Assembly: GCA_965197745.1 (NCBI GenBank)
Contig: CBDANS010000007.1
Coordinates: 1,216,001-1,280,000 of the forward strand
Reading direction: 5' to 3'
Length of the DNA stretch: 64,000 nucleotides
Source: Opitutales bacterium
GTDB taxonomy: Bacteria; Verrucomicrobiota; Verrucomicrobiia; Opitutales; PNEW01
This document shows positions 1 through 64,000 of this stretch, one piece after another (the stretch's first letter is position 1; every line of letters begins with the position of its first letter). A model generated the notes under the pieces. It was not told the DNA's origin. It did not search any database and saw nothing but the letters and a program-made list of their open reading frames with translations. Made by a program: the position numbers and the translations under genes.

Positions 1-82
1 GTTTTCAAAACGAGAACTAACCTTATCTTTGTTGGGTGCCTGGTTTAGATCAACCGGCAGTTAAAATTTTTAAACCTTAACC

Positions 83-118
83 AAAGCCTGCGAGACGAAT
101 CCGTCTCGCAGGTTTTTT
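83..118 (+). terminator. Rho-independent terminator-like hairpin ending the upstream, out-of-window gene
   Basis: AAAGCCTGCGAGACG-AATC-CGTCTCGCAGGTTTTTT: 11-bp perfect core extendable by a G-U pair, 4-nt loop, T tract. Confidence 0.8.
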
Positions 119-274
119 ATATACGCTCAAAATGCTCCTAAAACCTATAAAGACCTCCCGATCCTCAGGTTCATAACCAAGGGGTAGAGGAAATCCAAAA
201 TAAATTTTAAATAGAACTTTCTAAATTAAAGATCCCTATGTATATATATTTATAATCTTCAAACTTTCCATCAG

Positions 275-1486
275 GTGAAAATGTTTTTTTCTAATTGGAC
301 TCGAGACTTCAGGCTATTGGCAGTAGCCGTTTTCTCCCTGGGGGTCTTTTTCGGCGTGCAGATGACTTTATTTAATAACTTTATCGTTGAACGCATAGGA
401 ATTGAGGCACACGAATTGGGCTACATAGAAGCCATGCGCGAGGTACCTGGGTTGCTGAATGTTATCTTTATTGCCTTAATGGTACGAGTCGTCGCCCCCT
501 TATTGGGAGGGTTCTCGCTTATTATCCTGGGGGTGGGAATTATGGGTTATGCGGTATCGAGCACTGTGGTTTCAATCGCGATATTTTCCGTAGTATGGAG
601 CATCGGCTTTCATGGCTGGATAACACTCCAGCATGCGATGGCCTTGAAATTTTCTCCCGGTTTAGATAAAGGGGTATGGCTGGGGAAGCTCCATAGCGTA
701 AATAGCTTCGCCTGGTTGCTTACCATCGGTATCTGTATGCTGACTTATCGCTATCTTCATTATGATGGGCTGTTTATTATGGCGGGGATTATTACCATCC
801 TCGGTGGCGTGGCCATATTTTTTGCCTCAAAAGATAAGCCGGTAGTCCCCGAGAAAGGATTTGTTTTTAAAAGTCGTTACCGCCTCTATTATATTCTTAA
901 TGTTCTGGATGGCTGCCGCAGGCAGATCTTCATGACTTTTGCCATTTTCGCCCTGGTTAAAGTGCATGGCATGCCAATCACCACGACGATGATCTTAGTT
1001 CTCATAAATAAGATACTCGTCACGCTGGTGGCTCCACTGATGGGCCGTTTAGTTGATAAACATGGAGAGCGATTGATGCTGAGCTTTACTTATTTCGGAT
1101 TGATATTCGTTTTTTTAGGGTACGCCATAGTTGAATTGCGACCTATGCTCTATGTCCTTTTTTGTATTGATAATCTTCTCTTTTTCGAAGGGATAGCTCT
1201 GACAACCTATATTAACAAAATTACACCCACTGAAGAGCTGAAGCCGACACTCTCAATGGGGGTGACGATGAATCATGTAGCCGCAGTCACCGCCCCTTTA
1301 ATTGGTGGTCTGGTCTGGTATTATTTTGGCTATCAGATAATCTTTTTCAGCGGCGCGGTTATCGCCTTGTGCTCATTTCTCGTATCCCAATGGGTTGACC
1401 CCGAAGGTTTATTAAAAGCAGAGGAAGACAGTGATGTCATTGCTCTCGCGGACGGGGTAGTGGTACCCTCTAAAATACCCGGGTAA
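275..1486 (+). CDS. MFS transporter
   Basis: 403 aa with about 12 hydrophobic segments; GRLVDKHGER motif-A-like loop. Confidence 0.85.
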   Translation: MKMFFSNWTRDFRLLAVAVFSLGVFFGVQMTLFNNFIVERIGIEAHELGYIEAMREVPGLLNVIFIALMVRVVAPLLGGFSLIILGVGIMGYAVSSTVVSIAIFSVVWSIGFHGWITLQHAMALKFSPGLDKGVWLGKLHSVNSFAWLLTIGICMLTYRYLHYDGLFIMAGIITILGGVAIFFASKDKPVVPEKGFVFKSRYRLYYILNVLDGCRRQIFMTFAIFALVKVHGMPITTTMILVLINKILVTLVAPLMGRLVDKHGERLMLSFTYFGLIFVFLGYAIVELRPMLYVLFCIDNLLFFEGIALTTYINKITPTEELKPTLSMGVTMNHVAAVTAPLIGGLVWYYFGYQIIFFSGAVIALCSFLVSQWVDPEGLLKAEEDSDVIALADGVVVPSKIPG

Positions 1487-1505
1487 TATAGAGCGAGATA
1501 AAGTC

Positions 1506-2510
1506 CTAAGCGTGGACAAATTTTACGGCGTTATGGTAAAAAAGGTCTTCAATTTCTTTTTGACCGAAACCTTCGAATTTTATGGCGCGCCGCGCGGCAC
1601 GAAGGGTTTCATAGACACTATAAGTAGGACGGGGATCGCAATGAGTTATATTTAGCGGAGCAAGTTCTTTGTCCGTTATTAATTCCCAACCATAACCAAA
1701 ACTGACGATAGTCCCTCGAAGAAGATCGCAGGGAATATCACTGCCAAACATTATACGATCCAGTGGCAAATGGCGGAATGCCAGGGTAAAAACATCACTA
1801 TAGGTAACCGATGAAAAGTCGTACCAAAAATTGGGGACATCCTTAATTTTTTCGATGGAACGTTCGAGTGGCCAGGCAATAGAACTGCGAGCCATGTGCG
1901 CGAGATCCCATTTGATCTTTGGATAGCGATTGGACAATCGTAAGAGGTCATTGACATTATCTTCATCGGCGATGCCAAGCTTCTTTCCCAAATGCATCAT
2001 GATAATCAATTCTTTATCGTTGGCCAACTCAATGAGCGGTTCGGGAATCATATCGGTGATACTGCAGTTGACATCATCCTGCGCCCAGAAACGGTAAGGT
2101 TTAAGCCCCCGGAAACCATAGTGATCAATATCATGGGCGACCTTTTCTACGGAGAAACTGGGATGGACGAGCATGAGAGCGCGTGACTGAGGATCATCAG
2201 CTACCTGGGCCGCGGTGAACGCGTTGTGCTTATCGAAATCTATACGTCGGTAAACCCATCCGAATGCGAGGTAATGAACTTCTCTGCCGGGAAATAATAA
2301 TTCATAGGTTTTATTGAGGGCTTCCTTATCGAGGATCGTAAATGGGCAATTGGCAGTCGGGTTATATTCGGGCGGGTCATCATCCGGTTTTGACAGGCAA
2401 TGGGCATTGTTGAAGAAATGCAGGTGGGCATCAAAGATTTTTCCGGGAAGAAAATCTTCAAGCTCTTCCTCCCATATTCTGCGGTCGAGGTCTGTTTGTT
2501 CAAGAGACAC
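1506..2510 (-). CDS. Amidohydrolase-family (amidohydro_2) metallohydrolase
   Basis: FDAHLH N-terminal HxH, GFRGLKPY, LAHMAR, RIMFGSDIP. Confidence 0.85.
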   Translation of the reverse strand: MSLEQTDLDRRIWEEELEDFLPGKIFDAHLHFFNNAHCLSKPDDDPPEYNPTANCPFTILDKEALNKTYELLFPGREVHYLAFGWVYRRIDFDKHNAFTAAQVADDPQSRALMLVHPSFSVEKVAHDIDHYGFRGLKPYRFWAQDDVNCSITDMIPEPLIELANDKELIIMMHLGKKLGIADEDNVNDLLRLSNRYPKIKWDLAHMARSSIAWPLERSIEKIKDVPNFWYDFSSVTYSDVFTLAFRHLPLDRIMFGSDIPCDLLRGTIVSFGYGWELITDKELAPLNITHCDPRPTYSVYETLRAARRAIKFEGFGQKEIEDLFYHNAVKFVHA

Positions 2511-2543
2511 AGATTTTAGGGAAGAACGCGGTGAAGTAAATTA

Positions 2544-4133
2544 TCATTCAATTGTAATTTCTTCGGTGGTAACAGGTATATTCTGTCCATCCGCGTTTTC
2601 AAAAGTAGCGGCATTACTTTGTGTTGGTTGTGGGGTCCCATCTGATTTAAAATTATTTTGTAAAATCAAAGTACTGAACCCGGGTGTGCTTGACCCACTT
2701 GGCGCGACAACAATGGCATTTCCATTACTCTGAGAAAGATCCCCTCCCGTTATTCTCAACCCCGGATTTGGTGCCTGGACCGTAAATGAACCCTCACCAA
2801 ACAAGAGGTGCGGTAACGAATCTCCACTGGCATCAATGTCACCAACGGTTATCCGCACCGCTATCGGCACTCCCTCCGCGACGACCCCGGTTCTTCCGGT
2901 GTCAGCGGAAAAAACCGTATTCGATAACTGCATGCCGCCTATCCCTGTGGAGTTGGTGACTTCCACGAGGGTTACGTTTGCTTCGGCATTATACACTTCT
3001 CCTTCTGGGAATAATGCCTGATTGACGGCGTTGATCGATCCCACGGTGAAGATACTAAAGAAAGTACTGGAGTCGGCTCCATCAATGAGCACACTGGGAC
3101 GTCCGGTTACATACAATACTTCCTGATTGTATTTCGTCGGAAAAGCGGCGGGGAGAAAAGTCCCCGGGTCGAGCGTTATCGTAAAGCTCCCATTGCCGGA
3201 AAATTCTACCTGGACGATATCCTCATTTTCGTCGAGAAAAGAAACCCGGGTAATCTGGTTAACTTTAGCGCGCAGACTTATATTTTGACCGGTGAGCAGA
3301 ACCTGGTCGAAAATATTTCCACTCGGATGCATGATATCTTCACCTACCACCTCACCGGATCCGCTTAGGACCAAACCTATTTCAACCAGGGCAACATTGT
3401 GATTACCCCCGGCTGCAAGTAAGGAAACATTAGAAACCCCTGAGGGTATATTGAGTTGACCGGAGGAATTGTCCCCCCAGCCCTCGACGGATCCTTCATT
3501 ATCAAGAGCAAGGCTGTGGTTTAACCCGGCAGCAATAGAAGTCACGGCACTGGCGTTAAAGGCAACAGTCAATTCGTCTTTAGCTTTAAAACTGGAGGCG
3601 ACAACCAGCCCGATTTCACCAAATTCCAATTGATTGAATTGATTGTCTCCCCAGGCCGCAACCTGGCTGTCGTCAGTTAAGGCCAGGCTATGATTGCCAC
3701 CTGCGGATACCTTTATGACGTCGGACAATCCAGCTGGCACATCAGTCTGGCCAAAATTATTTCGTCCCCAGGCAATAACTGTGCCGTCACTTTTCAGAGC
3801 TAAATTATGAAATCCACCGGCATCTATAGCTGTAATATCCGAAGGATTTCCCGGGGGCACTGAAGCCTGTCCGTCTGAATTATTACCCCAACCGATAACT
3901 GTTCCATCAGATTTTAAGGCCAGGCTGTGAGTCGATCCAGCGCTTACGGCAATAGCATCGGAAAGTCCGTCGGGTGGTTGTGTCTGCCCGAATTCATTAT
4001 TTCCCCAGCCAACCACGGTGCCATCACTCTTTACTGCGAGGCTGTGATTATGTCCGGCCGCGATGGCTATTACATCAGTAAGATCTCCGGGCACATCGAC
4101 CTGTCCCAAGTTCATCCCTTCCCCAGCCGACAA
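2544..4133 (-). CDS. C-terminal fragment: RCC1-like repeats plus C-terminal domain of unknown function
   Basis: Repeated AxxAGxxHSLALKSDGTVxxWGxN units. Confidence 0.75.
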   Translation of the reverse strand: MSAGEGMNLGQVDVPGDLTDVIAIAAGHNHSLAVKSDGTVVGWGNNEFGQTQPPDGLSDAIAVSAGSTHSLALKSDGTVIGWGNNSDGQASVPPGNPSDITAIDAGGFHNLALKSDGTVIAWGRNNFGQTDVPAGLSDVIKVSAGGNHSLALTDDSQVAAWGDNQFNQLEFGEIGLVVASSFKAKDELTVAFNASAVTSIAAGLNHSLALDNEGSVEGWGDNSSGQLNIPSGVSNVSLLAAGGNHNVALVEIGLVLSGSGEVVGEDIMHPSGNIFDQVLLTGQNISLRAKVNQITRVSFLDENEDIVQVEFSGNGSFTITLDPGTFLPAAFPTKYNQEVLYVTGRPSVLIDGADSSTFFSIFTVGSINAVNQALFPEGEVYNAEANVTLVEVTNSTGIGGMQLSNTVFSADTGRTGVVAEGVPIAVRITVGDIDASGDSLPHLLFGEGSFTVQAPNPGLRITGGDLSQSNGNAIVVAPSGSSTPGFSTLILQNNFKSDGTPQPTQSNAATFENADGQNIPVTTEEITIE

Positions 4134-5657
4134 CCGTTCCGTCAGCCGTCAAGGCGATATTATGATCCAATCCGGCAGAGATAGCAATCACTTCCGGACT
4201 ATCGTCGGTACTGACGGCCTCGGGTAATTCCTGCTGGGCAAAATCATTATTGCCCCATGCTTCAACCTCTATAATTTCATCGATAAATGGAGGTTCATCA
4301 TCAATAATCGGAGGTTCCTCATCCGGCGGCACTTCAATCGGCGTAAAACTGAAATCGTCGATACTCGTTATACTGGTGCCTATAGACGAGAGCAATGCTT
4401 CATTATCGCTTAATTCAATTTTACCAATTCCGCCCGGCGCCCCCAATTCAAGGGAGTTAAATCTAAAGTATATTGGGTTTACTATCTCATCGGGATTAAT
4501 ATTGTCGGGCAACATGGGAACGGAGGTGATGAGGTTGCCCTCAGTATCGAAAACATCAATATTACCATCATCGAGGGCTAAATTAGCTGCGTAAAATTGC
4601 ACATCGCGAGCGGGAGTTTCAAAATTAATGGTTGCGGTGAGTCCATTGGTAATGGACCAGAAATTTTCGGGAGAGTGATATAACTGTGTAAAGGATGTGA
4701 GCCCGCCCACGCTGCCACCAGTAAAAGTGGCGCTCCTGGATGACTCTCCAATGGTAAAGCTCCCGACAAATTGATCGGTTCCATCGGCGAGAATATCTTC
4801 AAAATCTGTAAACACCTCAAGGTTAGGGGGTGGTGGGAGAGGGGTAATATCTTCCAGTAAGACTGGAATTGGCTCTAAACCCCGATTGCTGCTGGTAAGA
4901 ACGACGTCATAGCGAAATGTTTCAGCACTGCCATCAGAAGCTGTATATGTCTCGTCAAAAGTAGATTTTACTATGCCGAGATTACGGGCCAACCATAAAG
5001 TTTCGAGAATGCTGCCATCTTCGGTATAAGACACCCCTTCCTCTACACCAGTCTCACTGTAGTCACGAACAACGACAACCTTGAGCGTTTCATAAATACC
5101 GACCGGTGTATCAACAGTTTCAATCCCTTCGACGAAAACACTGATACTTACCGACCCCTGCGCGGTAAAAGCGACACCAAAATCGATCCCGCTACTAGAA
5201 TAGGCGGCAGTCGAAGAAAAGCTGTCCCCGATATTTATAAATCGAGGAGTAATAAAAAGGGGGCTTCAAATAAGCTGATATCTGATTCATCAGTACCGCC
5301 GTGATCTTCACGGTGGACCGCGAATTCGAATTCATCCTGGCTGTAATAGATACCTCTAAATAAATCCAATATTTCTCCACCAACAGAAACGGTGGAAGTA
5401 GCAAGATCAAAAGCGAGGGTTGTCTCCCGGCCGTTGATAACACCGCCGGGCAGGTTCAGGCGATTTACGTTTAATCCTAACGATATACTGATAGGAGACT
5501 CAGGTGTCGTTACCGAAAATAAACCCTCATAGTTCCATTCGGACCCTATATCGAGGGGGAAAAAGTCAGCGATATCCAGAGGTGGAGCATAAGCCACTCC
5601 ACAAGCGAAGAAGGAAAAAACGCATGCGAAAATCCTGGGCAACTGTTTAAACAACAT
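2544..5657 (-). pseudogene. About 1037-aa secreted multidomain protein (signal peptide, beta-rich domain, RCC1/BLIP-II repeats, C-terminal ~275-aa domain) broken by two compensating frameshifts, or by assembly errors
   Basis: ORF fragments 5235-5657, 4075-5034 (open upstream to about 5260) and 2544-4133 join into one reading frame if one base is added in the C5/T5 run at 5254-5263 and one G is removed at 4105-4107. Confidence 0.7.
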
Positions 5658-5927
5658 TTCTGGATGTAATATCTCTGTATCAATGTTTCATATATAACTT
5701 TGCTCTCCTTAACAATTTAAAACTTAAAAATACTACCTGTCCTGGGTGGGGTTAATACTCCCTGTTTAGCAATTGACTTAGATAAATAGTTACAGGGTGA
5801 AATACCCGATTTAAGTATAAGTTAAATAAGAGGCAAAGTATTATCGAAAGACTACTCCAGACCGCATTTATATTGTCGTAAAAAATGGAGTCACTTGAGT
5901 ATATTATCAATGAGAATAGGTTAATCT

Positions 5928-6332
5928 ATGAAAGGGAATCCTGTAATACTTTTCGATGGGGTTTGTAACCTCTGTAATGGGATCGTAAAATTTATAATAA
6001 AAAATGACCCTGAGTCTTATTTCAGATTTACGCCACTGCAATCACCCACCGGGCAGAGCTTACTTGAAAAACATGGCTTTAATCGCGAAGTTATAGATAC
6101 TTTTGTTCTTATAAATGAAGATACCTGTTTGACGAAAAGCGATGCCGCCTTGTACATCGTTCGGTGTCTCCCCGGACTATTATGGTCTCTCTTAGGAATA
6201 TTTTCTATAATTCCAAAACCCATTCGAAATTGGGGTTATGATATGGTAGTGCGCAATCGTTACCGTTGGTTTGGGAAAAAAGAAGAATGTCTGGTCCCGA
6301 CAAATGATATTCTCAATCGGTTCCTGGATTGA
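5928..6332 (+). CDS. DCC1-like thiol-disulfide oxidoreductase (YuxK/DUF393)
   Basis: ILFDGVCNLC DxxCxxC motif; RNRYRWFG near the C-terminus. Confidence 0.9.
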   Translation: MKGNPVILFDGVCNLCNGIVKFIIKNDPESYFRFTPLQSPTGQSLLEKHGFNREVIDTFVLINEDTCLTKSDAALYIVRCLPGLLWSLLGIFSIIPKPIRNWGYDMVVRNRYRWFGKKEECLVPTNDILNRFLD

Positions 6333-6375
6333 AGCCACTATTCCCTGAATTAATTACGGGAATTTAAATTATGAT

Positions 6376-7695
6376 TTAATAATTCCGTGCGAAGTCAGAA
6401 GTATAGGTGGGATTGTCACCTACTACGCTATTAAGGTCTTCATCGTAATGAAAGTCATAGTCCCCCTGGAAGATTACATCTTCGGCGACAATCGATCCAA
6501 ACATCTCTCCGTCCGCTTGCATAGTTACAACCGCGCGTGGGGCGTATATCGCTCCATAGAAATCCGTGCTTTTTCCAATGTAATAAGAGGGGGTGTAAGA
6601 TCCCGTGTCCGTCGAATAGATGAGAAGGTTGCCTGGATCTCCCAGGTTGCCCGGATCTCCAGAAAAATTTTCAACCTTGCCGTCAGCATGTTGCACGGTG
6701 AAATCATCATTGATATACAGTTTCAATTTCTTGCCATCGGCAATCTTCAGCGTCCCATCGATATGCACATCGTCCTGCACTACAAGGGTCATGTCTTCGG
6801 TGATCGTCAGGGTTTCAAAATCATCGATATACAGGTCTCCCGTGACCAATCGGGCGCTCGCTCCCGCTCCGGGTAAGGTGTCGCTTCCTCCGGGAAAACT
6901 GTAGACACTGGTCACCCCTGGCGGGACCGGCACATCCTGCATGCTCGGTTCGAACCCGTCGGCTATCCGGCTGTCATCGACATTTATCTCTATCGGGGTG
7001 CTCGCTCCGTAGACCTTGCCATTCATCCCGATAGTGTGGGGTGCTACCCAGGTTGATATATAACCGTAGACTTCACCTTTCGCAAACTCCGACGCTATTA
7101 CTTTACCTCCAACCAGGGTGCCGTTGTCGTTGCGGTTGAAGAATGGATCGTAAATGCCCAGGTTCACCGTCGGATCAGAGGTGTAACTGTCAACGGTTAC
7201 GGTCCCCGTGGAGTTGAAGGCGATGTCATCATGAGTGGTGATCCCGTTGGGGAAAACCTTGCGCTGCCTCAGGTCGGAATAAAAACTTTCCTGCACCATC
7301 TCTCCATTGGCTAAGTATAAATAGACGATGCTATAGATGCGGGGTTGATTCGGTGATTGATCGAGGACATAAAGATACATCGTAGCGGTATCGCCGTTGC
7401 CCATATCCAAATTGTATAAAGCCTTTATCGTCCAGGGTGGTGAAAAACTCCAACCCGTCCAATCGTCTTCATTGAGCGCCGAGATGGCTAGCTCCGCACC
7501 AGCGTGCGTTACATTGACAATGTTTCTTCGATTGAAATTTCCTTCCGCGATTTTTAACTCGGTGACTGTCGAGTTTAAAAAACTGGTTGTCACAAATCCA
7601 AATATTCCCGCGATCATTAAGGCAATGAGGAGGACGGATCCACGCTGCGCGGAATCTCTATATTTTAATGGGTTCTGGTTGTGTTGTGACTGCAT
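6376..7695 (-). CDS. PilX-like minor pilin/adhesin with prepilin-type N-terminus
   Basis: QRG/SVLLIALMI prepilin-like cleavage site plus hydrophobic helix; C-terminal FYGAIYAP...GSIVA...FHYDEDL; start ATG 7695 or TTG 7713. Confidence 0.7.
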   Translation of the reverse strand: MQSQHNQNPLKYRDSAQRGSVLLIALMIAGIFGFVTTSFLNSTVTELKIAEGNFNRRNIVNVTHAGAELAISALNEDDWTGWSFSPPWTIKALYNLDMGNGDTATMYLYVLDQSPNQPRIYSIVYLYLANGEMVQESFYSDLRQRKVFPNGITTHDDIAFNSTGTVTVDSYTSDPTVNLGIYDPFFNRNDNGTLVGGKVIASEFAKGEVYGYISTWVAPHTIGMNGKVYGASTPIEINVDDSRIADGFEPSMQDVPVPPGVTSVYSFPGGSDTLPGAGASARLVTGDLYIDDFETLTITEDMTLVVQDDVHIDGTLKIADGKKLKLYINDDFTVQHADGKVENFSGDPGNLGDPGNLLIYSTDTGSYTPSYYIGKSTDFYGAIYAPRAVVTMQADGEMFGSIVAEDVIFQGDYDFHYDEDLNSVVGDNPTYTSDFARNY

Positions 7696-8256
7696 CTTTA
7701 ATTTTCTAAGCAAGAATATTAAAGAGCGTAGGTATTTATAGCAAGAAAAATAGGTTAATTTACCTATAAATAATATGTAAAAAATGTTTATCGCCCCTTA
7801 ATACCCCTCATTAATTCCCAACATAAAAACACCCTCCCTCTTGCAGTACGTAAGCTATTGATTAATAAAATATTGTACTATCAGAATGGCTGCATAATGG
7901 GGTCGATATATGGCTAAAATTGAGAAATTATTATCAAATTTTACTACAATAAAGACCCCAGAAACCTATCTATTTGCAAAATAATTGTAAAAAAAGTAAA
8001 ATTCGAAGGGATAAAGGAGAATAAAAAGAGTGAAAATCCGATGAATGAGACTGTATTTTTTACTTCGAGTACAATTAATTATTATTAGAATTAGACCTTA
8101 GAAAAAGGGGGTGAAGAAAGGTAGAAAAAGCAGCCATTAAACAAAGATAAAAGCGATGATGAAACGGGGATCATTTCACAAAGATGATTACATGCTAGCA
8201 AGATCAGGAGAAATTCTACTAGATAGAAAACGAAAGCGAATAGTTGAAACGATACC

Positions 8257-8808
8257 ATGAATAAAAATTTAAAAAAGTATTCTGAATTTTTTAAAGAAGA
8301 AGGGGCGAATGATATCGAACACAGTAAGATTACATACTTCGCCCATGCGATGGGAGTATACCGTGATTTAAAATCTTGGGGATGCGATGAGGATCTTTGC
8401 TTGATGGGAATTTTTCATTCAATATACGGGACAGAATTATTTCAGGGCTTCACCTTACCCCTGAAACGCCGCAGTGAAATTCGTTCATTTATAGGTGAGC
8501 GCGCGGAGCGGCTTGCCTACTTCAATTGTGCGCTTACCTATAAATCCCTTGATGAAAATTTTAATGGTTCTGAAATCAGCTACAAACTGTTTGACCGTTT
8601 TAAAGATAAGGATATGGAAATTACACGAGATGACTTTGATGATGTGTGCCGCGTTCATCTGTGTGATCGGCTGGAACAGGCGGGTCGATCAATGGATTGG
8701 GATTGGCGTCGTGAAAGTTTTCAAGGGATGGCCGAATACCTGGGAGGAATTGCCAGGGAAACATTTGATCGTGTATATATGAAAAAAAAGGAGAAAAACC
8801 ATGAGTAA
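8257..8808 (+). CDS. DUF6817-like (HD-related) hypothetical protein
   Basis: H-x-MG...LKSWG...C-x-MGIFHSIYGTE motif. Confidence 0.65.
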   Translation: MNKNLKKYSEFFKEEGANDIEHSKITYFAHAMGVYRDLKSWGCDEDLCLMGIFHSIYGTELFQGFTLPLKRRSEIRSFIGERAERLAYFNCALTYKSLDENFNGSEISYKLFDRFKDKDMEITRDDFDDVCRVHLCDRLEQAGRSMDWDWRRESFQGMAEYLGGIARETFDRVYMKKKEKNHE

Positions 8809-9241
8809 AGTGTTTACGAGTTCAGTAATTCCTGCGCCGATTGGTAAAGTGTGGGCCAGGATCAGAGACTTTAATGCCTTGCCGGACTGGCACCCTGCAG
8901 TTGCGGACAGTAAAATCGAAGACGATAAACCCAGTGATTTTATTGGATGTATTCGAAATTTTAATCTTAAAAACGATGGAGGTAATATTCGTGAAAGGCT
9001 TCTTGCCTTGGATGACAACGAATATTATTGCACCTACTGCATTTTGGAATCACCGATGAATGTGGAAATTTATGTAGCGACCATGAGCCTGCTCCCGATA
9101 ACCGATGGAAATAGAACTTATGCTGAATGGACAGCTGATTTTGAATGTGATCCCAAAGAAGAATCCGAGCTTGTGGATTTTATCAGTAACAGTGTTTTCC
9201 AAGGGGGCTTTAGCGCCTTGAATGACTTATTCACTGGGTGA
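8801..9241 (+). CDS. SRPBCC / polyketide cyclase-dehydrase family protein
   Basis: VWARIRDFNALPDWHP, ERLLALD; overlaps the upstream gene by 8 nt. Confidence 0.85.
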   Translation: MSKVFTSSVIPAPIGKVWARIRDFNALPDWHPAVADSKIEDDKPSDFIGCIRNFNLKNDGGNIRERLLALDDNEYYCTYCILESPMNVEIYVATMSLLPITDGNRTYAEWTADFECDPKEESELVDFISNSVFQGGFSALNDLFTG

Positions 9242-9365
9242 AATAAAGTTCATTGAACAGAGGATTAGGGCGATCATTAGTGATTTATAATCCTGCAATT
9301 GAGGGGTGAGTAATTTATATAATTCGGCTCATTGCATCATCTGAAATTATATTTTAAGAGGGATA

Positions 9366-10361
9366 ATGAGCATGGATAAAGTTCGTTGGGGTGTTCTTAG
9401 CACGGCAAAAATAGGAACAGGGAAAGTCATTCCGGCAATGCAGGACAGTGCCTGCTGTGCTATTACCGCCATTGCATCCCGCCAGCTTGATAAAGCCCGG
9501 GACATAGCAAAAGAATTAGGAATAGCCAAAGCATACGGTTCCTATGATGAACTATTAGCGGATCCGGATATCGATGCTATTTATAATCCACTCCCTAATC
9601 ATCTTCATGTTCCCTGGTCTCTAAAAGTGTTAGAAAAGGGAAAGCATTTATTGTGTGAGAAACCCATTGCCCTGTCATCGAAGGAGGGAGAGCGACTGGT
9701 TATCGCGGCAAGAGAGAAACCGCAGCTGAAAGTAATGGAAGCGTTTATGTATCGGCACCATCCCCACTGGCAGCATGCACGCAAATTGATAAATGAAGGT
9801 AAGATTGGAGAATTGAAAACGATACATTCTCTCTTTTCTTTTTATAACCGGGATCCTGATAACATTCGCAATATCGCCGAATACGGAGGTGGCGGGCTAA
9901 TGGATATTGGCTGTTATAATATTTCATTATCGAGGTTTATATTTGGCAGTGAACCCAAACGTATTTGCAGTATCATGGAAGTTGATCCACAATTTAAAGT
10001 TGATCGTTTAGTTTCGGGGGTTTTAGATTTTGGGAATGGTCATTCCAGTTTTACCTGTTCCACGCAGATTTCACGATTTCAAAGGGTTAATATTTTCGGC
10101 ACTGAAGGTCGTATTGAGCTTGAACATATAAATTACCCGGGAGATCAGCCCGCCAGGTTGTGGCTTGAAAGAGGAGATGATGTTACCGAATTCACCATTC
10201 CCCCCTGTAATCATTACAAAATCCAGGGTGAGTTATTTTCACAGGCGATACTCAACAATACCGAAGTTCCCACCCCAATTGAAGATGCCGTAGCCAACAT
10301 GAAGGTCTTAGAAGCCGTTGTGCAAAGCGCAAAGAGTAGCACCTGGGTAATGATGGATTGA
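9366..10361 (+). CDS. Gfo/Idh/MocA family oxidoreductase
   Basis: WGVLSTAKIG, LCEKP, GGGLMDIGCY. Confidence 0.9.
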   Translation: MSMDKVRWGVLSTAKIGTGKVIPAMQDSACCAITAIASRQLDKARDIAKELGIAKAYGSYDELLADPDIDAIYNPLPNHLHVPWSLKVLEKGKHLLCEKPIALSSKEGERLVIAAREKPQLKVMEAFMYRHHPHWQHARKLINEGKIGELKTIHSLFSFYNRDPDNIRNIAEYGGGGLMDIGCYNISLSRFIFGSEPKRICSIMEVDPQFKVDRLVSGVLDFGNGHSSFTCSTQISRFQRVNIFGTEGRIELEHINYPGDQPARLWLERGDDVTEFTIPPCNHYKIQGELFSQAILNNTEVPTPIEDAVANMKVLEAVVQSAKSSTWVMMD

Positions 10362-10374
10362 TCGTCGCTTTAAA

Positions 10375-11367
10375 TTAACGAGCCAATTCGACGCGTTGTT
10401 GTTCTCTCCAGGAGCGTAGACCGGCATCAATAATCTCCATGGAAACGATCGCATCATTCGCCGGACTCTCGGGCTCGCGTTTACCATCGACGGCATCAAT
10501 AAAGGCCCGGTGTTCCAGGCGGTACATATCATCCCTTTCAAAAGCATGTTTTTCCGTAGTTTCGGTGCCGTCGCTGCTATCCCCCAATCGAATTAGCGCC
10601 GAACCTGAGTCATGATTTAACCATTTCCGGTCGCCAATAATTTCACACTCTGATCTACCGGGATTCTGGACAAAATTTAAGTGAATTGAAGTGAGGAAGG
10701 AATCTTCGTAATCACAGAGTATATCCATGACGTTCGGGTTGGATGTAAGCTCCAGGTCACCCCCCTGGATACCGGTTACATAAATGCCCTTGGGGCGCTT
10801 GCCAAAAAACCAATAAAAGAGATCGGGCTGATGGGCATAATCTAGAAAGAGGGCGCCTTCAATATCCCGCTGGTGGCGCGAAATTGAGTTGACGAGAGTA
10901 AGGTAGGTGCCAATACGAAAGTGAGCATGAAGGACCTTGCCCAATACGCCCTCATCGATCAAGGATTTGATGCGTGTATAGGCAGGATGAAAATGGTTCT
11001 GAAATCCAATATTGAGAATCGTTTTGGCGGATAGAGCAGTCTCACGCATCGCTTGAGCGTCTTCCAGATTATCACTCATCGGCTTTTCGCACAGGACGTG
11101 ACATCCGGCCTGTAAAGCTGCGATCGTCTGCTCTTTGTGAAAAGATTGCGGGGTGGCAATGACTACCATCTCGGGTGGATCTGCTAAAACGCTCTCGTAG
11201 TCCCCATGGTTGCGTAGGTCGCCCAGGTCCTTTCGCGCAACCTCCAGTGATACTTCACTCGGTTCGCAGATCTCTACTTCAAGATCATTGCATTCGCTGA
11301 GCAATCGTGCGTGACGGCGGCCTATTGATCCAACACCAATAACAACAATGCGTCTTTTTAGTGCCAT
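10375..11367 (-). CDS. Gfo/Idh/MocA family oxidoreductase
   Basis: GVGSIG, HVLCEKPM, DYAHQPD. Confidence 0.9.
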   Translation of the reverse strand: MALKRRIVVIGVGSIGRRHARLLSECNDLEVEICEPSEVSLEVARKDLGDLRNHGDYESVLADPPEMVVIATPQSFHKEQTIAALQAGCHVLCEKPMSDNLEDAQAMRETALSAKTILNIGFQNHFHPAYTRIKSLIDEGVLGKVLHAHFRIGTYLTLVNSISRHQRDIEGALFLDYAHQPDLFYWFFGKRPKGIYVTGIQGGDLELTSNPNVMDILCDYEDSFLTSIHLNFVQNPGRSECEIIGDRKWLNHDSGSALIRLGDSSDGTETTEKHAFERDDMYRLEHRAFIDAVDGKREPESPANDAIVSMEIIDAGLRSWREQQRVELAR

Positions 11368-12167
11368 ATACTGAACCCGCCATCGACAACCAGGTTCTGG
11401 CCGGTGACATAGTCAGAAGCAGAAGAGGCGAGAAACAGGGTCGCGCCCTTAATGTCAATTTCGTCTCGACCCATATGTCCCGCCGGGGTGCGGTCGCTGT
11501 AAGCTGTTTTGAATTCTTCAATCATGCCACGGGTGGGGCCGGTGAATCCACCGGGAGAGATTGCATTTACACAAATACCCATGGGAGAGAGGACTCCTGC
11601 CAAATCTAAAGTCATCCCAATCACCCCGCCCTTTGCTGCGGCATAATCAACGGGTTGGCCTTTCATATTGAGGCGTTCGTACATCCGCCGATCACGACCT
11701 AAAATACCGGCAATCGAGGCAATATTAATAATTTTCCCGGATTTCTGTTTTGCCATGAGTTTTGCCGCTTCCTGGCAGCAGTGAAGCGAACCTATGAGGT
11801 TTATGGTAATCAGGTTTTCTGCGTCTTTGGGCTCGCGTTCAAGAATGTGGCAGGGGCCCGAACCTTCTGATCCCCCGGCATTATTAATGAGAATATCTAA
11901 ATGACCTTTCCATGCGTGCGCTTTGGAGAAAAGAGCGCTTACCATGCTGTGGTCACTTAAATCGAGTTCCAGCGCGAGGACGTCAATACCACGCTCCTTT
12001 TTTAATTTTTCAGCTGCTGCTTCAGCGCTGGAGAGCGTCCGTGAGGTAATCACTAAATCCGCACCTGCTTCACCCAGGGCATCCGCCATATCATATCCCA
12101 GGTGTCTGGCTCCTCCCGTTATAAGCGCCACTTTGCCGTCGAGTTTAAACATATCCATAACATTCAT
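11358..12167 (-). CDS. SDR family oxidoreductase
   Basis: TGGARHLG, NNAG, YAAAK, VNAISPG. Confidence 0.9.
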   Translation of the reverse strand: MNVMDMFKLDGKVALITGGARHLGYDMADALGEAGADLVITSRTLSSAEAAAEKLKKERGIDVLALELDLSDHSMVSALFSKAHAWKGHLDILINNAGGSEGSGPCHILEREPKDAENLITINLIGSLHCCQEAAKLMAKQKSGKIINIASIAGILGRDRRMYERLNMKGQPVDYAAAKGGVIGMTLDLAGVLSPMGICVNAISPGGFTGPTRGMIEEFKTAYSDRTPAGHMGRDEIDIKGATLFLASSASDYVTGQNLVVDGGFSIWH

Positions 12168-12255
12168 TGAAGACTACTACTTAAAAATTACTTTCTTCAG
12201 GCAATCTTAAAATGGAAAGAGTAAGGGGACAAAGGATGAACCTGAAGCAGTGGAC

Positions 12256-13095
12256 CTATACCCCGGCCATCTCTTCACGGGCTACTCTTAAAATCTCATC
12301 GTCGGAGACTTTATGCAGAGGCGTATAAAACGGGCTTTTACCATCTTTCCTGTAGGGCTCATTGTCAGCCCGGTTATAGGTGCATACGAGCAACCAGCGA
12401 TGATATTGAGATTCATTGGCCGAGGATGAATGCAGAAGATTACAATGAAAAAACAATGTATCACCAGGTTCTAATTCACAATAGATAAGCTCATGGCGTT
12501 TGATCGCCTCTTCGACCCGTTCGGGATCCGTTCCCGTCTGGACATCGGGATTGTGTCCTCCCTTTGCAAAAACCTGTAAAGTCTTTAATAATTTAGAATC
12601 ACTCATGCCTTCGGTGCCTCTCATCGTGAGATCAATTCGCCCCATTTTATGCGATCCTTTCAGTACCTGCAGGCATCCATTTTCTCTATTGGCTCGCTCG
12701 ATTGCGATCATACAACTGATTGCGTCTGGTCGCAAGAGACCGCCTTTATACCAATAGGGATAATCCTGATGCCATTCAACCGCGCCTCCTACTTCAGGTT
12801 CTTTATACATGATCTTGCTGTGCCAATTGTAAACTTCGCCCTCGAGTAAAGCTTCCACGGCATTGACCAGGCTTTCGCTGCGCGAAATCACACCGTAAAG
12901 ATCGTCGCACTCCTCGGTCCAGGAAATACGTTTGCTAATTCGCCCCTCACTATCTACCTGGGTAAGGGGGGTATCCTTCATCTGTCTGTCGTGACGACAT
13001 TTTTTACTCAGTAGTTCCATTACCTCATTATTAAAGAATGAGGGTATGATCAGATAGCCATCCTCATGGAATTGCTTTATTTGCTGTTTATTCAT
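12256..13095 (-). CDS. PhyH/EctD-family Fe(II)/2-oxoglutarate dioxygenase
   Basis: WHQD, NGCLQVLKGSH, FFHCNLLHSS. Confidence 0.9.
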   Translation of the reverse strand: MNKQQIKQFHEDGYLIIPSFFNNEVMELLSKKCRHDRQMKDTPLTQVDSEGRISKRISWTEECDDLYGVISRSESLVNAVEALLEGEVYNWHSKIMYKEPEVGGAVEWHQDYPYWYKGGLLRPDAISCMIAIERANRENGCLQVLKGSHKMGRIDLTMRGTEGMSDSKLLKTLQVFAKGGHNPDVQTGTDPERVEEAIKRHELIYCELEPGDTLFFHCNLLHSSSANESQYHRWLLVCTYNRADNEPYRKDGKSPFYTPLHKVSDDEILRVAREEMAGV

Positions 13096-13171
13096 TATCT
13101 GTGGTATCCCGCATCAACCCTATGAATCGTGGTTTAAAGTAATTTTGATTTCTGTATATTTCAAATCAATA

Positions 13172-13987
13172 TTATGACTTCACCGGTTCGATAAATGCGT
13201 AGTTCTCTAACCATTCTATCCATTGCTGGCGCTTAGCGCTTCCCTCGACATTCTCCAACCAATACGGATGGAATTGAGGATTTTTAAATGGAGCCTGATT
13301 TTTTTTATTTATGACCGCTAACTCTTTAGCCGCAGCTATTTCTTCTGCCTTCTTCGGGTTTTTATAATAATTAAGCGAGCACATCCGGCGATCAGTCGTG
13401 CCGCCCCAGGCTGCGTGCCATAGGCGAAAGTCAAAGGCTATGACATCGCCCGGTTCAGAATTACAGATGTGAGCGGGAATATCATTTATCTCATATCCGG
13501 AGGCATTAAGATAGGGTGAATCAGGGCCCCGCAATTTGATCTCGAGTAACTTATCGTGAAGGGGATTTTTATGCGAGCCGGGGATGACACGCAATGCGCC
13601 ACTTTCCCCATCAACAGGTTGCAGGTAGATAAGAAATTTTATTCCATGAAAGTGGATATTTTCCACATCAGGATGCCATTCCGTGGAATTTCCTGAGTAG
13701 CGGTTGGCATTACAGAAAACTCCGACGACATCCTCACCGTAAATTTGCTCCGCTACACCAAGGAAGCGGGGATCTTCCTGTAATGATCTGAGAAATGGTG
13801 ATTCGGGTCCCATGTCTGACCATTTCAGCAGCATTAGATGATTATCAGGCCGGTCATTTAGCCCGGCCAGAATCATGCCGGCTTCAAACTCGGTGTTGAT
13901 TATTTCAAGTTCGTTCTCGCTGAAATATTGATTAAATTTAAGAAAACCAAAGGTGCAGTAAAAATCGATCTGGGTCTTTGTGAGCAT
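13172..13987 (-). CDS. PhyH-family dioxygenase
   Basis: WHPD, GALRVIPGSH, PGDVIAFDFRLWHA. Confidence 0.85.
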   Translation of the reverse strand: MLTKTQIDFYCTFGFLKFNQYFSENELEIINTEFEAGMILAGLNDRPDNHLMLLKWSDMGPESPFLRSLQEDPRFLGVAEQIYGEDVVGVFCNANRYSGNSTEWHPDVENIHFHGIKFLIYLQPVDGESGALRVIPGSHKNPLHDKLLEIKLRGPDSPYLNASGYEINDIPAHICNSEPGDVIAFDFRLWHAAWGGTTDRRMCSLNYYKNPKKAEEIAAAKELAVINKKNQAPFKNPQFHPYWLENVEGSAKRQQWIEWLENYAFIEPVKS

Positions 13988-13993
13988 CTTTTA

Positions 13994-14821
13994 CTAATCT
14001 CCCATATACCCGACTTCTTGCATCCAGTTAATCCAGCGTTGGCGTCGCGGGTCATTTTCCGTGTTTGCCGTCCATTGGGGATCATACTCGGGGCCGGGTG
14101 ATTCGTAGGTATTCCTGGCCAGATTTTCCCGGGTACTGCGAGAGAGCGTCACATCAATGGAGGTGGCTTCCTTTTCTTCAGGTGATTCTGGAACGCGATT
14201 AAAGATTAAGGTAATCAATCGACGATCTAAAGATCCGCCTGCACTGGCATGCCATAGCCTCGCATCAAAGACAATAACATCACCCGGTACTACAGCACAA
14301 CTGTAGGCGGCGACATCACCAATGCCAATACCCGCTTTTTCAATGTAAGAATCTTTTTTAAATCCACTCAATCCTATATTCAAGAGCATATCGTGAAAGG
14401 GATTTATGTGTGAACCCGGAATAAACCTGAGGGCCCCGTTATTCGCCGCTAGGGGCTGGAGGTAGCTGGCAAATTTGAGGCTATGAAAGTGAATATGTTC
14501 TGAATCGGGGTGCCAGCTCGTATCGCTAACAAAGCTACCTGAGTTGCAGGATATCCCGATAATTTCACCTTCTAAAAGTTGTGCAGCGATTTCACAAATT
14601 CTTGGATCCTCCAGTAATCCACCCGTAAAAGGAGTCTCTGGACCCAGGTTAGGCCAACTCACATACTGATGATTTCCGGTACGGGTAGTTGAACGCAGGG
14701 TATTTGACAGTTTAGATTCAAACTCGGTGTTGATTTTACTGATTTCATCAGGCTTAAGAAAATCTCGAAGGATTAAAAAGCCGAAAGTCTGATAATGGGT
14801 AAGCTGATGTTCTGTAAGCAT
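13994..14821 (-). CDS. PhyH-family dioxygenase (tandem paralog of 13172-13987)
   Basis: WHPD, GALRFIPGSH, PGDVIVFDARLWHA. Confidence 0.85.
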   Translation of the reverse strand: MLTEHQLTHYQTFGFLILRDFLKPDEISKINTEFESKLSNTLRSTTRTGNHQYVSWPNLGPETPFTGGLLEDPRICEIAAQLLEGEIIGISCNSGSFVSDTSWHPDSEHIHFHSLKFASYLQPLAANNGALRFIPGSHINPFHDMLLNIGLSGFKKDSYIEKAGIGIGDVAAYSCAVVPGDVIVFDARLWHASAGGSLDRRLITLIFNRVPESPEEKEATSIDVTLSRSTRENLARNTYESPGPEYDPQWTANTENDPRRQRWINWMQEVGYMGD

Positions 14822-14900
14822 GGTTAATTAATAGAATTATAGCTTATAGTATCAAAGTTCTGAATATATTCAATCCCTGCATCTGCCATAATGATAGATA

Positions 14901-17753
14901 TTACAGTTCGAATGGATTCCCTTGAAGAAAGGCCCATTCTATGCGAACTTCGTAAAGCCTGGGGGAGCCACAGCCATAGGGGGATACAAGGATAGCTTTG
15001 TACTGTAACCAGCGGGCATTAAAGGGAATACCGTAAAGTCTTTTTCCAGACTTGTGATAAAAGGTGTTCGAGCCGCTCCATCCATGCCATTTTTCATATT
15101 TTAGGTCCTGTTTTGTTTTAGCCCAACGAACTTGAAATTTTATTTTTAAAAGATCCGTCTCGTCAGATACCCAGTGAATACGACGGGCTCGTCTCACCCC
15201 AATTTCCATGGGAGCAGATATATAATATTCTTCCGGCTTTCGATTGAATGCGTTGCCCCGATCAAAGCTTGTCATCCCGTGGGGGCCCAATCCAGGGAAA
15301 CCTGTTCTATTCGCATTGGAATAGCCTTCAGGACTTCCCCAATAGATAAATGAATTCACCTGATGCCCCAGGTCATTGCGATGACAGCCTAATGCGATAT
15401 CAATCCAGCCGTCACGGTTTAGATCTGACTGCATGACCGCACCTGAGGCGTAACTCTCAAGATTTACGGGATTACTAAAATCAAATTGTTTACCATCGCC
15501 ATAAAATACCTGTGCCGGTGGGGTTCTCGAGGTTGGGTTGGCATAAGCGGTCGCCAGCAAATCGAGGTTGTCATCATTGTTAAAATCTGCGATCGCGGTA
15601 GCCCCTGAGCTGTACCCGGCGAGTAATTCCTGTGAATTTTCAGGGTAATATCCATCAGGGCTTCCAAAGAGAACACGAACCGTGTCTGCGTGACGGCGGC
15701 GGTGTCCAAGAATACCGACCACAATATCCAACCACCCGTCTTTATTTATGTCTGCGAGATTGGGGATCGCCGAGTCCTCCATCCCATGGCAGGGGATTTT
15801 CCAACGATTATCAGATGAATAGCCAACTGAGCTCCCCAGATATATTAATATATAATTTCTCTTATCGTGAAAGAGAACATCGAGGTGGCCATCATTGTTG
15901 ACATCGCCGATGGCCGATGTGTCCCCTCTCGACTTAAATAAATTAATAGAATTTGAAATGGAAAAGCCATTTTTTGAACCTAAAAGGACCAATGATGTTT
16001 TGTCGGGATCATCAATACCAATATCTGACCCCGCGGCCACGGTCAGCAAGTCCAGGTACCCGTCTCGGTTAAAATCGAAAACTTCCAGGTCGAAATGAGC
16101 CTGATCAGTAATGACATCGGTATATAAATCATTGTTCGGGCCATCGGGTGTTCCCTTGAAGATACGTATACCTTTCGGAATGGTGAAAACCGTTTCCGGA
16201 TAGCCATCCAGATCGAAGTCAGCGATAAGTGACTGGCTGCTGTGCTTTGTAAATAATTCAATTCTATTTTCACTATTGTAGTCAGCATTCTCATTACCGT
16301 AATAAATGTAAGAGGGGATACCGCTGAGATGTCCCAGCTTAGTATTGTTGAAGACGATCTCCTGCTGACCGTCGCTGTCGAAGTCTCCAACAGTATTACC
16401 CATCGCTCCCATCGTTGGGACCCAGCTTGCTTTGTCTGGAGAAAATCCCGAAGGACCATTCCAATAAATGGGCGATTGGGTTTCATATAGATTATCATCA
16501 TTATACTTACTTATGACAAGGTCCAGATAGCCATCACCATTAAGATCCGCGGCGGTAGCCCAACGGGCATTGGGCATGGCGAGAAAAGATTGAGTAACGA
16601 GCAAATCCTCGCCCGAACGTATTTGCACCCCCTCTGAAGTAGCTAATATGAGATCATTGACGGCGTCATTATTAAGGTCGGCAATCTCTGTTCGGACGGC
16701 ATTTGAGACAAACTCGGTGCTGTGCCCGGTAGCTTTAATAATAAGTTTTCCATCCGCTCTAAATTTGCCATTGGCATTCCAATAAATTCGAACCTCCCCA
16801 CTACCGCTGAAAATGATGTCCTCCATTCCATCCTGGTTGAGATCTTTCAAAATTACCTGACGCGCGCCGTAGGTGGGGAGAATCAAGGAGCTCTTTTCAT
16901 CGACACCCTTTTCCGCTCCCCAATAAAGAATAGAATTTGTTTCCAGGTTGCTCTGACCCTCTCGATAACTGGCCAATACTATATCTAAATAACCATCATG
17001 ATTAAGATCTTCTGCCGCTATGGAAAGCGCCCCGATGGCCATGATTTTATTTGAGTCACCGGCAATTTCAAAGAGACGATTTTCACTCTGAAGATAAATG
17101 ATGACCGTCCTCGGTATTGCGGGATTATGTGTATCTTTCCAGGCGGAGGGGAAGAGGAGATCGAGTTTGCCATCACGGTTGAAGTCTACTACGGCAACAT
17201 CGTAGGCACCTGTTGTGGGCAGATCAGTCCGACTGACTTCAGGACCCTCGGGTCCCCCCCAGTAGATATAAGAGTTCAACTCAGAGGTCACACCATTATA
17301 CGAATTTACGGTTACAAGATCGGTGTAACCATCATTGTCAATGTCGACCGCCCGACTCATCCAACCACTGTCAGCGGACAGCGTTTTTTTCTTCCAATTG
17401 ATGCCTTGTCCCTGGTCTGGCGTATATACCAAGGTGGGACCGCGTTCGATTTGATCATGTGAATTCGCCAATACCAGATCGACGTAACTGTCATTGTTAA
17501 CATCATAGCTATTGATCATTTCAATAGCTCCATTGGCATTCACGTAAATGTTGGCGCCGCCGTTGCCGAACTGCCCCCGTGAGAATTTACCAAACCCGCG
17601 GTGAACCCATACCGTTTCGACTTCCTTTTTCTTTTTATTTTTCGGGAATTTAGGCCATGAGTATAATGGCGCGTTTAAGAAAAATACCATGAGCAAAGAT
17701 GCCAGGAGCATTTTTATTCTTCGTGTGCGATATGATGCGCTGAGTTTTTTCAT
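14901..17753 (-). CDS. Secreted FG-GAP/VCBS repeat protein
   Basis: Signal peptide; more than ten DxNxDGxxD repeats with YWG motifs. Confidence 0.85.
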   Translation of the reverse strand: MKKLSASYRTRRIKMLLASLLMVFFLNAPLYSWPKFPKNKKKKEVETVWVHRGFGKFSRGQFGNGGANIYVNANGAIEMINSYDVNNDSYVDLVLANSHDQIERGPTLVYTPDQGQGINWKKKTLSADSGWMSRAVDIDNDGYTDLVTVNSYNGVTSELNSYIYWGGPEGPEVSRTDLPTTGAYDVAVVDFNRDGKLDLLFPSAWKDTHNPAIPRTVIIYLQSENRLFEIAGDSNKIMAIGALSIAAEDLNHDGYLDIVLASYREGQSNLETNSILYWGAEKGVDEKSSLILPTYGARQVILKDLNQDGMEDIIFSGSGEVRIYWNANGKFRADGKLIIKATGHSTEFVSNAVRTEIADLNNDAVNDLILATSEGVQIRSGEDLLVTQSFLAMPNARWATAADLNGDGYLDLVISKYNDDNLYETQSPIYWNGPSGFSPDKASWVPTMGAMGNTVGDFDSDGQQEIVFNNTKLGHLSGIPSYIYYGNENADYNSENRIELFTKHSSQSLIADFDLDGYPETVFTIPKGIRIFKGTPDGPNNDLYTDVITDQAHFDLEVFDFNRDGYLDLLTVAAGSDIGIDDPDKTSLVLLGSKNGFSISNSINLFKSRGDTSAIGDVNNDGHLDVLFHDKRNYILIYLGSSVGYSSDNRWKIPCHGMEDSAIPNLADINKDGWLDIVVGILGHRRRHADTVRVLFGSPDGYYPENSQELLAGYSSGATAIADFNNDDNLDLLATAYANPTSRTPPAQVFYGDGKQFDFSNPVNLESYASGAVMQSDLNRDGWIDIALGCHRNDLGHQVNSFIYWGSPEGYSNANRTGFPGLGPHGMTSFDRGNAFNRKPEEYYISAPMEIGVRRARRIHWVSDETDLLKIKFQVRWAKTKQDLKYEKWHGWSGSNTFYHKSGKRLYGIPFNARWLQYKAILVSPYGCGSPRLYEVRIEWAFLQGNPFEL

Positions 17754-17999
17754 TAAGATTTAATTGATGAATACCAATTCCTGAACCGCAGATCCCGGGG
17801 ATTGTAATTGAGATTTATGTGTTTGTTAGGGAAAAGAAAAATAAGGTTTAGTAATATATGCCTTTATATGTGTGATCTAATAGTAAGGCTGAACCAGCAG
17901 GAAATCAATTAATAGATAGTGGCAAGGTAATCATAGTTCCTGTTTATGGAATACATTATTAATTGACACCATTTGTAAATCTTCGAAAAGATCAATTTC

Positions 18000-19712
18000 A
18001 TGGATAATCTGGGTTCATATTCCCCTCGCGGGGATCAGAGAATTATTTATATCAGCGATCCTTCCTCTATTGTTCGCAGTTATCTGCCGGAAGAACCTGG
18101 AGAAGAGGATTTGAGAAATTGGGTTGACGAATTGGCTGACGCCGGGGTGGACACTTTTATTCAGGAAGCTTATACTCAGGGATGGACTACTTATTGGCGC
18201 TGTGACCGCTTCGAGTATGATAAGCGCCCACAACATCGGTGTTTTCTCCCCCTGATGGAAGTGGGGATACAGCCGCTGGAAGTGCTCCTCAACCAGAGTC
18301 ATAAACGGGGTATGCAGTTTATAGCCGGGTTGCGTATCAACGATGACCACGGACATATATCAGCTCAACAAGGTGTGGGATCGGGTTCGCGATATATTAC
18401 CGAAAATCCCCAATGGAAAATTAATGAATTTCCACCGGGAGACGCCTATAAATTAAGTAACTTTATTGATTTTACGTTTCCGGAAGTAAGAGACTATGTT
18501 ATTTCCGTAGCAGAAGAAATGGTGAAGCGCTTTGACCTGGACGGTCTGGAACTCTGCTTCAGGGACAGGATCTATTTCCCCGCAGGCAAAAGCCGAGAGC
18601 GACAATCGCTAATGACTGACATGGTGAAGCAGGTTCATGATGTGCTTAAAAGCGAAAGCCAGAATAAAGGCAGGAACCTCAAGCTTGGGGCAAGAGTTTT
18701 TCAGACGATTGAAGAGTGTCATAACATGGGACTTGATGCTCCCACGTGGATTGCCAATGGCTATCTCAACTATATATCGCCAAGCGATCAAATGAATTCA
18801 GACATTAACGCTCCCTATGATGAGTTTACCGCGTTAACCCGTGCTCAGGACAGGTCCTTCAACGATGCTCAGGGCAGGCCTTGTTACCTGTATCCGGCTA
18901 TCCTTCCCTGGATGAGCAACCGATCGGAGCGCAGGTTAAACCGCATGCCGATTTCTATAGAACAACAGCGCGCCATTGCGCAAAACTACTATGGTGCCGG
19001 CGCTGATGGTATCTCCATTTATAACAATTTTGTTTCCAATGACTGGGCGCCATTCTATCCTATGCAGCTTTTCGAGTTAGACGAATTACGTGATCCCGAT
19101 CGTGTTGCCAAAGGGAGAAAACATTACGTTTTTGAACCCATTTGGGGAGGGTGCACTTACACTGAGTTGGATTGTGCCGTCACCGGTAGTGTCAAAGCGG
19201 ACAAGATTGTCCTCAAACGAAGCGAGATTGAAAAGAGTGGAAGTTACCGATTTCGTATTTGTGAAGATGTGAGCAAGGCCCGCAAAGCCTCACTCTTATT
19301 CCGTGCCGGTTATATGACCCTCGAAGATCAAATAAAGGTGTGCATCAATGATCAGGAGATACCTCAATCTGCAATAAGACGCACCGATAGTGAAAAACGC
19401 ATTAGAGCAGAGCCTATGGAAACCGCAACGGATAGGGCCATTCGCATGCTGAAAGAGGGAGGTGACACAGTAGTGGTACATGACAGCACGAAAAAAGGTG
19501 ATACTTTTCTCCATGACCCGGTGAGCACAGGCAAGGGACACCCCATCATACAAAAAGATATCGATCGTCCTTCCACAACCTGTTGGTTCGAATTGAAGTC
19601 CCCACCCGAAATCTACGGCGATAACTGGCTGGAAGTGATATTGACAACGGGTAATCCACAATCTAGCGAAGACATCATTATAGATGAAATTGAAGTATGG
19701 GTCTATTATTGA
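18000..19712 (+). CDS. Glycoside hydrolase-like TIM-barrel protein (GHL10/DUF187-like)
   Basis: LRINDDH, DFTFPEVRDY, FDLDGLEL, GADGISIYN. Confidence 0.6.
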   Translation: MDNLGSYSPRGDQRIIYISDPSSIVRSYLPEEPGEEDLRNWVDELADAGVDTFIQEAYTQGWTTYWRCDRFEYDKRPQHRCFLPLMEVGIQPLEVLLNQSHKRGMQFIAGLRINDDHGHISAQQGVGSGSRYITENPQWKINEFPPGDAYKLSNFIDFTFPEVRDYVISVAEEMVKRFDLDGLELCFRDRIYFPAGKSRERQSLMTDMVKQVHDVLKSESQNKGRNLKLGARVFQTIEECHNMGLDAPTWIANGYLNYISPSDQMNSDINAPYDEFTALTRAQDRSFNDAQGRPCYLYPAILPWMSNRSERRLNRMPISIEQQRAIAQNYYGAGADGISIYNNFVSNDWAPFYPMQLFELDELRDPDRVAKGRKHYVFEPIWGGCTYTELDCAVTGSVKADKIVLKRSEIEKSGSYRFRICEDVSKARKASLLFRAGYMTLEDQIKVCINDQEIPQSAIRRTDSEKRIRAEPMETATDRAIRMLKEGGDTVVVHDSTKKGDTFLHDPVSTGKGHPIIQKDIDRPSTTCWFELKSPPEIYGDNWLEVILTTGNPQSSEDIIIDEIEVWVYY

Positions 19713-19751
19713 TTAAATTAGTTTTTTATAATCCTGGAATTAATTAATAAA

Positions 19752-20534
19752 ATGAGTCCAGTAGAACTGATTCTCGATCAAGGTTATTGTGTGTTGGAAG
19801 GGATCATCCCTGATAAAAAAGTAAGTTCCGTAAAAAATGACATAATTGAGGCGGCGGATAAATTTGGAAGAAAAAGCCCAAAAAATACTTATCTGGCAAC
19901 GACTATAAATCATACTCAGTCCTTTGTCCCTTACGTGGCTGATCCACGCATGATGGCTATCGTTGAATCATTTTTTGGGTCCCATGCACGGGTATCGTCC
20001 ACTTCGACCCAAATCAGTGAACCGGGAAACGAACGCGGGGATTGGCACTCGGATTGGCCCTTTTGCCCTTTTAACGCCGGGCATATTCAAAAACCCATAC
20101 CGGACACGGTAATGCATTTAACCACGCTCTTTATGCTTGTTGATTTTACGGAAAAAAATGGGGGCACCCGAATGAGACCCGGCAGTCATAAGTGGGGCAC
20201 TAATCCTACTTACGATAATGAGTATAAATATGATGACTATGAGGATCAAGTGCAAGGAGAGGGTCCGGCTGGTAGTGTTCTCATCATGGATAGCAGATTG
20301 TGGCATTCCATTGCTGTAAACAGATCGAATGAACGACGAGTAGCCCTGGTCGTACGTTATGCGCCCTGGTGGTTGAACCTGGATGTCTTGATGCCAGGAA
20401 CGATGGAGCGGAAAATAATTGTCGATGAACCGGGCATTTACGGAAGTTCTTATCCTGCTTTGTCGGAAGAAGCTTATAGTCGCATAATTGATGTTGCCAA
20501 ACCACTCTTTCGACACTGGATTCAAGCTCACTAG
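19752..20534 (+). CDS. PhyH-family dioxygenase
   Basis: WHSDWP, NGGTRMRPGSH, DSRLWHS. Confidence 0.85.
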   Translation: MSPVELILDQGYCVLEGIIPDKKVSSVKNDIIEAADKFGRKSPKNTYLATTINHTQSFVPYVADPRMMAIVESFFGSHARVSSTSTQISEPGNERGDWHSDWPFCPFNAGHIQKPIPDTVMHLTTLFMLVDFTEKNGGTRMRPGSHKWGTNPTYDNEYKYDDYEDQVQGEGPAGSVLIMDSRLWHSIAVNRSNERRVALVVRYAPWWLNLDVLMPGTMERKIIVDEPGIYGSSYPALSEEAYSRIIDVAKPLFRHWIQAH

Positions 20535-20562
20535 AGAATATTTTCATAATCTGTAAATCATT

Positions 20563-21492
20563 ATGAAATACAACAAATATGGAAACACGGAAGTGGAAGT
20601 CAGTTCTATCGGTCTGGGCTGTGTTACTTTCGGTCGCGAAATCGATGAGAAGACTTCGTTTACTATCCTCGATCGTGCGTTAGAACGTGGTATCAATATT
20701 TTGAATACATCCTACTATTACGGAGAGGGATCATCTGAGCGGGTGATGGGCAATTATTTTTCCGCGCGCGGAAACCGGGACAAATTCGTAATCGTCACAA
20801 AAATTCACGGTAATCTATCACCTCCCGTGGTTGCCAGTTGCGCGGAGGGTAGTCTCCAGCGTCTGAACACCGATTACGTCGATTTTTTTGAGATTGCTTA
20901 CGATGTGAATACCCCGTTCCAGGAGACCCTTGTAGCTTTGGAAAAGCTGGTAAAAGAGGGGAAAGTCCGGCATGTCGGCTGTAATAATTACAGTGACTTG
21001 CAAATGGCGGAAGCGGTGAAAATTCAGAAAGAAAATGGATTTTCAACTCTACAATCACTGGAGGCAATCTACAACCTCGCGGTTCGTGGCATTGAAAAAA
21101 CGGTGATCCCTTACTGTGTTAAGGAAAATATAGGCATCATTTCTTATAGTCCTCTCGGTGCCGGGTTCTTAACGGGCAAGTACAAAAAAGGAAAAGCGAC
21201 ACCCAAGGGAACGCGGTTTGATGTTAAACCTGGACATAAAAATATTTATTTTAAGAAACCGCTATTGGAACTTGATGGGAAATTGGATACAATATCAGAA
21301 AGAACAGGATTTTCGCGGGTCCAACTTGCACTGCGATGGGTTCTGGAGCAGCCCGGTATAACAAGTATGCTTGTTGGCGCGAGGAAAACGGATCATGTGG
21401 ACCAGGCTTTAGATGCCGAAGCCTGTGATATGCCTGGGGAACTTATTGATGAGCTAAGCGTGCTGACCCAGGCTAATATGGATACCCTTTAA
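20563..21492 (+). CDS. Aldo/keto reductase
   Basis: SIGLGCVTFG, SLQRLNTDYVD, YSPLGAGFLTGKY. Confidence 0.9.
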   Translation: MKYNKYGNTEVEVSSIGLGCVTFGREIDEKTSFTILDRALERGINILNTSYYYGEGSSERVMGNYFSARGNRDKFVIVTKIHGNLSPPVVASCAEGSLQRLNTDYVDFFEIAYDVNTPFQETLVALEKLVKEGKVRHVGCNNYSDLQMAEAVKIQKENGFSTLQSLEAIYNLAVRGIEKTVIPYCVKENIGIISYSPLGAGFLTGKYKKGKATPKGTRFDVKPGHKNIYFKKPLLELDGKLDTISERTGFSRVQLALRWVLEQPGITSMLVGARKTDHVDQALDAEACDMPGELIDELSVLTQANMDTL

Positions 21493-21550
21493 TTGAATTG
21501 AAGCTGTATCCTTTGCCTCAAAATAAGAGCAACCCACTCAGTAGCTAGAG

Positions 21551-22339
21551 GTGAGAGAAAATCAACGTGTGCCCATCCTCGTGTATCATCATGTTTATGA
21601 TGATCAATCATCCGAATTAAGAAATGCCACGTTTGAGACAGGGGCAGGTATCATCGGAGAAAAAGAATTTTACCGACAGCTGCAATATATCACTGATAAT
21701 GGATGGACTGTAGTGACGACGACACAGGTAGTTGATTGGCTTACCGGGGGCATGGCCATACCTGAAAAATCGCTTGTCTTACATTTTGATAACGGATGGC
21801 TCGACACCGTGACGGTGGCCTTACCGCTACTGATTCAATTTAAGATGACCGCCACCTGCTTTCCGATTACCGATGGTCTCGAAGCAGCCTCGCATGGGAA
21901 AGTAACAACGGTGCGGACACTCACCGAAGGTTACATTGAAAAACCTTTCATGACTTGGGCCCAGGTGAGTAGTTTACTTGAAGCGGGTTGGGAGGTTGGG
22001 GCGCATACCGCGTCTCATTGTAAGTTAGAAGAAAAGATTGCTGAGGAAGGTGATGAAGGTGTCCTCGGTGAAATTAATAAATCGAACGCCCTCTTTAAAA
22101 GAAATCTGAATATAACACCGCAGCATTTTGCTTATCCCAGCGGTTCCCGCAATGAGTCAACAGATAAGATATTATCGCGATTCTATCGTTCTTTGCGGCT
22201 GTGGCATTTTGAGTGGCCTGTTCATTGGTCGTATACCGATAATACTACATTACCCACGGCTCTAGATTGCCAGAATATTGATGTGCGTGTGTCATTTGAA
22301 GATTTTACACGCATCTTCAGTAATGCACGGTCAAGTTAA
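21551..22339 (+). CDS. Polysaccharide deacetylase (CE4/NodB-like)
   Basis: PILVYHHV, HFDNG, GAHTASH, FAYPSG. Confidence 0.8.
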   Translation: MRENQRVPILVYHHVYDDQSSELRNATFETGAGIIGEKEFYRQLQYITDNGWTVVTTTQVVDWLTGGMAIPEKSLVLHFDNGWLDTVTVALPLLIQFKMTATCFPITDGLEAASHGKVTTVRTLTEGYIEKPFMTWAQVSSLLEAGWEVGAHTASHCKLEEKIAEEGDEGVLGEINKSNALFKRNLNITPQHFAYPSGSRNESTDKILSRFYRSLRLWHFEWPVHWSYTDNTTLPTALDCQNIDVRVSFEDFTRIFSNARSS

Positions 22340-22347
22340 TTTACTTA

Positions 22348-23679
22348 CTATTCCTCCAATCGAGAAGTGGGCACCTTTAAGCCACGACTATAAGGTATTG
22401 ATGCGCATACGGTCACAATCGATAAGGTGATTACAGGAGTTAATCCCGCAATATCTGAAAGATAACCACCCAGCGCGGGAAATACTGCGGCAATCCCTAA
22501 TATTGTATTACTGATGCCTATATATGTGGGGCGTCGATCTTCAGGAGCAATACTCAATAAATAGCTGCTGGTTCCCACCCATAAACCTGACATTGTTCCT
22601 CCGACTAAAAAAAAGATTGGAGAAAATGCTGCGGTTACTAACCAGGGAGGACTTATCAATAACCATGGCCCTAATCCTAAACTTATGAACAAAGCGTAAA
22701 TAGGGATCAATGCTTGAAAAATGAGTGAAAAGTAGATGACCTGGCGATCTCCTCTATGGGAAGAAATATATTTCCAAAGAACATTAAAGATAAGGACACC
22801 CAGTGTCTGCATGGCGATAAAAGTGCCAGCCGTGCTTATCGTAGATCCAAATTTCTCCTGAGCTAGAATTATATAAAAAGGGAGTGAAAAACTTATCCCC
22901 GATGCCAGAAGCTGAACGATGATCAAGCGACGATAATTTTTATCCCTTCTTAATATTCCCGGTATTTCTTTTAACAGCGAAAAAAAAGTTCTCTGGGTTG
23001 AGCTGATCTTACTGGGCGGTTCGCGAATAAATGCGTAAACAACAATCCCCAGCGTCATAAATAACGCGGCCAAGGTAAAAATAATTATAAAATTTTTGGG
23101 GAAGGGGAAAACCGTTTCCTTACCGAGAATATATTTTACAATCAGCCCGGCGAAAATACTCATTAAACCCATGCCATAAAATATCCTCGTTGAAAAATAT
23201 GAACCCAGGTATTGAGGGGGAATTGTCTTGGCAACCATATCATTCATGGGAAGCCCCGCTATTCCTCCGATAAATGATGCGCATGCGTATAGCAGCAAAA
23301 AGCAAACTAAGTAAAATTCAGGATGGGACAGGCCATAGATAGCGAGCAATGGTATCATGAGCCATGTTAGTAATAACCGGATGGCATTCATGCGTAAATA
23401 AATCCCCCTTTTATAGGGAAGTTTTTCGACATATCCGGCGACAAGGAGCTGAGGCAAGAGCCAACCGGCACGCCACAAAGAGCTGGTGATGCCGACAATA
23501 AAGTCGGAGGCAGTAAAATACTTAATAAATACCGGAAGCACCGTCAACGGACTTGTTAATGCAATGCCAAACATAAAGAGCATTCCATTAAATATACCGA
23601 GATTGTAGTTGAAGCGTACATTTCCTTCTCGAGGAAGATGACTCCCCCAAATTGATGGAAATTTAAATTTTTTTACCAT
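22348..23679 (-). CDS. MFS transporter
   Basis: 443 aa with about 12 TM segments; APEDRRPTYIG. Confidence 0.85.
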   Translation of the reverse strand: MVKKFKFPSIWGSHLPREGNVRFNYNLGIFNGMLFMFGIALTSPLTVLPVFIKYFTASDFIVGITSSLWRAGWLLPQLLVAGYVEKLPYKRGIYLRMNAIRLLLTWLMIPLLAIYGLSHPEFYLVCFLLLYACASFIGGIAGLPMNDMVAKTIPPQYLGSYFSTRIFYGMGLMSIFAGLIVKYILGKETVFPFPKNFIIIFTLAALFMTLGIVVYAFIREPPSKISSTQRTFFSLLKEIPGILRRDKNYRRLIIVQLLASGISFSLPFYIILAQEKFGSTISTAGTFIAMQTLGVLIFNVLWKYISSHRGDRQVIYFSLIFQALIPIYALFISLGLGPWLLISPPWLVTAAFSPIFFLVGGTMSGLWVGTSSYLLSIAPEDRRPTYIGISNTILGIAAVFPALGGYLSDIAGLTPVITLSIVTVCASIPYSRGLKVPTSRLEE

Positions 23680-23852
23680 CTTTCAGTTAGATGTCTTTTA
23701 AAGTCGTTTTGCACAAGTACCGTTTTCAAATGACGAGAGGACTCAACATCTAGAATATCATGGGGAACAGAAAAACACATTCCCTGCCACCCGAAGTAGG
23801 GTGAGTAGCGCTTGGGTTTACCTGCAAAATGTCCCGATCAAGCACGTCGGCT

Positions 23853-24236
23853 TCAAGCTTTCGCAGGAGTCAAGCTGCTTATCGCTGTTGCCATCGCGTC
23901 AATCGAATTTGCAATTTCAACTGGATCTATATGCTCAGCAGTTTCATGATAACCGGCTGTTCGCAACATTTCCGTAATCTGTGTGCGGATTTGATCCAGG
24001 CTCCAGGCCACGGTATCCGGTGTATCCTCTTGAGAAAGATGATGCATCTCATTTTTCCCCTCGGGGTCGTAATGGTAATGCGGGTCATTATCAAAGCAAT
24101 CAAAACGCAGAACCTGGATGGGTTCATTTTCTATATCAGCGTAGACACGAATGGCAGGCCCATGGTCTTTGCCGAAGTTGCGGTACTCAATTTTAAAAGT
24201 TAAACCGCCGGAATCAATGGATATCTCCTTAGTCAT
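23853..24236 (-). CDS. Conserved hypothetical protein
   Basis: 127 aa; LRFDCFDNDPHYHY motif; protein-like composition. Confidence 0.65.
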   Translation of the reverse strand: MTKEISIDSGGLTFKIEYRNFGKDHGPAIRVYADIENEPIQVLRFDCFDNDPHYHYDPEGKNEMHHLSQEDTPDTVAWSLDQIRTQITEMLRTAGYHETAEHIDPVEIANSIDAMATAISSLTPAKA

Positions 24237-24324
24237 AAGACCTTCAGCCTATGAATTATAAAATATAAGAGCAATATAAATAGTGTGGTTTTCTCATTAT
24301 ATTCAGCGTGGCTGAAATGAATAA

Positions 24325-25785
24325 CTAACACTCTTCGTGCTTATGATTTTCCATTAAAGCTTCAATAGTCAGCTCACCGAGCGATTCATCAGTCATTTTT
24401 TTGATTCTCTGGTGGTAGTAATCAATGAGGGGGTCTACGTTATGGACAAGGTGGGCGCCGATGTTGCTGCCATGATGTTCAAAATTGTTTTTAAATTCAG
24501 ATAGAGTTACTTTATTAAGCGGTTTTGCCGGCTGGTAACATACGGTGTCAACACCCTCTTCACTGGAAAGGGGTATAGCGGAGATCCAGCCTTGATCTCC
24601 CAGGCGATCGAGACAGGTATTAAGTATTTGTCCGGGAGCGCGCACGATTTCACTTATTTCCCTTAGGGTATAGGGTGCCTGGCAGTTCTTAAACCGTCTT
24701 CCGATAAGGAGGTATGCGGCGAGAGTGAGTGTCTCTCGGGAATAGGAACTGATATTATGCCAGGCTTCACGATTGGTTAAATAATTAGCATTTTGTACGG
24801 AGTAAGTGATTTGCCCACCGAGGAGAATAAAGATCCAGAATATGTAGAGTCCAATCATCAAGATGGGAACGATAGCGAGAGACCCATACAAACTTTTGCT
24901 GCTGATAACTTTCTGCACATAAAGAAAGGACAGGTAATTGTTAAATATTAAGAGGACAGCAACAATGACGGAGCCCGTTAAGGCAGCAGTCCACCCCACA
25001 CTGGTATTGGGAATAAAGCGGTAAAATGCCATTAACAATACGACAATTAGTATAAATAATAAGAGGGGAGTCATCCAGAAGATGAGACCTGACAATTGCC
25101 TCCCGTAAGGCAGATCGCTGATGAAGCGAATGATAGAGGGCGCTGATAATACCGTGACGGTGGCAAAGCTTAAGACCGCTCCGAGGCTTATAAATGTCCA
25201 GTAAAAGACTACTCGTTTAAAAAAGCTTCTTCCGCGTCGCACGCCCCAGATTTCATTAAAAGCGGATTCGATAGAGGTAAGCAATTGCATAGCAATTAAA
25301 ATTAGCAGTATAGCGCCGATGATTCCAACCGTTCCAGATTTTGCGCTATCAATAATGTGGTTAATGAGCAAGATAAGCTGAGGATTATATAATGCCTCTT
25401 CATTTTCACCTGCTGCCTTTAATTCCTCTTCCTCAACCCGACTAAATTCTGCGAGCGGGGGTGCCACGAATTGCATAACTCGATTCAGACTGTTTACGGC
25501 AAGATCTGGATTTCCACTTTCCAGGACGAAACTGGAAAACATGACTCCTATTGCCATGAGGGGACCCAACCCGATAAGAGAGGAATAGCTTAAGGCAGCC
25601 GACCGGCTCAGTATTTTATTTTGCGTTAACCCTTCGAAGGTAATTGAAACAATGCGCAAAAATGAATACATCCTGCCTCGAATACTTTTATCGTTTAAAG
25701 AGGTGATATCCCAAATCTCAAGACGAAGCGAATCCTTGGCTTTGCGAAGAATAGCCCGTATCTTTTTAAAATCTGGCGATGGCAT
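24325..25785 (-). CDS. YihY/virulence factor BrkB family membrane protein with a C-terminal winged-helix-like extension
   Basis: SAALSYSS, IESAFNEIWGV, YRFIPN, YGSLA. Confidence 0.85.
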   Translation of the reverse strand: MPSPDFKKIRAILRKAKDSLRLEIWDITSLNDKSIRGRMYSFLRIVSITFEGLTQNKILSRSAALSYSSLIGLGPLMAIGVMFSSFVLESGNPDLAVNSLNRVMQFVAPPLAEFSRVEEEELKAAGENEEALYNPQLILLINHIIDSAKSGTVGIIGAILLILIAMQLLTSIESAFNEIWGVRRGRSFFKRVVFYWTFISLGAVLSFATVTVLSAPSIIRFISDLPYGRQLSGLIFWMTPLLLFILIVVLLMAFYRFIPNTSVGWTAALTGSVIVAVLLIFNNYLSFLYVQKVISSKSLYGSLAIVPILMIGLYIFWIFILLGGQITYSVQNANYLTNREAWHNISSYSRETLTLAAYLLIGRRFKNCQAPYTLREISEIVRAPGQILNTCLDRLGDQGWISAIPLSSEEGVDTVCYQPAKPLNKVTLSEFKNNFEHHGSNIGAHLVHNVDPLIDYYHQRIKKMTDESLGELTIEALMENHKHEEC

Positions 25786-25880
25786 GGCTCTAAGATTTTT
25801 TCTGTTCAGATTCTAGCGCATTAGAGACAGAGGCTACCGAATTCAAGCCAACTTGTAGCGGGTTGCTGGTATGGCAGCGG

Positions 25881-26669
25881 TTATTGTATAACCGTAAAAT
25901 ACAGATAGCTGCCGACGCCAAGGATACCAAACACGGCAAAACTTGCCATGAGCATAAAGTTAAGCGTCAAGGTGCAAATGAAAATTCCTAAACCAGCGCC
26001 GATGGAACTAACCATGAGATATAAAGACATTGGATCTCCTGTTTGCCAGGCAGCCCAATGCAGAAATCCGAAATAGCCTAACCCAACCATTGCCCTCAGG
26101 CGCAGGAGAGGGTAAATCTCGGTTACTGATAAAAACAGGGATATCGCAAAGAAAAGATCAAGCATCCCGATAAGCACTAACGGGCGCTGAATTAAGAGCA
26201 TATAATCTTCGTCATCAATTACAGTTTTAATGATATCAATACTCGGGTAAATATGCGTGATGGCGCTTAAAATCATAATTACCCCAATTGACGGGATAGC
26301 AAGGGCTGCAGCTTTATCCTGCCACACAGCTTTTTCTTTGATGTGCTTAGTCTCATCTGTATCGCCTTCAGCCGCTGCCAACATGTCAGAAACGGCAATC
26401 ACTTCTTCTTCCTCTTCCTCTTCAACATTCAGAAGATCCATGTCTTCATCAGTCTTAACTTTTAAGCCGAGCTTCTTTTTTTCGGGGAACAGGGTCTGCT
26501 TTAATTCCTCATTAGATTCGAACTCTAACCATTGTTCTTCCTCTTCGTTATAATACAAGGTGTTCGTCTCAATCTGCCCCGCATCTGCCATGCTGATCAG
26601 TTTTGTCACGTTAAAGGGACCACGAGCATTTTCGGCATCGGGTTGACGTATATAATATTCTTCAGCCAT
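25881..26669 (-). CDS. Membrane protein with an N-terminal GYF_2 (DUF4339)-like domain
   Basis: YYIR...RGPF...AGQI...TLYY...W followed by an acidic linker and hydrophobic helices. Confidence 0.6.
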   Translation of the reverse strand: MAEEYYIRQPDAENARGPFNVTKLISMADAGQIETNTLYYNEEEEQWLEFESNEELKQTLFPEKKKLGLKVKTDEDMDLLNVEEEEEEEVIAVSDMLAAAEGDTDETKHIKEKAVWQDKAAALAIPSIGVIMILSAITHIYPSIDIIKTVIDDEDYMLLIQRPLVLIGMLDLFFAISLFLSVTEIYPLLRLRAMVGLGYFGFLHWAAWQTGDPMSLYLMVSSIGAGLGIFICTLTLNFMLMASFAVFGILGVGSYLYFTVIQ

Positions 26670-26751
26670 AGCGATCTAGAGGTATCCCATCATTGAATTT
26701 TAAATGCTTTGGGCAAGGATAATTTTATTGGATTCCCGCTATAATATTTCT

Positions 26752-27582
26752 TTAGCCGGAAAAATCACCGGCCCAATTTAATTTGCTGCGCATTAATTTG
26801 AAATGTGAGTAGTCTTCGTGTAGCATAAGTGGAAAACTGTTCTTAGAAAGGGATATTTTCAAAGGAAAGTCTTCTGTGCGATTAAAATTACTTCTCCCGT
26901 CAATACTAACGGTTACATCGTGATCCCGATCATGAAGATAGACTTTGAGGCAAACTTCCTGATCAAATATTACACTGCGGTTACTTAAGGTGTGTGGACA
27001 AATGGGTGTCATCGCTATGACCTTAGCCGACGGATGTATAATGGGTCCCCCGGCAGACATGTTATAAGCGGTAGATCCGGTGGGAGTAGAAAATACGAGG
27101 CCGTCACAGTAATAATCATTAACCGGCTCTTCGTTAGAAAAAACCTCAAGGCGTACTAAGCGGGAGGAATTACTTTTGACGACGACATCATTGAGCGCGC
27201 GAGCGCTTTTATTATCAGCGTTAGTGCAGACAATTACCGATCTTTCAACAATTTGATAACTGCCTGTTATAAGCGATTCAAATTCCTCTTCTGCTTCATC
27301 TGCCGAAAATGTTGCCATAAAACCCAGTTTGCCAAGATTGATACCGATCACCGGCAGGTTACGATTAACAGCTTCCCCAACAACACTAAGCAGGGTGCCG
27401 TCTCCACCTATGACAACACAACATTGAGCATCGCACAGCAAATTATCGGGGAGGGGATAGGCATTCGTTGCTATCGTTGCCACTCCCTGATTTTCCGCTT
27501 TGGCCATGAGGGACTGAGCCAGAGCTTCAGCTCCGGGTTTATTATTGTTTATAACGAAAGCTATTTTGTTAATCGGATTCAC
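26752..27582 (-). CDS. nadK: NAD(+) kinase
   Basis: GGDGT, GINLGKLGF, ALND, DGLVFSTPTGSTAYNMSAGGP. Confidence 0.95.
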   Translation of the reverse strand: MNPINKIAFVINNNKPGAEALAQSLMAKAENQGVATIATNAYPLPDNLLCDAQCCVVIGGDGTLLSVVGEAVNRNLPVIGINLGKLGFMATFSADEAEEEFESLITGSYQIVERSVIVCTNADNKSARALNDVVVKSNSSRLVRLEVFSNEEPVNDYYCDGLVFSTPTGSTAYNMSAGGPIIHPSAKVIAMTPICPHTLSNRSVIFDQEVCLKVYLHDRDHDVTVSIDGRSNFNRTEDFPLKISLSKNSFPLMLHEDYSHFKLMRSKLNWAGDFSG

Positions 27583-27794
27583 TTGCAGGAACAGGTTAAT
27601 GGATTCTCACAATAATTAAACTAATGTGATACCTGAAAAGTTATAAGGTTATGAGCGTGCACTTTTGCATTGGGATGGCAATAAGTTAAACGTGACCGGG
27701 GTAATCTTTAGAACAATAAAAAACGAATAAAATAACAAATATTGCTTATATTAATATAAATGAATAGTCCTGATTCGGTGTATTTATTTCGAAA

Positions 27795-28970
27795 ATGAAA
27801 TTAACGAGGATTAAAGTATTAGGACAAAACCTTGGCACCGCGTTCATCAGTATTGAAACGGATGAGGGAATATCAGGAGTGGGGGCTACTGCGGCGCCGC
27901 CTCCTGTTATTGATGCAATTATAAATGCCGGGCCTGATAGTCTTTGGGCCTTTCTCGAAGGTGAAGATCCGACCCATCTTAATCGTCTTTGGCGAAAGAT
28001 GTCTATTCAATGGCTGGCTAGGCGAGGCCGAGGTGGAGAAGGGGGTCTCGCCATTAATGCCATGGCTGCTGTAGATTTAGCTTTATGGGATATATGGGGG
28101 AAAGCATATGATCGTCCGATCCATGCACTGCTTGGCGGTTCTTTGCGCAGCGAGATCATGGCTTACGCCAGCAGTCAGGGTTTGGATATGCGTGGTTATA
28201 CATTTGGTAAAAAGATCAACCTCAAACCTGCTGAAGTATTAGTGCGTGAATCTTTAGACCGAGTTAAGGAGGGTTTTAAAGCGATAAAGTTTGGATGGGG
28301 TAATCATTTCCGAAATGAAGATGAATCAGCGATGGCTGCCATTCGTGAAGCCGTGGGTCCCGACATCCGGTTAATGCTGGATTTTGGATGCCCTGCTTAT
28401 CATCAGCCAGGCATGACCGTGAAGGACGCGGTAATATGTGCAAAGATGATGGAGAAATATGATTATTATTTCTTTGAGGAAGCGCTTCATCCTTACAATG
28501 TAGAAGGGTTTCGCGCTTTGACGAATCAGGTAAATATCAAAATTGCCACAGGTGAAAGTCTAACCACCATCGGTGAATTTGAACCATTTATTCGAACCCG
28601 TGCCATTGACATTATCCAACCTGATGTTCAGCAAATGGGATTCACCCAGTTTCTTCGTGTCACGCGTATGGCCGAAGATGCGAATATCCTTTGTATTCCC
28701 CATGGTCCATGGTCTCCGATTCTGATCGCGGCTCATCTAAACGCCTTGGCAACGGTAAGCAATGGGGTCATGATCGAATACCCATCACCGGAAATTTCTC
28801 TGGCGGGCTCGTCACGATCTGAATTTTTACAAATTCTTTTTGATCGCGGTTTTGAAAACTCTATCGAATTGCGAGACGGGTTCCTCCAATTGCCAGAATC
28901 TCCAGGGCTTGGGTTAGGAGACTATAATCTTGATGTCTTTAATGAGCTGAACACTCTGGGCGATAAATAG
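27795..28970 (+). CDS. Mandelate racemase/muconate lactonizing enzyme family (enolase superfamily) protein
   Basis: AVDLALWDIWGK; metal ligands in MLD, FEE and TGE; IPHG. Confidence 0.9.
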   Translation: MKLTRIKVLGQNLGTAFISIETDEGISGVGATAAPPPVIDAIINAGPDSLWAFLEGEDPTHLNRLWRKMSIQWLARRGRGGEGGLAINAMAAVDLALWDIWGKAYDRPIHALLGGSLRSEIMAYASSQGLDMRGYTFGKKINLKPAEVLVRESLDRVKEGFKAIKFGWGNHFRNEDESAMAAIREAVGPDIRLMLDFGCPAYHQPGMTVKDAVICAKMMEKYDYYFFEEALHPYNVEGFRALTNQVNIKIATGESLTTIGEFEPFIRTRAIDIIQPDVQQMGFTQFLRVTRMAEDANILCIPHGPWSPILIAAHLNALATVSNGVMIEYPSPEISLAGSSRSEFLQILFDRGFENSIELRDGFLQLPESPGLGLGDYNLDVFNELNTLGDK

Positions 28971-29004
28971 GGAAGTATTGATGAATGGCTTACGGATATA
29001 AAAT

Positions 29005-29775
29005 TTATTTTTCGGACGGATGTTTTTTTATTCCGAGAAAGAATTCACGATTACCATCGGCCCCTTTGATTGGAGATTCCATAAAACCAATTTCTTCGTA
29101 ATCTTCGAGATGCTTCTCACAATAATCCCTTATTTCATGTGTGACTCGCTGGTGAACTAATGGATCACGAATAATCCCTTTTGCCATTCCAGCCTCTGTT
29201 TTCCCAACTTCAAATTGAGGTTTTATTAAGAGAATTAAATTTCCATTTAATCTAAGTAAGGGCCAGATAATAGTTAATACTTTGCGTAGTGAGATAAAAG
29301 AGAGATCCATTACAATGAGATCGTAAAGAGGGTGGGGTAGAAGTTTTGGGCTAAGCGTTCTAATATTAATTCCCTCAAGGTTGATAACTTTCGGGTTATT
29401 GCGCAATTTTTGGTGTAGTTGAGAGCGCCCTACGTCAACGCAAGTCACAGAATCCGCTCCACCTTGCAACAGACAATCCGTGAATCCTCCTATTGATGCC
29501 CCCAAATCTAATACGGTGCGCTTATTTACGGGGACAGGATATTTATCGAGAAATCCAGCTAGTTTTAATCCGCCCCGTCCCAGATAGGATTCGGTGACAT
29601 TTATTTTAATATCAATGTCGTGGGCAACTGTTTTACCCGGTTTATTGAGTACCGTAGACCCCGACATTATCTTTCCTTCGAGGATTAAATTTCTCGCCTG
29701 AGTGCGCGATTCGCAATAGCCACGCTGAAAAATCAACTCGTCAAGGCGGGTTTTGGGAGAATTCCTTGATTTCAA
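29005..29775 (-). CDS. tlyA: TlyA family rRNA (cytidine-2'-O)-methyltransferase
   Basis: S4 domain RLDEL, GRGGLKL, LDLGASIGGFTD, DLSFISL, IKPQFE, GNREF. Confidence 0.93.
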   Translation of the reverse strand: MKSRNSPKTRLDELIFQRGYCESRTQARNLILEGKIMSGSTVLNKPGKTVAHDIDIKINVTESYLGRGGLKLAGFLDKYPVPVNKRTVLDLGASIGGFTDCLLQGGADSVTCVDVGRSQLHQKLRNNPKVINLEGINIRTLSPKLLPHPLYDLIVMDLSFISLRKVLTIIWPLLRLNGNLILLIKPQFEVGKTEAGMAKGIIRDPLVHQRVTHEIRDYCEKHLEDYEEIGFMESPIKGADGNREFFLGIKKHPSEK

Positions 29776-29796
29776 TTTAGCGATGCATTTAAATAT

Positions 29797-30360
29797 TTAT
29801 TCAATCCTATCTGCCAATTGTGCCCTTTCCCTGGTTAATATTTCCAGGAATAGATTTTCCATTCGGGTATTACAACCCCTCAAACCGGTCACAACATTTT
29901 CGGCCCAATCCAGATATTCAACCAGTCTTTCTCGTGGCCACCCTTTTGGTGGTGATGTAGAAATCGTTGATATATTGGCAATTTTATCAGCAAGTTTTAC
30001 CTGCTTAGCCGGAAAGCTTAAATGGGGTGTTTGTTCTATCTGCAGGTGTTTTCTCTCCTTTTTTGGCAATTTTTTATCATCGGTTACTTCCATGACTATA
30101 GAGAGAACCTCTTCTCCAAACATTTCTTTAATTTCCTCTGGGTAAGTATCAGTGTCTTCAATGGTATCATGCAGGACCGCCGCTGTAAGTGTGATAATAT
30201 CAGTTACACCGCCAATACGTGCGAGTAACTCCGTGACCGTAATCGAATGGTTGATATAAGGATCACCGTCTTCGTCTTTTCGTCTTTGTTTGCGATGTTT
30301 TTCTGCGGCGAATTGGATGGCGGCTAAAATCGATGATACCTCTTTTATTTCTTTATGCAT
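29797..30360 (-). CDS. Mesh1/HDDC3-like small alarmone hydrolase (HD domain)
   Basis: [40 protein letters not shown]. Confidence 0.88.
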
Positions 30361-30386
30361 AGATAGCTAAAAGTTAATTCAATGGC

Positions 30387-31184
30387 TTACTGAATTCGAT
30401 TGCAGAGCGGCGACCCGTGATTACCCGCTGTCTCCAATTTGGTAATTTCTATGAAAGCCAATATCACCTTTTCTTTATTATAACACCAGTTCTCTTTCCC
30501 GAAATCAGGCGGAGCATAATTCGATGTCACTGGATAATGCCGAAATAGTTTTTCCAGTTCATCGACTGATCGAAACCTGACTCCATGGGTTAGGGGTAAG
30601 CCTTCCTGGTGACAATCAGTCGTTATGAGTAACTTACCTCCCGGTTTCAGGCATCGATACATCTCCTTCACAGCCCTTTCCGTATTTCGAATATGCTCAA
30701 TCACTGAGATGCTGGTTATATAATCAAAAGTGCTGTCAGAGTAGGAAATGTTTAATAAATCGATGTTCTCCATAGAAAGATTGGGAGCACATTTTTTTAG
30801 TAAGGAAGTCCATTTCAGATAAAATAACTCGTTTTTCTTCCTAGGTAAAAGGCCGGTGAATCGCAGTACTGATTTATATAAACGCTGGTACAACAGGTCT
30901 GAGACCACAGGATTTTCGGTATAAGTGGCTAGCCATAAACCAGTGAAGGTGTTGAAAGAACCCGTATCTAATACTTTAATCTTTGTATTGTTAAGGGGTA
31001 TCTGTCGGAGAACCTGATATAATTCCCAATCCCGCTGTCGCGTCGGGTAGGGGAAATTATCCGGCAGCAATCGCTTTATTACTTTATCATATCCCACTAA
31101 ATAATCGCGACACGTTTCGCTGCCTCGTTCAATTTTCCGATAATAGTGGATAGGTAATGGCGGTGCCATAGCCAAGGCTTTCAT
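30387..31184 (-). CDS. Class I SAM-dependent methyltransferase
   Basis: VLDTGS, FDYITSISVIEHI, RCLKPGG. Confidence 0.85.
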   Translation of the reverse strand: MKALAMAPPLPIHYYRKIERGSETCRDYLVGYDKVIKRLLPDNFPYPTRQRDWELYQVLRQIPLNNTKIKVLDTGSFNTFTGLWLATYTENPVVSDLLYQRLYKSVLRFTGLLPRKKNELFYLKWTSLLKKCAPNLSMENIDLLNISYSDSTFDYITSISVIEHIRNTERAVKEMYRCLKPGGKLLITTDCHQEGLPLTHGVRFRSVDELEKLFRHYPVTSNYAPPDFGKENWCYNKEKVILAFIEITKLETAGNHGSPLCNRIQ

Positions 31185-31374
31185 TTCACTAAATTTCCAG
31201 CCTCTTTACTCAGGATTTAAGTTATTGGCGATATATAATTCCTGCAGTCACCGATTCGAGCACGCGCTGCTTTATTAACCCGATTGTGATTAGTTTTAGC
31301 ATGACAGCTCTCAACCGCTCGATTTCGCAATAAATCCGGGCAAAAAGTTATTTAAATGAATGATAAAAAAGAGG

Positions 31375-31426
31375 TTGACAAAGTGGGGTGAAATGTCATG
31401 AAATGTCAAATAATGGTGAATTGGGT
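31375..31426 (+). promoter_or_regulatory. Putative dcw promoter with MraZ-box-like 10-bp direct repeats
   Basis: TTGACA at 31375-31380, followed by the 10-bp phased units GTGGGGTGAA / ATGTCATGAA / ATGTCAAATA / ATGGTGAATT directly upstream of mraZ. Confidence 0.6.
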
Positions 31427-31435
31427 CAATTAGTG

Positions 31436-31885
31436 ATGATAGAATCAGAGTTAGAGACATTATATGTGGGGGAGTTCCGGCATAACCTTGATGCAAAAAA
31501 ACGGGTTACGGTTCCTTCTAAATGGCGTTTTCGCGGGGATGATATAGACGTCTACGTGGCATGGCCGCACCCTAATGGCTATATAGTGGTATATCCTCCG
31601 AGGAAGATCGAGGAATTTCGAGAGAAACTGGGTGATTTGCAGGAGAGTGATCCACGGGGGCAGCGAATGTTACAGAAGCTTTTCGGAAAAGCTCACAATT
31701 TTGGCTGTGATTCCCAGGGAAGGATCAAGCTTCATGAAAAACTGGTAGAAGCAGCTGAAATAGAGAAGGAAGTTGTCCTTGTTGGGTTAGTTGAGAAATT
31801 CACGATATGGAGCGCTGCCCGCTTCGACCAACAGGACGAAGAAGAATTTGATCTGCAGTCAGCGATGAAAGATTTGGGCATTTAA
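31436..31885 (+). CDS. mraZ: Transcriptional regulator MraZ
   Basis: HNLDAKKRV and DSQGRI SpoVT/AbrB repeats; first gene of the dcw cluster; start uncertain (31403 or 31436). Confidence 0.92.
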   Translation: MIESELETLYVGEFRHNLDAKKRVTVPSKWRFRGDDIDVYVAWPHPNGYIVVYPPRKIEEFREKLGDLQESDPRGQRMLQKLFGKAHNFGCDSQGRIKLHEKLVEAAEIEKEVVLVGLVEKFTIWSAARFDQQDEEEFDLQSAMKDLGI

Positions 31886-31898
31886 CCACAATCAAACT

Positions 31899-32105
31899 AT
31901 GCACTTAAGAAAAAATTCATTCAACAGCGATATACTAGGGACTGAAGATCCAAGGCATTTTTCAGATTGGAAGTTCCGCAACCTCCACCAACCGGTAAAC
32001 CTGGGGAATCAGAATTTACTCTCAAAGTTAATAGAGCGCCGCAGACGGGCTATTCTGAAACCGCGAGGTATAAAAGCGTTTCTCCATGCTATTCTCAATC
32101 GCTAA
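31899..32105 (+). other. 68-aa small ORF and/or structured RNA between mraZ and rsmH
   Basis: ATG-TAA ORF filling the intergenic space; several predicted hairpins. Confidence 0.4.
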
Positions 32106-32124
32106 AATAAGACCGCGTCAACTT

Positions 32125-33078
32125 ATGCTCGCACACCTTCCAGTACTCCTGCGTGAGGTGATTGAAATATTTGAACCTCGCGATGGGCATCATTATCTGG
32201 ATGCGACATTTGGAGGAGGGGGCCATACCCGGGCTTTGTTGGACGCAGCCGATACGACCCGGGTCACGGCAATCGATTGCGATCCTGAAGTATCTGTTCG
32301 TGCTGATGCGATGAGGATAAAATATGGCGCTCGTCTAAAATATCACGATCTCAACTTCGACCAGATAGATACTCTTGAGGAAATTGATTTCAATGGCGCT
32401 TTATTTGACTTAGGGGTATCTTCATATCAGCTGGAGGATAGTGAACGCGGATTTTCTTTCCGACATGCCGCTACCGTGGATATGCGATTGAATCCGCGAG
32501 AAGGTATTTCAGCTGCTGAATTTCTGGAAACGGCAACCCGCGAAGAGCTTGTTCTAGCAGTGCGTGATTACGGTGAAGAAAAACGATGGCGTCGTGTTGT
32601 TGAAGCTATCCTGAAGGCTCGTGGCAGCGGTGCTCTCAAGGATACATTAGAGTTGGCTGAGGTTATTAATAAAGCGACAGCTGCCCATGGTTTGGAGAGA
32701 AGGGCGCGTATTCACCCGTCAACAAGAACATTTCAAGGCATTCGCATTGCCATTAATCGAGAACTTGAACGGTTGGAGATAGCGCTTTCCATGGCTTTCA
32801 AGAAATTAGCGGCAGGTGGCATCCTCATCGTTATAAGTTTCCATTCGCTGGAGGACCGTATTGTAAAACGATACTTCAATCGTATGGCTGGCCGTCCTGA
32901 GCACCGGGGTGACGCGCAATCACAACAAGCGCGAACCGTTCATGCCACTTTATTAACGAAACGTCCTAAACGACCCTCATCTGAAGAAAAAGAAAACAAT
33001 ATGCGCAGTCGCTCTGCTCGTCTCCGGGCAATTCGCAAAATTTTTACGCCTAACCCCCTGCAAAATGAAAATATATAA
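32125..33078 (+). CDS. rsmH: 16S rRNA m4C1402 methyltransferase RsmH (MraW)
   Basis: HLPVLL, DATFGGGGH, DLGVSS, DMR, SFHSLEDR, RSRSARLR. Confidence 0.96.
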   Translation: MLAHLPVLLREVIEIFEPRDGHHYLDATFGGGGHTRALLDAADTTRVTAIDCDPEVSVRADAMRIKYGARLKYHDLNFDQIDTLEEIDFNGALFDLGVSSYQLEDSERGFSFRHAATVDMRLNPREGISAAEFLETATREELVLAVRDYGEEKRWRRVVEAILKARGSGALKDTLELAEVINKATAAHGLERRARIHPSTRTFQGIRIAINRELERLEIALSMAFKKLAAGGILIVISFHSLEDRIVKRYFNRMAGRPEHRGDAQSQQARTVHATLLTKRPKRPSSEEKENNMRSRSARLRAIRKIFTPNPLQNENI

Positions 33079-33448
33079 GGATATAAACCCTAACTACCTG
33101 CATAAGATATTTACTTTAATTATGCTCATCATGCTCATATCAGCCAGTGGTGGACTTGGAATTGTCTGGCTGCGTCAGCAGATTTCAATGATCGCTACAC
33201 GTTCCCAGAAGATAGAAAGCAAACTTGTCATTATTGAACGCAATATAAGAAATCTGGACGCAAAAATAGGAGAGATTCACAATCCCAAAAAGCTTCTTCG
33301 TCACGCGACGGACATGAAGTTAAGTTTAAGCCAACCCCGTGAAGATCAAATCGTCCGGCTCACTCCACGGGGTGGCAATAACTTCGCTCCTAATGTGATT
33401 CGAGAAAGTAACGCTTTCGCAGGTAATCTTGTTGCCATTAACCCCTAG
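33065..33448 (+). CDS. ftsL: FtsL-like cell division protein
   Basis: Single TM helix plus coiled coil, located between rsmH and ftsI. Confidence 0.65.
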   Translation: MKIYKDINPNYLHKIFTLIMLIMLISASGGLGIVWLRQQISMIATRSQKIESKLVIIERNIRNLDAKIGEIHNPKKLLRHATDMKLSLSQPREDQIVRLTPRGGNNFAPNVIRESNAFAGNLVAINP

Positions 33449-33463
33449 CTCAACCCCTTACAG

Positions 33464-35260
33464 ATGAGTAATGCCTACATACCCCGTTGGCGGATATGGT
33501 TTATCGCTGTCGGAATATCTTTATGTTTTGGGGGCATCCTCTGGCGGTTATATTACCTCCATATTCTGGAACAGGATAACCTTGTGCGTATTGTCGCCAC
33601 GAATCGCAACAAACTCGAAATATTAAGTTCTCGTCGTGGCAAAGTTGTGGATTCACGAGGGAATCTTCTGGCCACTACCAACTCGGTCATTGAGTTAGGG
33701 GTCGATCCACAGGGGACAAGAACTGAAGATCTGAACAGTCTCCCTGAGCTGGCGCATATTATTAATATGCCACTTGAAGAATTAGAATCGCGCATGTTGA
33801 AAAAAACGCGAAAAGAAGCGGGTAATTATAGTCAGGAAGTAAGACCTATTCGCTGGAGCAAACTCGCAGACAGCATAGGGGAGGAGACCTATAAAAGCGT
33901 GCGCGCGCTTGGAATAAAGGGCGTCTATGGGAATCGAAAATTCGAACGTTTATATCCTGGTGAATCGCTCGCCTCTCATCTCATGGGATTTATCAATAAA
34001 GAGGGAACTCCGGTAATGGGAGTCGAACGCTATATGGACTTTTATCTGCGCGGGCAGGATGGATGGCGTGAGACCGAATACGATGGTCTTCGTCGAGAAC
34101 TGGCCCGATTTCGTAAGCGCGAGGTCGAACCCACAGATGGCCTGAACATCGAATTAACGATCGACTTTGTCGTTCAGCATATCATCGAAGATGAATTGAA
34201 AAAATTGGTGGAAAAATACCAGCCAGAATCAGCAACAGTTATTGTCAGTGATCCCTCCACGGGCTACCTTATGGGGTTGGCGAACTGGCCTACCTTTGAC
34301 TTAAATGAATTCTGGAAGTACCCACTCGACTGGCATCGAAACCGTGCGGTCTCAGATATTTTTGAACCGGGTTCTACTTTCAAGATAGTCTCTGTCAGTG
34401 GCGCTCTCAATGAGTCTCTTGTTCAGCCCGATACACTGTTCGACTGCAACCAGCCGTATATCAGGTATCATGGGAAAATAATCAGATTACCTCGCGACCA
34501 CAAACCGCACGGGGTTCTGACCGTTAGTGAAGTAGTCAGTAAATCAAGCAATCGCGGAGCCGCGCAACTGGGTATGCTTCTGGGGCCAAACAGACTCTAT
34601 GATTACTGTGTAGCATTTGGATTTGGAGACTTAACCGGCTATCCTCTCGAAGGCGAAGTAGCAGGTATTTTACACCCGGTTAGAAAGTGGGACAGTCTTA
34701 CGATCAGCCGATTGCCGATTGGACATGCCGTGAGTGCCACGCCTTTACAGATTCATTATGCCATGTCCGTTATTGCTAATAAGGGAGTACTCATGAGTCC
34801 ACAGATAGTACGTCGCGTGTTTGACGCTGAAGGGCAGACATTGGCCAGTTTTCGTCCAAAGACTCGGCACCGGGCGATTAGGGAGGAGACGGCAAGTGAA
34901 GTTTCTCAATTCCTGATTAAGACGGTCAGCCCGAATGGCACTGCGCCATTGGCGATTATACCTGATTATGAAGTGGCGGGTAAAACGGGCACGACCAGAA
35001 AAATCATCAATGGCCGGTATACCAATCAGCATCATGTTACTTCCTTTGTCGGTTTCTTTCCCGCTTCGAAACCCCGGTTGGTAATAACCGTCGTGGTCGA
35101 CGATCCTCAGTCGGAGATGCCGAGCTATGGAGGTAAAATTGCAGCTCCGGTATTCAAGAGCGTCGCACAGAAGTTGATTCAGTATCTGGAGATAGAGCCG
35201 GTAAGTGAAAAGCGCGAATACTATGCAATGAGAGGGCTAAGTTATGAATCCCGGCGTTAA
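33464..35260 (+). CDS. ftsI: Class B penicillin-binding protein (FtsI/PBP3)
   Basis: EPGSTFK, KSSN, GKTGT; position in the dcw cluster. Confidence 0.92.
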   Translation: MSNAYIPRWRIWFIAVGISLCFGGILWRLYYLHILEQDNLVRIVATNRNKLEILSSRRGKVVDSRGNLLATTNSVIELGVDPQGTRTEDLNSLPELAHIINMPLEELESRMLKKTRKEAGNYSQEVRPIRWSKLADSIGEETYKSVRALGIKGVYGNRKFERLYPGESLASHLMGFINKEGTPVMGVERYMDFYLRGQDGWRETEYDGLRRELARFRKREVEPTDGLNIELTIDFVVQHIIEDELKKLVEKYQPESATVIVSDPSTGYLMGLANWPTFDLNEFWKYPLDWHRNRAVSDIFEPGSTFKIVSVSGALNESLVQPDTLFDCNQPYIRYHGKIIRLPRDHKPHGVLTVSEVVSKSSNRGAAQLGMLLGPNRLYDYCVAFGFGDLTGYPLEGEVAGILHPVRKWDSLTISRLPIGHAVSATPLQIHYAMSVIANKGVLMSPQIVRRVFDAEGQTLASFRPKTRHRAIREETASEVSQFLIKTVSPNGTAPLAIIPDYEVAGKTGTTRKIINGRYTNQHHVTSFVGFFPASKPRLVITVVVDDPQSEMPSYGGKIAAPVFKSVAQKLIQYLEIEPVSEKREYYAMRGLSYESRR

Positions 35261-36827
35261 CATTCTGATAAGTCATTTAATAGGAAATGCAACCTTAGCG
35301 GCGATTACCTTGTATAATATAGAAAGAGCATATATTAAAACTATGGAAGCCAGCCTAAAGCTCCTTTTTGACAATCTTCCCGTAATCAGCTTCTCTGGAG
35401 AAGGTGAGTGCAAAATTAGAAATATTTGCACCGATAGTCGCCGTGTGGCTCCGGGGACATTGTTTTTTGCTATCAGCGGTCTTCACACCGATGGCAATCT
35501 CTATATAAATGAAGCCATAAATCGAGGTGCTTCCGCAGTTGTATCAGAGCAACTCTGCAGATCGCACAATGAAGTTGTCACCATTCAGGTTAAAAATATT
35601 AGAAGTATTCTCACTGCTGTGGCGCGGAGGTTCTATCATTCACCGGAAGAGGATATTGAGCTTGTTGGAATCACAGGCACTAATGGTAAAACCACAGTCG
35701 CATTTCTTGTAAAATTTCTTCTCGAAGAAAAGGATCATAAGGTCGGTATGATAGGGACCGTCCAATACTATCTTGGGGAGCGAACCCTGCCCGCTTACAG
35801 AACGACACCTGAGTCTATTGAGATCTATTCTATGCTCGCACAAATGCGGGGGGCCAATTGTCGTGAAGCAGTAATGGAAGTCAGTTCTCATGGCATCCAG
35901 CAAGAACGTGTAAGCGGATTACAATTTAAAGTCGCTGCTTTTCTGGGACTCACTCGGGACCATATCGACTATCATAAGTCCATGGAGGAATATTTTAAAA
36001 TAAAATGTAAACTATTCAATGGAGAAACAGGATGCCAGCCATCAACCGCGGTTATCAATATCGATGATTCTTACGGCAGTCGATTATTTGAAAATGTTCA
36101 CAACGATATCTCTGTTCTCTCTTATGGCGAAAGTGAAAGCGCGAATATCCGTGCCACAAACATAGAACTCAGTGACCACGGTTCGAAGTTTACCTTATAC
36201 TGGCCCGATGGTTCAGTCGACATCTTCTCCCCTCTCCTCGGGCGTTACAATATAAGCAATGTCCTTGCTTCGATGGCGATAATATGCGCCTTGGGTCGGG
36301 ATCCATCAACGCTTGCTTCGCGCCTTAAAAAATTTCCCGGCGTTCCCGGTCGTATGGAACGCATAGACCTGGGACAACCATTTAATGTGTTGGTCGATTA
36401 CGCGCACACTGATGATGCTTTAAAAAACGCGCTTTCCATGTTGCGCACGGTGACGCCGGGTAATCTCTATGTGGTATTCGGTTGTGGAGGCAATCGCGAT
36501 CGTGAAAAACGGCCCCTTATGACACGCGCGGTAATGGAACACGCCGACTATGCCTGGGCTACATCCGACAACCCGAGGAACGAAGAACAAGAAACTATAT
36601 TTGATGATATGAAGGGGGGAGTTACCGATTTCGAGCGCATCCAATTTATCGAGGATCGCCGTCGCGCTATTAATCTAGCCCTTGAATCGGCTCAGGCCGG
36701 AGATTGCCTGCTCATCGCCGGGAAGGGGCATGAAACTTTTCAAATGATACATGATTCCGTCGTTCCTTTTGATGACCGTCAAGTTGCACAGGAGCTTTTG
36801 GGTGTTAAACAATTCAGCAAACGATAA
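35244..36827 (+). CDS. murE: UDP-MurNAc-tripeptide synthetase MurE (meso-DAP type)
   Basis: GITGTNGKTT, VDYAHT, SDNPR; alternative start at 35343. Confidence 0.95.
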   Translation: MNPGVNILISHLIGNATLAAITLYNIERAYIKTMEASLKLLFDNLPVISFSGEGECKIRNICTDSRRVAPGTLFFAISGLHTDGNLYINEAINRGASAVVSEQLCRSHNEVVTIQVKNIRSILTAVARRFYHSPEEDIELVGITGTNGKTTVAFLVKFLLEEKDHKVGMIGTVQYYLGERTLPAYRTTPESIEIYSMLAQMRGANCREAVMEVSSHGIQQERVSGLQFKVAAFLGLTRDHIDYHKSMEEYFKIKCKLFNGETGCQPSTAVINIDDSYGSRLFENVHNDISVLSYGESESANIRATNIELSDHGSKFTLYWPDGSVDIFSPLLGRYNISNVLASMAIICALGRDPSTLASRLKKFPGVPGRMERIDLGQPFNVLVDYAHTDDALKNALSMLRTVTPGNLYVVFGCGGNRDREKRPLMTRAVMEHADYAWATSDNPRNEEQETIFDDMKGGVTDFERIQFIEDRRRAINLALESAQAGDCLLIAGKGHETFQMIHDSVVPFDDRQVAQELLGVKQFSKR

Positions 36828-36830
36828 TGA

Positions 36831-38255
36831 GTGATGCCGAAATTTGATCCGGATAAATTACAGACTTGGACTTCGGGTGAATGGAAATCGGGAGTACCTC
36901 GTAGAATATCTGGATTTTCTTTTGATACAAGAATACTCCAACAAGAGAATCTTTTTATAGCTATAAAAACGAATAAAAATGACGGACATGATTTTATAGT
37001 CAAAGCGAAAGAGGCCGGCGCCAGCGGAGCCCTTGTCGCGCGTCACAATCCTCGTATTTCTCTGCCACAACTGCTAGTAAAAGAACCCCTGGCCGCACTC
37101 CATTCGATGGCCACTTATCACCGACAGGAATACCACGGGCCTGTAATCGGTGTAACTGGCAGTTGTGGCAAAACTTCTACTAAAGATCTCCTCGCACTAC
37201 TCCTGGGTGATAATGGCGTTCATCGCAATCGGGAAAACTATAATAATCAACTCGGTGTCCCTTTGACCCTCCTCGAGATAGATCATCACAATCACGATTG
37301 CGCCATTATTGAAGTGGGGATGAATGCTCCAGGTGAAATTGAGCAGCTGTCCCGACTTATAAAACCCACGGCTAGCATCATCACTTCGGTGGCCGCTGCC
37401 CATCTGGATGCTTTTAATTCTATTGATGATATTGCGCGTGAAAAATCGATCCTTGGCCATCACACGCAGAATGATGGCCGGATTTTTTTTCACCGTGACT
37501 GTAGCCGGTATGATGCTTTTCATAATTTTCCCGCTCCTTCAGTTATTCTCATTGAGGATGAGACCTCGGGTCATTTACCCGTAAAAGAAGGAGAGGGTAT
37601 CTCCTGGTGGGTGAAAAGATCACACCGTCCTGATGGAGGTTCTGCCCTTACGCTGAAGGTGCCACCCGACGCACGTCACACTTTCAATCTCTCTCCACTC
37701 AGCCCCGGGATGGTTAGCAATACCTGTCTGGCGATCGCAACCGCCTGGCACTTGGGGGTAAATGATGAAGACATTCAGGAAAGACTTTTGTGCTGGCATC
37801 CCACATCTCTTCGCGGTGAGATTATTCACCGCGAAGAGAAAATTTTCTATGTTGATTGTTATAATGCGAGTCCAGCCTCGATGGCTGACAGCTTTAAGGC
37901 ATTTAGCACTCTTATGCAGACGTCCTTGCCCCGTCTCTACGTTCTCGGATGCATGGCTGAATTAGGCGAACAAGCACAGGATCTTCATTACGCAGTAGGA
38001 CGTTTGCTGGAATTGCGTTCAGAGGATAAAGTAATAATTATAGGTGAACATGCAGGTAGTCTGCGCGACGGAATTTATTCTCAAGGCCACGAAAAAAAAC
38101 AGGTGGCCATATTCACTTCAGGTGAAGCTATGCGAAAGGCTATAAGCGAATTCGAAGGGGCGGTGCTTCTTAAAGGCAGTCGTATACACAAACTGGAATC
38201 GCTGCTCCCTGCCGTGAAATCTAAGGTGTCAATCAGGGACAAACAGGCATGTTAA
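36831..38255 (+). CDS. murF: UDP-MurNAc-pentapeptide synthetase MurF
   Basis: VTGSCGKTSTK, NNQLGVP, DCYNASP, LKGSR. Confidence 0.95.
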   Translation: MMPKFDPDKLQTWTSGEWKSGVPRRISGFSFDTRILQQENLFIAIKTNKNDGHDFIVKAKEAGASGALVARHNPRISLPQLLVKEPLAALHSMATYHRQEYHGPVIGVTGSCGKTSTKDLLALLLGDNGVHRNRENYNNQLGVPLTLLEIDHHNHDCAIIEVGMNAPGEIEQLSRLIKPTASIITSVAAAHLDAFNSIDDIAREKSILGHHTQNDGRIFFHRDCSRYDAFHNFPAPSVILIEDETSGHLPVKEGEGISWWVKRSHRPDGGSALTLKVPPDARHTFNLSPLSPGMVSNTCLAIATAWHLGVNDEDIQERLLCWHPTSLRGEIIHREEKIFYVDCYNASPASMADSFKAFSTLMQTSLPRLYVLGCMAELGEQAQDLHYAVGRLLELRSEDKVIIIGEHAGSLRDGIYSQGHEKKQVAIFTSGEAMRKAISEFEGAVLLKGSRIHKLESLLPAVKSKVSIRDKQAC

Positions 38256-39349
38256 GCTACCTTGCAGAGTATCAAGATCTATTTGGACCTTTACGCTTGT
38301 TCCGCTATCTCACTCTGCGGGGAGTACTGGCGGCCGCGACGGCATTGGCTATAGGCTTTGTCATTGCGCCCTGGCTTATTGCCAAACTTCACAGCTTCAA
38401 GCTTGCCCAGTCGATGCGAGACGCTTCAGAGGTGGGTGATCTTGCTAAATTGCACGCCGACAAAAAAGACACCCCAACGATGGGGGGGGTGATTATTTTT
38501 ATTGCTATAATCATCAGCTCACTGCTCTGGGCAAAGCCCAATATTTATGTCATAACATCACTAATTGTGTATATTGCGCTGACCGCTGTCGGGCTGCTTG
38601 ATGATTACCTTAAAATATCGCGCAAGAGCAGTAAAGGGCTGGCCAGCCGTTATAAACTATTAGGACAAGCATTAATAGCTTTCATGGCACTGGGTCTGCT
38701 AATGCTTAACGAGGATATTGGTTCTCAAATGCGCGAGTTATGGGTGCCATTTTTAAAATATCCCGTTATTGAACAGATGCCCTACTGGTTTCTTTTAATA
38801 TTCTTTTTCCTTGTTCTTGCGGGATCAAGTAATGCCATTAATTTAACTGATGGAATAGATGGTTTGGCCATTGGTTGCACGGTCACGGTGGCTCTTGTTT
38901 ACTCGGTCATGGCCTACCTTACGGGAAACGCGATAATAGCCGATTATCTGCTGATCAGTTTCATCAATGGAACCGGTGAACTGGCAGTAATTTGTGCGGC
39001 CATGTTGGGCGCAAGTCTTGCCTTTCTCTGGTATAATGCTCATCCCGCTGAAGTATTCATGGGTGATACCGGTTCTCTTGCACTGGGGGGACTTTTGGGA
39101 ACGATTGCTTTTATCGTTCATCAACCAATCACACTTATCCTCGTGGGGGGGATTTTCGTTCTTGAAGCGCTTTCTGTGATTATCCAGGTCGTGTCTTTCA
39201 AGACGCGAGGAAAGCGGGTATTTCGCATGGCTCCTATTCACCATCATTTTGAACTGTTGGGCTGGGTGGAATCAAAAGTAGTCATTCGATTCTGGATTTT
39301 ATCTTTAATTTTTGCGATCGGAGGATTAGCCACATTAAAATTGAGATAA
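38249..39349 (+). CDS. mraY: Phospho-N-acetylmuramoyl-pentapeptide transferase
   Basis: TPTMGG, LLDDY, NLTDGIDGL, FMGDTGS, APIHHHFE. Confidence 0.97.
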   Translation: MLSYLAEYQDLFGPLRLFRYLTLRGVLAAATALAIGFVIAPWLIAKLHSFKLAQSMRDASEVGDLAKLHADKKDTPTMGGVIIFIAIIISSLLWAKPNIYVITSLIVYIALTAVGLLDDYLKISRKSSKGLASRYKLLGQALIAFMALGLLMLNEDIGSQMRELWVPFLKYPVIEQMPYWFLLIFFFLVLAGSSNAINLTDGIDGLAIGCTVTVALVYSVMAYLTGNAIIADYLLISFINGTGELAVICAAMLGASLAFLWYNAHPAEVFMGDTGSLALGGLLGTIAFIVHQPITLILVGGIFVLEALSVIIQVVSFKTRGKRVFRMAPIHHHFELLGWVESKVVIRFWILSLIFAIGGLATLKLR

Positions 39350-39354
39350 AGATA

Positions 39355-40653
39355 ATGATGATACCGGATGAAATAAGAAGCCTCCTCGATCGTCCTGTTG
39401 CCATGTTTGGCAGTGGTATCAGCGGTCGTGCGGTTATGGATATTCTGAGGGATTACGCTATTACTTTTATCTGTTATGATGCACGTGGCGATGAAGAAAA
39501 TCGCCATCATTTCAATTCCAATGATGCACGGGAGCACGCCTTGGTCATCTACAGTCCCGGCTTTGCTCAAGATCACCCCTGGCTGCAATCTGCGCGCAGC
39601 GCAGGGTGTCTATGCCTGGGCGAAATCGATTTCGCATCACTTTTCTGGAAGGGCCGAATAATCGCTGTAACCGGCACTAATGGTAAAACGACATTGTCGG
39701 AATTTCTAGCCTTTGCTTTTAAGCGTCTGGGAACGGATGCTCTCGCCGTTGGCAATAATGGTTTTCCCTTCTCCCGTCTCTATGATCTAAAGGCTACAGA
39801 ACAGATGGTGGCGGTATGTGAACTGAGTTCGTTTCAAGCCGAATCGCTCCATTATTTTCAATCCGATGCACTGCTATGGACGAATTTCAGTGAAGATCAT
39901 CTTGATCGTCATCCCTCTATTGAAAGTTATTTTAAAGCCAAATGGAACCTCGTCGATTGCCTTCGACGACCTCTGTTTATAGCGGGTGATTCTGTGGCAA
40001 AAGCAGCGACACGCTATGGCTGTTTGATGCCGGAATATTCAGAAGTAATGGTTGAGACTGAAGCATTGCCATGGGAGTTGCCGAGAGGTTCTGTATTTAC
40101 GGCCTTTCCCCAACGGGAAAATCTTCGGTTGGCTTTGAAGTATTGGCAACGGGAAGAATTTTCCGAAACTGTTTTAAAAAATGCAGCGGTCCGATTTCCG
40201 ACACGCCGGCATCGTCTTGAGAAGGTCTCAGAAATAGGGGATGTCAGCTTCTGGAATGATTCCAAAGCGACCAATTTTGCCGCGACACATGCGGCCCTGA
40301 AAGCGTTTGATGATCCCGTTATATGGATTGGTGGCGGCAAGTCAAAAGGAGGAAATATTAATAATTTTGCCCGCGAGATGGCGGGTAAAATAAAGTCAGC
40401 TTTTTTACTTGGTGAGACCTCTGGAGAATTAGCCGAGGTATTCGAGGCAAGAAATATTCCAGCCCAGCTATGTGACACCATGCAAGAAGCAGTTTTTTCT
40501 TCTTTCGAAAATGCAGAGTCACACAACATTATCCTGCTTAGCCCTGGTTTTTCCAGTCAGGACATGTTTGAAAACTACGATCAGCGTGGAAACAGTTTTG
40601 AGAGTGCGGTTTTAAGTTTGAAGGACCACTTAATACAAAATAAAATAAAATGA
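39355..40653 (+). CDS. murD: UDP-MurNAc-L-Ala-D-Glu ligase MurD
   Basis: VTGTNGKTT, ELSSFQ, DHLDRH, NDSKATN, LLSPG. Confidence 0.95.
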   Translation: MMIPDEIRSLLDRPVAMFGSGISGRAVMDILRDYAITFICYDARGDEENRHHFNSNDAREHALVIYSPGFAQDHPWLQSARSAGCLCLGEIDFASLFWKGRIIAVTGTNGKTTLSEFLAFAFKRLGTDALAVGNNGFPFSRLYDLKATEQMVAVCELSSFQAESLHYFQSDALLWTNFSEDHLDRHPSIESYFKAKWNLVDCLRRPLFIAGDSVAKAATRYGCLMPEYSEVMVETEALPWELPRGSVFTAFPQRENLRLALKYWQREEFSETVLKNAAVRFPTRRHRLEKVSEIGDVSFWNDSKATNFAATHAALKAFDDPVIWIGGGKSKGGNINNFAREMAGKIKSAFLLGETSGELAEVFEARNIPAQLCDTMQEAVFSSFENAESHNIILLSPGFSSQDMFENYDQRGNSFESAVLSLKDHLIQNKIK

Positions 40654-41747
40654 AGAACGATAACTCGAAAATGCTGATAACAAAAATATTCAGTATCGTG
40701 CTAGGTTTGCATCTGTTTATAATTAGCACGCTACTCATCGTGCCCGGATGTGTAACAACTGAAGTGGAGACAGATTCAGTTGATGCCGATCTCAATAGCA
40801 TGAAGGAAGACACGATTAAACCGGAAGCAATATCTCGAACTGAGAGAAAACGTTTGGACCCCGTGTTTAATGCCGGATTTGAAGCAAGGAGCAGCAATCG
40901 TTATTCACCTCGCAGTGGACGTTATCCTCCTACGCGGCCGACTCCGAAGTCGGACATGGATGACATCATTGAGCCACTTGGTGATCTGATCGACACATCC
41001 TATGCAAATTACACAGTGCAAGCGGGTGATAGTCCATGGGCAATCGCTAATGCCCACGGGGTTGACCTCGATGATCTACTGGCGGCCAATGGTTTTGCCC
41101 GGCAGACGACGATCTATGTCGGTCAGGAAATTGTAATACCGGAGAGCGATAACAGTCAAAGCAGCTCGGATGTGGACTTTTCAAGCATCGACGCGGAAAA
41201 TGAATATATTGTTCAACCTGGTGATACCCTTTCCACTATCGCTTTTCGTCGTGATGTTACGGTCAAGTCAATAATTGACGCCAATAAATTAAGCAGTGAT
41301 CTCATATACGTGGGGCAGGTATTATATATTCCCCAAAGTGACGGGTTATCAAAAGACTCCATTAGTATTTCTAAAGACAGGTTAAGGGATCACACGGCCT
41401 TGGGAAGTGAGAACATTCATATCGTCGAAGAAGGTGAAACCCCGAACCTGATAGCCAGGATACATGATATGAAAACTGAAGATTTATTACGATTGAACAA
41501 TATAAGCGACCCCACGAAATTGCAGATTGGGCAGGCATTAATTATTTTAAAAAGCGATTCCACCGTTAAGAGCACAACACCTCCACCTTCCATAATAAGA
41601 ACGGACGAGGAAATGGAACAGGATCTTTTCGAGATCCCGGAAAGTGAAGAAAGCCAGCTTTCTGGAGTTGAAAATTTAGAACGCAGCTTGCTGGACGAAG
41701 AGGAGAAAATTCCCGTTATCCCCATAGATTCAGAAAACGATTTTTAG
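40650..41747 (+). CDS. Membrane-anchored or lipoprotein with three LysM domains
   Basis: YTVQAGDSPWAIA, YIVQPGDTLSTIA, HIVEEGETPNLIA; N-terminal hydrophobic helix ending in PGC. Confidence 0.88.
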   Translation: MKNDNSKMLITKIFSIVLGLHLFIISTLLIVPGCVTTEVETDSVDADLNSMKEDTIKPEAISRTERKRLDPVFNAGFEARSSNRYSPRSGRYPPTRPTPKSDMDDIIEPLGDLIDTSYANYTVQAGDSPWAIANAHGVDLDDLLAANGFARQTTIYVGQEIVIPESDNSQSSSDVDFSSIDAENEYIVQPGDTLSTIAFRRDVTVKSIIDANKLSSDLIYVGQVLYIPQSDGLSKDSISISKDRLRDHTALGSENIHIVEEGETPNLIARIHDMKTEDLLRLNNISDPTKLQIGQALIILKSDSTVKSTTPPPSIIRTDEEMEQDLFEIPESEESQLSGVENLERSLLDEEEKIPVIPIDSENDF

Positions 41748-41750
41748 AGA

Positions 41751-42902
41751 ATGATATTGAGGGAGTCGACGCACATGAGCTGGTGGGTAAATATCCGACG
41801 TAATCTGGCGGGGACATCGCTGATTCTTGCGGTGTTCAGCCTTGCTGGGCTCGGGCTGATCGTCCTTTTCAGCGTGACTCATTCTCAGTATGCGGATCCC
41901 TATTTTATTGTTAGACGACAATTCTTGTGGCTCTGTCTTGCCGTCTTAGCCGGGGTTATTGCATTTTTTATTAACCTCGAAAAGTTACGCTTCTTCACTT
42001 GGTCTATTGCCGCTGGAGCAGTCATCCTGCTGACTCTTGTTCTTATTCCCGGAATTGGGCTCGAAGTCAATGGAGCGCGACGTTGGCTGGATCTCGGCCC
42101 CATGAATATGCAAGTGTCCGATTTTGCTAAAATCGCATTGATCTTTGTCCATGCCCATTACCTCGCCAATAATCAGCGTGCGCTCGGGAATTTCAAGCGA
42201 GGATTTCTCATTCCTTCAATGATGATCGGCGTAGTTGTCCTCTTAATTATTTTACAACCGGACTATGGAACTGCATTTCTTACAGCAGTAATCGGTTTCA
42301 CCTTACTCTTTCTTGCCGGAGCGAAATTATTATACCTCGTGCCCACATTCATTGTCGGGGTATTAATGTTCTGTGCCGCTATCCTCCTCGATCCCGTCCG
42401 GTTAAAAAGGATAACGGCATTTCTGGATGTTGAGGGAAACAGAAGTGATGGAGCCTACCAGTTATGGCAGGGTATACTCGCTTTTGGGGCAGGTGGAGTC
42501 AGCGGTGTTGGGCTGGGTAATGGCAGGCAACAGATGGCATTTCTCCCCGAAGCACACACCGATTTTATATTTCCCATAATCGGAGAAGAATTAGGCTTTG
42601 TTTTTACGGCTGGGGTCGTCATTGTTTTTTTCATTATTTTCATTACCAGTATATGGCAAATACATCGTGCGCCCAGTTTATTTCAGTTTCTTTTCGCAGC
42701 CGGAGCGCTCATGTACATAACATTGCAGGCCTTAATTAATTTTGGTGTCGTTACAGGATGTCTGCCCACCAAGGGGATGTCGCTGCCCTTTATAAGTTAT
42801 GGTGGGTCCAACCTGGTGTGTATGTTTTTCTTAATAGGGATTATTTTGAATTTTCTGCAGGAATGGAATCGATCCCCTCTTCGAAGACCGCGTGAACTAT
42901 GA
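41751..42902 (+). CDS. ftsW: SEDS peptidoglycan polymerase FtsW
   Basis: NGARRW, LQPDYG, LPEAHTDFIF, LPTKGMSLPFISYGGS. Confidence 0.95.
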   Translation: MILRESTHMSWWVNIRRNLAGTSLILAVFSLAGLGLIVLFSVTHSQYADPYFIVRRQFLWLCLAVLAGVIAFFINLEKLRFFTWSIAAGAVILLTLVLIPGIGLEVNGARRWLDLGPMNMQVSDFAKIALIFVHAHYLANNQRALGNFKRGFLIPSMMIGVVVLLIILQPDYGTAFLTAVIGFTLLFLAGAKLLYLVPTFIVGVLMFCAAILLDPVRLKRITAFLDVEGNRSDGAYQLWQGILAFGAGGVSGVGLGNGRQQMAFLPEAHTDFIFPIIGEELGFVFTAGVVIVFFIIFITSIWQIHRAPSLFQFLFAAGALMYITLQALINFGVVTGCLPTKGMSLPFISYGGSNLVCMFFLIGIILNFLQEWNRSPLRRPREL

Positions 42903-44026
42903 GTAACTTTTTAATATCCTGTGGTGGTACGGGTGGACATTTAGCTCCCGGTATTTCGCTCGCCGAGCGTTTAATTGAGCATGGTCACCAGTGTTGGCTT
43001 ATCATCAGCAAAAAAGAAGTGGATTCACGTTTAACAAGGGACTATCCTCAACTGGACTTTGTGCGAGCACCCGGAGCAGCATTCTCCTTTAATCCATGGC
43101 GCTTCGTAAAATTTTTTATACAGCAGTTTCAGTTGCTCTTATTTTCATTTAGACTTTTGCGTAAAACCCGTCCTGATACGATAGTGGCCTTTGGTGGGTT
43201 TACTTCTGTTGGCATTGCCATAGCTGGATTTATTCGCGGTTGTCCGGTAGCGATACATGAAGCTAATCGAAAACCTGGGAAAGCCACCCGCTATCTGCGA
43301 AGTTTGGCCAATCGCTTATACCTCCCTGAAGGAGTGCAATTAGCAGGTGTTCCCCTCCAGTCCATTAAACACTTTGGTTACCCATTGCGTAAGGGGATTC
43401 GACGTCTGCCCAAAGAATCGGCTCGTAGAAAAATGGGAATAGATGTTAAAGGTAAATTACTGGTTATTATGGGTGGCAGTCAGGGTGCCCAGGCCTTGAA
43501 CGAGTGGGTCAACATGCATTTCGAAAAACTGGGTGCTGAAGGGATCAGCGTTTACTGCGTAACCGGTTTGGGAAAAGGGAACAACGGTGTCTTTGAATAC
43601 CGCTCGGATAATGGTGAAGCGGTCAAAGCTTATTACACAACCTTTTGCGATAACATGGGTCACCTGCTGTCATCCGCAGACCTTGTTCTTTCCCGCGCCG
43701 GGGCGGGTTCGATTGCCGAATTAGTGCAATGCCATGTTCCATCGGCACTCGTCCCATACCCCTATGCTACGGACAATCACCAACTGGCAAATGCACGATT
43801 CCTGGAACAGTTGGGGTGTAGTGTAACAATAGAACAGGAGAATATGGGTGATCTTTTTGGTGAAGTGATTGAGCTCATTTATAACGATTGGCTTTTAGAC
43901 AAATTCCGTCAAAACCTTCAACGTTTAAACCGGGGGAATGGGGCGGAGCTTATCGCCAATGATCTTGAAGTAATCTGTGAAGAACATATCCGGAAACATC
44001 GACCCAAGGAAGAAGTGTCAGCATGA
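42899..44026 (+). CDS. murG: Lipid II GlcNAc transferase MurG
   Basis: GGTGGH, HEAN, GGSQGA, RAGAGS, HQLANA. Confidence 0.95.
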   Translation: MSNFLISCGGTGGHLAPGISLAERLIEHGHQCWLIISKKEVDSRLTRDYPQLDFVRAPGAAFSFNPWRFVKFFIQQFQLLLFSFRLLRKTRPDTIVAFGGFTSVGIAIAGFIRGCPVAIHEANRKPGKATRYLRSLANRLYLPEGVQLAGVPLQSIKHFGYPLRKGIRRLPKESARRKMGIDVKGKLLVIMGGSQGAQALNEWVNMHFEKLGAEGISVYCVTGLGKGNNGVFEYRSDNGEAVKAYYTTFCDNMGHLLSSADLVLSRAGAGSIAELVQCHVPSALVPYPYATDNHQLANARFLEQLGCSVTIEQENMGDLFGEVIELIYNDWLLDKFRQNLQRLNRGNGAELIANDLEVICEEHIRKHRPKEEVSA

Positions 44027-46332
44027 GAAATATATACATGATTGGCATTGGGGGAATGGGCATGGCGCCGCTCGCACTCTATTTACAAAAAGGCGGTTAT
44101 CTTATCAGTGGATACGACGATAATATCAGTGAACCTGTTCGCTCTCTTCTTCTCGAACACGAAGTAAATGTATTTTCCGAAACCGAGTTAAGCGATGAGA
44201 TAGAAGGGGTTGTCTACTCGAGCGCAGTGGCCAGGAACCATCCCTGTTACGAGGCGGCCTGCGTACGCGGGGTGCCATTATTGAAACGAGGTTCAATGCT
44301 CGCCCGTGCCGTAGCTGATAAGAAACTCATCGCCGTCGTCGGCAGTCACGGCAAAACAACCACTGCGGGCATGCTTATTTCTGCTCTTGAAAAAGAAAGT
44401 TTTAAATTTGGCTATATCCTGGGGGCCTTATTTAAAAATAATAGCAGCATGCCTGCGCGTTATGACAAAAATAGTGAATGGGTAATAGCGGAGATTGATG
44501 AGAGTGATGGAACAATAAATGAGTTTTCACCGGAAATAACGCTGACTACTAACCTCGATTGGGATCATCCCGATCAATATCCAGATCCGGGTGAGTTAGA
44601 AGATACCTTTGGTAGACTTTTTCAGCGCACTAAAAAAGCTGTTTTTTTCCCCTCTTGTAACAATTTATTTAAGCAACTGCCTGAAAATAATATTACCTGT
44701 GAGTTAATCAGATTTGGTGAAGGAGGCGATTATGCGGGTAATATATTGGAAGCTGACTGCCAGAGTATATTATTAAAATTAGAAGGCCGGTCTGATAAGC
44801 ATGAAGTAAAGGTGCCGGCGCCTGGTAACTTTAATGCCGCCAATGCCCTGGGTGCTCTCGCTGTCACGCATTATCTTACAGCGCATCTCAACATTAATAC
44901 CCTCAGTTCTTTTCCCGGCATTGTGCGTCGCCAGACGATTCTATATAATAGCCCTCAATTACTTATTTATGAAGATTATGCGCATCACCCTGGAGAGATT
45001 GCGGCGCTGATTGATTTTATCCGTGAATCATATTCCGGTTTTCGGGTAATCGTTGTCTTCCAACCCCATCGCTACACACGCACGCTTCAATACAAGGAGG
45101 CATTTGCCCAAGCCCTCAAAAAAGCGGATGTCATTTTCTTAATGGATGTTTATCCCGCGAATGAAAATCCAATCGAGGGGGGGGCAAGTATTGATCTTTT
45201 AAAGCTTCTGCCTGAGGTTTCCCCACCTAAAATATTAACCGATGTTGATGAGCTCGATGACAGTATCTCGAGTCAATTAATAGATCCAAGTGTCTTACTC
45301 TTTATCGGAGCGGGAGATATATCGCAGTGGGCTGAAATATACGTGTCGAGGAAAGCGAAGCAAACACCTGAAAAGGTTAAGAGAAAAAAGACATCAACTA
45401 GAGATGAAAAATGGTGGGAAAACATATCTCAGAATTTCAATTCGGAGACACGGTTGTCCTGTTTTGAACCATTAGCTGACAAAACAACAATACGCGTGGG
45501 AGGAAGCACACGGTACTATGCTGAACCGGCATCAGAGAATGATCTGTCGCTCCTTATTAAAGAAGCAAAAAAAAATAGGGTTGCCCTTTTTTTTATTGGC
45601 CGTGGATCAAACCTTATCGTCCCGGACGAAGGTTTTCAGGGGCTGGTCATACGGCTCAACCACAAGTATTGGAAACAAATAAAATCCCTCGGTGAAGGTC
45701 GGCTTTGGGTGGGAGCCGGGGTGCGTTTAAAAAGGATTTGCGGGGAATCGGTCAAACTGGGCATGGGTGGCTTCGAGTTTCTCGAAGGCATACCCGGGAC
45801 ATTGGGAGGATCCCTGCGTATGAATGCGGGTGCCATGGGAGGATGGATGTTTGACATCGTGGAATCGGTGCACCGTGTAACGCTTGACGGCACCTTGGAA
45901 AAATTAAGTCGTGAAGATATCCATGTCGGTTACCGGGAATGTGAAGAGTTGAAAGAGGCAATAGCGATTGGGGCGATTTTACGCGCCACTTCAAGCGCTG
46001 AGGCAGGGGCCATTAGGGAGAAGGTTGAATCGTTCTCCAGCTTGCGCAAGGAGAGCCAGCCACGCGAGCCAAGCGCAGGGTGTATTTTTAAAAACCCGAA
46101 AGGGGGTTACGCCGGACAGCTCATTGATGAATTGGGCTTAAAAGGAAAACAGATAGGAGCCGCTCAAGTATCAAATATACATGGAAATTTTATAATTAAC
46201 AAGGGGGGCGCAACGAGCAGAGATGTAATTTCATTGATAAAAGAAGTTCGCCAAGAGGTTAAAATACATAGGGGTTTTGAATTGCAGCCCGAAGTTCTCC
46301 TGATGGGCAAGAATTGGAGCGAGGTGTTATGA
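44023..46332 (+). CDS. murC: MurC-MurB fusion protein
   Basis: N-terminal IGIGGMGM, GSHGKTT, DYAHHP, FQPHRY (MurC); C-terminal GRGSNL, GIPGTLGG, MNAGA, SAGCIFKNP, HGNFIIN (MurB). Confidence 0.95.
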   Translation: MRNIYMIGIGGMGMAPLALYLQKGGYLISGYDDNISEPVRSLLLEHEVNVFSETELSDEIEGVVYSSAVARNHPCYEAACVRGVPLLKRGSMLARAVADKKLIAVVGSHGKTTTAGMLISALEKESFKFGYILGALFKNNSSMPARYDKNSEWVIAEIDESDGTINEFSPEITLTTNLDWDHPDQYPDPGELEDTFGRLFQRTKKAVFFPSCNNLFKQLPENNITCELIRFGEGGDYAGNILEADCQSILLKLEGRSDKHEVKVPAPGNFNAANALGALAVTHYLTAHLNINTLSSFPGIVRRQTILYNSPQLLIYEDYAHHPGEIAALIDFIRESYSGFRVIVVFQPHRYTRTLQYKEAFAQALKKADVIFLMDVYPANENPIEGGASIDLLKLLPEVSPPKILTDVDELDDSISSQLIDPSVLLFIGAGDISQWAEIYVSRKAKQTPEKVKRKKTSTRDEKWWENISQNFNSETRLSCFEPLADKTTIRVGGSTRYYAEPASENDLSLLIKEAKKNRVALFFIGRGSNLIVPDEGFQGLVIRLNHKYWKQIKSLGEGRLWVGAGVRLKRICGESVKLGMGGFEFLEGIPGTLGGSLRMNAGAMGGWMFDIVESVHRVTLDGTLEKLSREDIHVGYRECEELKEAIAIGAILRATSSAEAGAIREKVESFSSLRKESQPREPSAGCIFKNPKGGYAGQLIDELGLKGKQIGAAQVSNIHGNFIINKGGATSRDVISLIKEVRQEVKIHRGFELQPEVLLMGKNWSEVL

Positions 46333-47261
46333 AGGATATGCGAATAGTTGTTTTATGCGGGGGCATATCAAGGGAACGAGAAGTGTCCCTGGAATCGGGG
46401 AGGGACGTAACTGAAGCATTAAAAAAGAATTATACCGTTGAGTGTTTTGATATTATTGATCGGTCATTACCATCAAATCTCGACCCCAGACGGGATGTTG
46501 CATTTTTAACATCACATGGAACATTTGGTGAAGACGGCGGCATTCAAGAATTGCTTGAGAAGGGCAATTACATCTACGCAGGTAGTAATCCTGAATCAAG
46601 CCGTCTTTGTTTCAATAAAAAGGAAACAAAGGCACGGGTGGCAACTGCTGGAATTCTTGTCGCAGATGATTTAGAAGCTGAGACATCTGAACTGCCGGCA
46701 GCTACTGACGTTGTTGACAGGCTTGGCAATAGCGTAGTCGTCAAACCGGTCTGCGGGGGCAGTAGTATCGGCGTTTCGTTCGCAGAAGATGAAGAGATAC
46801 TCAGTGATCTCCTCGCGAATCTCGAATCAGGAAATTGGCTTTTTGAAAAAAAAATAAAAGGAAGAGAAATTTCAATCGGTGTTCTCGAAGGTGAAGGAAT
46901 GGGTCTCGTTGAAGTCTTACCCAAAGGTGGAATTTACGATTATAAACACAAGTATGAAGGGGGGATGACAGACTATCGTTACCCGGCCGAAGTCGGAGCC
47001 GCTATGGAGAGAGAAATTCGCGAATCCGCGGTACGCGCATTTGATGTCTGTGGGTGTCGTGATTTTATTCGCGTGGACTTTATGATCTCAGAATCAGATG
47101 AATGCTATTTTCTGGAAATCAATACTCTTCCTGGTCTGACTTCTACCAGTCTTCTGCGTAAAAGTGCCTCCTGTCTGGGATTCGATTACCCTCAACTCGC
47201 GCAAAAGCTGGTGGCTCCGGCGATCACCAGATTTGAATCTTCAGGAGGTCTTTCCTCATGA
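46329..47261 (+). CDS. ddl: D-alanine-D-alanine ligase
   Basis: GGISREREVSLESG, HGTFGEDG, GGSSIG, YDYKHKY, LEINTLPG; ATGA overlap with murC-murB. Confidence 0.95.
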   Translation: MKDMRIVVLCGGISREREVSLESGRDVTEALKKNYTVECFDIIDRSLPSNLDPRRDVAFLTSHGTFGEDGGIQELLEKGNYIYAGSNPESSRLCFNKKETKARVATAGILVADDLEAETSELPAATDVVDRLGNSVVVKPVCGGSSIGVSFAEDEEILSDLLANLESGNWLFEKKIKGREISIGVLEGEGMGLVEVLPKGGIYDYKHKYEGGMTDYRYPAEVGAAMEREIRESAVRAFDVCGCRDFIRVDFMISESDECYFLEINTLPGLTSTSLLRKSASCLGFDYPQLAQKLVAPAITRFESSGGLSS

Positions 47262-48190
47262 CTAAAAGTATAGAGAAGAAGCAAAATGCGAAAAGCTGGC
47301 GTACCATTCACCAGATCGGTGGACGACAGGCCGTAACCGCTATTGCGAGGAAACGCCGATTTATGGCACAAGTCAAAGTGTGCGGATACATTCTAATCCT
47401 TTTAGTTACAGCTGGCGGGTTCGCTTACAGTATTAATTTCTTCCGCTCTAATCACAACCAGATTTTGTTAGCCGGGCCATCTTCTCCCGTGCGAAGGATT
47501 GTTTTTCAAAGCGACGGAGTCCTGAACCAGGATTGGTTTGAGAAAAATATACCCTGGTTACGGGAAAAAGAAATTTTTGAAGTAGATATTTTTGCGATTA
47601 AAACCCTCTTAGAGATGAAGGGACAAATCTCATCAGCCAATGTTACAAGAAGATTTCCAGATGAACTGATAATAGAAGTAAAAGAACGAGAGCCAATTTT
47701 ACGGGCGCGGGTGCCGGGAAATAAAGGAAAGATCAAGGAGGTAATGATAGCTCGGGATGGAGTTGTTTATTTTGGTGAATATTATTCTCGCACCAGTTAT
47801 CAGGAATTACCTTATCTGGGAGGGATACGATTTAAAAAAGAAAATGGGCATATCAATTCACTCCACGGTATGGATATAGTGGCTGAACTGCTGGATTCCG
47901 CTCGTTTGAGGTACCCCAGTATATATCAATCATGGCGGGTGGTCTCCTGCGAGCATTTTGATGGGCTCAAAGATTTTTCCGGTGAGTTTATAAAAATCCG
48001 CAGCCGTGATATTCAGGAAATAATATTTACCCCTACCGACTTTGATCGACAGCTCGACCAGCTCGCGCGAATTATGAAGATTTCAAAGCAAAAAAACGCA
48101 AACGAAATTAAACGAATAGACCTCACCATGATCGATCAGGTGGCCGTGCAATTTATACCGTACTCACGACCTGGAAAATTCAGAAATTAA
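47258..48190 (+). CDS. ftsQ: Cell division protein FtsQ/DivIB
   Basis: TM helix followed by POTRA-like VTRRFPDELIIEVKERE; located between ddl and ftsA. Confidence 0.8.
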   Translation: MTKSIEKKQNAKSWRTIHQIGGRQAVTAIARKRRFMAQVKVCGYILILLVTAGGFAYSINFFRSNHNQILLAGPSSPVRRIVFQSDGVLNQDWFEKNIPWLREKEIFEVDIFAIKTLLEMKGQISSANVTRRFPDELIIEVKEREPILRARVPGNKGKIKEVMIARDGVVYFGEYYSRTSYQELPYLGGIRFKKENGHINSLHGMDIVAELLDSARLRYPSIYQSWRVVSCEHFDGLKDFSGEFIKIRSRDIQEIIFTPTDFDRQLDQLARIMKISKQKNANEIKRIDLTMIDQVAVQFIPYSRPGKFRN

Positions 48191-48217
48191 ATATTAACTG
48201 CGAACTCAGATTAATCT

Positions 48218-49423
48218 ATGAACGATAATAAAATTATTGGAGCGGTTGAAATAGGGGGCTCCAAAGTGGTCGTAATGGTTGGAGAAATCGTCAACGGACG
48301 AAGCCTGAACATTATCGGGATGGGCCAGTCAACCTCGATGGGGGTGAAAAAAGGGGAGATCACTGATTTTCGGGCTGCCAGTGATTGTACCCACGCCGCA
48401 ATTATTGCCGCTGAAAAAAACGCGGGGGCTACTATTGAAGGTATCTATCTCGCGCAGACGGGTAGACATCTTGAGGGATTTTCCAATAAAAGTTCAATTA
48501 CCGTCAGCTCTCCAGATGGCCTGGTACGACAGGTTGATATTCAAAACATCGTTGATAATGCGAAGCGTAAAGAATTACCGCAAGGACGCGTCTATATTCA
48601 TCATATTCAATGTGGCTATCACCTGGATGGGAGGGTCATTGGGGATCCCCATACGATGCAAGGCGATGAACTCGAAGTCGCTTACTGGCATGTTCAAGGG
48701 GATGAAAAAAAGGTAAGTGATCATATTCATGTCATAAACGGTTTTGGTTTAAAAGTGGAAGATATGATAATTTCCAGCATCGCTTCCGGGTGCATGGTTG
48801 CCAGCGATGAAGAAAAGCAAAATGGAGTGCTCGTTTTGGACATCGGTTGTAATACTACGGATTATGCTCTCTATCGCAACGGGCATATTATGAGGACCGG
48901 CGTACTGAGCGTAGGTGGCGATCATTTAACGAATGATTTGTGCCTGGGGCTTCGCATTAACAAACAACAGGCGGAGAAACTGAAACTGGAATACGGAAAA
49001 GCCATTGTTGATAGTGAAGATAAAGATGAGAAGGTTTGGCTTTTCGGCGATCTGACAATTGGTGATCGCCCCATACCGCGAATGGCTATTTATCAGATTA
49101 TTAAGGCAAGAGTTGATGAACTCTTCGGGATTATAAAAAAAGAATTAGTGGAATTTATGGATGCCCGGGATTTAGCCGGGGGTATTATATTGACCGGTGG
49201 TGTTTCGCGCCTGTCAAAAATTGCTGATGCCGCAACACGCCAATTAGGAGTGCCGACGAGAATTGGAGAAAACCCCTCCTGGGTAAGGGATGATTTACGA
49301 AAACCCGAGTACAGCACCGTCCTCGGTCTCCTCTACTATGGGCTTACCGCGCAAAATTCAGAAGATCAGAGTAAAAAGGAGACCGGACTTTTTCAAAAAG
49401 TAGTCAATATATTCAACCTGTAA
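48218..49423 (+). CDS. ftsA: Cell division protein FtsA
   Basis: EIGGSK, LDIG, GGDHLTNDL, AEKLK, LTGG. Confidence 0.93.
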   Translation: MNDNKIIGAVEIGGSKVVVMVGEIVNGRSLNIIGMGQSTSMGVKKGEITDFRAASDCTHAAIIAAEKNAGATIEGIYLAQTGRHLEGFSNKSSITVSSPDGLVRQVDIQNIVDNAKRKELPQGRVYIHHIQCGYHLDGRVIGDPHTMQGDELEVAYWHVQGDEKKVSDHIHVINGFGLKVEDMIISSIASGCMVASDEEKQNGVLVLDIGCNTTDYALYRNGHIMRTGVLSVGGDHLTNDLCLGLRINKQQAEKLKLEYGKAIVDSEDKDEKVWLFGDLTIGDRPIPRMAIYQIIKARVDELFGIIKKELVEFMDARDLAGGIILTGGVSRLSKIADAATRQLGVPTRIGENPSWVRDDLRKPEYSTVLGLLYYGLTAQNSEDQSKKETGLFQKVVNIFNL

Positions 49424-49430
49424 TTCAGCG

Positions 49431-50702
49431 ATGCAAAGCGAAAATTTTGTAAACCCCAATAAGACGTTCAGTGGAGAAGTCAGTGAGGCGACATTCCGAA
49501 TCAAGATAATTGGTCTCGGGGGAGCCGGTAACAATGCCGTAGATCGGATCAAACTGGACCATCTCGATCGCGTCGATCTTGCTGTCGTTAATACTGACAG
49601 TAAGGTTTTGAATGCGTCATTGATCGATGAAAAGGTCATGATTGGTCGAGAGATTACAAGAGGTCTCAGTGCGGGAGGTGATGCCGATATCGGCAGACGT
49701 GCCGCGGAAGCTGATCGAGAGCCTTTACTGCAGCTCGTCAACGGTATTGATATAGTATTTATTATTGCAGGATTGGGAGGAGGAACCGGAAGCGGAGCAG
49801 CGCCGATATTGGCTGAAATTGCCGCCAATCAAGGGGCATTGGTAATCGCTTTTGTTACCTTGCCTTTTACTAATGAAGGTATTCGTCGCCATAATCAGGC
49901 GGAAGATAGCCTCGCTCAACTAAGATCCGTATGTCATGCTGTTATTCCCTTGCCTAACGATATATTACTGCAGCAGGTGGAGGAGACTGCTACGGTTCTC
50001 GATGCTTTCACCCTGGCTGACGAGTGGATATACCGGGGGGTCCATTCCATATGGTCTTTGATCAATAAAACCGGGCTCATCAATGTCGATTTTGCCACTT
50101 TAAAAAATGCTTTTGAAAATCGGGGAGGGAAAACACTATTTGGTTTGGGCTACGGTGAAAAAGATAATTACGCCGATAAGGCACTCGATGATCTGAAGCT
50201 ATGCCCGTTGTTGCATACCCCTGAATTTTCACGTCGAGCAGATTCTCTCATTATAAATATAGTTGGGGGAACGGATCTTACGATTAACAAAGTGAACGAA
50301 ATTATGACCGTTGTCGGAGAACAGTTCGGGAGTAAGGATAATATCGTTCTCGGTGCGTATATTGATGAAAGCAAACAAAATAGTTTAAGTATCACCGTCC
50401 TGGGGACGACCAATCTGGATATTATGAAAAGACGATATCCAACAAATAAATCCATCTATAATCCAGTAGAGAAAAATCAGGCAAGGTCTTCAGAAAAAAA
50501 TAATGAAGAAAATTATACCCCTTCCGTGCATGCTTCCAAAAAAAATCAACACCCTAAAAAGGGAGATAAGCAGGAAGAATTTACCTTTTCCAATAATGGG
50601 GATCAACGCGGCTATTTCGATAAAACGGAGCGTAATCTGTATGATGGTGAAGATCTTGACGTGCCAACTTATCTCAGGCGGGGAATTAAAATAAATCTGT
50701 AA
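49431..50702 (+). CDS. ftsZ: Cell division protein FtsZ
   Basis: GLGGAGNN, NTD, GLGGGTGSG, C-terminal DLDVPTYLRR. Confidence 0.96.
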   Translation: MQSENFVNPNKTFSGEVSEATFRIKIIGLGGAGNNAVDRIKLDHLDRVDLAVVNTDSKVLNASLIDEKVMIGREITRGLSAGGDADIGRRAAEADREPLLQLVNGIDIVFIIAGLGGGTGSGAAPILAEIAANQGALVIAFVTLPFTNEGIRRHNQAEDSLAQLRSVCHAVIPLPNDILLQQVEETATVLDAFTLADEWIYRGVHSIWSLINKTGLINVDFATLKNAFENRGGKTLFGLGYGEKDNYADKALDDLKLCPLLHTPEFSRRADSLIINIVGGTDLTINKVNEIMTVVGEQFGSKDNIVLGAYIDESKQNSLSITVLGTTNLDIMKRRYPTNKSIYNPVEKNQARSSEKNNEENYTPSVHASKKNQHPKKGDKQEEFTFSNNGDQRGYFDKTERNLYDGEDLDVPTYLRRGIKINL

Positions 50703-50749
50703 GGTTTTAGAGATTAGAGACGGATCTCCTTTTTTAGTGTTCATTTGCA

Positions 50750-50779
50750 TTGATATAATTCTTCAAAAGCTTCTATAAC
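50750..50779 (+). promoter_or_regulatory. Putative sigma70 promoter for purS, possibly giving a leaderless transcript
   Basis: TTGATA-18 nt-TATAAC, ending 7 nt before the GTG start. Confidence 0.45.
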
Positions 50780-50786
50780 AATCCGA

Positions 50787-51032
50787 GTGAAGATCATTGT
50801 TTACGTAACCCCGAAAAAAAATGTTCTCGACCCCCAGGGCGCCGCAGTAGGGCAAGCGATGAAAAGTCTTGGGCATAAGGCAGTCGCTAATGTCCGTGTG
50901 GGCAAAACCATTGAATTCGAGATTCAGGGTGAGGATACAACTGAATTTCGCGCGTCCCTTGATAAACTGTGCAATGACCTGCTCAGTAATCCTATCATCG
51001 AGGATTATCGCTACGAATTAGTCGATAATTAG
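50787..51032 (+). CDS. purS: FGAM synthase subunit PurS
   Basis: VLDPQG, VRVGK, LLSNPIIEDY. Confidence 0.93.
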   Translation: MKIIVYVTPKKNVLDPQGAAVGQAMKSLGHKAVANVRVGKTIEFEIQGEDTTEFRASLDKLCNDLLSNPIIEDYRYELVDN

Positions 51033-51071
51033 CGTTATGCCGGAACCTTTTCGGGATAGAACAGTCCCCCT

Positions 51072-51308
51072 CTATCCCATCTTCGTCTGCGTCCATTTGG
51101 GGCTTAGTCGGTGACGAAGAGGTAGACGAAGATTGAGTCCTTATTATAGTAACCTTTGATCTAGACCCCCTCAACGGTCACGACGGAGCGTGACCCTCCA
51201 GAAAAATAATAATAATGGAGGGACGCGCTCCGTCGCGTCCGTTGAGAAGTTTGAACGATAATCTCAGATTTATTCCACCCAATAGGACGAAGACGAAGAT
51301 AGGGATAG
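51072..51308. repeat. Nested palindromic cassette (REPIN/BIME-like): outer GACGAA-rich inverted arms enclosing an inverted REP pair
   Basis: Outer arms 51072-51101 and 51278-51308; inner arms 51170-51200 and 51216-51246 (GGAGGGACGCGCTCCGTCGCGTCC type). Confidence 0.85.
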
Positions 51309-51386
51309 GTTTAAATACACCTCCGGTGTTCAGTCCCCGACATTAAAGCTTTACTTGCCGTCTCGACAATTTTTACCCTAAGCAAG

Positions 51387-52439
51387 ATGAGTAAACTTGA
51401 GGGCATATTTGTACCCAATATCGTTCCCTTTGACGAAAGTGGAAGAATAAATGAGGATGAATTGCGCCGCCAGACTAACTGGCTGATTGATAAAGGAGTC
51501 TCTGGGCTCTACCCCAATGGGAGTTCGGGTGAATTTATCCGGCTCAGTTTCGATGAGCGCAAGCGGATAATCGATATCATGAGCAGTGAAGTAAAGGGGC
51601 GTGTCCCTATCCTGGCAGGGGGAGCAGAAGCCAATCTGGACATGATCCTTGAAGCCTGTGAAACTTACGCTGATTACGGTTGCGCGGCTGTCTCTGTCAC
51701 CGGCCCCTACTACTACAAAGTCAGCCAGGAAAGTATTGAAGAACTCTTTCGGGAGATAGCGGCAAAATCACCGATTGGGATTGTTATGTATAATATCCCT
51801 CAGTTTTCCAATGAAATCAGCGTCCCCGTCGTCAAACGCCTGGCACTCGATTGCCCCAATATTATTGGGATTAAGGATAGCAGTCGAGACATGCCGCGGT
51901 TTATAAATACGCTTAATGAAATTAAACCTCAACGTCCTGATTTCAGCGTCCTTGTCGGGTGTGAGGAAATACTCTTCTCCACTCTTATGATGGGCGGTGA
52001 CGGAGGGACGATCGCTACCTCTGGGGTGGTCCCTGAAGCTGTAATGAAACTCTATAACTGCTTTCTCTCAAAAGAATGGGATGAAGCGAGGCGTATTCAG
52101 TTTAAGCTTTTAGATCTCATTAACACCATGCTTTATGCGCCTGATTTTCCCCATGGTTTTCGCGTTGGATACGAATTGAGAGGTTTCAATATGGGAGGAT
52201 CACGCTACGTGCTTTCTCCACGTGAGAAAGAGGAAATGGAAAATATCCGTTCAAAAGTCGCCTGCCTCCTTGCGGAGTGTGGATTTGAAGAAGCGGCTAG
52301 TAAATGTCAAACACCCCAATCGGACCTCGCGCGACCGTATCAAGGTAAAACATTAGCAGATAAACAATCCCCCTCGGGTAAGACCATTGACGTGGACAAA
52401 ATAGTGGACGAGGTGTTGCGCAGTCTGGGCAAGAAATAG
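51387..52439 (+). CDS. DapA/NanA (DHDPS)-family class I aldolase with a C-terminal BMC encapsulation-peptide-like tail
   Basis: NGSSGEF, PYYY, YNIP, GIKDSS Schiff-base Lys; extra linker followed by IDVDKIVDEVLRSLGKK. Confidence 0.88.
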   Translation: MSKLEGIFVPNIVPFDESGRINEDELRRQTNWLIDKGVSGLYPNGSSGEFIRLSFDERKRIIDIMSSEVKGRVPILAGGAEANLDMILEACETYADYGCAAVSVTGPYYYKVSQESIEELFREIAAKSPIGIVMYNIPQFSNEISVPVVKRLALDCPNIIGIKDSSRDMPRFINTLNEIKPQRPDFSVLVGCEEILFSTLMMGGDGGTIATSGVVPEAVMKLYNCFLSKEWDEARRIQFKLLDLINTMLYAPDFPHGFRVGYELRGFNMGGSRYVLSPREKEEMENIRSKVACLLAECGFEEAASKCQTPQSDLARPYQGKTLADKQSPSGKTIDVDKIVDEVLRSLGKK

Positions 52440-52462
52440 TTTCTCTCAAAGCAGATTCTCAG

Positions 52463-53104
52463 ATGGCTAAATCCTCTAAAGCGACCACTGCCCTGGGTTT
52501 TGCAGAGGTTCCCTTCTGGAGTATCAGCGCGGTCGTAGCGGATACTATGGTTAAAGAGGTCGGGGTCAAACTACTTGGTTTAGATACTACTACTCTTGAG
52601 AGTATATTAATTCGCGTTTCCGGTGAAGTATCTGATGTTAATGCCTCCCTGCAAACAGCTGTTGATTATGGGGATGTATTGGGGGTTAATGTGCTTACCG
52701 GGATCGTAACTTCCCCGGCAGAGGGATTTGAGGGGGCCGTCAATTATGCAAATAGCATCAACCCCCTCTATGGAGCGCGCGAACAGTTTTTACCAGACGA
52801 TTATAAATTAACACAGAAACAAAATATGAATGATAAACAACATGCATTAGGATTCCTCGAGACGCAGGGGCTGATCGCAGTATTGGAAGCGACAGATGCG
52901 ATGCTCAAAGCTGCTAATGTCACCCTTGTGGGGAAAGAGAAAATTGGAGCTGCTTACGTTACGGTGGTGATCAGGGGCGACGTTGCCGCGGTCACTGCGG
53001 CAGTAGAGGCAGGTAGAGAAGCGGCTAATGGATTAGGGAAAATTATCGCTTCGCATGTAATTGCGCGTCCCCATGCCGATCTCGCGGCGCTACTTCCTGC
53101 TTAA
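52463..53104 (+). CDS. Bacterial microcompartment shell protein with two BMC domains
   Basis: C-terminal canonical ALGFLETQG...DAMLKAANV...IRGDVAAV...HVIARPH; N-terminal divergent ALGFAEV...ADTMVK...SGEVSDV. Confidence 0.92.
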   Translation: MAKSSKATTALGFAEVPFWSISAVVADTMVKEVGVKLLGLDTTTLESILIRVSGEVSDVNASLQTAVDYGDVLGVNVLTGIVTSPAEGFEGAVNYANSINPLYGAREQFLPDDYKLTQKQNMNDKQHALGFLETQGLIAVLEATDAMLKAANVTLVGKEKIGAAYVTVVIRGDVAAVTAAVEAGREAANGLGKIIASHVIARPHADLAALLPA

Positions 53105-53214
53105 ACACTGAGTTCATACGATAAGCGTTTTTCTTATTGCGCGATAGGATCTCAGAATTCTATTTTCATCGATGCAGAGATATTCGGTTAGTTGATTCAG
53201 TTCAGGCTTATGAA

Positions 53215-54369
53215 ATGGCTAAGTATATTTTTGCAGCAACAGTCATTTGCGTTTATTGTGTATCTCATGGTTCAATGATAGAGTCGCATTCTATTAATCA
53301 GAAGGATCTTTTTGTGAGCGGTAGTGAAGGTTATCACACTTACCGCATCCCCGCCTTACTGGTATCAAAAAAAGGAACAGTGATGGCTTTTTGTGAAGGG
53401 CGCAAAACGGGACGAAGCGATACTGGAGATATTGATATGCTTGTCAAACGTTCTGAGGACGGTGGTAAAACCTGGAGTAAACAACAGGTGATCTGGGACG
53501 ACGCAGCAAATGTCTGTGGCAATCCCTGTCCGGTTTTAGATAAAGATACAGGAACCATCTGGCTCTTGATGACCTGGAATCTTGGGACAGATCGTGAGAG
53601 TGAGATCATCGCCCAGACAAGCGATGACACGCGTCGAATTTATGTTACATCCTCCAATGACGATGGTTTGACATGGGAAACGCCAAAGGAGATCACGGCG
53701 ACGGTTAAGGAACCCGGATGGACCTGGTATGCAACCGGGCCCTGTACGGGAATTCAGATTCAACAGGGAGAAAATAAAGGCCGCCTTATAATACCCTGTG
53801 ACCATATAGAAGCTGAGACAATGAAATACTATTCACATGTTATCTATTCGGACGATCATGGCGTGTCGTGGAAATTAGGGGGAACGACACCGGTTGATCA
53901 GGTGAATGAATGCCAGGCGGTGGAACTTGCGAACGGGAGTATTATGCTCAATATGCGTAATTACGATCGAAGCAAAAATTCGCGCGCCGTATCTAAAAGT
54001 GATGATGGCGGCATAACATGGGGTCGATTAAACCGAGACCCTGTACTTATTGAACCGATATGCCAGGCGAGTATTATTCGTTACACCCAGATCCCTCACC
54101 AGGAAAAAAACCGAATCCTTTTCAGTAATCCCGCCAGTAAAACAGATCGCGAGAGAATGACCGTCAGGCTCAGTTACGACGAGGGTAAATCTTGGGCAGT
54201 GTCAAAATTACTCCATGAGGGTCCCTCAGCTTATTCTGATCTGGCGATTTTACCTCAGGGTAAGATCGCCTGCTTATATGAAAGCGGGGAAACTCATCCC
54301 TATGAGAAAATCACTTTGGCCAGCTTTGATCTGTCTTGGTTGACGGATGGGGAGGATGTTCTCGAATAG
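53215..54369 (+). CDS. Exo-alpha-sialidase (GH33)
   Basis: YRIP motif; five Asp-boxes (SEDGGKTW, SNDDGLTW, SDDHGVSW, SDDGGITW, SYDEGKSW); NEC, NMR, SAYS; start uncertain (53137, 53215 or 53275). Confidence 0.9.
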   Translation: MAKYIFAATVICVYCVSHGSMIESHSINQKDLFVSGSEGYHTYRIPALLVSKKGTVMAFCEGRKTGRSDTGDIDMLVKRSEDGGKTWSKQQVIWDDAANVCGNPCPVLDKDTGTIWLLMTWNLGTDRESEIIAQTSDDTRRIYVTSSNDDGLTWETPKEITATVKEPGWTWYATGPCTGIQIQQGENKGRLIIPCDHIEAETMKYYSHVIYSDDHGVSWKLGGTTPVDQVNECQAVELANGSIMLNMRNYDRSKNSRAVSKSDDGGITWGRLNRDPVLIEPICQASIIRYTQIPHQEKNRILFSNPASKTDRERMTVRLSYDEGKSWAVSKLLHEGPSAYSDLAILPQGKIACLYESGETHPYEKITLASFDLSWLTDGEDVLE

Positions 54370-55405
54370 TGTCATGGCCAGGATCAAAGACCATCGTGAG
54401 TACCCACAAGGTAAAGTCCCTTTGATTGATGTCGAGGGGACTGCGTATGACTGCGGTGTCATGCTCGGATATGCCTGGCAGGAGTCTTTACAGTTTAGGG
54501 CAAGTCAGATTGTTCCCGGTTCGATTCCGTGGTGGAAAGATAACAAATTCAGTCGGCTCATAAAAAAATATATGCCGCATATTCCCGATGTATTTCTGGG
54601 GATGGCTAAAGGATCGGGGTTAAATGAAAATCAGATAGGAACTATCGGTCAGGTAGAAGATGACGGGTGCACTTCTTTCGCGATTCAACCTTCCGCGTCC
54701 CTCGACGGCATCCCTATCTCGGGACAATCTAAGGACACCGATGCCTTCCGCCAGTTTCAATTTCAGGTGTTGCGCATGAAAATGAGTAACGCGCCATCAG
54801 CATTAACGCTAACTTACCCGGGTTGGCTTTTCGGACACGGGTTTGTTGAAGGCCGTTGTTCAATATTTCGCAATGCCCTTTACGTTGACGATCCCAAGGG
54901 TGAGTTGCCCTATTCAGCCTGGGGATTGATTGCCTTGCACTGCTCTTGCGTGGAAGAGGTGATAGAAATAACTAAACAATATCGCGTTGAATTATGCGCT
55001 CACTGTACTGTTGCCGATGAGAAGGGTGGGGTTGCGGGAATTGAAATCACGCCCCATGGAATAGGTATTCTTAAACCCAAGCGTGGAATATATACCCATG
55101 CTAATTGTGTAGTCTCAAATAAACGCCTGGCGAAGACTGAAAAATTCGGACAGTTTACTCGTGAAAATTCGATTATGCGTGAGAATGCACTGCGCAAGAA
55201 TCTGGAACCCAACAGCGGTCGATTAACCGCGCAGTTAGCTTACTGCAGCTTTTGTGATTTCAACGACTTTCCCGACAGCATCGAACGCCATGTCGGAGAC
55301 ATCGGCCTTACTACCGCCGTCGTCATCGCCGAGCCAACCCTGGGTAAATTGCATGTCACCCGGGGCGCAGCTTCACGTAATTGGCCGGTAACTTACAGTT
55401 TGTAA
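54347..55405 (+). CDS. Peptidase C45 / acyl-CoA:6-APA acyltransferase-like Ntn hydrolase
   Basis: DGCTSFA autocleavage site, GQSKD, YTHAN; overlaps the sialidase stop. Confidence 0.82.
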   Translation: MGRMFSNSVMARIKDHREYPQGKVPLIDVEGTAYDCGVMLGYAWQESLQFRASQIVPGSIPWWKDNKFSRLIKKYMPHIPDVFLGMAKGSGLNENQIGTIGQVEDDGCTSFAIQPSASLDGIPISGQSKDTDAFRQFQFQVLRMKMSNAPSALTLTYPGWLFGHGFVEGRCSIFRNALYVDDPKGELPYSAWGLIALHCSCVEEVIEITKQYRVELCAHCTVADEKGGVAGIEITPHGIGILKPKRGIYTHANCVVSNKRLAKTEKFGQFTRENSIMRENALRKNLEPNSGRLTAQLAYCSFCDFNDFPDSIERHVGDIGLTTAVVIAEPTLGKLHVTRGAASRNWPVTYSL

Positions 55406-55445
55406 GCGGTGGGGGTTAAGAAGTGATCCGTTCATATTAAAGCTC

Positions 55446-55610
55446 CGTCTTCGTCAATTAATAACTATAAAATATAATTATACTTTTTTAGCGGCCACGA
55501 CGGAGCGTGGCCCTCCAGTAAAGAAGAAAAGGGAGGGCCACGCTCCGTCGTGGCCGCTCAAACCTATGAATCATTATATTAATGTGAATAACTGGCGGGA
55601 CGAAGAGTCA
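55446..55610. repeat. Second REPIN-like cassette with a perfect 27-bp inverted REP pair
   Basis: AGCGGCCACGACGGAGCGTGGCCCTCC (55490-55516) and its reverse complement (55532-55558), flanked by TCTTCGTC and GACGAAGA. Confidence 0.88.
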
Positions 55611-55650
55611 GTGGCTGGCTAAACTTTAAGGTATGATAATTGAAATAATA

Positions 55651-55856
55651 ATCTTCGTCTACGTCTGCCTCCTCGTCTTCGTCCGAGAATATAATCGACA
55701 AGATTAGTTATAAAAATTGCAACACAAGGTGGAGCGGGCTGTCCCAGCACGCTTTTTCAAATATAATTTAATCTAACGCGCTAGAAACAGCGCGTTCCAC
55801 CTATTATCGTTGTTAATAACAGGACGCAGACGAAGAGTCAGAGGCAGACGAAGAGG
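55651..55856. repeat. Third nested cassette: a different REP-like family inside GACGAA-type arms
   Basis: AGGTGGAGCGGGCTGTCCCAGCACGCT (55727-55753) and AACGCGCTAGAAACAGCGCGTTCCACCT (55775-55802); hexamer-repeat arms at 55652-55684 and 55822-55854. Confidence 0.75.
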
Positions 55857-55910
55857 ACTACTTGAACGAAGCTAATCGCCACGTATTCTGTCTACTCATC
55901 TCCCCCCTAC

Positions 55911-56939
55911 CTAGGCGTGAGCGGGGACGGTCTCTTTAACGAGTTCGACTAATTTATCCGCGTTGGGGAGATAAAAATTTTCCAATTCAGGTGAGAATGG
56001 CACCGGTGTGTGCGGAGGTGTAAGCATTTTTGGCGCTGCATTAAGACTGTCAAACGCCTTTGAGGAAGCGAGAGCGACAACATCCGTTGCAATGGAACAC
56101 CGTGGATTGTCTTCATCGACAACAATCAGATGCCCTGTTTTTCGCACTGAATTCAGAATCAATTCCTCGTCAAGCGGTGACATCGAACGGGGATCTACCA
56201 CTTCCACACTGATATCGTCCTGAGACAGTTTTTCGGCTGCTTCATAAGCGATAAGCACCATTTTAGAAAAAGCTACTATTGTTATATCGGTACCCTCGCG
56301 AACGACCTCTCCTTTTCCAATGGGGAGAAGATATTCTTCTTCGGGAACAGGTCCCTTGGTGTCATAGAGACCCTTGTGCTCGACAAAAATAACGAGATCG
56401 TCATCACGAATCGCGGATTTTAACAGGCCTTTAGCGTCATAGGGTGTTGATGGGGTAACCAGTTTTAACCCCGGAAGGTGTACGAGAAGTGAATGACAGG
56501 AATGTGAATGCTGGGCCGCGGCCTGAAAACCTCCCCCGATCATTGTTCGCATCACCATTGGGACCTTTGCTTTGCCCCCGAACATATAACGCATGGCCGA
56601 TGCCTGATTCATGATCTGATCAAGACAGAATCCAAGGAAATCGATAAACATTAATTCTACGATAGGTCGCATCCCGCTGGCCGCTGCACCCGCGGCGCAA
56701 CCGACAATGGCACCTTCAGTTATTGGAGTGTCTCGGACACGTGATTTCCCATATTTCCCAACCAGTCCCTTGGTAACACCGAACGGACCACCCCACGCAT
56801 CAAACTCATCTGGGGCTTCATTTTGCGCACCGCCCGCAATATCCTGTCCAAGGACAAAAACGCTTTCATCACGCGCCATTTCTTCATGCAACGCTTCATT
56901 GAGGGCTTGTCGGTATGTAACTTTTTTTCTATCGGCCAT
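55911..56939 (-). CDS. acoB: TPP-dependent dehydrogenase E1 beta subunit (AcoB-like)
   Basis: GQDIAGGA...DAWGGPFGVTKGL insertion typical of AcoB; DTPITE; AAQHS. Confidence 0.75.
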   Translation of the reverse strand: MADRKKVTYRQALNEALHEEMARDESVFVLGQDIAGGAQNEAPDEFDAWGGPFGVTKGLVGKYGKSRVRDTPITEGAIVGCAAGAAASGMRPIVELMFIDFLGFCLDQIMNQASAMRYMFGGKAKVPMVMRTMIGGGFQAAAQHSHSCHSLLVHLPGLKLVTPSTPYDAKGLLKSAIRDDDLVIFVEHKGLYDTKGPVPEEEYLLPIGKGEVVREGTDITIVAFSKMVLIAYEAAEKLSQDDISVEVVDPRSMSPLDEELILNSVRKTGHLIVVDEDNPRCSIATDVVALASSKAFDSLNAAPKMLTPPHTPVPFSPELENFYLPNADKLVELVKETVPAHA

Positions 56940-56957
56940 GACTTAATACTCCTAAAT

Positions 56958-57968
56958 TTAATAATTTACATAAACATCATTCAGACAGTCTTCGGGATCT
57001 GGAAAGGGAGAAGACCTGCCAAATTCGATTGCGTTTTTGATAGCATCCGCGACTTTTTCATCGATAGCTTTCATATCATCGGCAGTAACACCAATGGCCG
57101 GAGCGACATCATTGGCAAATAAGACCAGGGGGTCGCGTTTTCGCGCTTCGATGGCTTCGTTAGGATCTCGATACTTTAAGTTGTCTCCTTCATAGTGCCC
57201 ATAGAAGCGGGTCGTTTTACATTCAAGTAGAGAGGGTCCTTTCCCGACTCGGGCGCGTTCGGCAGCTTCTTTGGTCGCACGGTGAACAGCGATAATGTCC
57301 TGACCGTCAACAATAACTCCAGGAATATTATAGGACTTAGCACGTACTGCGAGGTCCTTAACATTCATTGCATAGGAAGTCGCTGTAGTCTGTGCATAGC
57401 CATTGTTTTCACAGACGAAAACACAGGGCAGATCCCAAATCGATGCAAGGTTCAGGGATTCGTGGAAGATGCCTTCGTTGGTTGCGCCGTCACCAAAAAA
57501 ACACACGGCGACCTGACCGCTGTTTCGCAATTGGGCGGATAGGGCCGCACCCACTGCAATCGGGGTGCTGCCGGCAACAATACCATTAGCGCCGAGCATC
57601 CCCTTAGAAAAGTCGGCGATATGCATCGACCCTCCCTTCCCTTTGCAAATACCCGTAGCACGTCCGTAGAGCTCAGCCATCATGCCATCTATGGAAACCC
57701 CTTTGGCAACGCAGTGTCCATGGCCGCGATGAGTGGAAGTGATATAATCGTCATCGTTAATTGCGGTCATTACACCGGAGGCCACGGCCTCTTCACCCAC
57801 GTAAACGTGGACGAAACCGGGGAGCTCTCCTGCCGCGTTCAGTTCGTGGACGGATTCGTCAAATTCGCGAACGCGTCGCATGTTTTCATACATCCTTAAT
57901 CCCAGTGCATGATCGATATCAGCAAATGCTGTGGTCTCTTTGGTTTTTTCAGTTGTTACCTCAGCCAT
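56958..57968 (-). CDS. acoA: TPP-dependent dehydrogenase E1 alpha subunit (AcoA-like)
   Basis: LPGFVHVYVGEEA, STHRGHGH, GKGGSMH, GDGATNEG, ENNGYA, FYGHYEGD. Confidence 0.75.
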   Translation of the reverse strand: MAEVTTEKTKETTAFADIDHALGLRMYENMRRVREFDESVHELNAAGELPGFVHVYVGEEAVASGVMTAINDDDYITSTHRGHGHCVAKGVSIDGMMAELYGRATGICKGKGGSMHIADFSKGMLGANGIVAGSTPIAVGAALSAQLRNSGQVAVCFFGDGATNEGIFHESLNLASIWDLPCVFVCENNGYAQTTATSYAMNVKDLAVRAKSYNIPGVIVDGQDIIAVHRATKEAAERARVGKGPSLLECKTTRFYGHYEGDNLKYRDPNEAIEARKRDPLVLFANDVAPAIGVTADDMKAIDEKVADAIKNAIEFGRSSPFPDPEDCLNDVYVNY

Positions 57969-57969
57969 T

Positions 57970-58983
57970 TTATTCGTCCTCCAATCCCAGGTTTTCTATT
58001 TTTTCAATTAAATCTTTCAGAAAAGCAGCTCCCGCAGCGCCATCTGCCACGCGATGGTCTAAAGTTAATCCCAATTCTATAAACGGGGCAAGGGCTATCT
58101 GACCATTTTCTCCAGAAACCGCCAATTGCTGAATGCGTCCCACGGAAAGGATGCCTGCTTGAGAGGGGTAGAGCAAAGCGGTAAAACGATCGATAGGAAA
58201 CATTCCCAGATTAGTAACGGTAAAGGTGCCGCCTTCCAGTTCATCCGTCAGGGCACTGCGCGAGCGCACCAGATCGACCAGATGATTCCTTTTCTCACCG
58301 ATTTGAGGGAGTGATAAGCCACAGGCCCCTTTGATTACAGGAATCATCAAGCCCTCATCCATGGCGATAGCGAGTCCGACGTTTGCCTTTGAATGGAGGC
58401 GCAGCCCCGCTTCTTCATAGGAGGAATTAATACGGGGATGTTCTTTTAAGGTACGAGAGACGCAGAAAATAACAGCATCATCATAGGCGATGGTTCTATC
58501 CAACTCGCGAAGCTCCATCATCCTTGAGGCCGAAGCACGGGAGAAAAGAGTAATTTGTGGGATAGCCGCTGATTGAGTGACAGTACGCGTAATTGCTTTA
58601 CGCATATCAGACCAGGATTCCAAACTGCCAGCATCGGGTTGAGTTTCACTTTTCTCGACGGGAGCCGTTACCGGAGATACAGCGCTTGCGACCTGGCTTC
58701 CTGATCCCCCAGTATCTTCAGTGGAGATATCGCTTTCCGATTCTCCGTCCGCAAGGATCCATGCGATTGTTTCGGCCACATCAACTTCATCACCTTCATT
58801 TGCCGTAATACGCACCAGCGTACCGTCCGCCGGTGAACTCAACTGATTAACAATTTTATCGGTTTCGATTTCCGCGATTTCCTGTTTTTTTTCAATCTTG
58901 TCACCTTCTTTAACGAGCCATGAGACAAGCGTCCCTTCAGTCATCGTCAAACCGAGTTTGGGCATTTTTACGGGAACCGGCAT
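57970..58983 (-). CDS. Dihydrolipoamide acyltransferase E2 (lipoyl plus catalytic domain)
   Basis: ETDK lipoyl Lys, GGTFTVTNLG, DHRVADG. Confidence 0.9.
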   Translation of the reverse strand: MPVPVKMPKLGLTMTEGTLVSWLVKEGDKIEKKQEIAEIETDKIVNQLSSPADGTLVRITANEGDEVDVAETIAWILADGESESDISTEDTGGSGSQVASAVSPVTAPVEKSETQPDAGSLESWSDMRKAITRTVTQSAAIPQITLFSRASASRMMELRELDRTIAYDDAVIFCVSRTLKEHPRINSSYEEAGLRLHSKANVGLAIAMDEGLMIPVIKGACGLSLPQIGEKRNHLVDLVRSRSALTDELEGGTFTVTNLGMFPIDRFTALLYPSQAGILSVGRIQQLAVSGENGQIALAPFIELGLTLDHRVADGAAGAAFLKDLIEKIENLGLEDE

Positions 58984-59097
58984 GGTCTTAAATTCGTTTA
59001 ATTATGTACCAGAAAAATGTGAATATTGTTAAAAGACAAATGAAATTTATCTCATGAGGTCTCTATTTACCTGGTTTAACTAACTGAGTTTTAAAGA

Positions 59098-59874
59098 TTA
59101 TATGCCTTTCGTAAGAAATCCCCCGTCAATGTAAAGATCCTGACCGGTAATATAACTGGATGCATCAGAAGCCAAAAAAATAACCAGCCCGGATAGATCG
59201 TCAAGCTGGCCCCAGCGGTTTAAAAAAGTCGTTTCGGCTCTCACTTTCCGTTTTTCGGGGTCATTCCATGATTTTTCGGAGATATTCGTTCTGAAATAGC
59301 CGGGCCCAATAGCATTGGCCCTAACCCCATAGCTGCCAAGATCCATCGCGAGCGATTTCGTTAATTGTTTGAGACCTCCCTTGGAAGCGACGTAAGCGGG
59401 ATTATTTGAGAACCCGCGTTCCGCGTTGATGCTTGTGATATTGATAATCGACCCTTTCTTCTGTTCTTTCATCATTTTGCCAAATCGCTTGCTTAATTGA
59501 AAAGGTACTTCGAGGTTTACTTTCATTGTCTTGTGCCACAATTCGTCGGGGTAGTCGAGAGCATCACGCTGAAAGGAAAGGCCCGCGCAATTTACTAAGA
59601 TATCGATTCTCTGATAAGTCACCTCAACATATTCGACCAGTTCTTCAATCTGTTTCAGATCAGTGAGGTCACAATATTTTTCATACGCATCCAACCCTTC
59701 GTTTTTATATTTTTCGATTATCTCCGTTAGACCTTCTTGATCCAAGTCAACAAGGACAACGGTAGCTCCAGCCTTAAGCAGGGCATCGGTTAAAGCGCCG
59801 CCTATTCCACCACAAGCGCCAGTAACAAGCGCAATTTTATCTTTCAGGGAGAATAAGGTTTCTATGTAGGACAT
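59098..59874 (-). CDS. SDR oxidoreductase (KduD/gluconate 5-dehydrogenase-like)
   Basis: TGACGGIG, NCAG, YVASKGG, NAIGPGYF. Confidence 0.88.
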   Translation of the reverse strand: MSYIETLFSLKDKIALVTGACGGIGGALTDALLKAGATVVLVDLDQEGLTEIIEKYKNEGLDAYEKYCDLTDLKQIEELVEYVEVTYQRIDILVNCAGLSFQRDALDYPDELWHKTMKVNLEVPFQLSKRFGKMMKEQKKGSIINITSINAERGFSNNPAYVASKGGLKQLTKSLAMDLGSYGVRANAIGPGYFRTNISEKSWNDPEKRKVRAETTFLNRWGQLDDLSGLVIFLASDASSYITGQDLYIDGGFLTKGI

Positions 59875-60001
59875 CAGGTTACCTGTCTTTTTTCTTGGGT
59901 GAATTTTAATTGGTGAAGCAAAAGATCATTTTATAAGTGCTTGACCTGTTAATTATATAAAAGAGATATTTCAAGGGTTTAATCTCTTCTATACTCAGGA
60001 C

Positions 60002-60985
60002 GTGATCCGTTTTTCCGTATTTCTCATCATTGCCGCTGTCCTCACCGCTTGCTCAAGGCATGAAGAATCAGGATATCGTCTCGCCGTCATACCAAAAGGA
60101 TCGACTCATGTATTCTGGAGATCTATACATGCCGGAGCCGTTAAAGCCGAGAGAGAATTTAATGATGCAGGCGTCCCTGTATATATAATTTGGAAAGGTC
60201 CGTTACAGGAAGATAATCGAACCGCGCAAATTTATGTCGTTGAGAATTTTATTGGACAACAGGTAAATGGTATCGTTCTCGCGCCACTTGATGATACCGC
60301 GATTGTGGCACCGGTTGAAAAGGCATACCGAGCAGGGATCCCTGTTGTGGTCATTGATTCCGGTCTTAATTACGATAAACATGTCAGTTTTGTCGCCACC
60401 GATAATTTTAATGGGGGACAGATTGCCGGAAAATACCTGGCCGAACTTCTCGAGGGTAAAGGCAAAGTAATTATGCTTCGGGTCCTCGTCGGCTCTGCCA
60501 GTGGCACGGCGCGGGAAGAAGGATTTTTAGAGGTGATGAAGCAATACCCTGGCATTGAGCTGTTATCGACGAATAAATACGCGGGCGCAACGCGCGATAC
60601 GGCGCAAAGCGCATCACAAAACTTGCTCAATCGTTTTGGTGATGTCGTGGATGGCATATATACCCCCAATGAATCTTCCACCAATGGGATGTTGCTCGCC
60701 CTGCGTGCGATCGGTCGCGCAGGAGGTAAGGTGAAATTTGTGGGTTTCGATGGGGGTGACCAGAATGTTCAGGGACTGGTAAAAGGTGACATTCAAGGGC
60801 TTGTAATACAGGATCCTTTCAACATGGGCTACCTCGGTGTGAAAACAATGCTTGAACACTTGCAGGGCACGATTGTTGAAAAACGGATTGATACGGGTGC
60901 GACCCTCGTGACCCTGGATAATATCCGGAATGAAAAAATTCAAAACCAGCTATTTCCACCCTTAGATGAATATTTAGAATATTAA
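60002..60985 (+). CDS. Sugar ABC transporter substrate-binding lipoprotein (RbsB-like)
   Basis: LTAC lipobox; IPKG...FW, IPVVVIDS, VATDN, GFD, QDP. Confidence 0.88.
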   Translation: MIRFSVFLIIAAVLTACSRHEESGYRLAVIPKGSTHVFWRSIHAGAVKAEREFNDAGVPVYIIWKGPLQEDNRTAQIYVVENFIGQQVNGIVLAPLDDTAIVAPVEKAYRAGIPVVVIDSGLNYDKHVSFVATDNFNGGQIAGKYLAELLEGKGKVIMLRVLVGSASGTAREEGFLEVMKQYPGIELLSTNKYAGATRDTAQSASQNLLNRFGDVVDGIYTPNESSTNGMLLALRAIGRAGGKVKFVGFDGGDQNVQGLVKGDIQGLVIQDPFNMGYLGVKTMLEHLQGTIVEKRIDTGATLVTLDNIRNEKIQNQLFPPLDEYLEY

Positions 60986-61027
60986 TGTTTCAGAAAAATC
61001 AAAACGAGCAACAAAGAGAAAAAATAT

Positions 61028-62206
61028 ATGAATAAACGATTTACCGAGTTGGCAGAATTCTATCGGGATAAACTTCTTAATGACACGATACCATTCTGGG
61101 AGAAATATTCTATCGACCGTGAATGCGGAGGATTTTTCACCTGTCTTGAACGTGACGGGACTGTCTATGATACGGACAAATTTATGTGGCTGCAACCGCG
61201 TCAGGTATGGACATTCGCGATGCTTTACAACCGTTATGAAAAGCGCGATGAGTGGTTGGAGATAGCCAGGCACGGTATTGATTTTGTCACCCGTTATGGT
61301 AAAGACGAAGCAGGTGATTGGTTTTTCAGGCTTACGCGCGAGGGTAAGCCGGTGCTGCACCCCTACAATCCCAATTCCACGGCCCTATTTTCCACTATTG
61401 CCTATGCCGAGTATGCGGCGATAACCCAGGATGAAAAGGATATAGAACTTGCGAGGCAAACATATGATTACCTCGTTTCTGACCGACCCAAACCCTATGC
61501 CCGTTTTGCGAAGGCTTACCCGGGAACGCGCCCCTTGATCGGGTTGGGGGAACCCATGTTTAGAGCCCACGTCTCTTATGAAATAAAGTGGTTAATGGAT
61601 GCGGATGAACTCAATGAAACGATCGATACCTGTATTCAAGCGGTATTCGATAAGTTTCCCGATCCGGATTTAGGAATTTTTCGCGAGAATGTGGCACCTG
61701 ACGGATCATTGGTGGACTCTTTGGAAGGCCGACACGTCAATCCCGGTCACGGTATTGAATGCGTCTGGTTTCTCATGGAAGTTGCTGAATATCGAAAAAA
61801 TACTGAGGCCATAAATAAATGCGTCGAAGTGCTTCTTAAAACATTAGACTTTGCCTGGGATAAAGAATTTGGCGGCATCTATAATTTTATGGATGTGGAA
61901 GGGCACCCGCATCACGATCTTGGATGGAATCAAAAATTATGGTGGCCCCATGACGAATTGCTTATTGCCCTGCCTATGGCTTTCCGCCTTACCGGCAACC
62001 AGGCGTGTTGGGACTGGTTTGAAAAGATCCATGAATATTGCTGGAGCCACTTCAGCGATCCGGAATATGGTGAATGGTATGGGTATTTAGACCGTCGAAG
62101 TGAAGTCTATATGCCCCTTAAAGGCGGCAAGTGGAAGGGGTGTTATCACCACCCGCGAATGTTGTACAAGTGCATGCGCGAGTTTGAAAAGCTTGGTTCC
62201 GGGTGA
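61028..62206 (+). CDS. N-acyl-D-glucosamine 2-epimerase (AGE family)
   Basis: GGFFTCL, DKFMWLQ, NPGHGIE, KLWWPH, KGGKWKGCYHHPR. Confidence 0.88.
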   Translation: MNKRFTELAEFYRDKLLNDTIPFWEKYSIDRECGGFFTCLERDGTVYDTDKFMWLQPRQVWTFAMLYNRYEKRDEWLEIARHGIDFVTRYGKDEAGDWFFRLTREGKPVLHPYNPNSTALFSTIAYAEYAAITQDEKDIELARQTYDYLVSDRPKPYARFAKAYPGTRPLIGLGEPMFRAHVSYEIKWLMDADELNETIDTCIQAVFDKFPDPDLGIFRENVAPDGSLVDSLEGRHVNPGHGIECVWFLMEVAEYRKNTEAINKCVEVLLKTLDFAWDKEFGGIYNFMDVEGHPHHDLGWNQKLWWPHDELLIALPMAFRLTGNQACWDWFEKIHEYCWSHFSDPEYGEWYGYLDRRSEVYMPLKGGKWKGCYHHPRMLYKCMREFEKLGSG

Positions 62207-62238
62207 GTGCGTTTTAAGGCTCGGGTATTCGTTGCCTA

Positions 62239-63111
62239 TTAAAATTGCTCTATTTTCTTTTTTAATCCGTCCAGATCTGACGCGGACGTGATAATATTGG
62301 GAAAATCAGCAAGCAATTTTTCATAATCGGGTATCGAACCCCAGGCTGTAACCGTAAATACATCAATCGCGCCTTTCGCTTGAATACCAAATTTTGCTTT
62401 GAAGTCTTCAGAACGCTGGCGCGAAAGATCAGTCCATTCAGCAAGGTTATAGGGTTTTTCGAGCGGTTGTCCGGACACCCAGGGGAGCCATTCGTTGATT
62501 TGTGATTGATGACAAAAACTCATTTCGCAGATTTGCTCGAAAGCCTCTTCTACGTCAACGACGAGATCAATGGTGTTCGCGCCTCCCATATAATAGTCGA
62601 AGACATTAAGGATAACCGGCACTTTGCATGGTGTTGATGAAGTTTCATCCGCTGGATATTCCGGAGTAAAGGCATGGGGGACATTAATGAGGTAGGCAAT
62701 TTTGCGAACAGCATCGGCGACTCCCGCATGGTCATTATGAACACCCGCAAGGGTGTCGATAGGGACGGGTGGGGAAAAAAGATAATCCGGCTCAAAGTCG
62801 CGAATCGCTTTCCAAAAACCCGATAATAATCCAGGGGTTAGAATGAAGCACCCATCACGGGCCATTTCTCCATTGGGACCAGCCAACTGATCATATTCGT
62901 AACCGCCTATTTTTGCCGATGCCCGTTGTTCTTCAACACGGATTTTTCCCGTGTCCTCACGGGTTTGAAAATGATGGCCCGAGCAACCATCAGTACAGAT
63001 TACAACTTTAGCTCGTAGTTCATTACCCAGCTTGCGCTTCCAAATTTCAAATGTACCGGCAGCCGTAAATTCATAGTCGTCCTGATGGGCGTGCAATATT
63101 TGGATTTTCAT
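62239..63111 (-). CDS. PIG-L/LmbE family deacetylase
   Basis: HAHQDDYE, CTDG, HNDH, HQSQ. Confidence 0.85.
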   Translation of the reverse strand: MKIQILHAHQDDYEFTAAGTFEIWKRKLGNELRAKVVICTDGCSGHHFQTREDTGKIRVEEQRASAKIGGYEYDQLAGPNGEMARDGCFILTPGLLSGFWKAIRDFEPDYLFSPPVPIDTLAGVHNDHAGVADAVRKIAYLINVPHAFTPEYPADETSSTPCKVPVILNVFDYYMGGANTIDLVVDVEEAFEQICEMSFCHQSQINEWLPWVSGQPLEKPYNLAEWTDLSRQRSEDFKAKFGIQAKGAIDVFTVTAWGSIPDYEKLLADFPNIITSASDLDGLKKKIEQF

Positions 63112-63123
63112 CTGATTTGTATA

Positions 63124-64000
63124 TTAATATCCCTCTTCTTTGTCGACTAAACCATTGAGTGAATCGCCTGCTTGAAAAGCTTTCAGGTTATCAAAAAATA
63201 AATCGAGGCATTGCTGTTCCTGTTCGAGAGAATTCCCCCGGCAAGGGGTTATGATCACGTTGTATCTTTTCCAGAATGATGAATCTATAGACGGCATATC
63301 CGTATCCGGAGCTGGAGGAACAGGTTGAAAACAGACTCCAGCTATCCTTTCTTCCCCGATAGCCTGCTCTATCGCTTTATAATTATAAACATTGGGCCTA
63401 CCGGTACAGTCAATCAGGTAAGCGGTATTTTTCATGTGTTTGAGAATAGAATCATCAACCATTCCTTGTGTCTTTTCTGTTAACGGTACCGCGATGACCA
63501 CAAAATCAGAATTAACTAACATCTCATCGATGTTCTCGGGGAAATACATTTTATCCACCCCCATATGGTTATCCATCGACTGGCGAGCCGTTCCCAAAAC
63601 GCGCATTCCTAGCGATTTTGCCAACTGAGCAAGGGAACGACCTATATTTCCCATGCCAATAATTCCCACGGTCTTGCCATTTAAATCGTTCGGTATAAGG
63701 AGCTCCTCGCGACCATCTTTTCCTCTTCGGGGAATAGGTTCTGCGCCTATTCCCTGGGCGAGAGCCTCAGTTCCGATTACATAATGGATACGATGAGAAA
63801 AGATGAGCATGGCGCCTATCGCATGTTCTGCGCCGGCAAGACCGTAACAGGGTTTGCTGCAGGTAAGGGGAATAGGGCTGGCGACCATGCTGGGAAATAA
63901 ATAGCTTCCTGCACCACCGACGAGTGCATGTATCCACTTCAGTTCTGTTCCCGCGCTTAATATCTCATCATCTAATTCCCCGATAAAAGCGACATCAGCA
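63124..64000 (-). CDS. D-2-hydroxyacid dehydrogenase-family protein, 5' end outside the window
   Basis: Frame open to the window edge (…LKWIH…); GIIGMGNIG, VPLTEKTQGM. Confidence 0.82.
   Translation of the reverse strand, partial: ADVAFIGELDDEILSAGTELKWIHALVGGAGSYLFPSMVASPIPLTCSKPCYGLAGAEHAIGAMLIFSHRIHYVIGTEALAQGIGAEPIPRRGKDGREELLIPNDLNGKTVGIIGMGNIGRSLAQLAKSLGMRVLGTARQSMDNHMGVDKMYFPENIDEMLVNSDFVVIAVPLTEKTQGMVDDSILKHMKNTAYLIDCTGRPNVYNYKAIEQAIGEERIAGVCFQPVPPAPDTDMPSIDSSFWKRYNVIITPCRGNSLEQEQQCLDLFFDNLKAFQAGDSLNGLVDKEEGY

Follow-up and report, generated by a model that had tools for sequence, protein, structure and literature searches.

A class I aldolase and its own shell tile as a probable add-on to the fucose/rhamnose microcompartment of Verrucomicrobia

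The question raised by this locus is what a class I aldolase, a microcompartment shell protein, a sialidase and an Ntn hydrolase have to do with one another when they are encoded in a single row. The window, that is the whole analysed stretch of 64,000 nucleotides, belongs to the genome of an Opitutales bacterium (Verrucomicrobiota). ORF translation and domain matches place four co-oriented genes on the plus strand, where an earlier note had put them (Table 1). The BMC-T gene starts 23 nt after the aldolase stop, the gap between BMC-T and the sialidase gene is 32 nt (110 nt if the latter starts at the ATG at 53215) with no terminator predicted in between, and the sialidase and C45 ORFs overlap by 23 nt. 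As the earlier note had also observed, no BMC-P, AldDH or PTAC gene is present in the window, tblastn with the main-locus proteins of the same genome giving BMC-T as the sole match. It had further seen in the four genes a candidate module of a new microcompartment, and here both halves of the proposal have to be narrowed. The conserved unit consists of the aldolase and BMC-T only, and "new microcompartment" is too strong: PVM compartments are a known type, and the tile has an entry as "PVM (sat)" in an existing catalogue. The aldolase with its own shell tile is probably an extension, widespread in Verrucomicrobia, of their known fucose/rhamnose organelle.

Table 1. Positions of the genes and protein segments in the window
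Feature	Position	Strand	Description
Aldolase ORF	51387-52439	+	350 aa; Pfam DHDPS E 3.5e-55, residues 4-290
DHDPS/NAL-family class I aldolase TIM-barrel	51387-52304	+	residues 1-306; Pfam DHDPS, AlphaFold2
Flexible linker of aldolase	52305-52391	+	residues ~307-335; low pLDDT, unconserved
C-terminal amphipathic helix, candidate encapsulation peptide	52392-52439	+	residues 336-348, then two residues and stop
BMC-T shell protein (ORF)	52463-53104	+	213 aa; two BMC domains PF00936, E 6.8e-36; T^s type, with two BMC-H-like domains in non-permuted tandem
GH33 exo-alpha-sialidase-like protein (ORF)	53137-54369	+	410 aa; BNR_2 E 2.5e-40; 1EUR; more likely start ATG at 53215
C45-family Ntn autoproteolytic acyltransferase/hydrolase (ORF)	54347-55405	+	352 aa; NCBIfam C45_proenzyme 103.7 bits, cut-off 85; Pfam AAT E 2.4e-5

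The barrel of the aldolase is confidently predicted by AlphaFold2 (mean pLDDT of the model 88.8) and carries the motifs GSSGE (45-49), Y135 within YNIP and K163 within GIKDSS, the last of which (residues 161-166) contains the KDSS string pointed out earlier. These catalytic motifs are invariant in an alignment of 54 orthologs and are the same in orthologs situated within fucose operons. The window's aldolase departs at 10 positions otherwise conserved in orthologs, and its subclade has peculiar active-site variants, GCEE/KDSS versus GWEE/KDTS. None of the curated cut-offs of the dapA, nanA, KDG-aldolase and KdgD models was reached in the NCBIfam profile search (nanA models: 119.9 against 382 and 143.6 against 281), and the structural relatives DapA, YagE (KDGal aldolase), KDG aldolase and NanA are about equally similar (E 3e-33 to 1e-24).

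Beyond the DHDPS domain the protein continues for about 60 residues, and the description of this tail as encapsulation-peptide-like is well supported. In three alignments the linker block, with pLDDT of 57 and 49 in AlphaFold2, shows gaps, no conservation and variation of length and sequence from ortholog to ortholog. The helix predicted in the model for residues 336-348 has a hydrophobic moment of 0.78, and the motif [DE]V[DE]xIVxxV[ML]xxL is present in 77 of the 80 orthologs (best 80 of 247 relatives), with two further variants. The tail is similar to the N-terminus of AldDH from the same genome: when 1,902,300 windows of 13 residues from all ORFs of the genome were searched with the tails of three relatives only as query, the window's tail ranked first and the AldDH N-terminal segment seventh, other unrelated ORFs being ranked between them. 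The aldolase paralog adjoining the main locus is devoid of a tail. A natural control was provided by 400 other genomes of the phylum, which contained 8 close orthologs of the aldolase. Seven of them come from BMC-bearing genomes and all seven have the tail; the ortholog of G249, a genome 99% complete with 0 PF00936 hits, stops directly after the barrel, and G033, a congener of G249, has BMC genes and a tailed aldolase. Tail presence tracks BMC presence across these close orthologs, the control being a single BMC-less genome and related genomes not being independent. Judged from sequence and model, the tail is a candidate encapsulation peptide.

The earlier note had proposed to check the conservation of the aldolase-BMC-sialidase linkage; that of the aldolase with BMC-T holds from both sides. 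In the aldolase-led survey of GTDB species genomes (best 80 of 247 relatives kept), 59 of the 80 loci show BMC-T immediately downstream of the aldolase, and the remainder comprise 2 loci with BMC-T remnants, 1 without room and 18 without BMC-T. In the BMC-T-led survey of metagenomes (best 80 of 467 relatives kept), 71 loci have at least 300 bp upstream, and the aldolase is found just upstream in 66 of these evaluable loci. Such adjacency is far beyond chance. The aldolase adjoins PVM main-locus genes in 4 of the 80 genome loci; in L063 and L072 aldolase, BMC-T, PTAC, BMC-H and the genes onward follow each other on one strand. It could be argued that the aldolase is cytosolic, with a tail serving oligomerisation or regulation and a BMC-T that is merely co-regulated. 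The 18 loci in which a tailed aldolase has no adjoining BMC-T would agree with this, as would the commonness of short amphipathic helices and the unrelated ORFs ranked above the AldDH peptide. Nevertheless, every sequence hallmark of an encapsulation peptide is seen in the tail, which also matches the N-terminus of AldDH from its own genome; it is gone in the close ortholog of BMC-less G249 and lacking in paralogs, and the main PVM operons of L063 and L072 open with the pair. We regard a cytosolic aldolase as very unlikely.

The locus had been taken for a satellite of a BMC encoded elsewhere, and a search for the main locus had been recommended. This locus is located on another contig (C6:~1321262-1328623) with the order PTAC, two BMC-H, acetate kinase, BMC-H, BMC-P, AldDH, two BMC-P, class II aldolase and LDH/MDH, a gene make-up which classifies it as classic PVM and bears out the satellite status of the pair. 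According to the PF00936 search, the window's BMC-T is the only tandem BMC gene of the genome. Its closest solved structure is 6NER, a "BMC-H tandem fusion protein" (E 3.6e-49), PduT being far weaker. In 34 orthologs the loop of domain 2, GKEKIGAAYV, never varies, and Cys is conserved at no position; the domain-1 loop is DTTTLES in the window's lineage versus the family consensus ETTGNEN. The shell-protein tree of the 2021 catalogue (Sutter et al., PMC8217296) includes "T_pvm", a clade of satellite BMC-T^s whose type is given as "PVM (sat)". The tile is already known as a catalogued PVM satellite, and its link with the aldolase is without mention in the literature text searched.

Sialidase and C45 hydrolase stand outside the conserved cassette, as local neighbours peculiar to one lineage. 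They stand beside the pair in 1 of the 80 genome loci (L097) and in 2 of the 80 metagenome loci (L125 and L126), all three retaining the four-gene order, and the neighbour census of the 80 aldolase loci contains no other sialidase neighbour. C45 homologs at E <= 1e-30 were absent from the 400 other genomes of the phylum. Both genes keep company with the pair in no lineage but that of the window and are judged to be just neighbours, and the sialidase linkage, which the earlier note had proposed to test for conservation, did not hold beyond this lineage. The sialidase itself looks catalytically intact, its RIP motif (as YRIP) and Asp-boxes aligning with its best solved relative, the Micromonospora sialidase 1EUR (E 9e-57, residues 54-402 aligned), and it is probably exported, since the hydrophobic N-terminus after M27, read from the translation, resembles an export signal. 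As one of two alternatives it had been put forward that sialic, nonulosonic or KDO-type acids freed by this enzyme are cleaved inside a compartment. The short distance of the GH33 gene from BMC-T without a predicted terminator, the order kept in three loci and the apparently intact active site would speak for it; against it stand the confinement of the linkage to one genus-level lineage, the census, the nanA scores far under their cut-offs, the catalytic motifs shared with orthologs in fucose operons and the seeming export of the sialidase. Cleavage of nonulosonates yields hexosamines or hexoses, not short aldehydes, and such products are unsuited to a CoA-acylating AldDH core. This alternative is scarcely credible.

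The other alternative, a non-phosphorylative keto-deoxy-fuconate/rhamnonate route leading to lactaldehyde, agrees with the genes that surround the aldolase in relatives. An unbiased census of the 80 loci counted Amidohydro_2 lactonase (31), SDR (20), FucD-type MR_MLE (15), SSF (13), RhaM (10), UxaA-type dehydratase (7), RhaT (6), GH29 (5) and GH95 (4), fucosidase genes being among these neighbours, and in G033 a GH78 gene is part of the aldolase context. On the other side, about half of the loci are without a pathway gene, such genes being situated beside the pair in 39 of the 80 loci, or in 31 of the 57 having at least 3 kb upstream. The MR_MLE neighbour matches L-fuconate dehydratase 1YEY/2HXT (E 2e-103). 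The lactonase neighbour has 4DLF as its sole PDB relative and L-fucono-1,5-lactonase as its sole NCBIfam match, and the SDR neighbour is closest to HSD17B14, both scoring below the curated cut-offs of the NCBIfam fucose models (126.9 against 400 for the lactonase, 160.8 against 300 for the SDR). HSD17B14 is described in passages of PMC13406643 as the L-fucose dehydrogenase of mammals, enzymes of this type accepting D-arabinose and L-galactose too. An L-KDF aldolase forming pyruvate and L-lactaldehyde is, in passages of PMC11199699, an established "route 1" enzyme, and a fucose-induced Campylobacter gene set reported in parts of PMC12566272 is the same, including a dapA-like gene. On the grounds of gene context, L-2-keto-3-deoxyfuconate would be the substrate in most relatives.

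Against this route, the window's own genome (92% complete) has no close ortholog of the FucD-type dehydratase, the UxaA-type dehydratase or the lactonase, the best matches reaching 36% identity over ~150 residues, 27% and 31%, respectively; none of its lactonase paralogs sits in a fucose cluster, and the complete sister chromosome offers nothing closer to FucD than a gene of 37% identity, whose surroundings are unrelated. An aldolase encapsulated in the PVM compartment could then use another keto-deoxy acid, such as 2-keto-3-deoxy-L-galactonate or 2-keto-3-deoxy-D-arabinonate (giving glyceraldehyde or glycolaldehyde), KDG/KDGal, or a compound unrelated to fucose in the window's lineage. The fucose-oxidation genes not found here, the nearly equal likeness to several aldolases, the wider acceptance of HSD17B14-type enzymes and the active-site variants of the subclade are compatible with this; however, the existing contexts are specific for 6-deoxy-hexose (FucD, GH29, GH95, RhaT, RhaM and the GH78 of G033), the host compartment is of the lactaldehyde-processing PVM type and the window's aldolase keeps its catalytic motifs unchanged. 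A different substrate is rather unlikely.

The reading we favour, with reasonable confidence, is that aldolase and BMC-T together make up a satellite cassette of two genes belonging to the PVM fucose/rhamnose microcompartment, the encapsulated aldolase releasing lactaldehyde inside. The class I (Schiff-base, DHDPS/NAL-family) aldolase would be brought in by its C-terminal peptide, of the same kind as those of three main-locus enzymes, AldDH, PTAC and class II aldolase, and would cleave a 2-keto-3-deoxy-6-deoxy-L-hexonate to pyruvate and L-lactaldehyde; in the window's subclade L-2-keto-3-deoxyrhamnonate would be an equally possible substrate. Lactaldehyde would pass to the PVM core of AldDH, PTAC and acetate kinase, where NADH would be recycled by the LDH/MDH-like dehydrogenase. 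The co-encoded BMC-T is most likely a tile dedicated to the add-on, a pore for the anionic keto-deoxy acid and pyruvate.

Encapsulation peptides of metabolosome cargo, reportedly treated by Aussignargues et al. in 2015, share with the aldolase tail a terminal amphipathic helix of ~15 residues, a poorly conserved linker and absence from non-BMC homologs; in this aldolase family the peptide is a candidate, recognised in sequence and model. The PVM bacterial microcompartment is said to have been presented by Erbilgin et al. in 2014. The host genome has its canonical locus with the class II aldolase as signature enzyme (passages of Axen et al. 2014, PMC4207490, and Sutter et al. 2021, PMC8217296), together with AldDH, PduL-type PTAC, acetate kinase, LDH/MDH-like dehydrogenase, three BMC-H and three BMC-P, and lactaldehyde is the aldehyde handled. 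The signature enzyme described for PVM belongs to the metal-dependent class II aldolases and takes fuculose or rhamnulose 1-phosphate as substrate, whereas here a second, class I aldolase with a candidate targeting tail is proposed to act on a non-phosphorylated sugar acid; a tailed class I aldolase is unmentioned in the text passages and supplementary files searched from the two papers.

The L-KDF aldolase of "route 1" (passages of PMC11199699) is likewise a Schiff-base aldolase cleaving L-KDF to pyruvate and L-lactaldehyde, and its genes sit with fucose dehydrogenase, lactonase and fuconate dehydratase, the make-up seen round the cassette in relatives, whose surroundings resemble also the Campylobacter PR2 locus (parts of PMC12566272). 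In contrast to the present aldolase, these passages report no compartment in the hosts and no tail or shell partner; the likeness is one of gene context, and a search of the window's genome did not turn up the partner enzymes. The "EUT module" satellites (EutABC and EutL-type BMC-T; Sutter et al. 2021, passages of PMC8217296) are comparable in that they too pair a signature enzyme with a BMC-T of its own, a distal add-on thought to let the main compartment take an alternative substrate, for which the tile is the proposed entry pore. There, however, the enzyme is an ethanolamine ammonia-lyase and the tile a permuted T^sp, whereas here a class I aldolase is combined with a non-permuted T^s tile in a PVM host, and the add-on would lead to the same aldehyde as the main pathway and not to a new one.

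All four open reading frames which the earlier note had set side by side in one orientation are present on the plus strand (Table), with the claimed gap of 23 nt between the aldolase gene and the gene of the tandem shell protein (BMC-T) belonging to a bacterial microcompartment (BMC), as well as the claimed overlap of 23 nt between the sialidase and C45 genes. BMC-P, AldDH and PTAC were absent from the window, as had also been said: a tblastn search with the proteins of this genome's main BMC locus matched BMC-T only. Upstream of the four genes a cell-division cluster and purS are located, and downstream, on the opposite strand, there are genes for 2-oxoacid dehydrogenase E1 and E2. The scan for promoters and terminators over 50600-56000 gave counts matching those of shuffled sequences (9 vs 8.5 and 6 vs 4.8, respectively). 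One ORF of the cell-division cluster, whose translation was judged by eye to be MurC-like at the N-terminus and MurB-like at the C-terminus, suggests a fused murC-murB gene.

Table. Positions of the features discussed (window coordinates unless a contig, C, or a locus, L, is named)
Feature	Position	Strand	Details
DHDPS-family aldolase	51387-52439	+	350 aa; Pfam match (PF00701) stops at residue 290
BMC-T	52463-53104	+	213 aa; two BMC domains
BNR/GH33 sialidase-like protein	53137-54369	+	aligned to 1EUR
C45 Ntn hydrolase	54347-55405	+	NCBIfam NF040521 cut-off exceeded
MurC/MurB-like ORF	44023-46332	+	769 aa
Main BMC locus	C6:~1321262-1328623		PduL-type PTAC, BMC-H, BMC-H, acetate kinase, BMC-H, BMC-P, AldDH, BMC-P, BMC-P, class II aldolase, LDH/MDH-family dehydrogenase
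Cluster upstream of main locus	L009:840-6014 (C6:1312840-1318014)	opposite to main locus	enolase-superfamily dehydratase, unannotated 223-aa ORF, beta-eliminating lyase, tail-less DHDPS paralog, PhyH dioxygenase
DHDPS paralog of that cluster	L009:4134-5081		315 aa
Separate DHDPS-family paralog	C6:274124-275002		292 aa
Region with a tail-less DHDPS-family paralog	L209:8435-10345 (C6:1185435-1187345)		paralog of 314 aa
Partial C45 paralog	C6:685759-686388		39% identity over residues 148-352

The earlier note had called the four genes a satellite locus, and the single main BMC locus of the genome (4.45 Mb, 7 contigs, 92% complete) was indeed found on another contig, C6. Its shell and signature set of three BMC-H, three BMC-P and PF00596 (E 5.6e-44) assigns it to the Planctomycetes/Verrucomicrobia (PVM) type, and the metabolosome core (PF00171, PF06130, PF00871, PF00056/PF02866) lies within one co-directional block; a general domain scan of the ORFs around it gave no DeoR-family match. 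This gene make-up is that of the PVM compartment, by which L-fucose and L-rhamnose are degraded through lactaldehyde according to the passages dealing with it in Axen et al. 2014 (PMC4207490) and Sutter et al. 2021 (PMC8217296). Satellites are defined in the same works as distal to a main locus present in the genome and as having an incomplete shell set (BMC-H/T only or BMC-P only); the window, on contig C7, holds BMC-T only, which is the sole tandem shell gene of the genome. The compartment reading had also been made dependent on further shell genes in the genome, and since these exist in the main locus, the objection that there are no others fails. Next to the main locus a cluster on the opposite strand (locus L009) includes a dehydratase whose top NCBIfam match is galactonate dehydratase (285 bits vs cut-off 311), and it could represent another sugar-acid or hydroxy-amino-acid route beside the compartment genes.

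Relatives of the aldolase were searched in one genome per GTDB species, where 247 were found and the best 80 were kept. The identity of these best 80 is 57-70%, save one sister at 91%, and nearly all are labelled Verrucomicrobiota (Opitutales, Luteolibacter, Akkermansiaceae, Limisphaerales, Chthoniobacter and Kiritimatiellia), with a few MAGs labelled otherwise. A same-strand BMC-T gene stands immediately downstream of the aldolase in 59 of the best 80 loci (54 from ORF comparison and 5 from tblastn, two of the latter being cut by the contig end); the other 21 comprise 2 with BMC-T remnants, 1 with no room and 18 with none. The reverse search, made with an alignment of 34 BMC-T orthologs against metagenome contigs, gave 467 relatives, and among the best 80 of them the aldolase lies upstream of BMC-T in 66 of the 71 loci having at least 300 bp upstream. 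At the 32 loci where no pathway gene could be recognised, only the aldolase, BMC-T and their antisense shadow ORFs are families common to more than 6 loci. In 4 of 80 loci the aldolase has PVM genes of the main locus next to it, and at two of these (L063 and L072) aldolase, BMC-T, PTAC, BMC-H and onward genes follow each other on one strand.

The sialidase and C45 genes accompany the pair far more rarely: among the 80 genome loci in L097 only, that of the 91% sister, and among the 80 metagenome loci in L125 and L126 only, where the aldolase, if present, is 89% identical. The linkage of aldolase and BMC-T is reciprocal and that of the sialidase and C45 restricted, therefore the conserved unit is a two-gene cassette; of the four-gene module proposed earlier, the first two genes stood as a conserved linkage and the last two did not. 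The four-gene arrangement is a trait of one genus-level lineage, and the window's pair represents a two-gene satellite that is widespread and belongs to the known PVM compartment. As to the two restricted neighbours, the sialidase-like protein aligns with 1EUR, the Micromonospora sialidase, over residues 54-402 (E 9e-57), which places it in GH33, with YRIP identical; it bears repeated SxDxGxTW Asp-boxes and a predicted six-bladed propeller catalytic domain. The hydrolase belongs to the C45 subfamily (NF040521, 103.7 vs cut-off 85). Among 400 further genomes of the phylum none gave a C45 homolog at E <= 1e-30; the only other match is a partial paralog within this genome, and the gene therefore looks like a recent acquisition of the window's lineage.

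The encapsulation-peptide-like tail attributed to the aldolase is present and conserved. In an alignment of the orthologs the barrel is conserved, the segment after it differs in length and sequence, and a conserved terminal motif follows, [DE]V[DE]xIVxxV[ML]xxL, which is strict in 74 of 80 orthologs, has one substitution in 3, is variant in 2 and lacking in 1. In the AlphaFold2 model (54 input sequences, mean pLDDT 88.8) the TIM barrel is confident up to about residue 306, and residues 336-348 of 350 form a helix; the linker is poorly conserved in three ortholog alignments (A1, A4 and A5) and has a pLDDT of about 49-57 (block means 57 and 49). With a hydrophobic moment of 0.78 the helix is amphipathic, as is required of encapsulation peptides, which are terminal helices some 15-20 residues long, and similar helices occur where such peptides are expected in the main-locus enzymes of the genome, at the N-terminus in AldDH and PTAC and at the C-terminus in the class II aldolase. 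In an ungapped BLOSUM62 scan across the genome's ORFs (all 1,902,300 stretches of 13 residues), with the tails of three relatives only as query, rank 1 went to the tail of the window's aldolase and rank 7 to the N-terminal segment of AldDH; a 13-residue HMM from three tails had no discriminating power. The tail regex matched twice in 13,292 ORFs, and having been written from the matched sequences it indicates only the rarity of such strings. The tail is absent from the DHDPS paralog beside the main locus and from distant homologs in three genomes (G297, G174 and G202). Close orthologs were found in 8 of the 400 other genomes of the phylum (59-64% identity); BMC shell genes occur in 7 of these 8, and all 7 of their orthologs are tailed. 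The remaining genome, G249 (99% complete), has no PF00936 match and its 315-aa ortholog ends directly past the barrel with no tail, whereas its congener G033 has three BMC-H matches and a tailed ortholog. Such co-occurrence is what a targeting peptide should show, as far as can be judged from one contrast, with a single close ortholog from a BMC-less genome and related genomes that are not independent. Packaging of the aldolase is predicted from an amphipathic helix, a variable linker and absence from non-BMC homologs. Complex prediction for the BMC-T trimer with aldolase residues 296-350 returned 'no answer' (score 0.00 in two runs, made without controls).

The shell tile is of the BMC-T^s class, with two PF00936 stretches in non-permuted order in one chain of the usual length (about 200-235 aa), and its top solved relative is 6NER, an engineered BMC-H tandem fusion, matched over the full length (E 3.6e-49). 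The match to PduT is weak (E about 1e-16). PduT-like BMC-T proteins have a conserved central-pore cysteine that binds a 4Fe-4S cluster; no conserved Cys was found among the 34 BMC-T orthologs, therefore a PduT-like iron-sulfur site is unlikely. In these orthologs the domain-2 pore loop GKEKIGAAYV and the inter-domain NPLYGGR are invariant or nearly so. The reciprocal linkage suggests that this tile would serve the aldolase as a dedicated pore for keto-deoxy acid and pyruvate, or as its docking site. In the tree files for shell proteins that accompany Sutter et al. 2021 (PMC8217296) there is a BMC-T^s clade, synonym 'T_pvm', with members typed 'PVM (sat)', e.g. in Pirellula, and the satellite tile is therefore already catalogued, the fit of the window's protein to that clade being one of lengths and the 'PVM (sat)' label only. 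Distant BMC-T proteins (33-35% identity) occur in a different BMC locus of two Verrucomicrobial genomes (L043 on G117:C22 and L044 on G060:C1), the latter together with a long class II aldolase and three BMC-H genes; common to the two loci are a 2-hydroxyacid dehydrogenase and an HpcH/HpaI aldolase of 600 aa that carries two fused cupin domains. Keto-deoxy-rhamnonate is also split by HpcH-type aldolases, so these two loci may be a parallel solution.

The enzyme itself has the features of a class I aldolase, K163, the family's Tyr (Y135) and its GxxGE motif (G45-E49) being invariant in 54 orthologs; K163 is presumably, by its motif position, the catalytic Schiff-base lysine. None of the curated cut-offs for DapA, NanA, KDG aldolase or KdgD was reached by it: a NanA identity was not supported at TIGR00683 119.9 vs 382 and NF003164 143.6 vs 281, and a DapA identity at TIGR00674 143.5 vs 206.15, these being equivalog cut-offs. 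It is about equidistant from the solved DapA, YagE, KDG-aldolase and NanA structures, and its relatives bear generic names only in public databases. The earlier idea of a compartment for sialic acids released by the sialidase is thus unsupported, with the NanA cut-offs missed and the sialidase linkage confined to one genus-level lineage. Ten positions of the window's aldolase depart from a consensus of at least 90% and all catalytic motifs are kept, which appears insufficient ground for proposing a new substrate. The GCEE and KDSS variants are shared by the subclade of the window's aldolase, to which the orthologs of G033 and G249 belong; in G033 a GH78 alpha-L-rhamnosidase directly follows the aldolase, and in the BMC-less G249 it is surrounded by an SDR, lactonases of two types and a dehydratase-like gene. 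Besides the 292-aa paralog and the one beside the main locus, a further paralog (locus L209) is flanked by an Amidohydro_2 protein, a TPP enzyme, a PhyH dioxygenase and an IS element; counting it, the genome has at least 4 DHDPS-family genes.

It is the gene context of the relatives that points to a substrate. For the 80 loci, every neighbour up to 6.5 kb away entered an unseeded clustering and was then annotated with Pfam. The most frequent was the Amidohydro_2 lactonase (31 of 80 loci, usually directly upstream), followed by SDR (20), an enolase-superfamily dehydratase (MR_MLE, 15), SSF transporter (13), RhaM mutarotase (10), UxaA/altronate-type dehydratase (7), RhaT (6), GH29 alpha-L-fucosidase (5), GH95 (4) and PTAC (4); CoA-transferase family III (8) and a MaoC-like dehydratase (7) also recur beside the cassette as an unexplained CoA branch, e.g. 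at L081 and L119 in the series L045-L124. The MR_MLE dehydratase matches L-fuconate dehydratase structures (E 2e-103) and also human ENOSF1. The single solved relative of the lactonase is 4DLF/4DNM, which we take to be the Burkholderia L-fucono-1,5-lactonase, and its sole NCBIfam match, under the cut-off, is L-fucono-1,5-lactonase. The fucose-induced locus of Campylobacter, as outlined in a part of PMC12566272, combines a dapA-like gene, uxaA, an SDR, an amidohydrolase and a transporter, the same gene set as surrounds the relatives' cassettes.

At least one such fucose-oxidation gene accompanies 39 of the 80 loci of relatives, and none stands with the cassette in the window's genome. Close orthologs of the FucD-type dehydratase (best match 36% over about 150 residues), the UxaA-type dehydratase (27%) and the lactonase (31%) were not found in this 92% complete genome. 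Its two lactonase paralogs lie in unrelated, non-fucose neighbourhoods, one adjoining yet another DHDPS paralog. The complete sister chromosome carries a full-length FucD-like gene, 37% identical and outside any fucose cluster, in a region missing from the window's assembly. The non-phosphorylative fuconate/rhamnonate route put forward earlier fits the gene context of the relatives, but its upstream enzymes were not found in the genome of the window. In whole-genome searches L-fucose isomerase FucI (PF02952) was not detected in this genome or in its sister G401, nor RhaA (PF06134) in the former; both genomes carry a PVM locus with class II aldolase despite the lack of a detected FucI.

Going by sequence and context, the cassette member is most likely an encapsulated aldolase of 2-keto-3-deoxy-L-fuconate or -L-rhamnonate with its own shell tile; acting on the former (L-KDF), as an enzyme of the FucH type, it would yield pyruvate and L-lactaldehyde. 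The cassette would then be the final step of an oxidative 6-deoxy-hexose route, the aldehyde-releasing reaction having been moved into the PVM shell; the route would be a hybrid one, with oxidative steps in the cytosol followed by aldehyde release within the shell. The chances seem to us evenly balanced that PVM compartments are dual-entry organelles in hundreds of Verrucomicrobial species, having the phosphorylative route with the class II aldolase and, in addition, a plug-in class I aldolase with targeting peptide and substrate-specific BMC-T pore, by which non-phosphorylated keto-deoxy-fuconate or -rhamnonate is imported and split in the shell. On this view the kit would have become detached from the fucose-oxidation operon in the window's genus, and its place next to a putatively exported sialidase and a C45 hydrolase of rare occurrence may signal that the substrate has changed.

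PVM compartments are central to the use of fucose- and rhamnose-rich algal polysaccharides, e.g. fucoidan, by marine and soil Verrucomicrobia and Planctomycetes. If the proposal is true, no signature enzyme from the DHDPS family would precede the aldolase in any BMC. DapA, DHDPS, dihydrodipicolinate and PF00701 are unmentioned in Axen 2014 and Sutter 2021 (main texts and the supplements covered), and a DHDPS-family aldolase joined to a microcompartment was not found in searches of the full-text literature, although the locus diagrams of Sutter 2021 may draw the aldolase uncommented. In the pathway figure legend and related text of PMC8857213 the compartment is fed through fuculose 1-phosphate only, and in PMC13668718 fucose catabolism is scored as either a phosphorylative or a lactaldehyde-free oxidative pathway; with an encapsulated keto-deoxy-acid aldolase a third route, a hybrid one, would be added to these, and the way such genomes are scored would alter. 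For engineering, the cassette would be an expansion kit of the 'enzyme plus tile' sort, natural and portable, a compact case of a compartment extended by one tagged enzyme and one matching tile. The idea of an enzyme and tile as an add-on is analogous to that of the 'EUT modules', an enzyme with an EutL tile, in the section of Sutter et al. 2021 (PMC8217296) that describes them.
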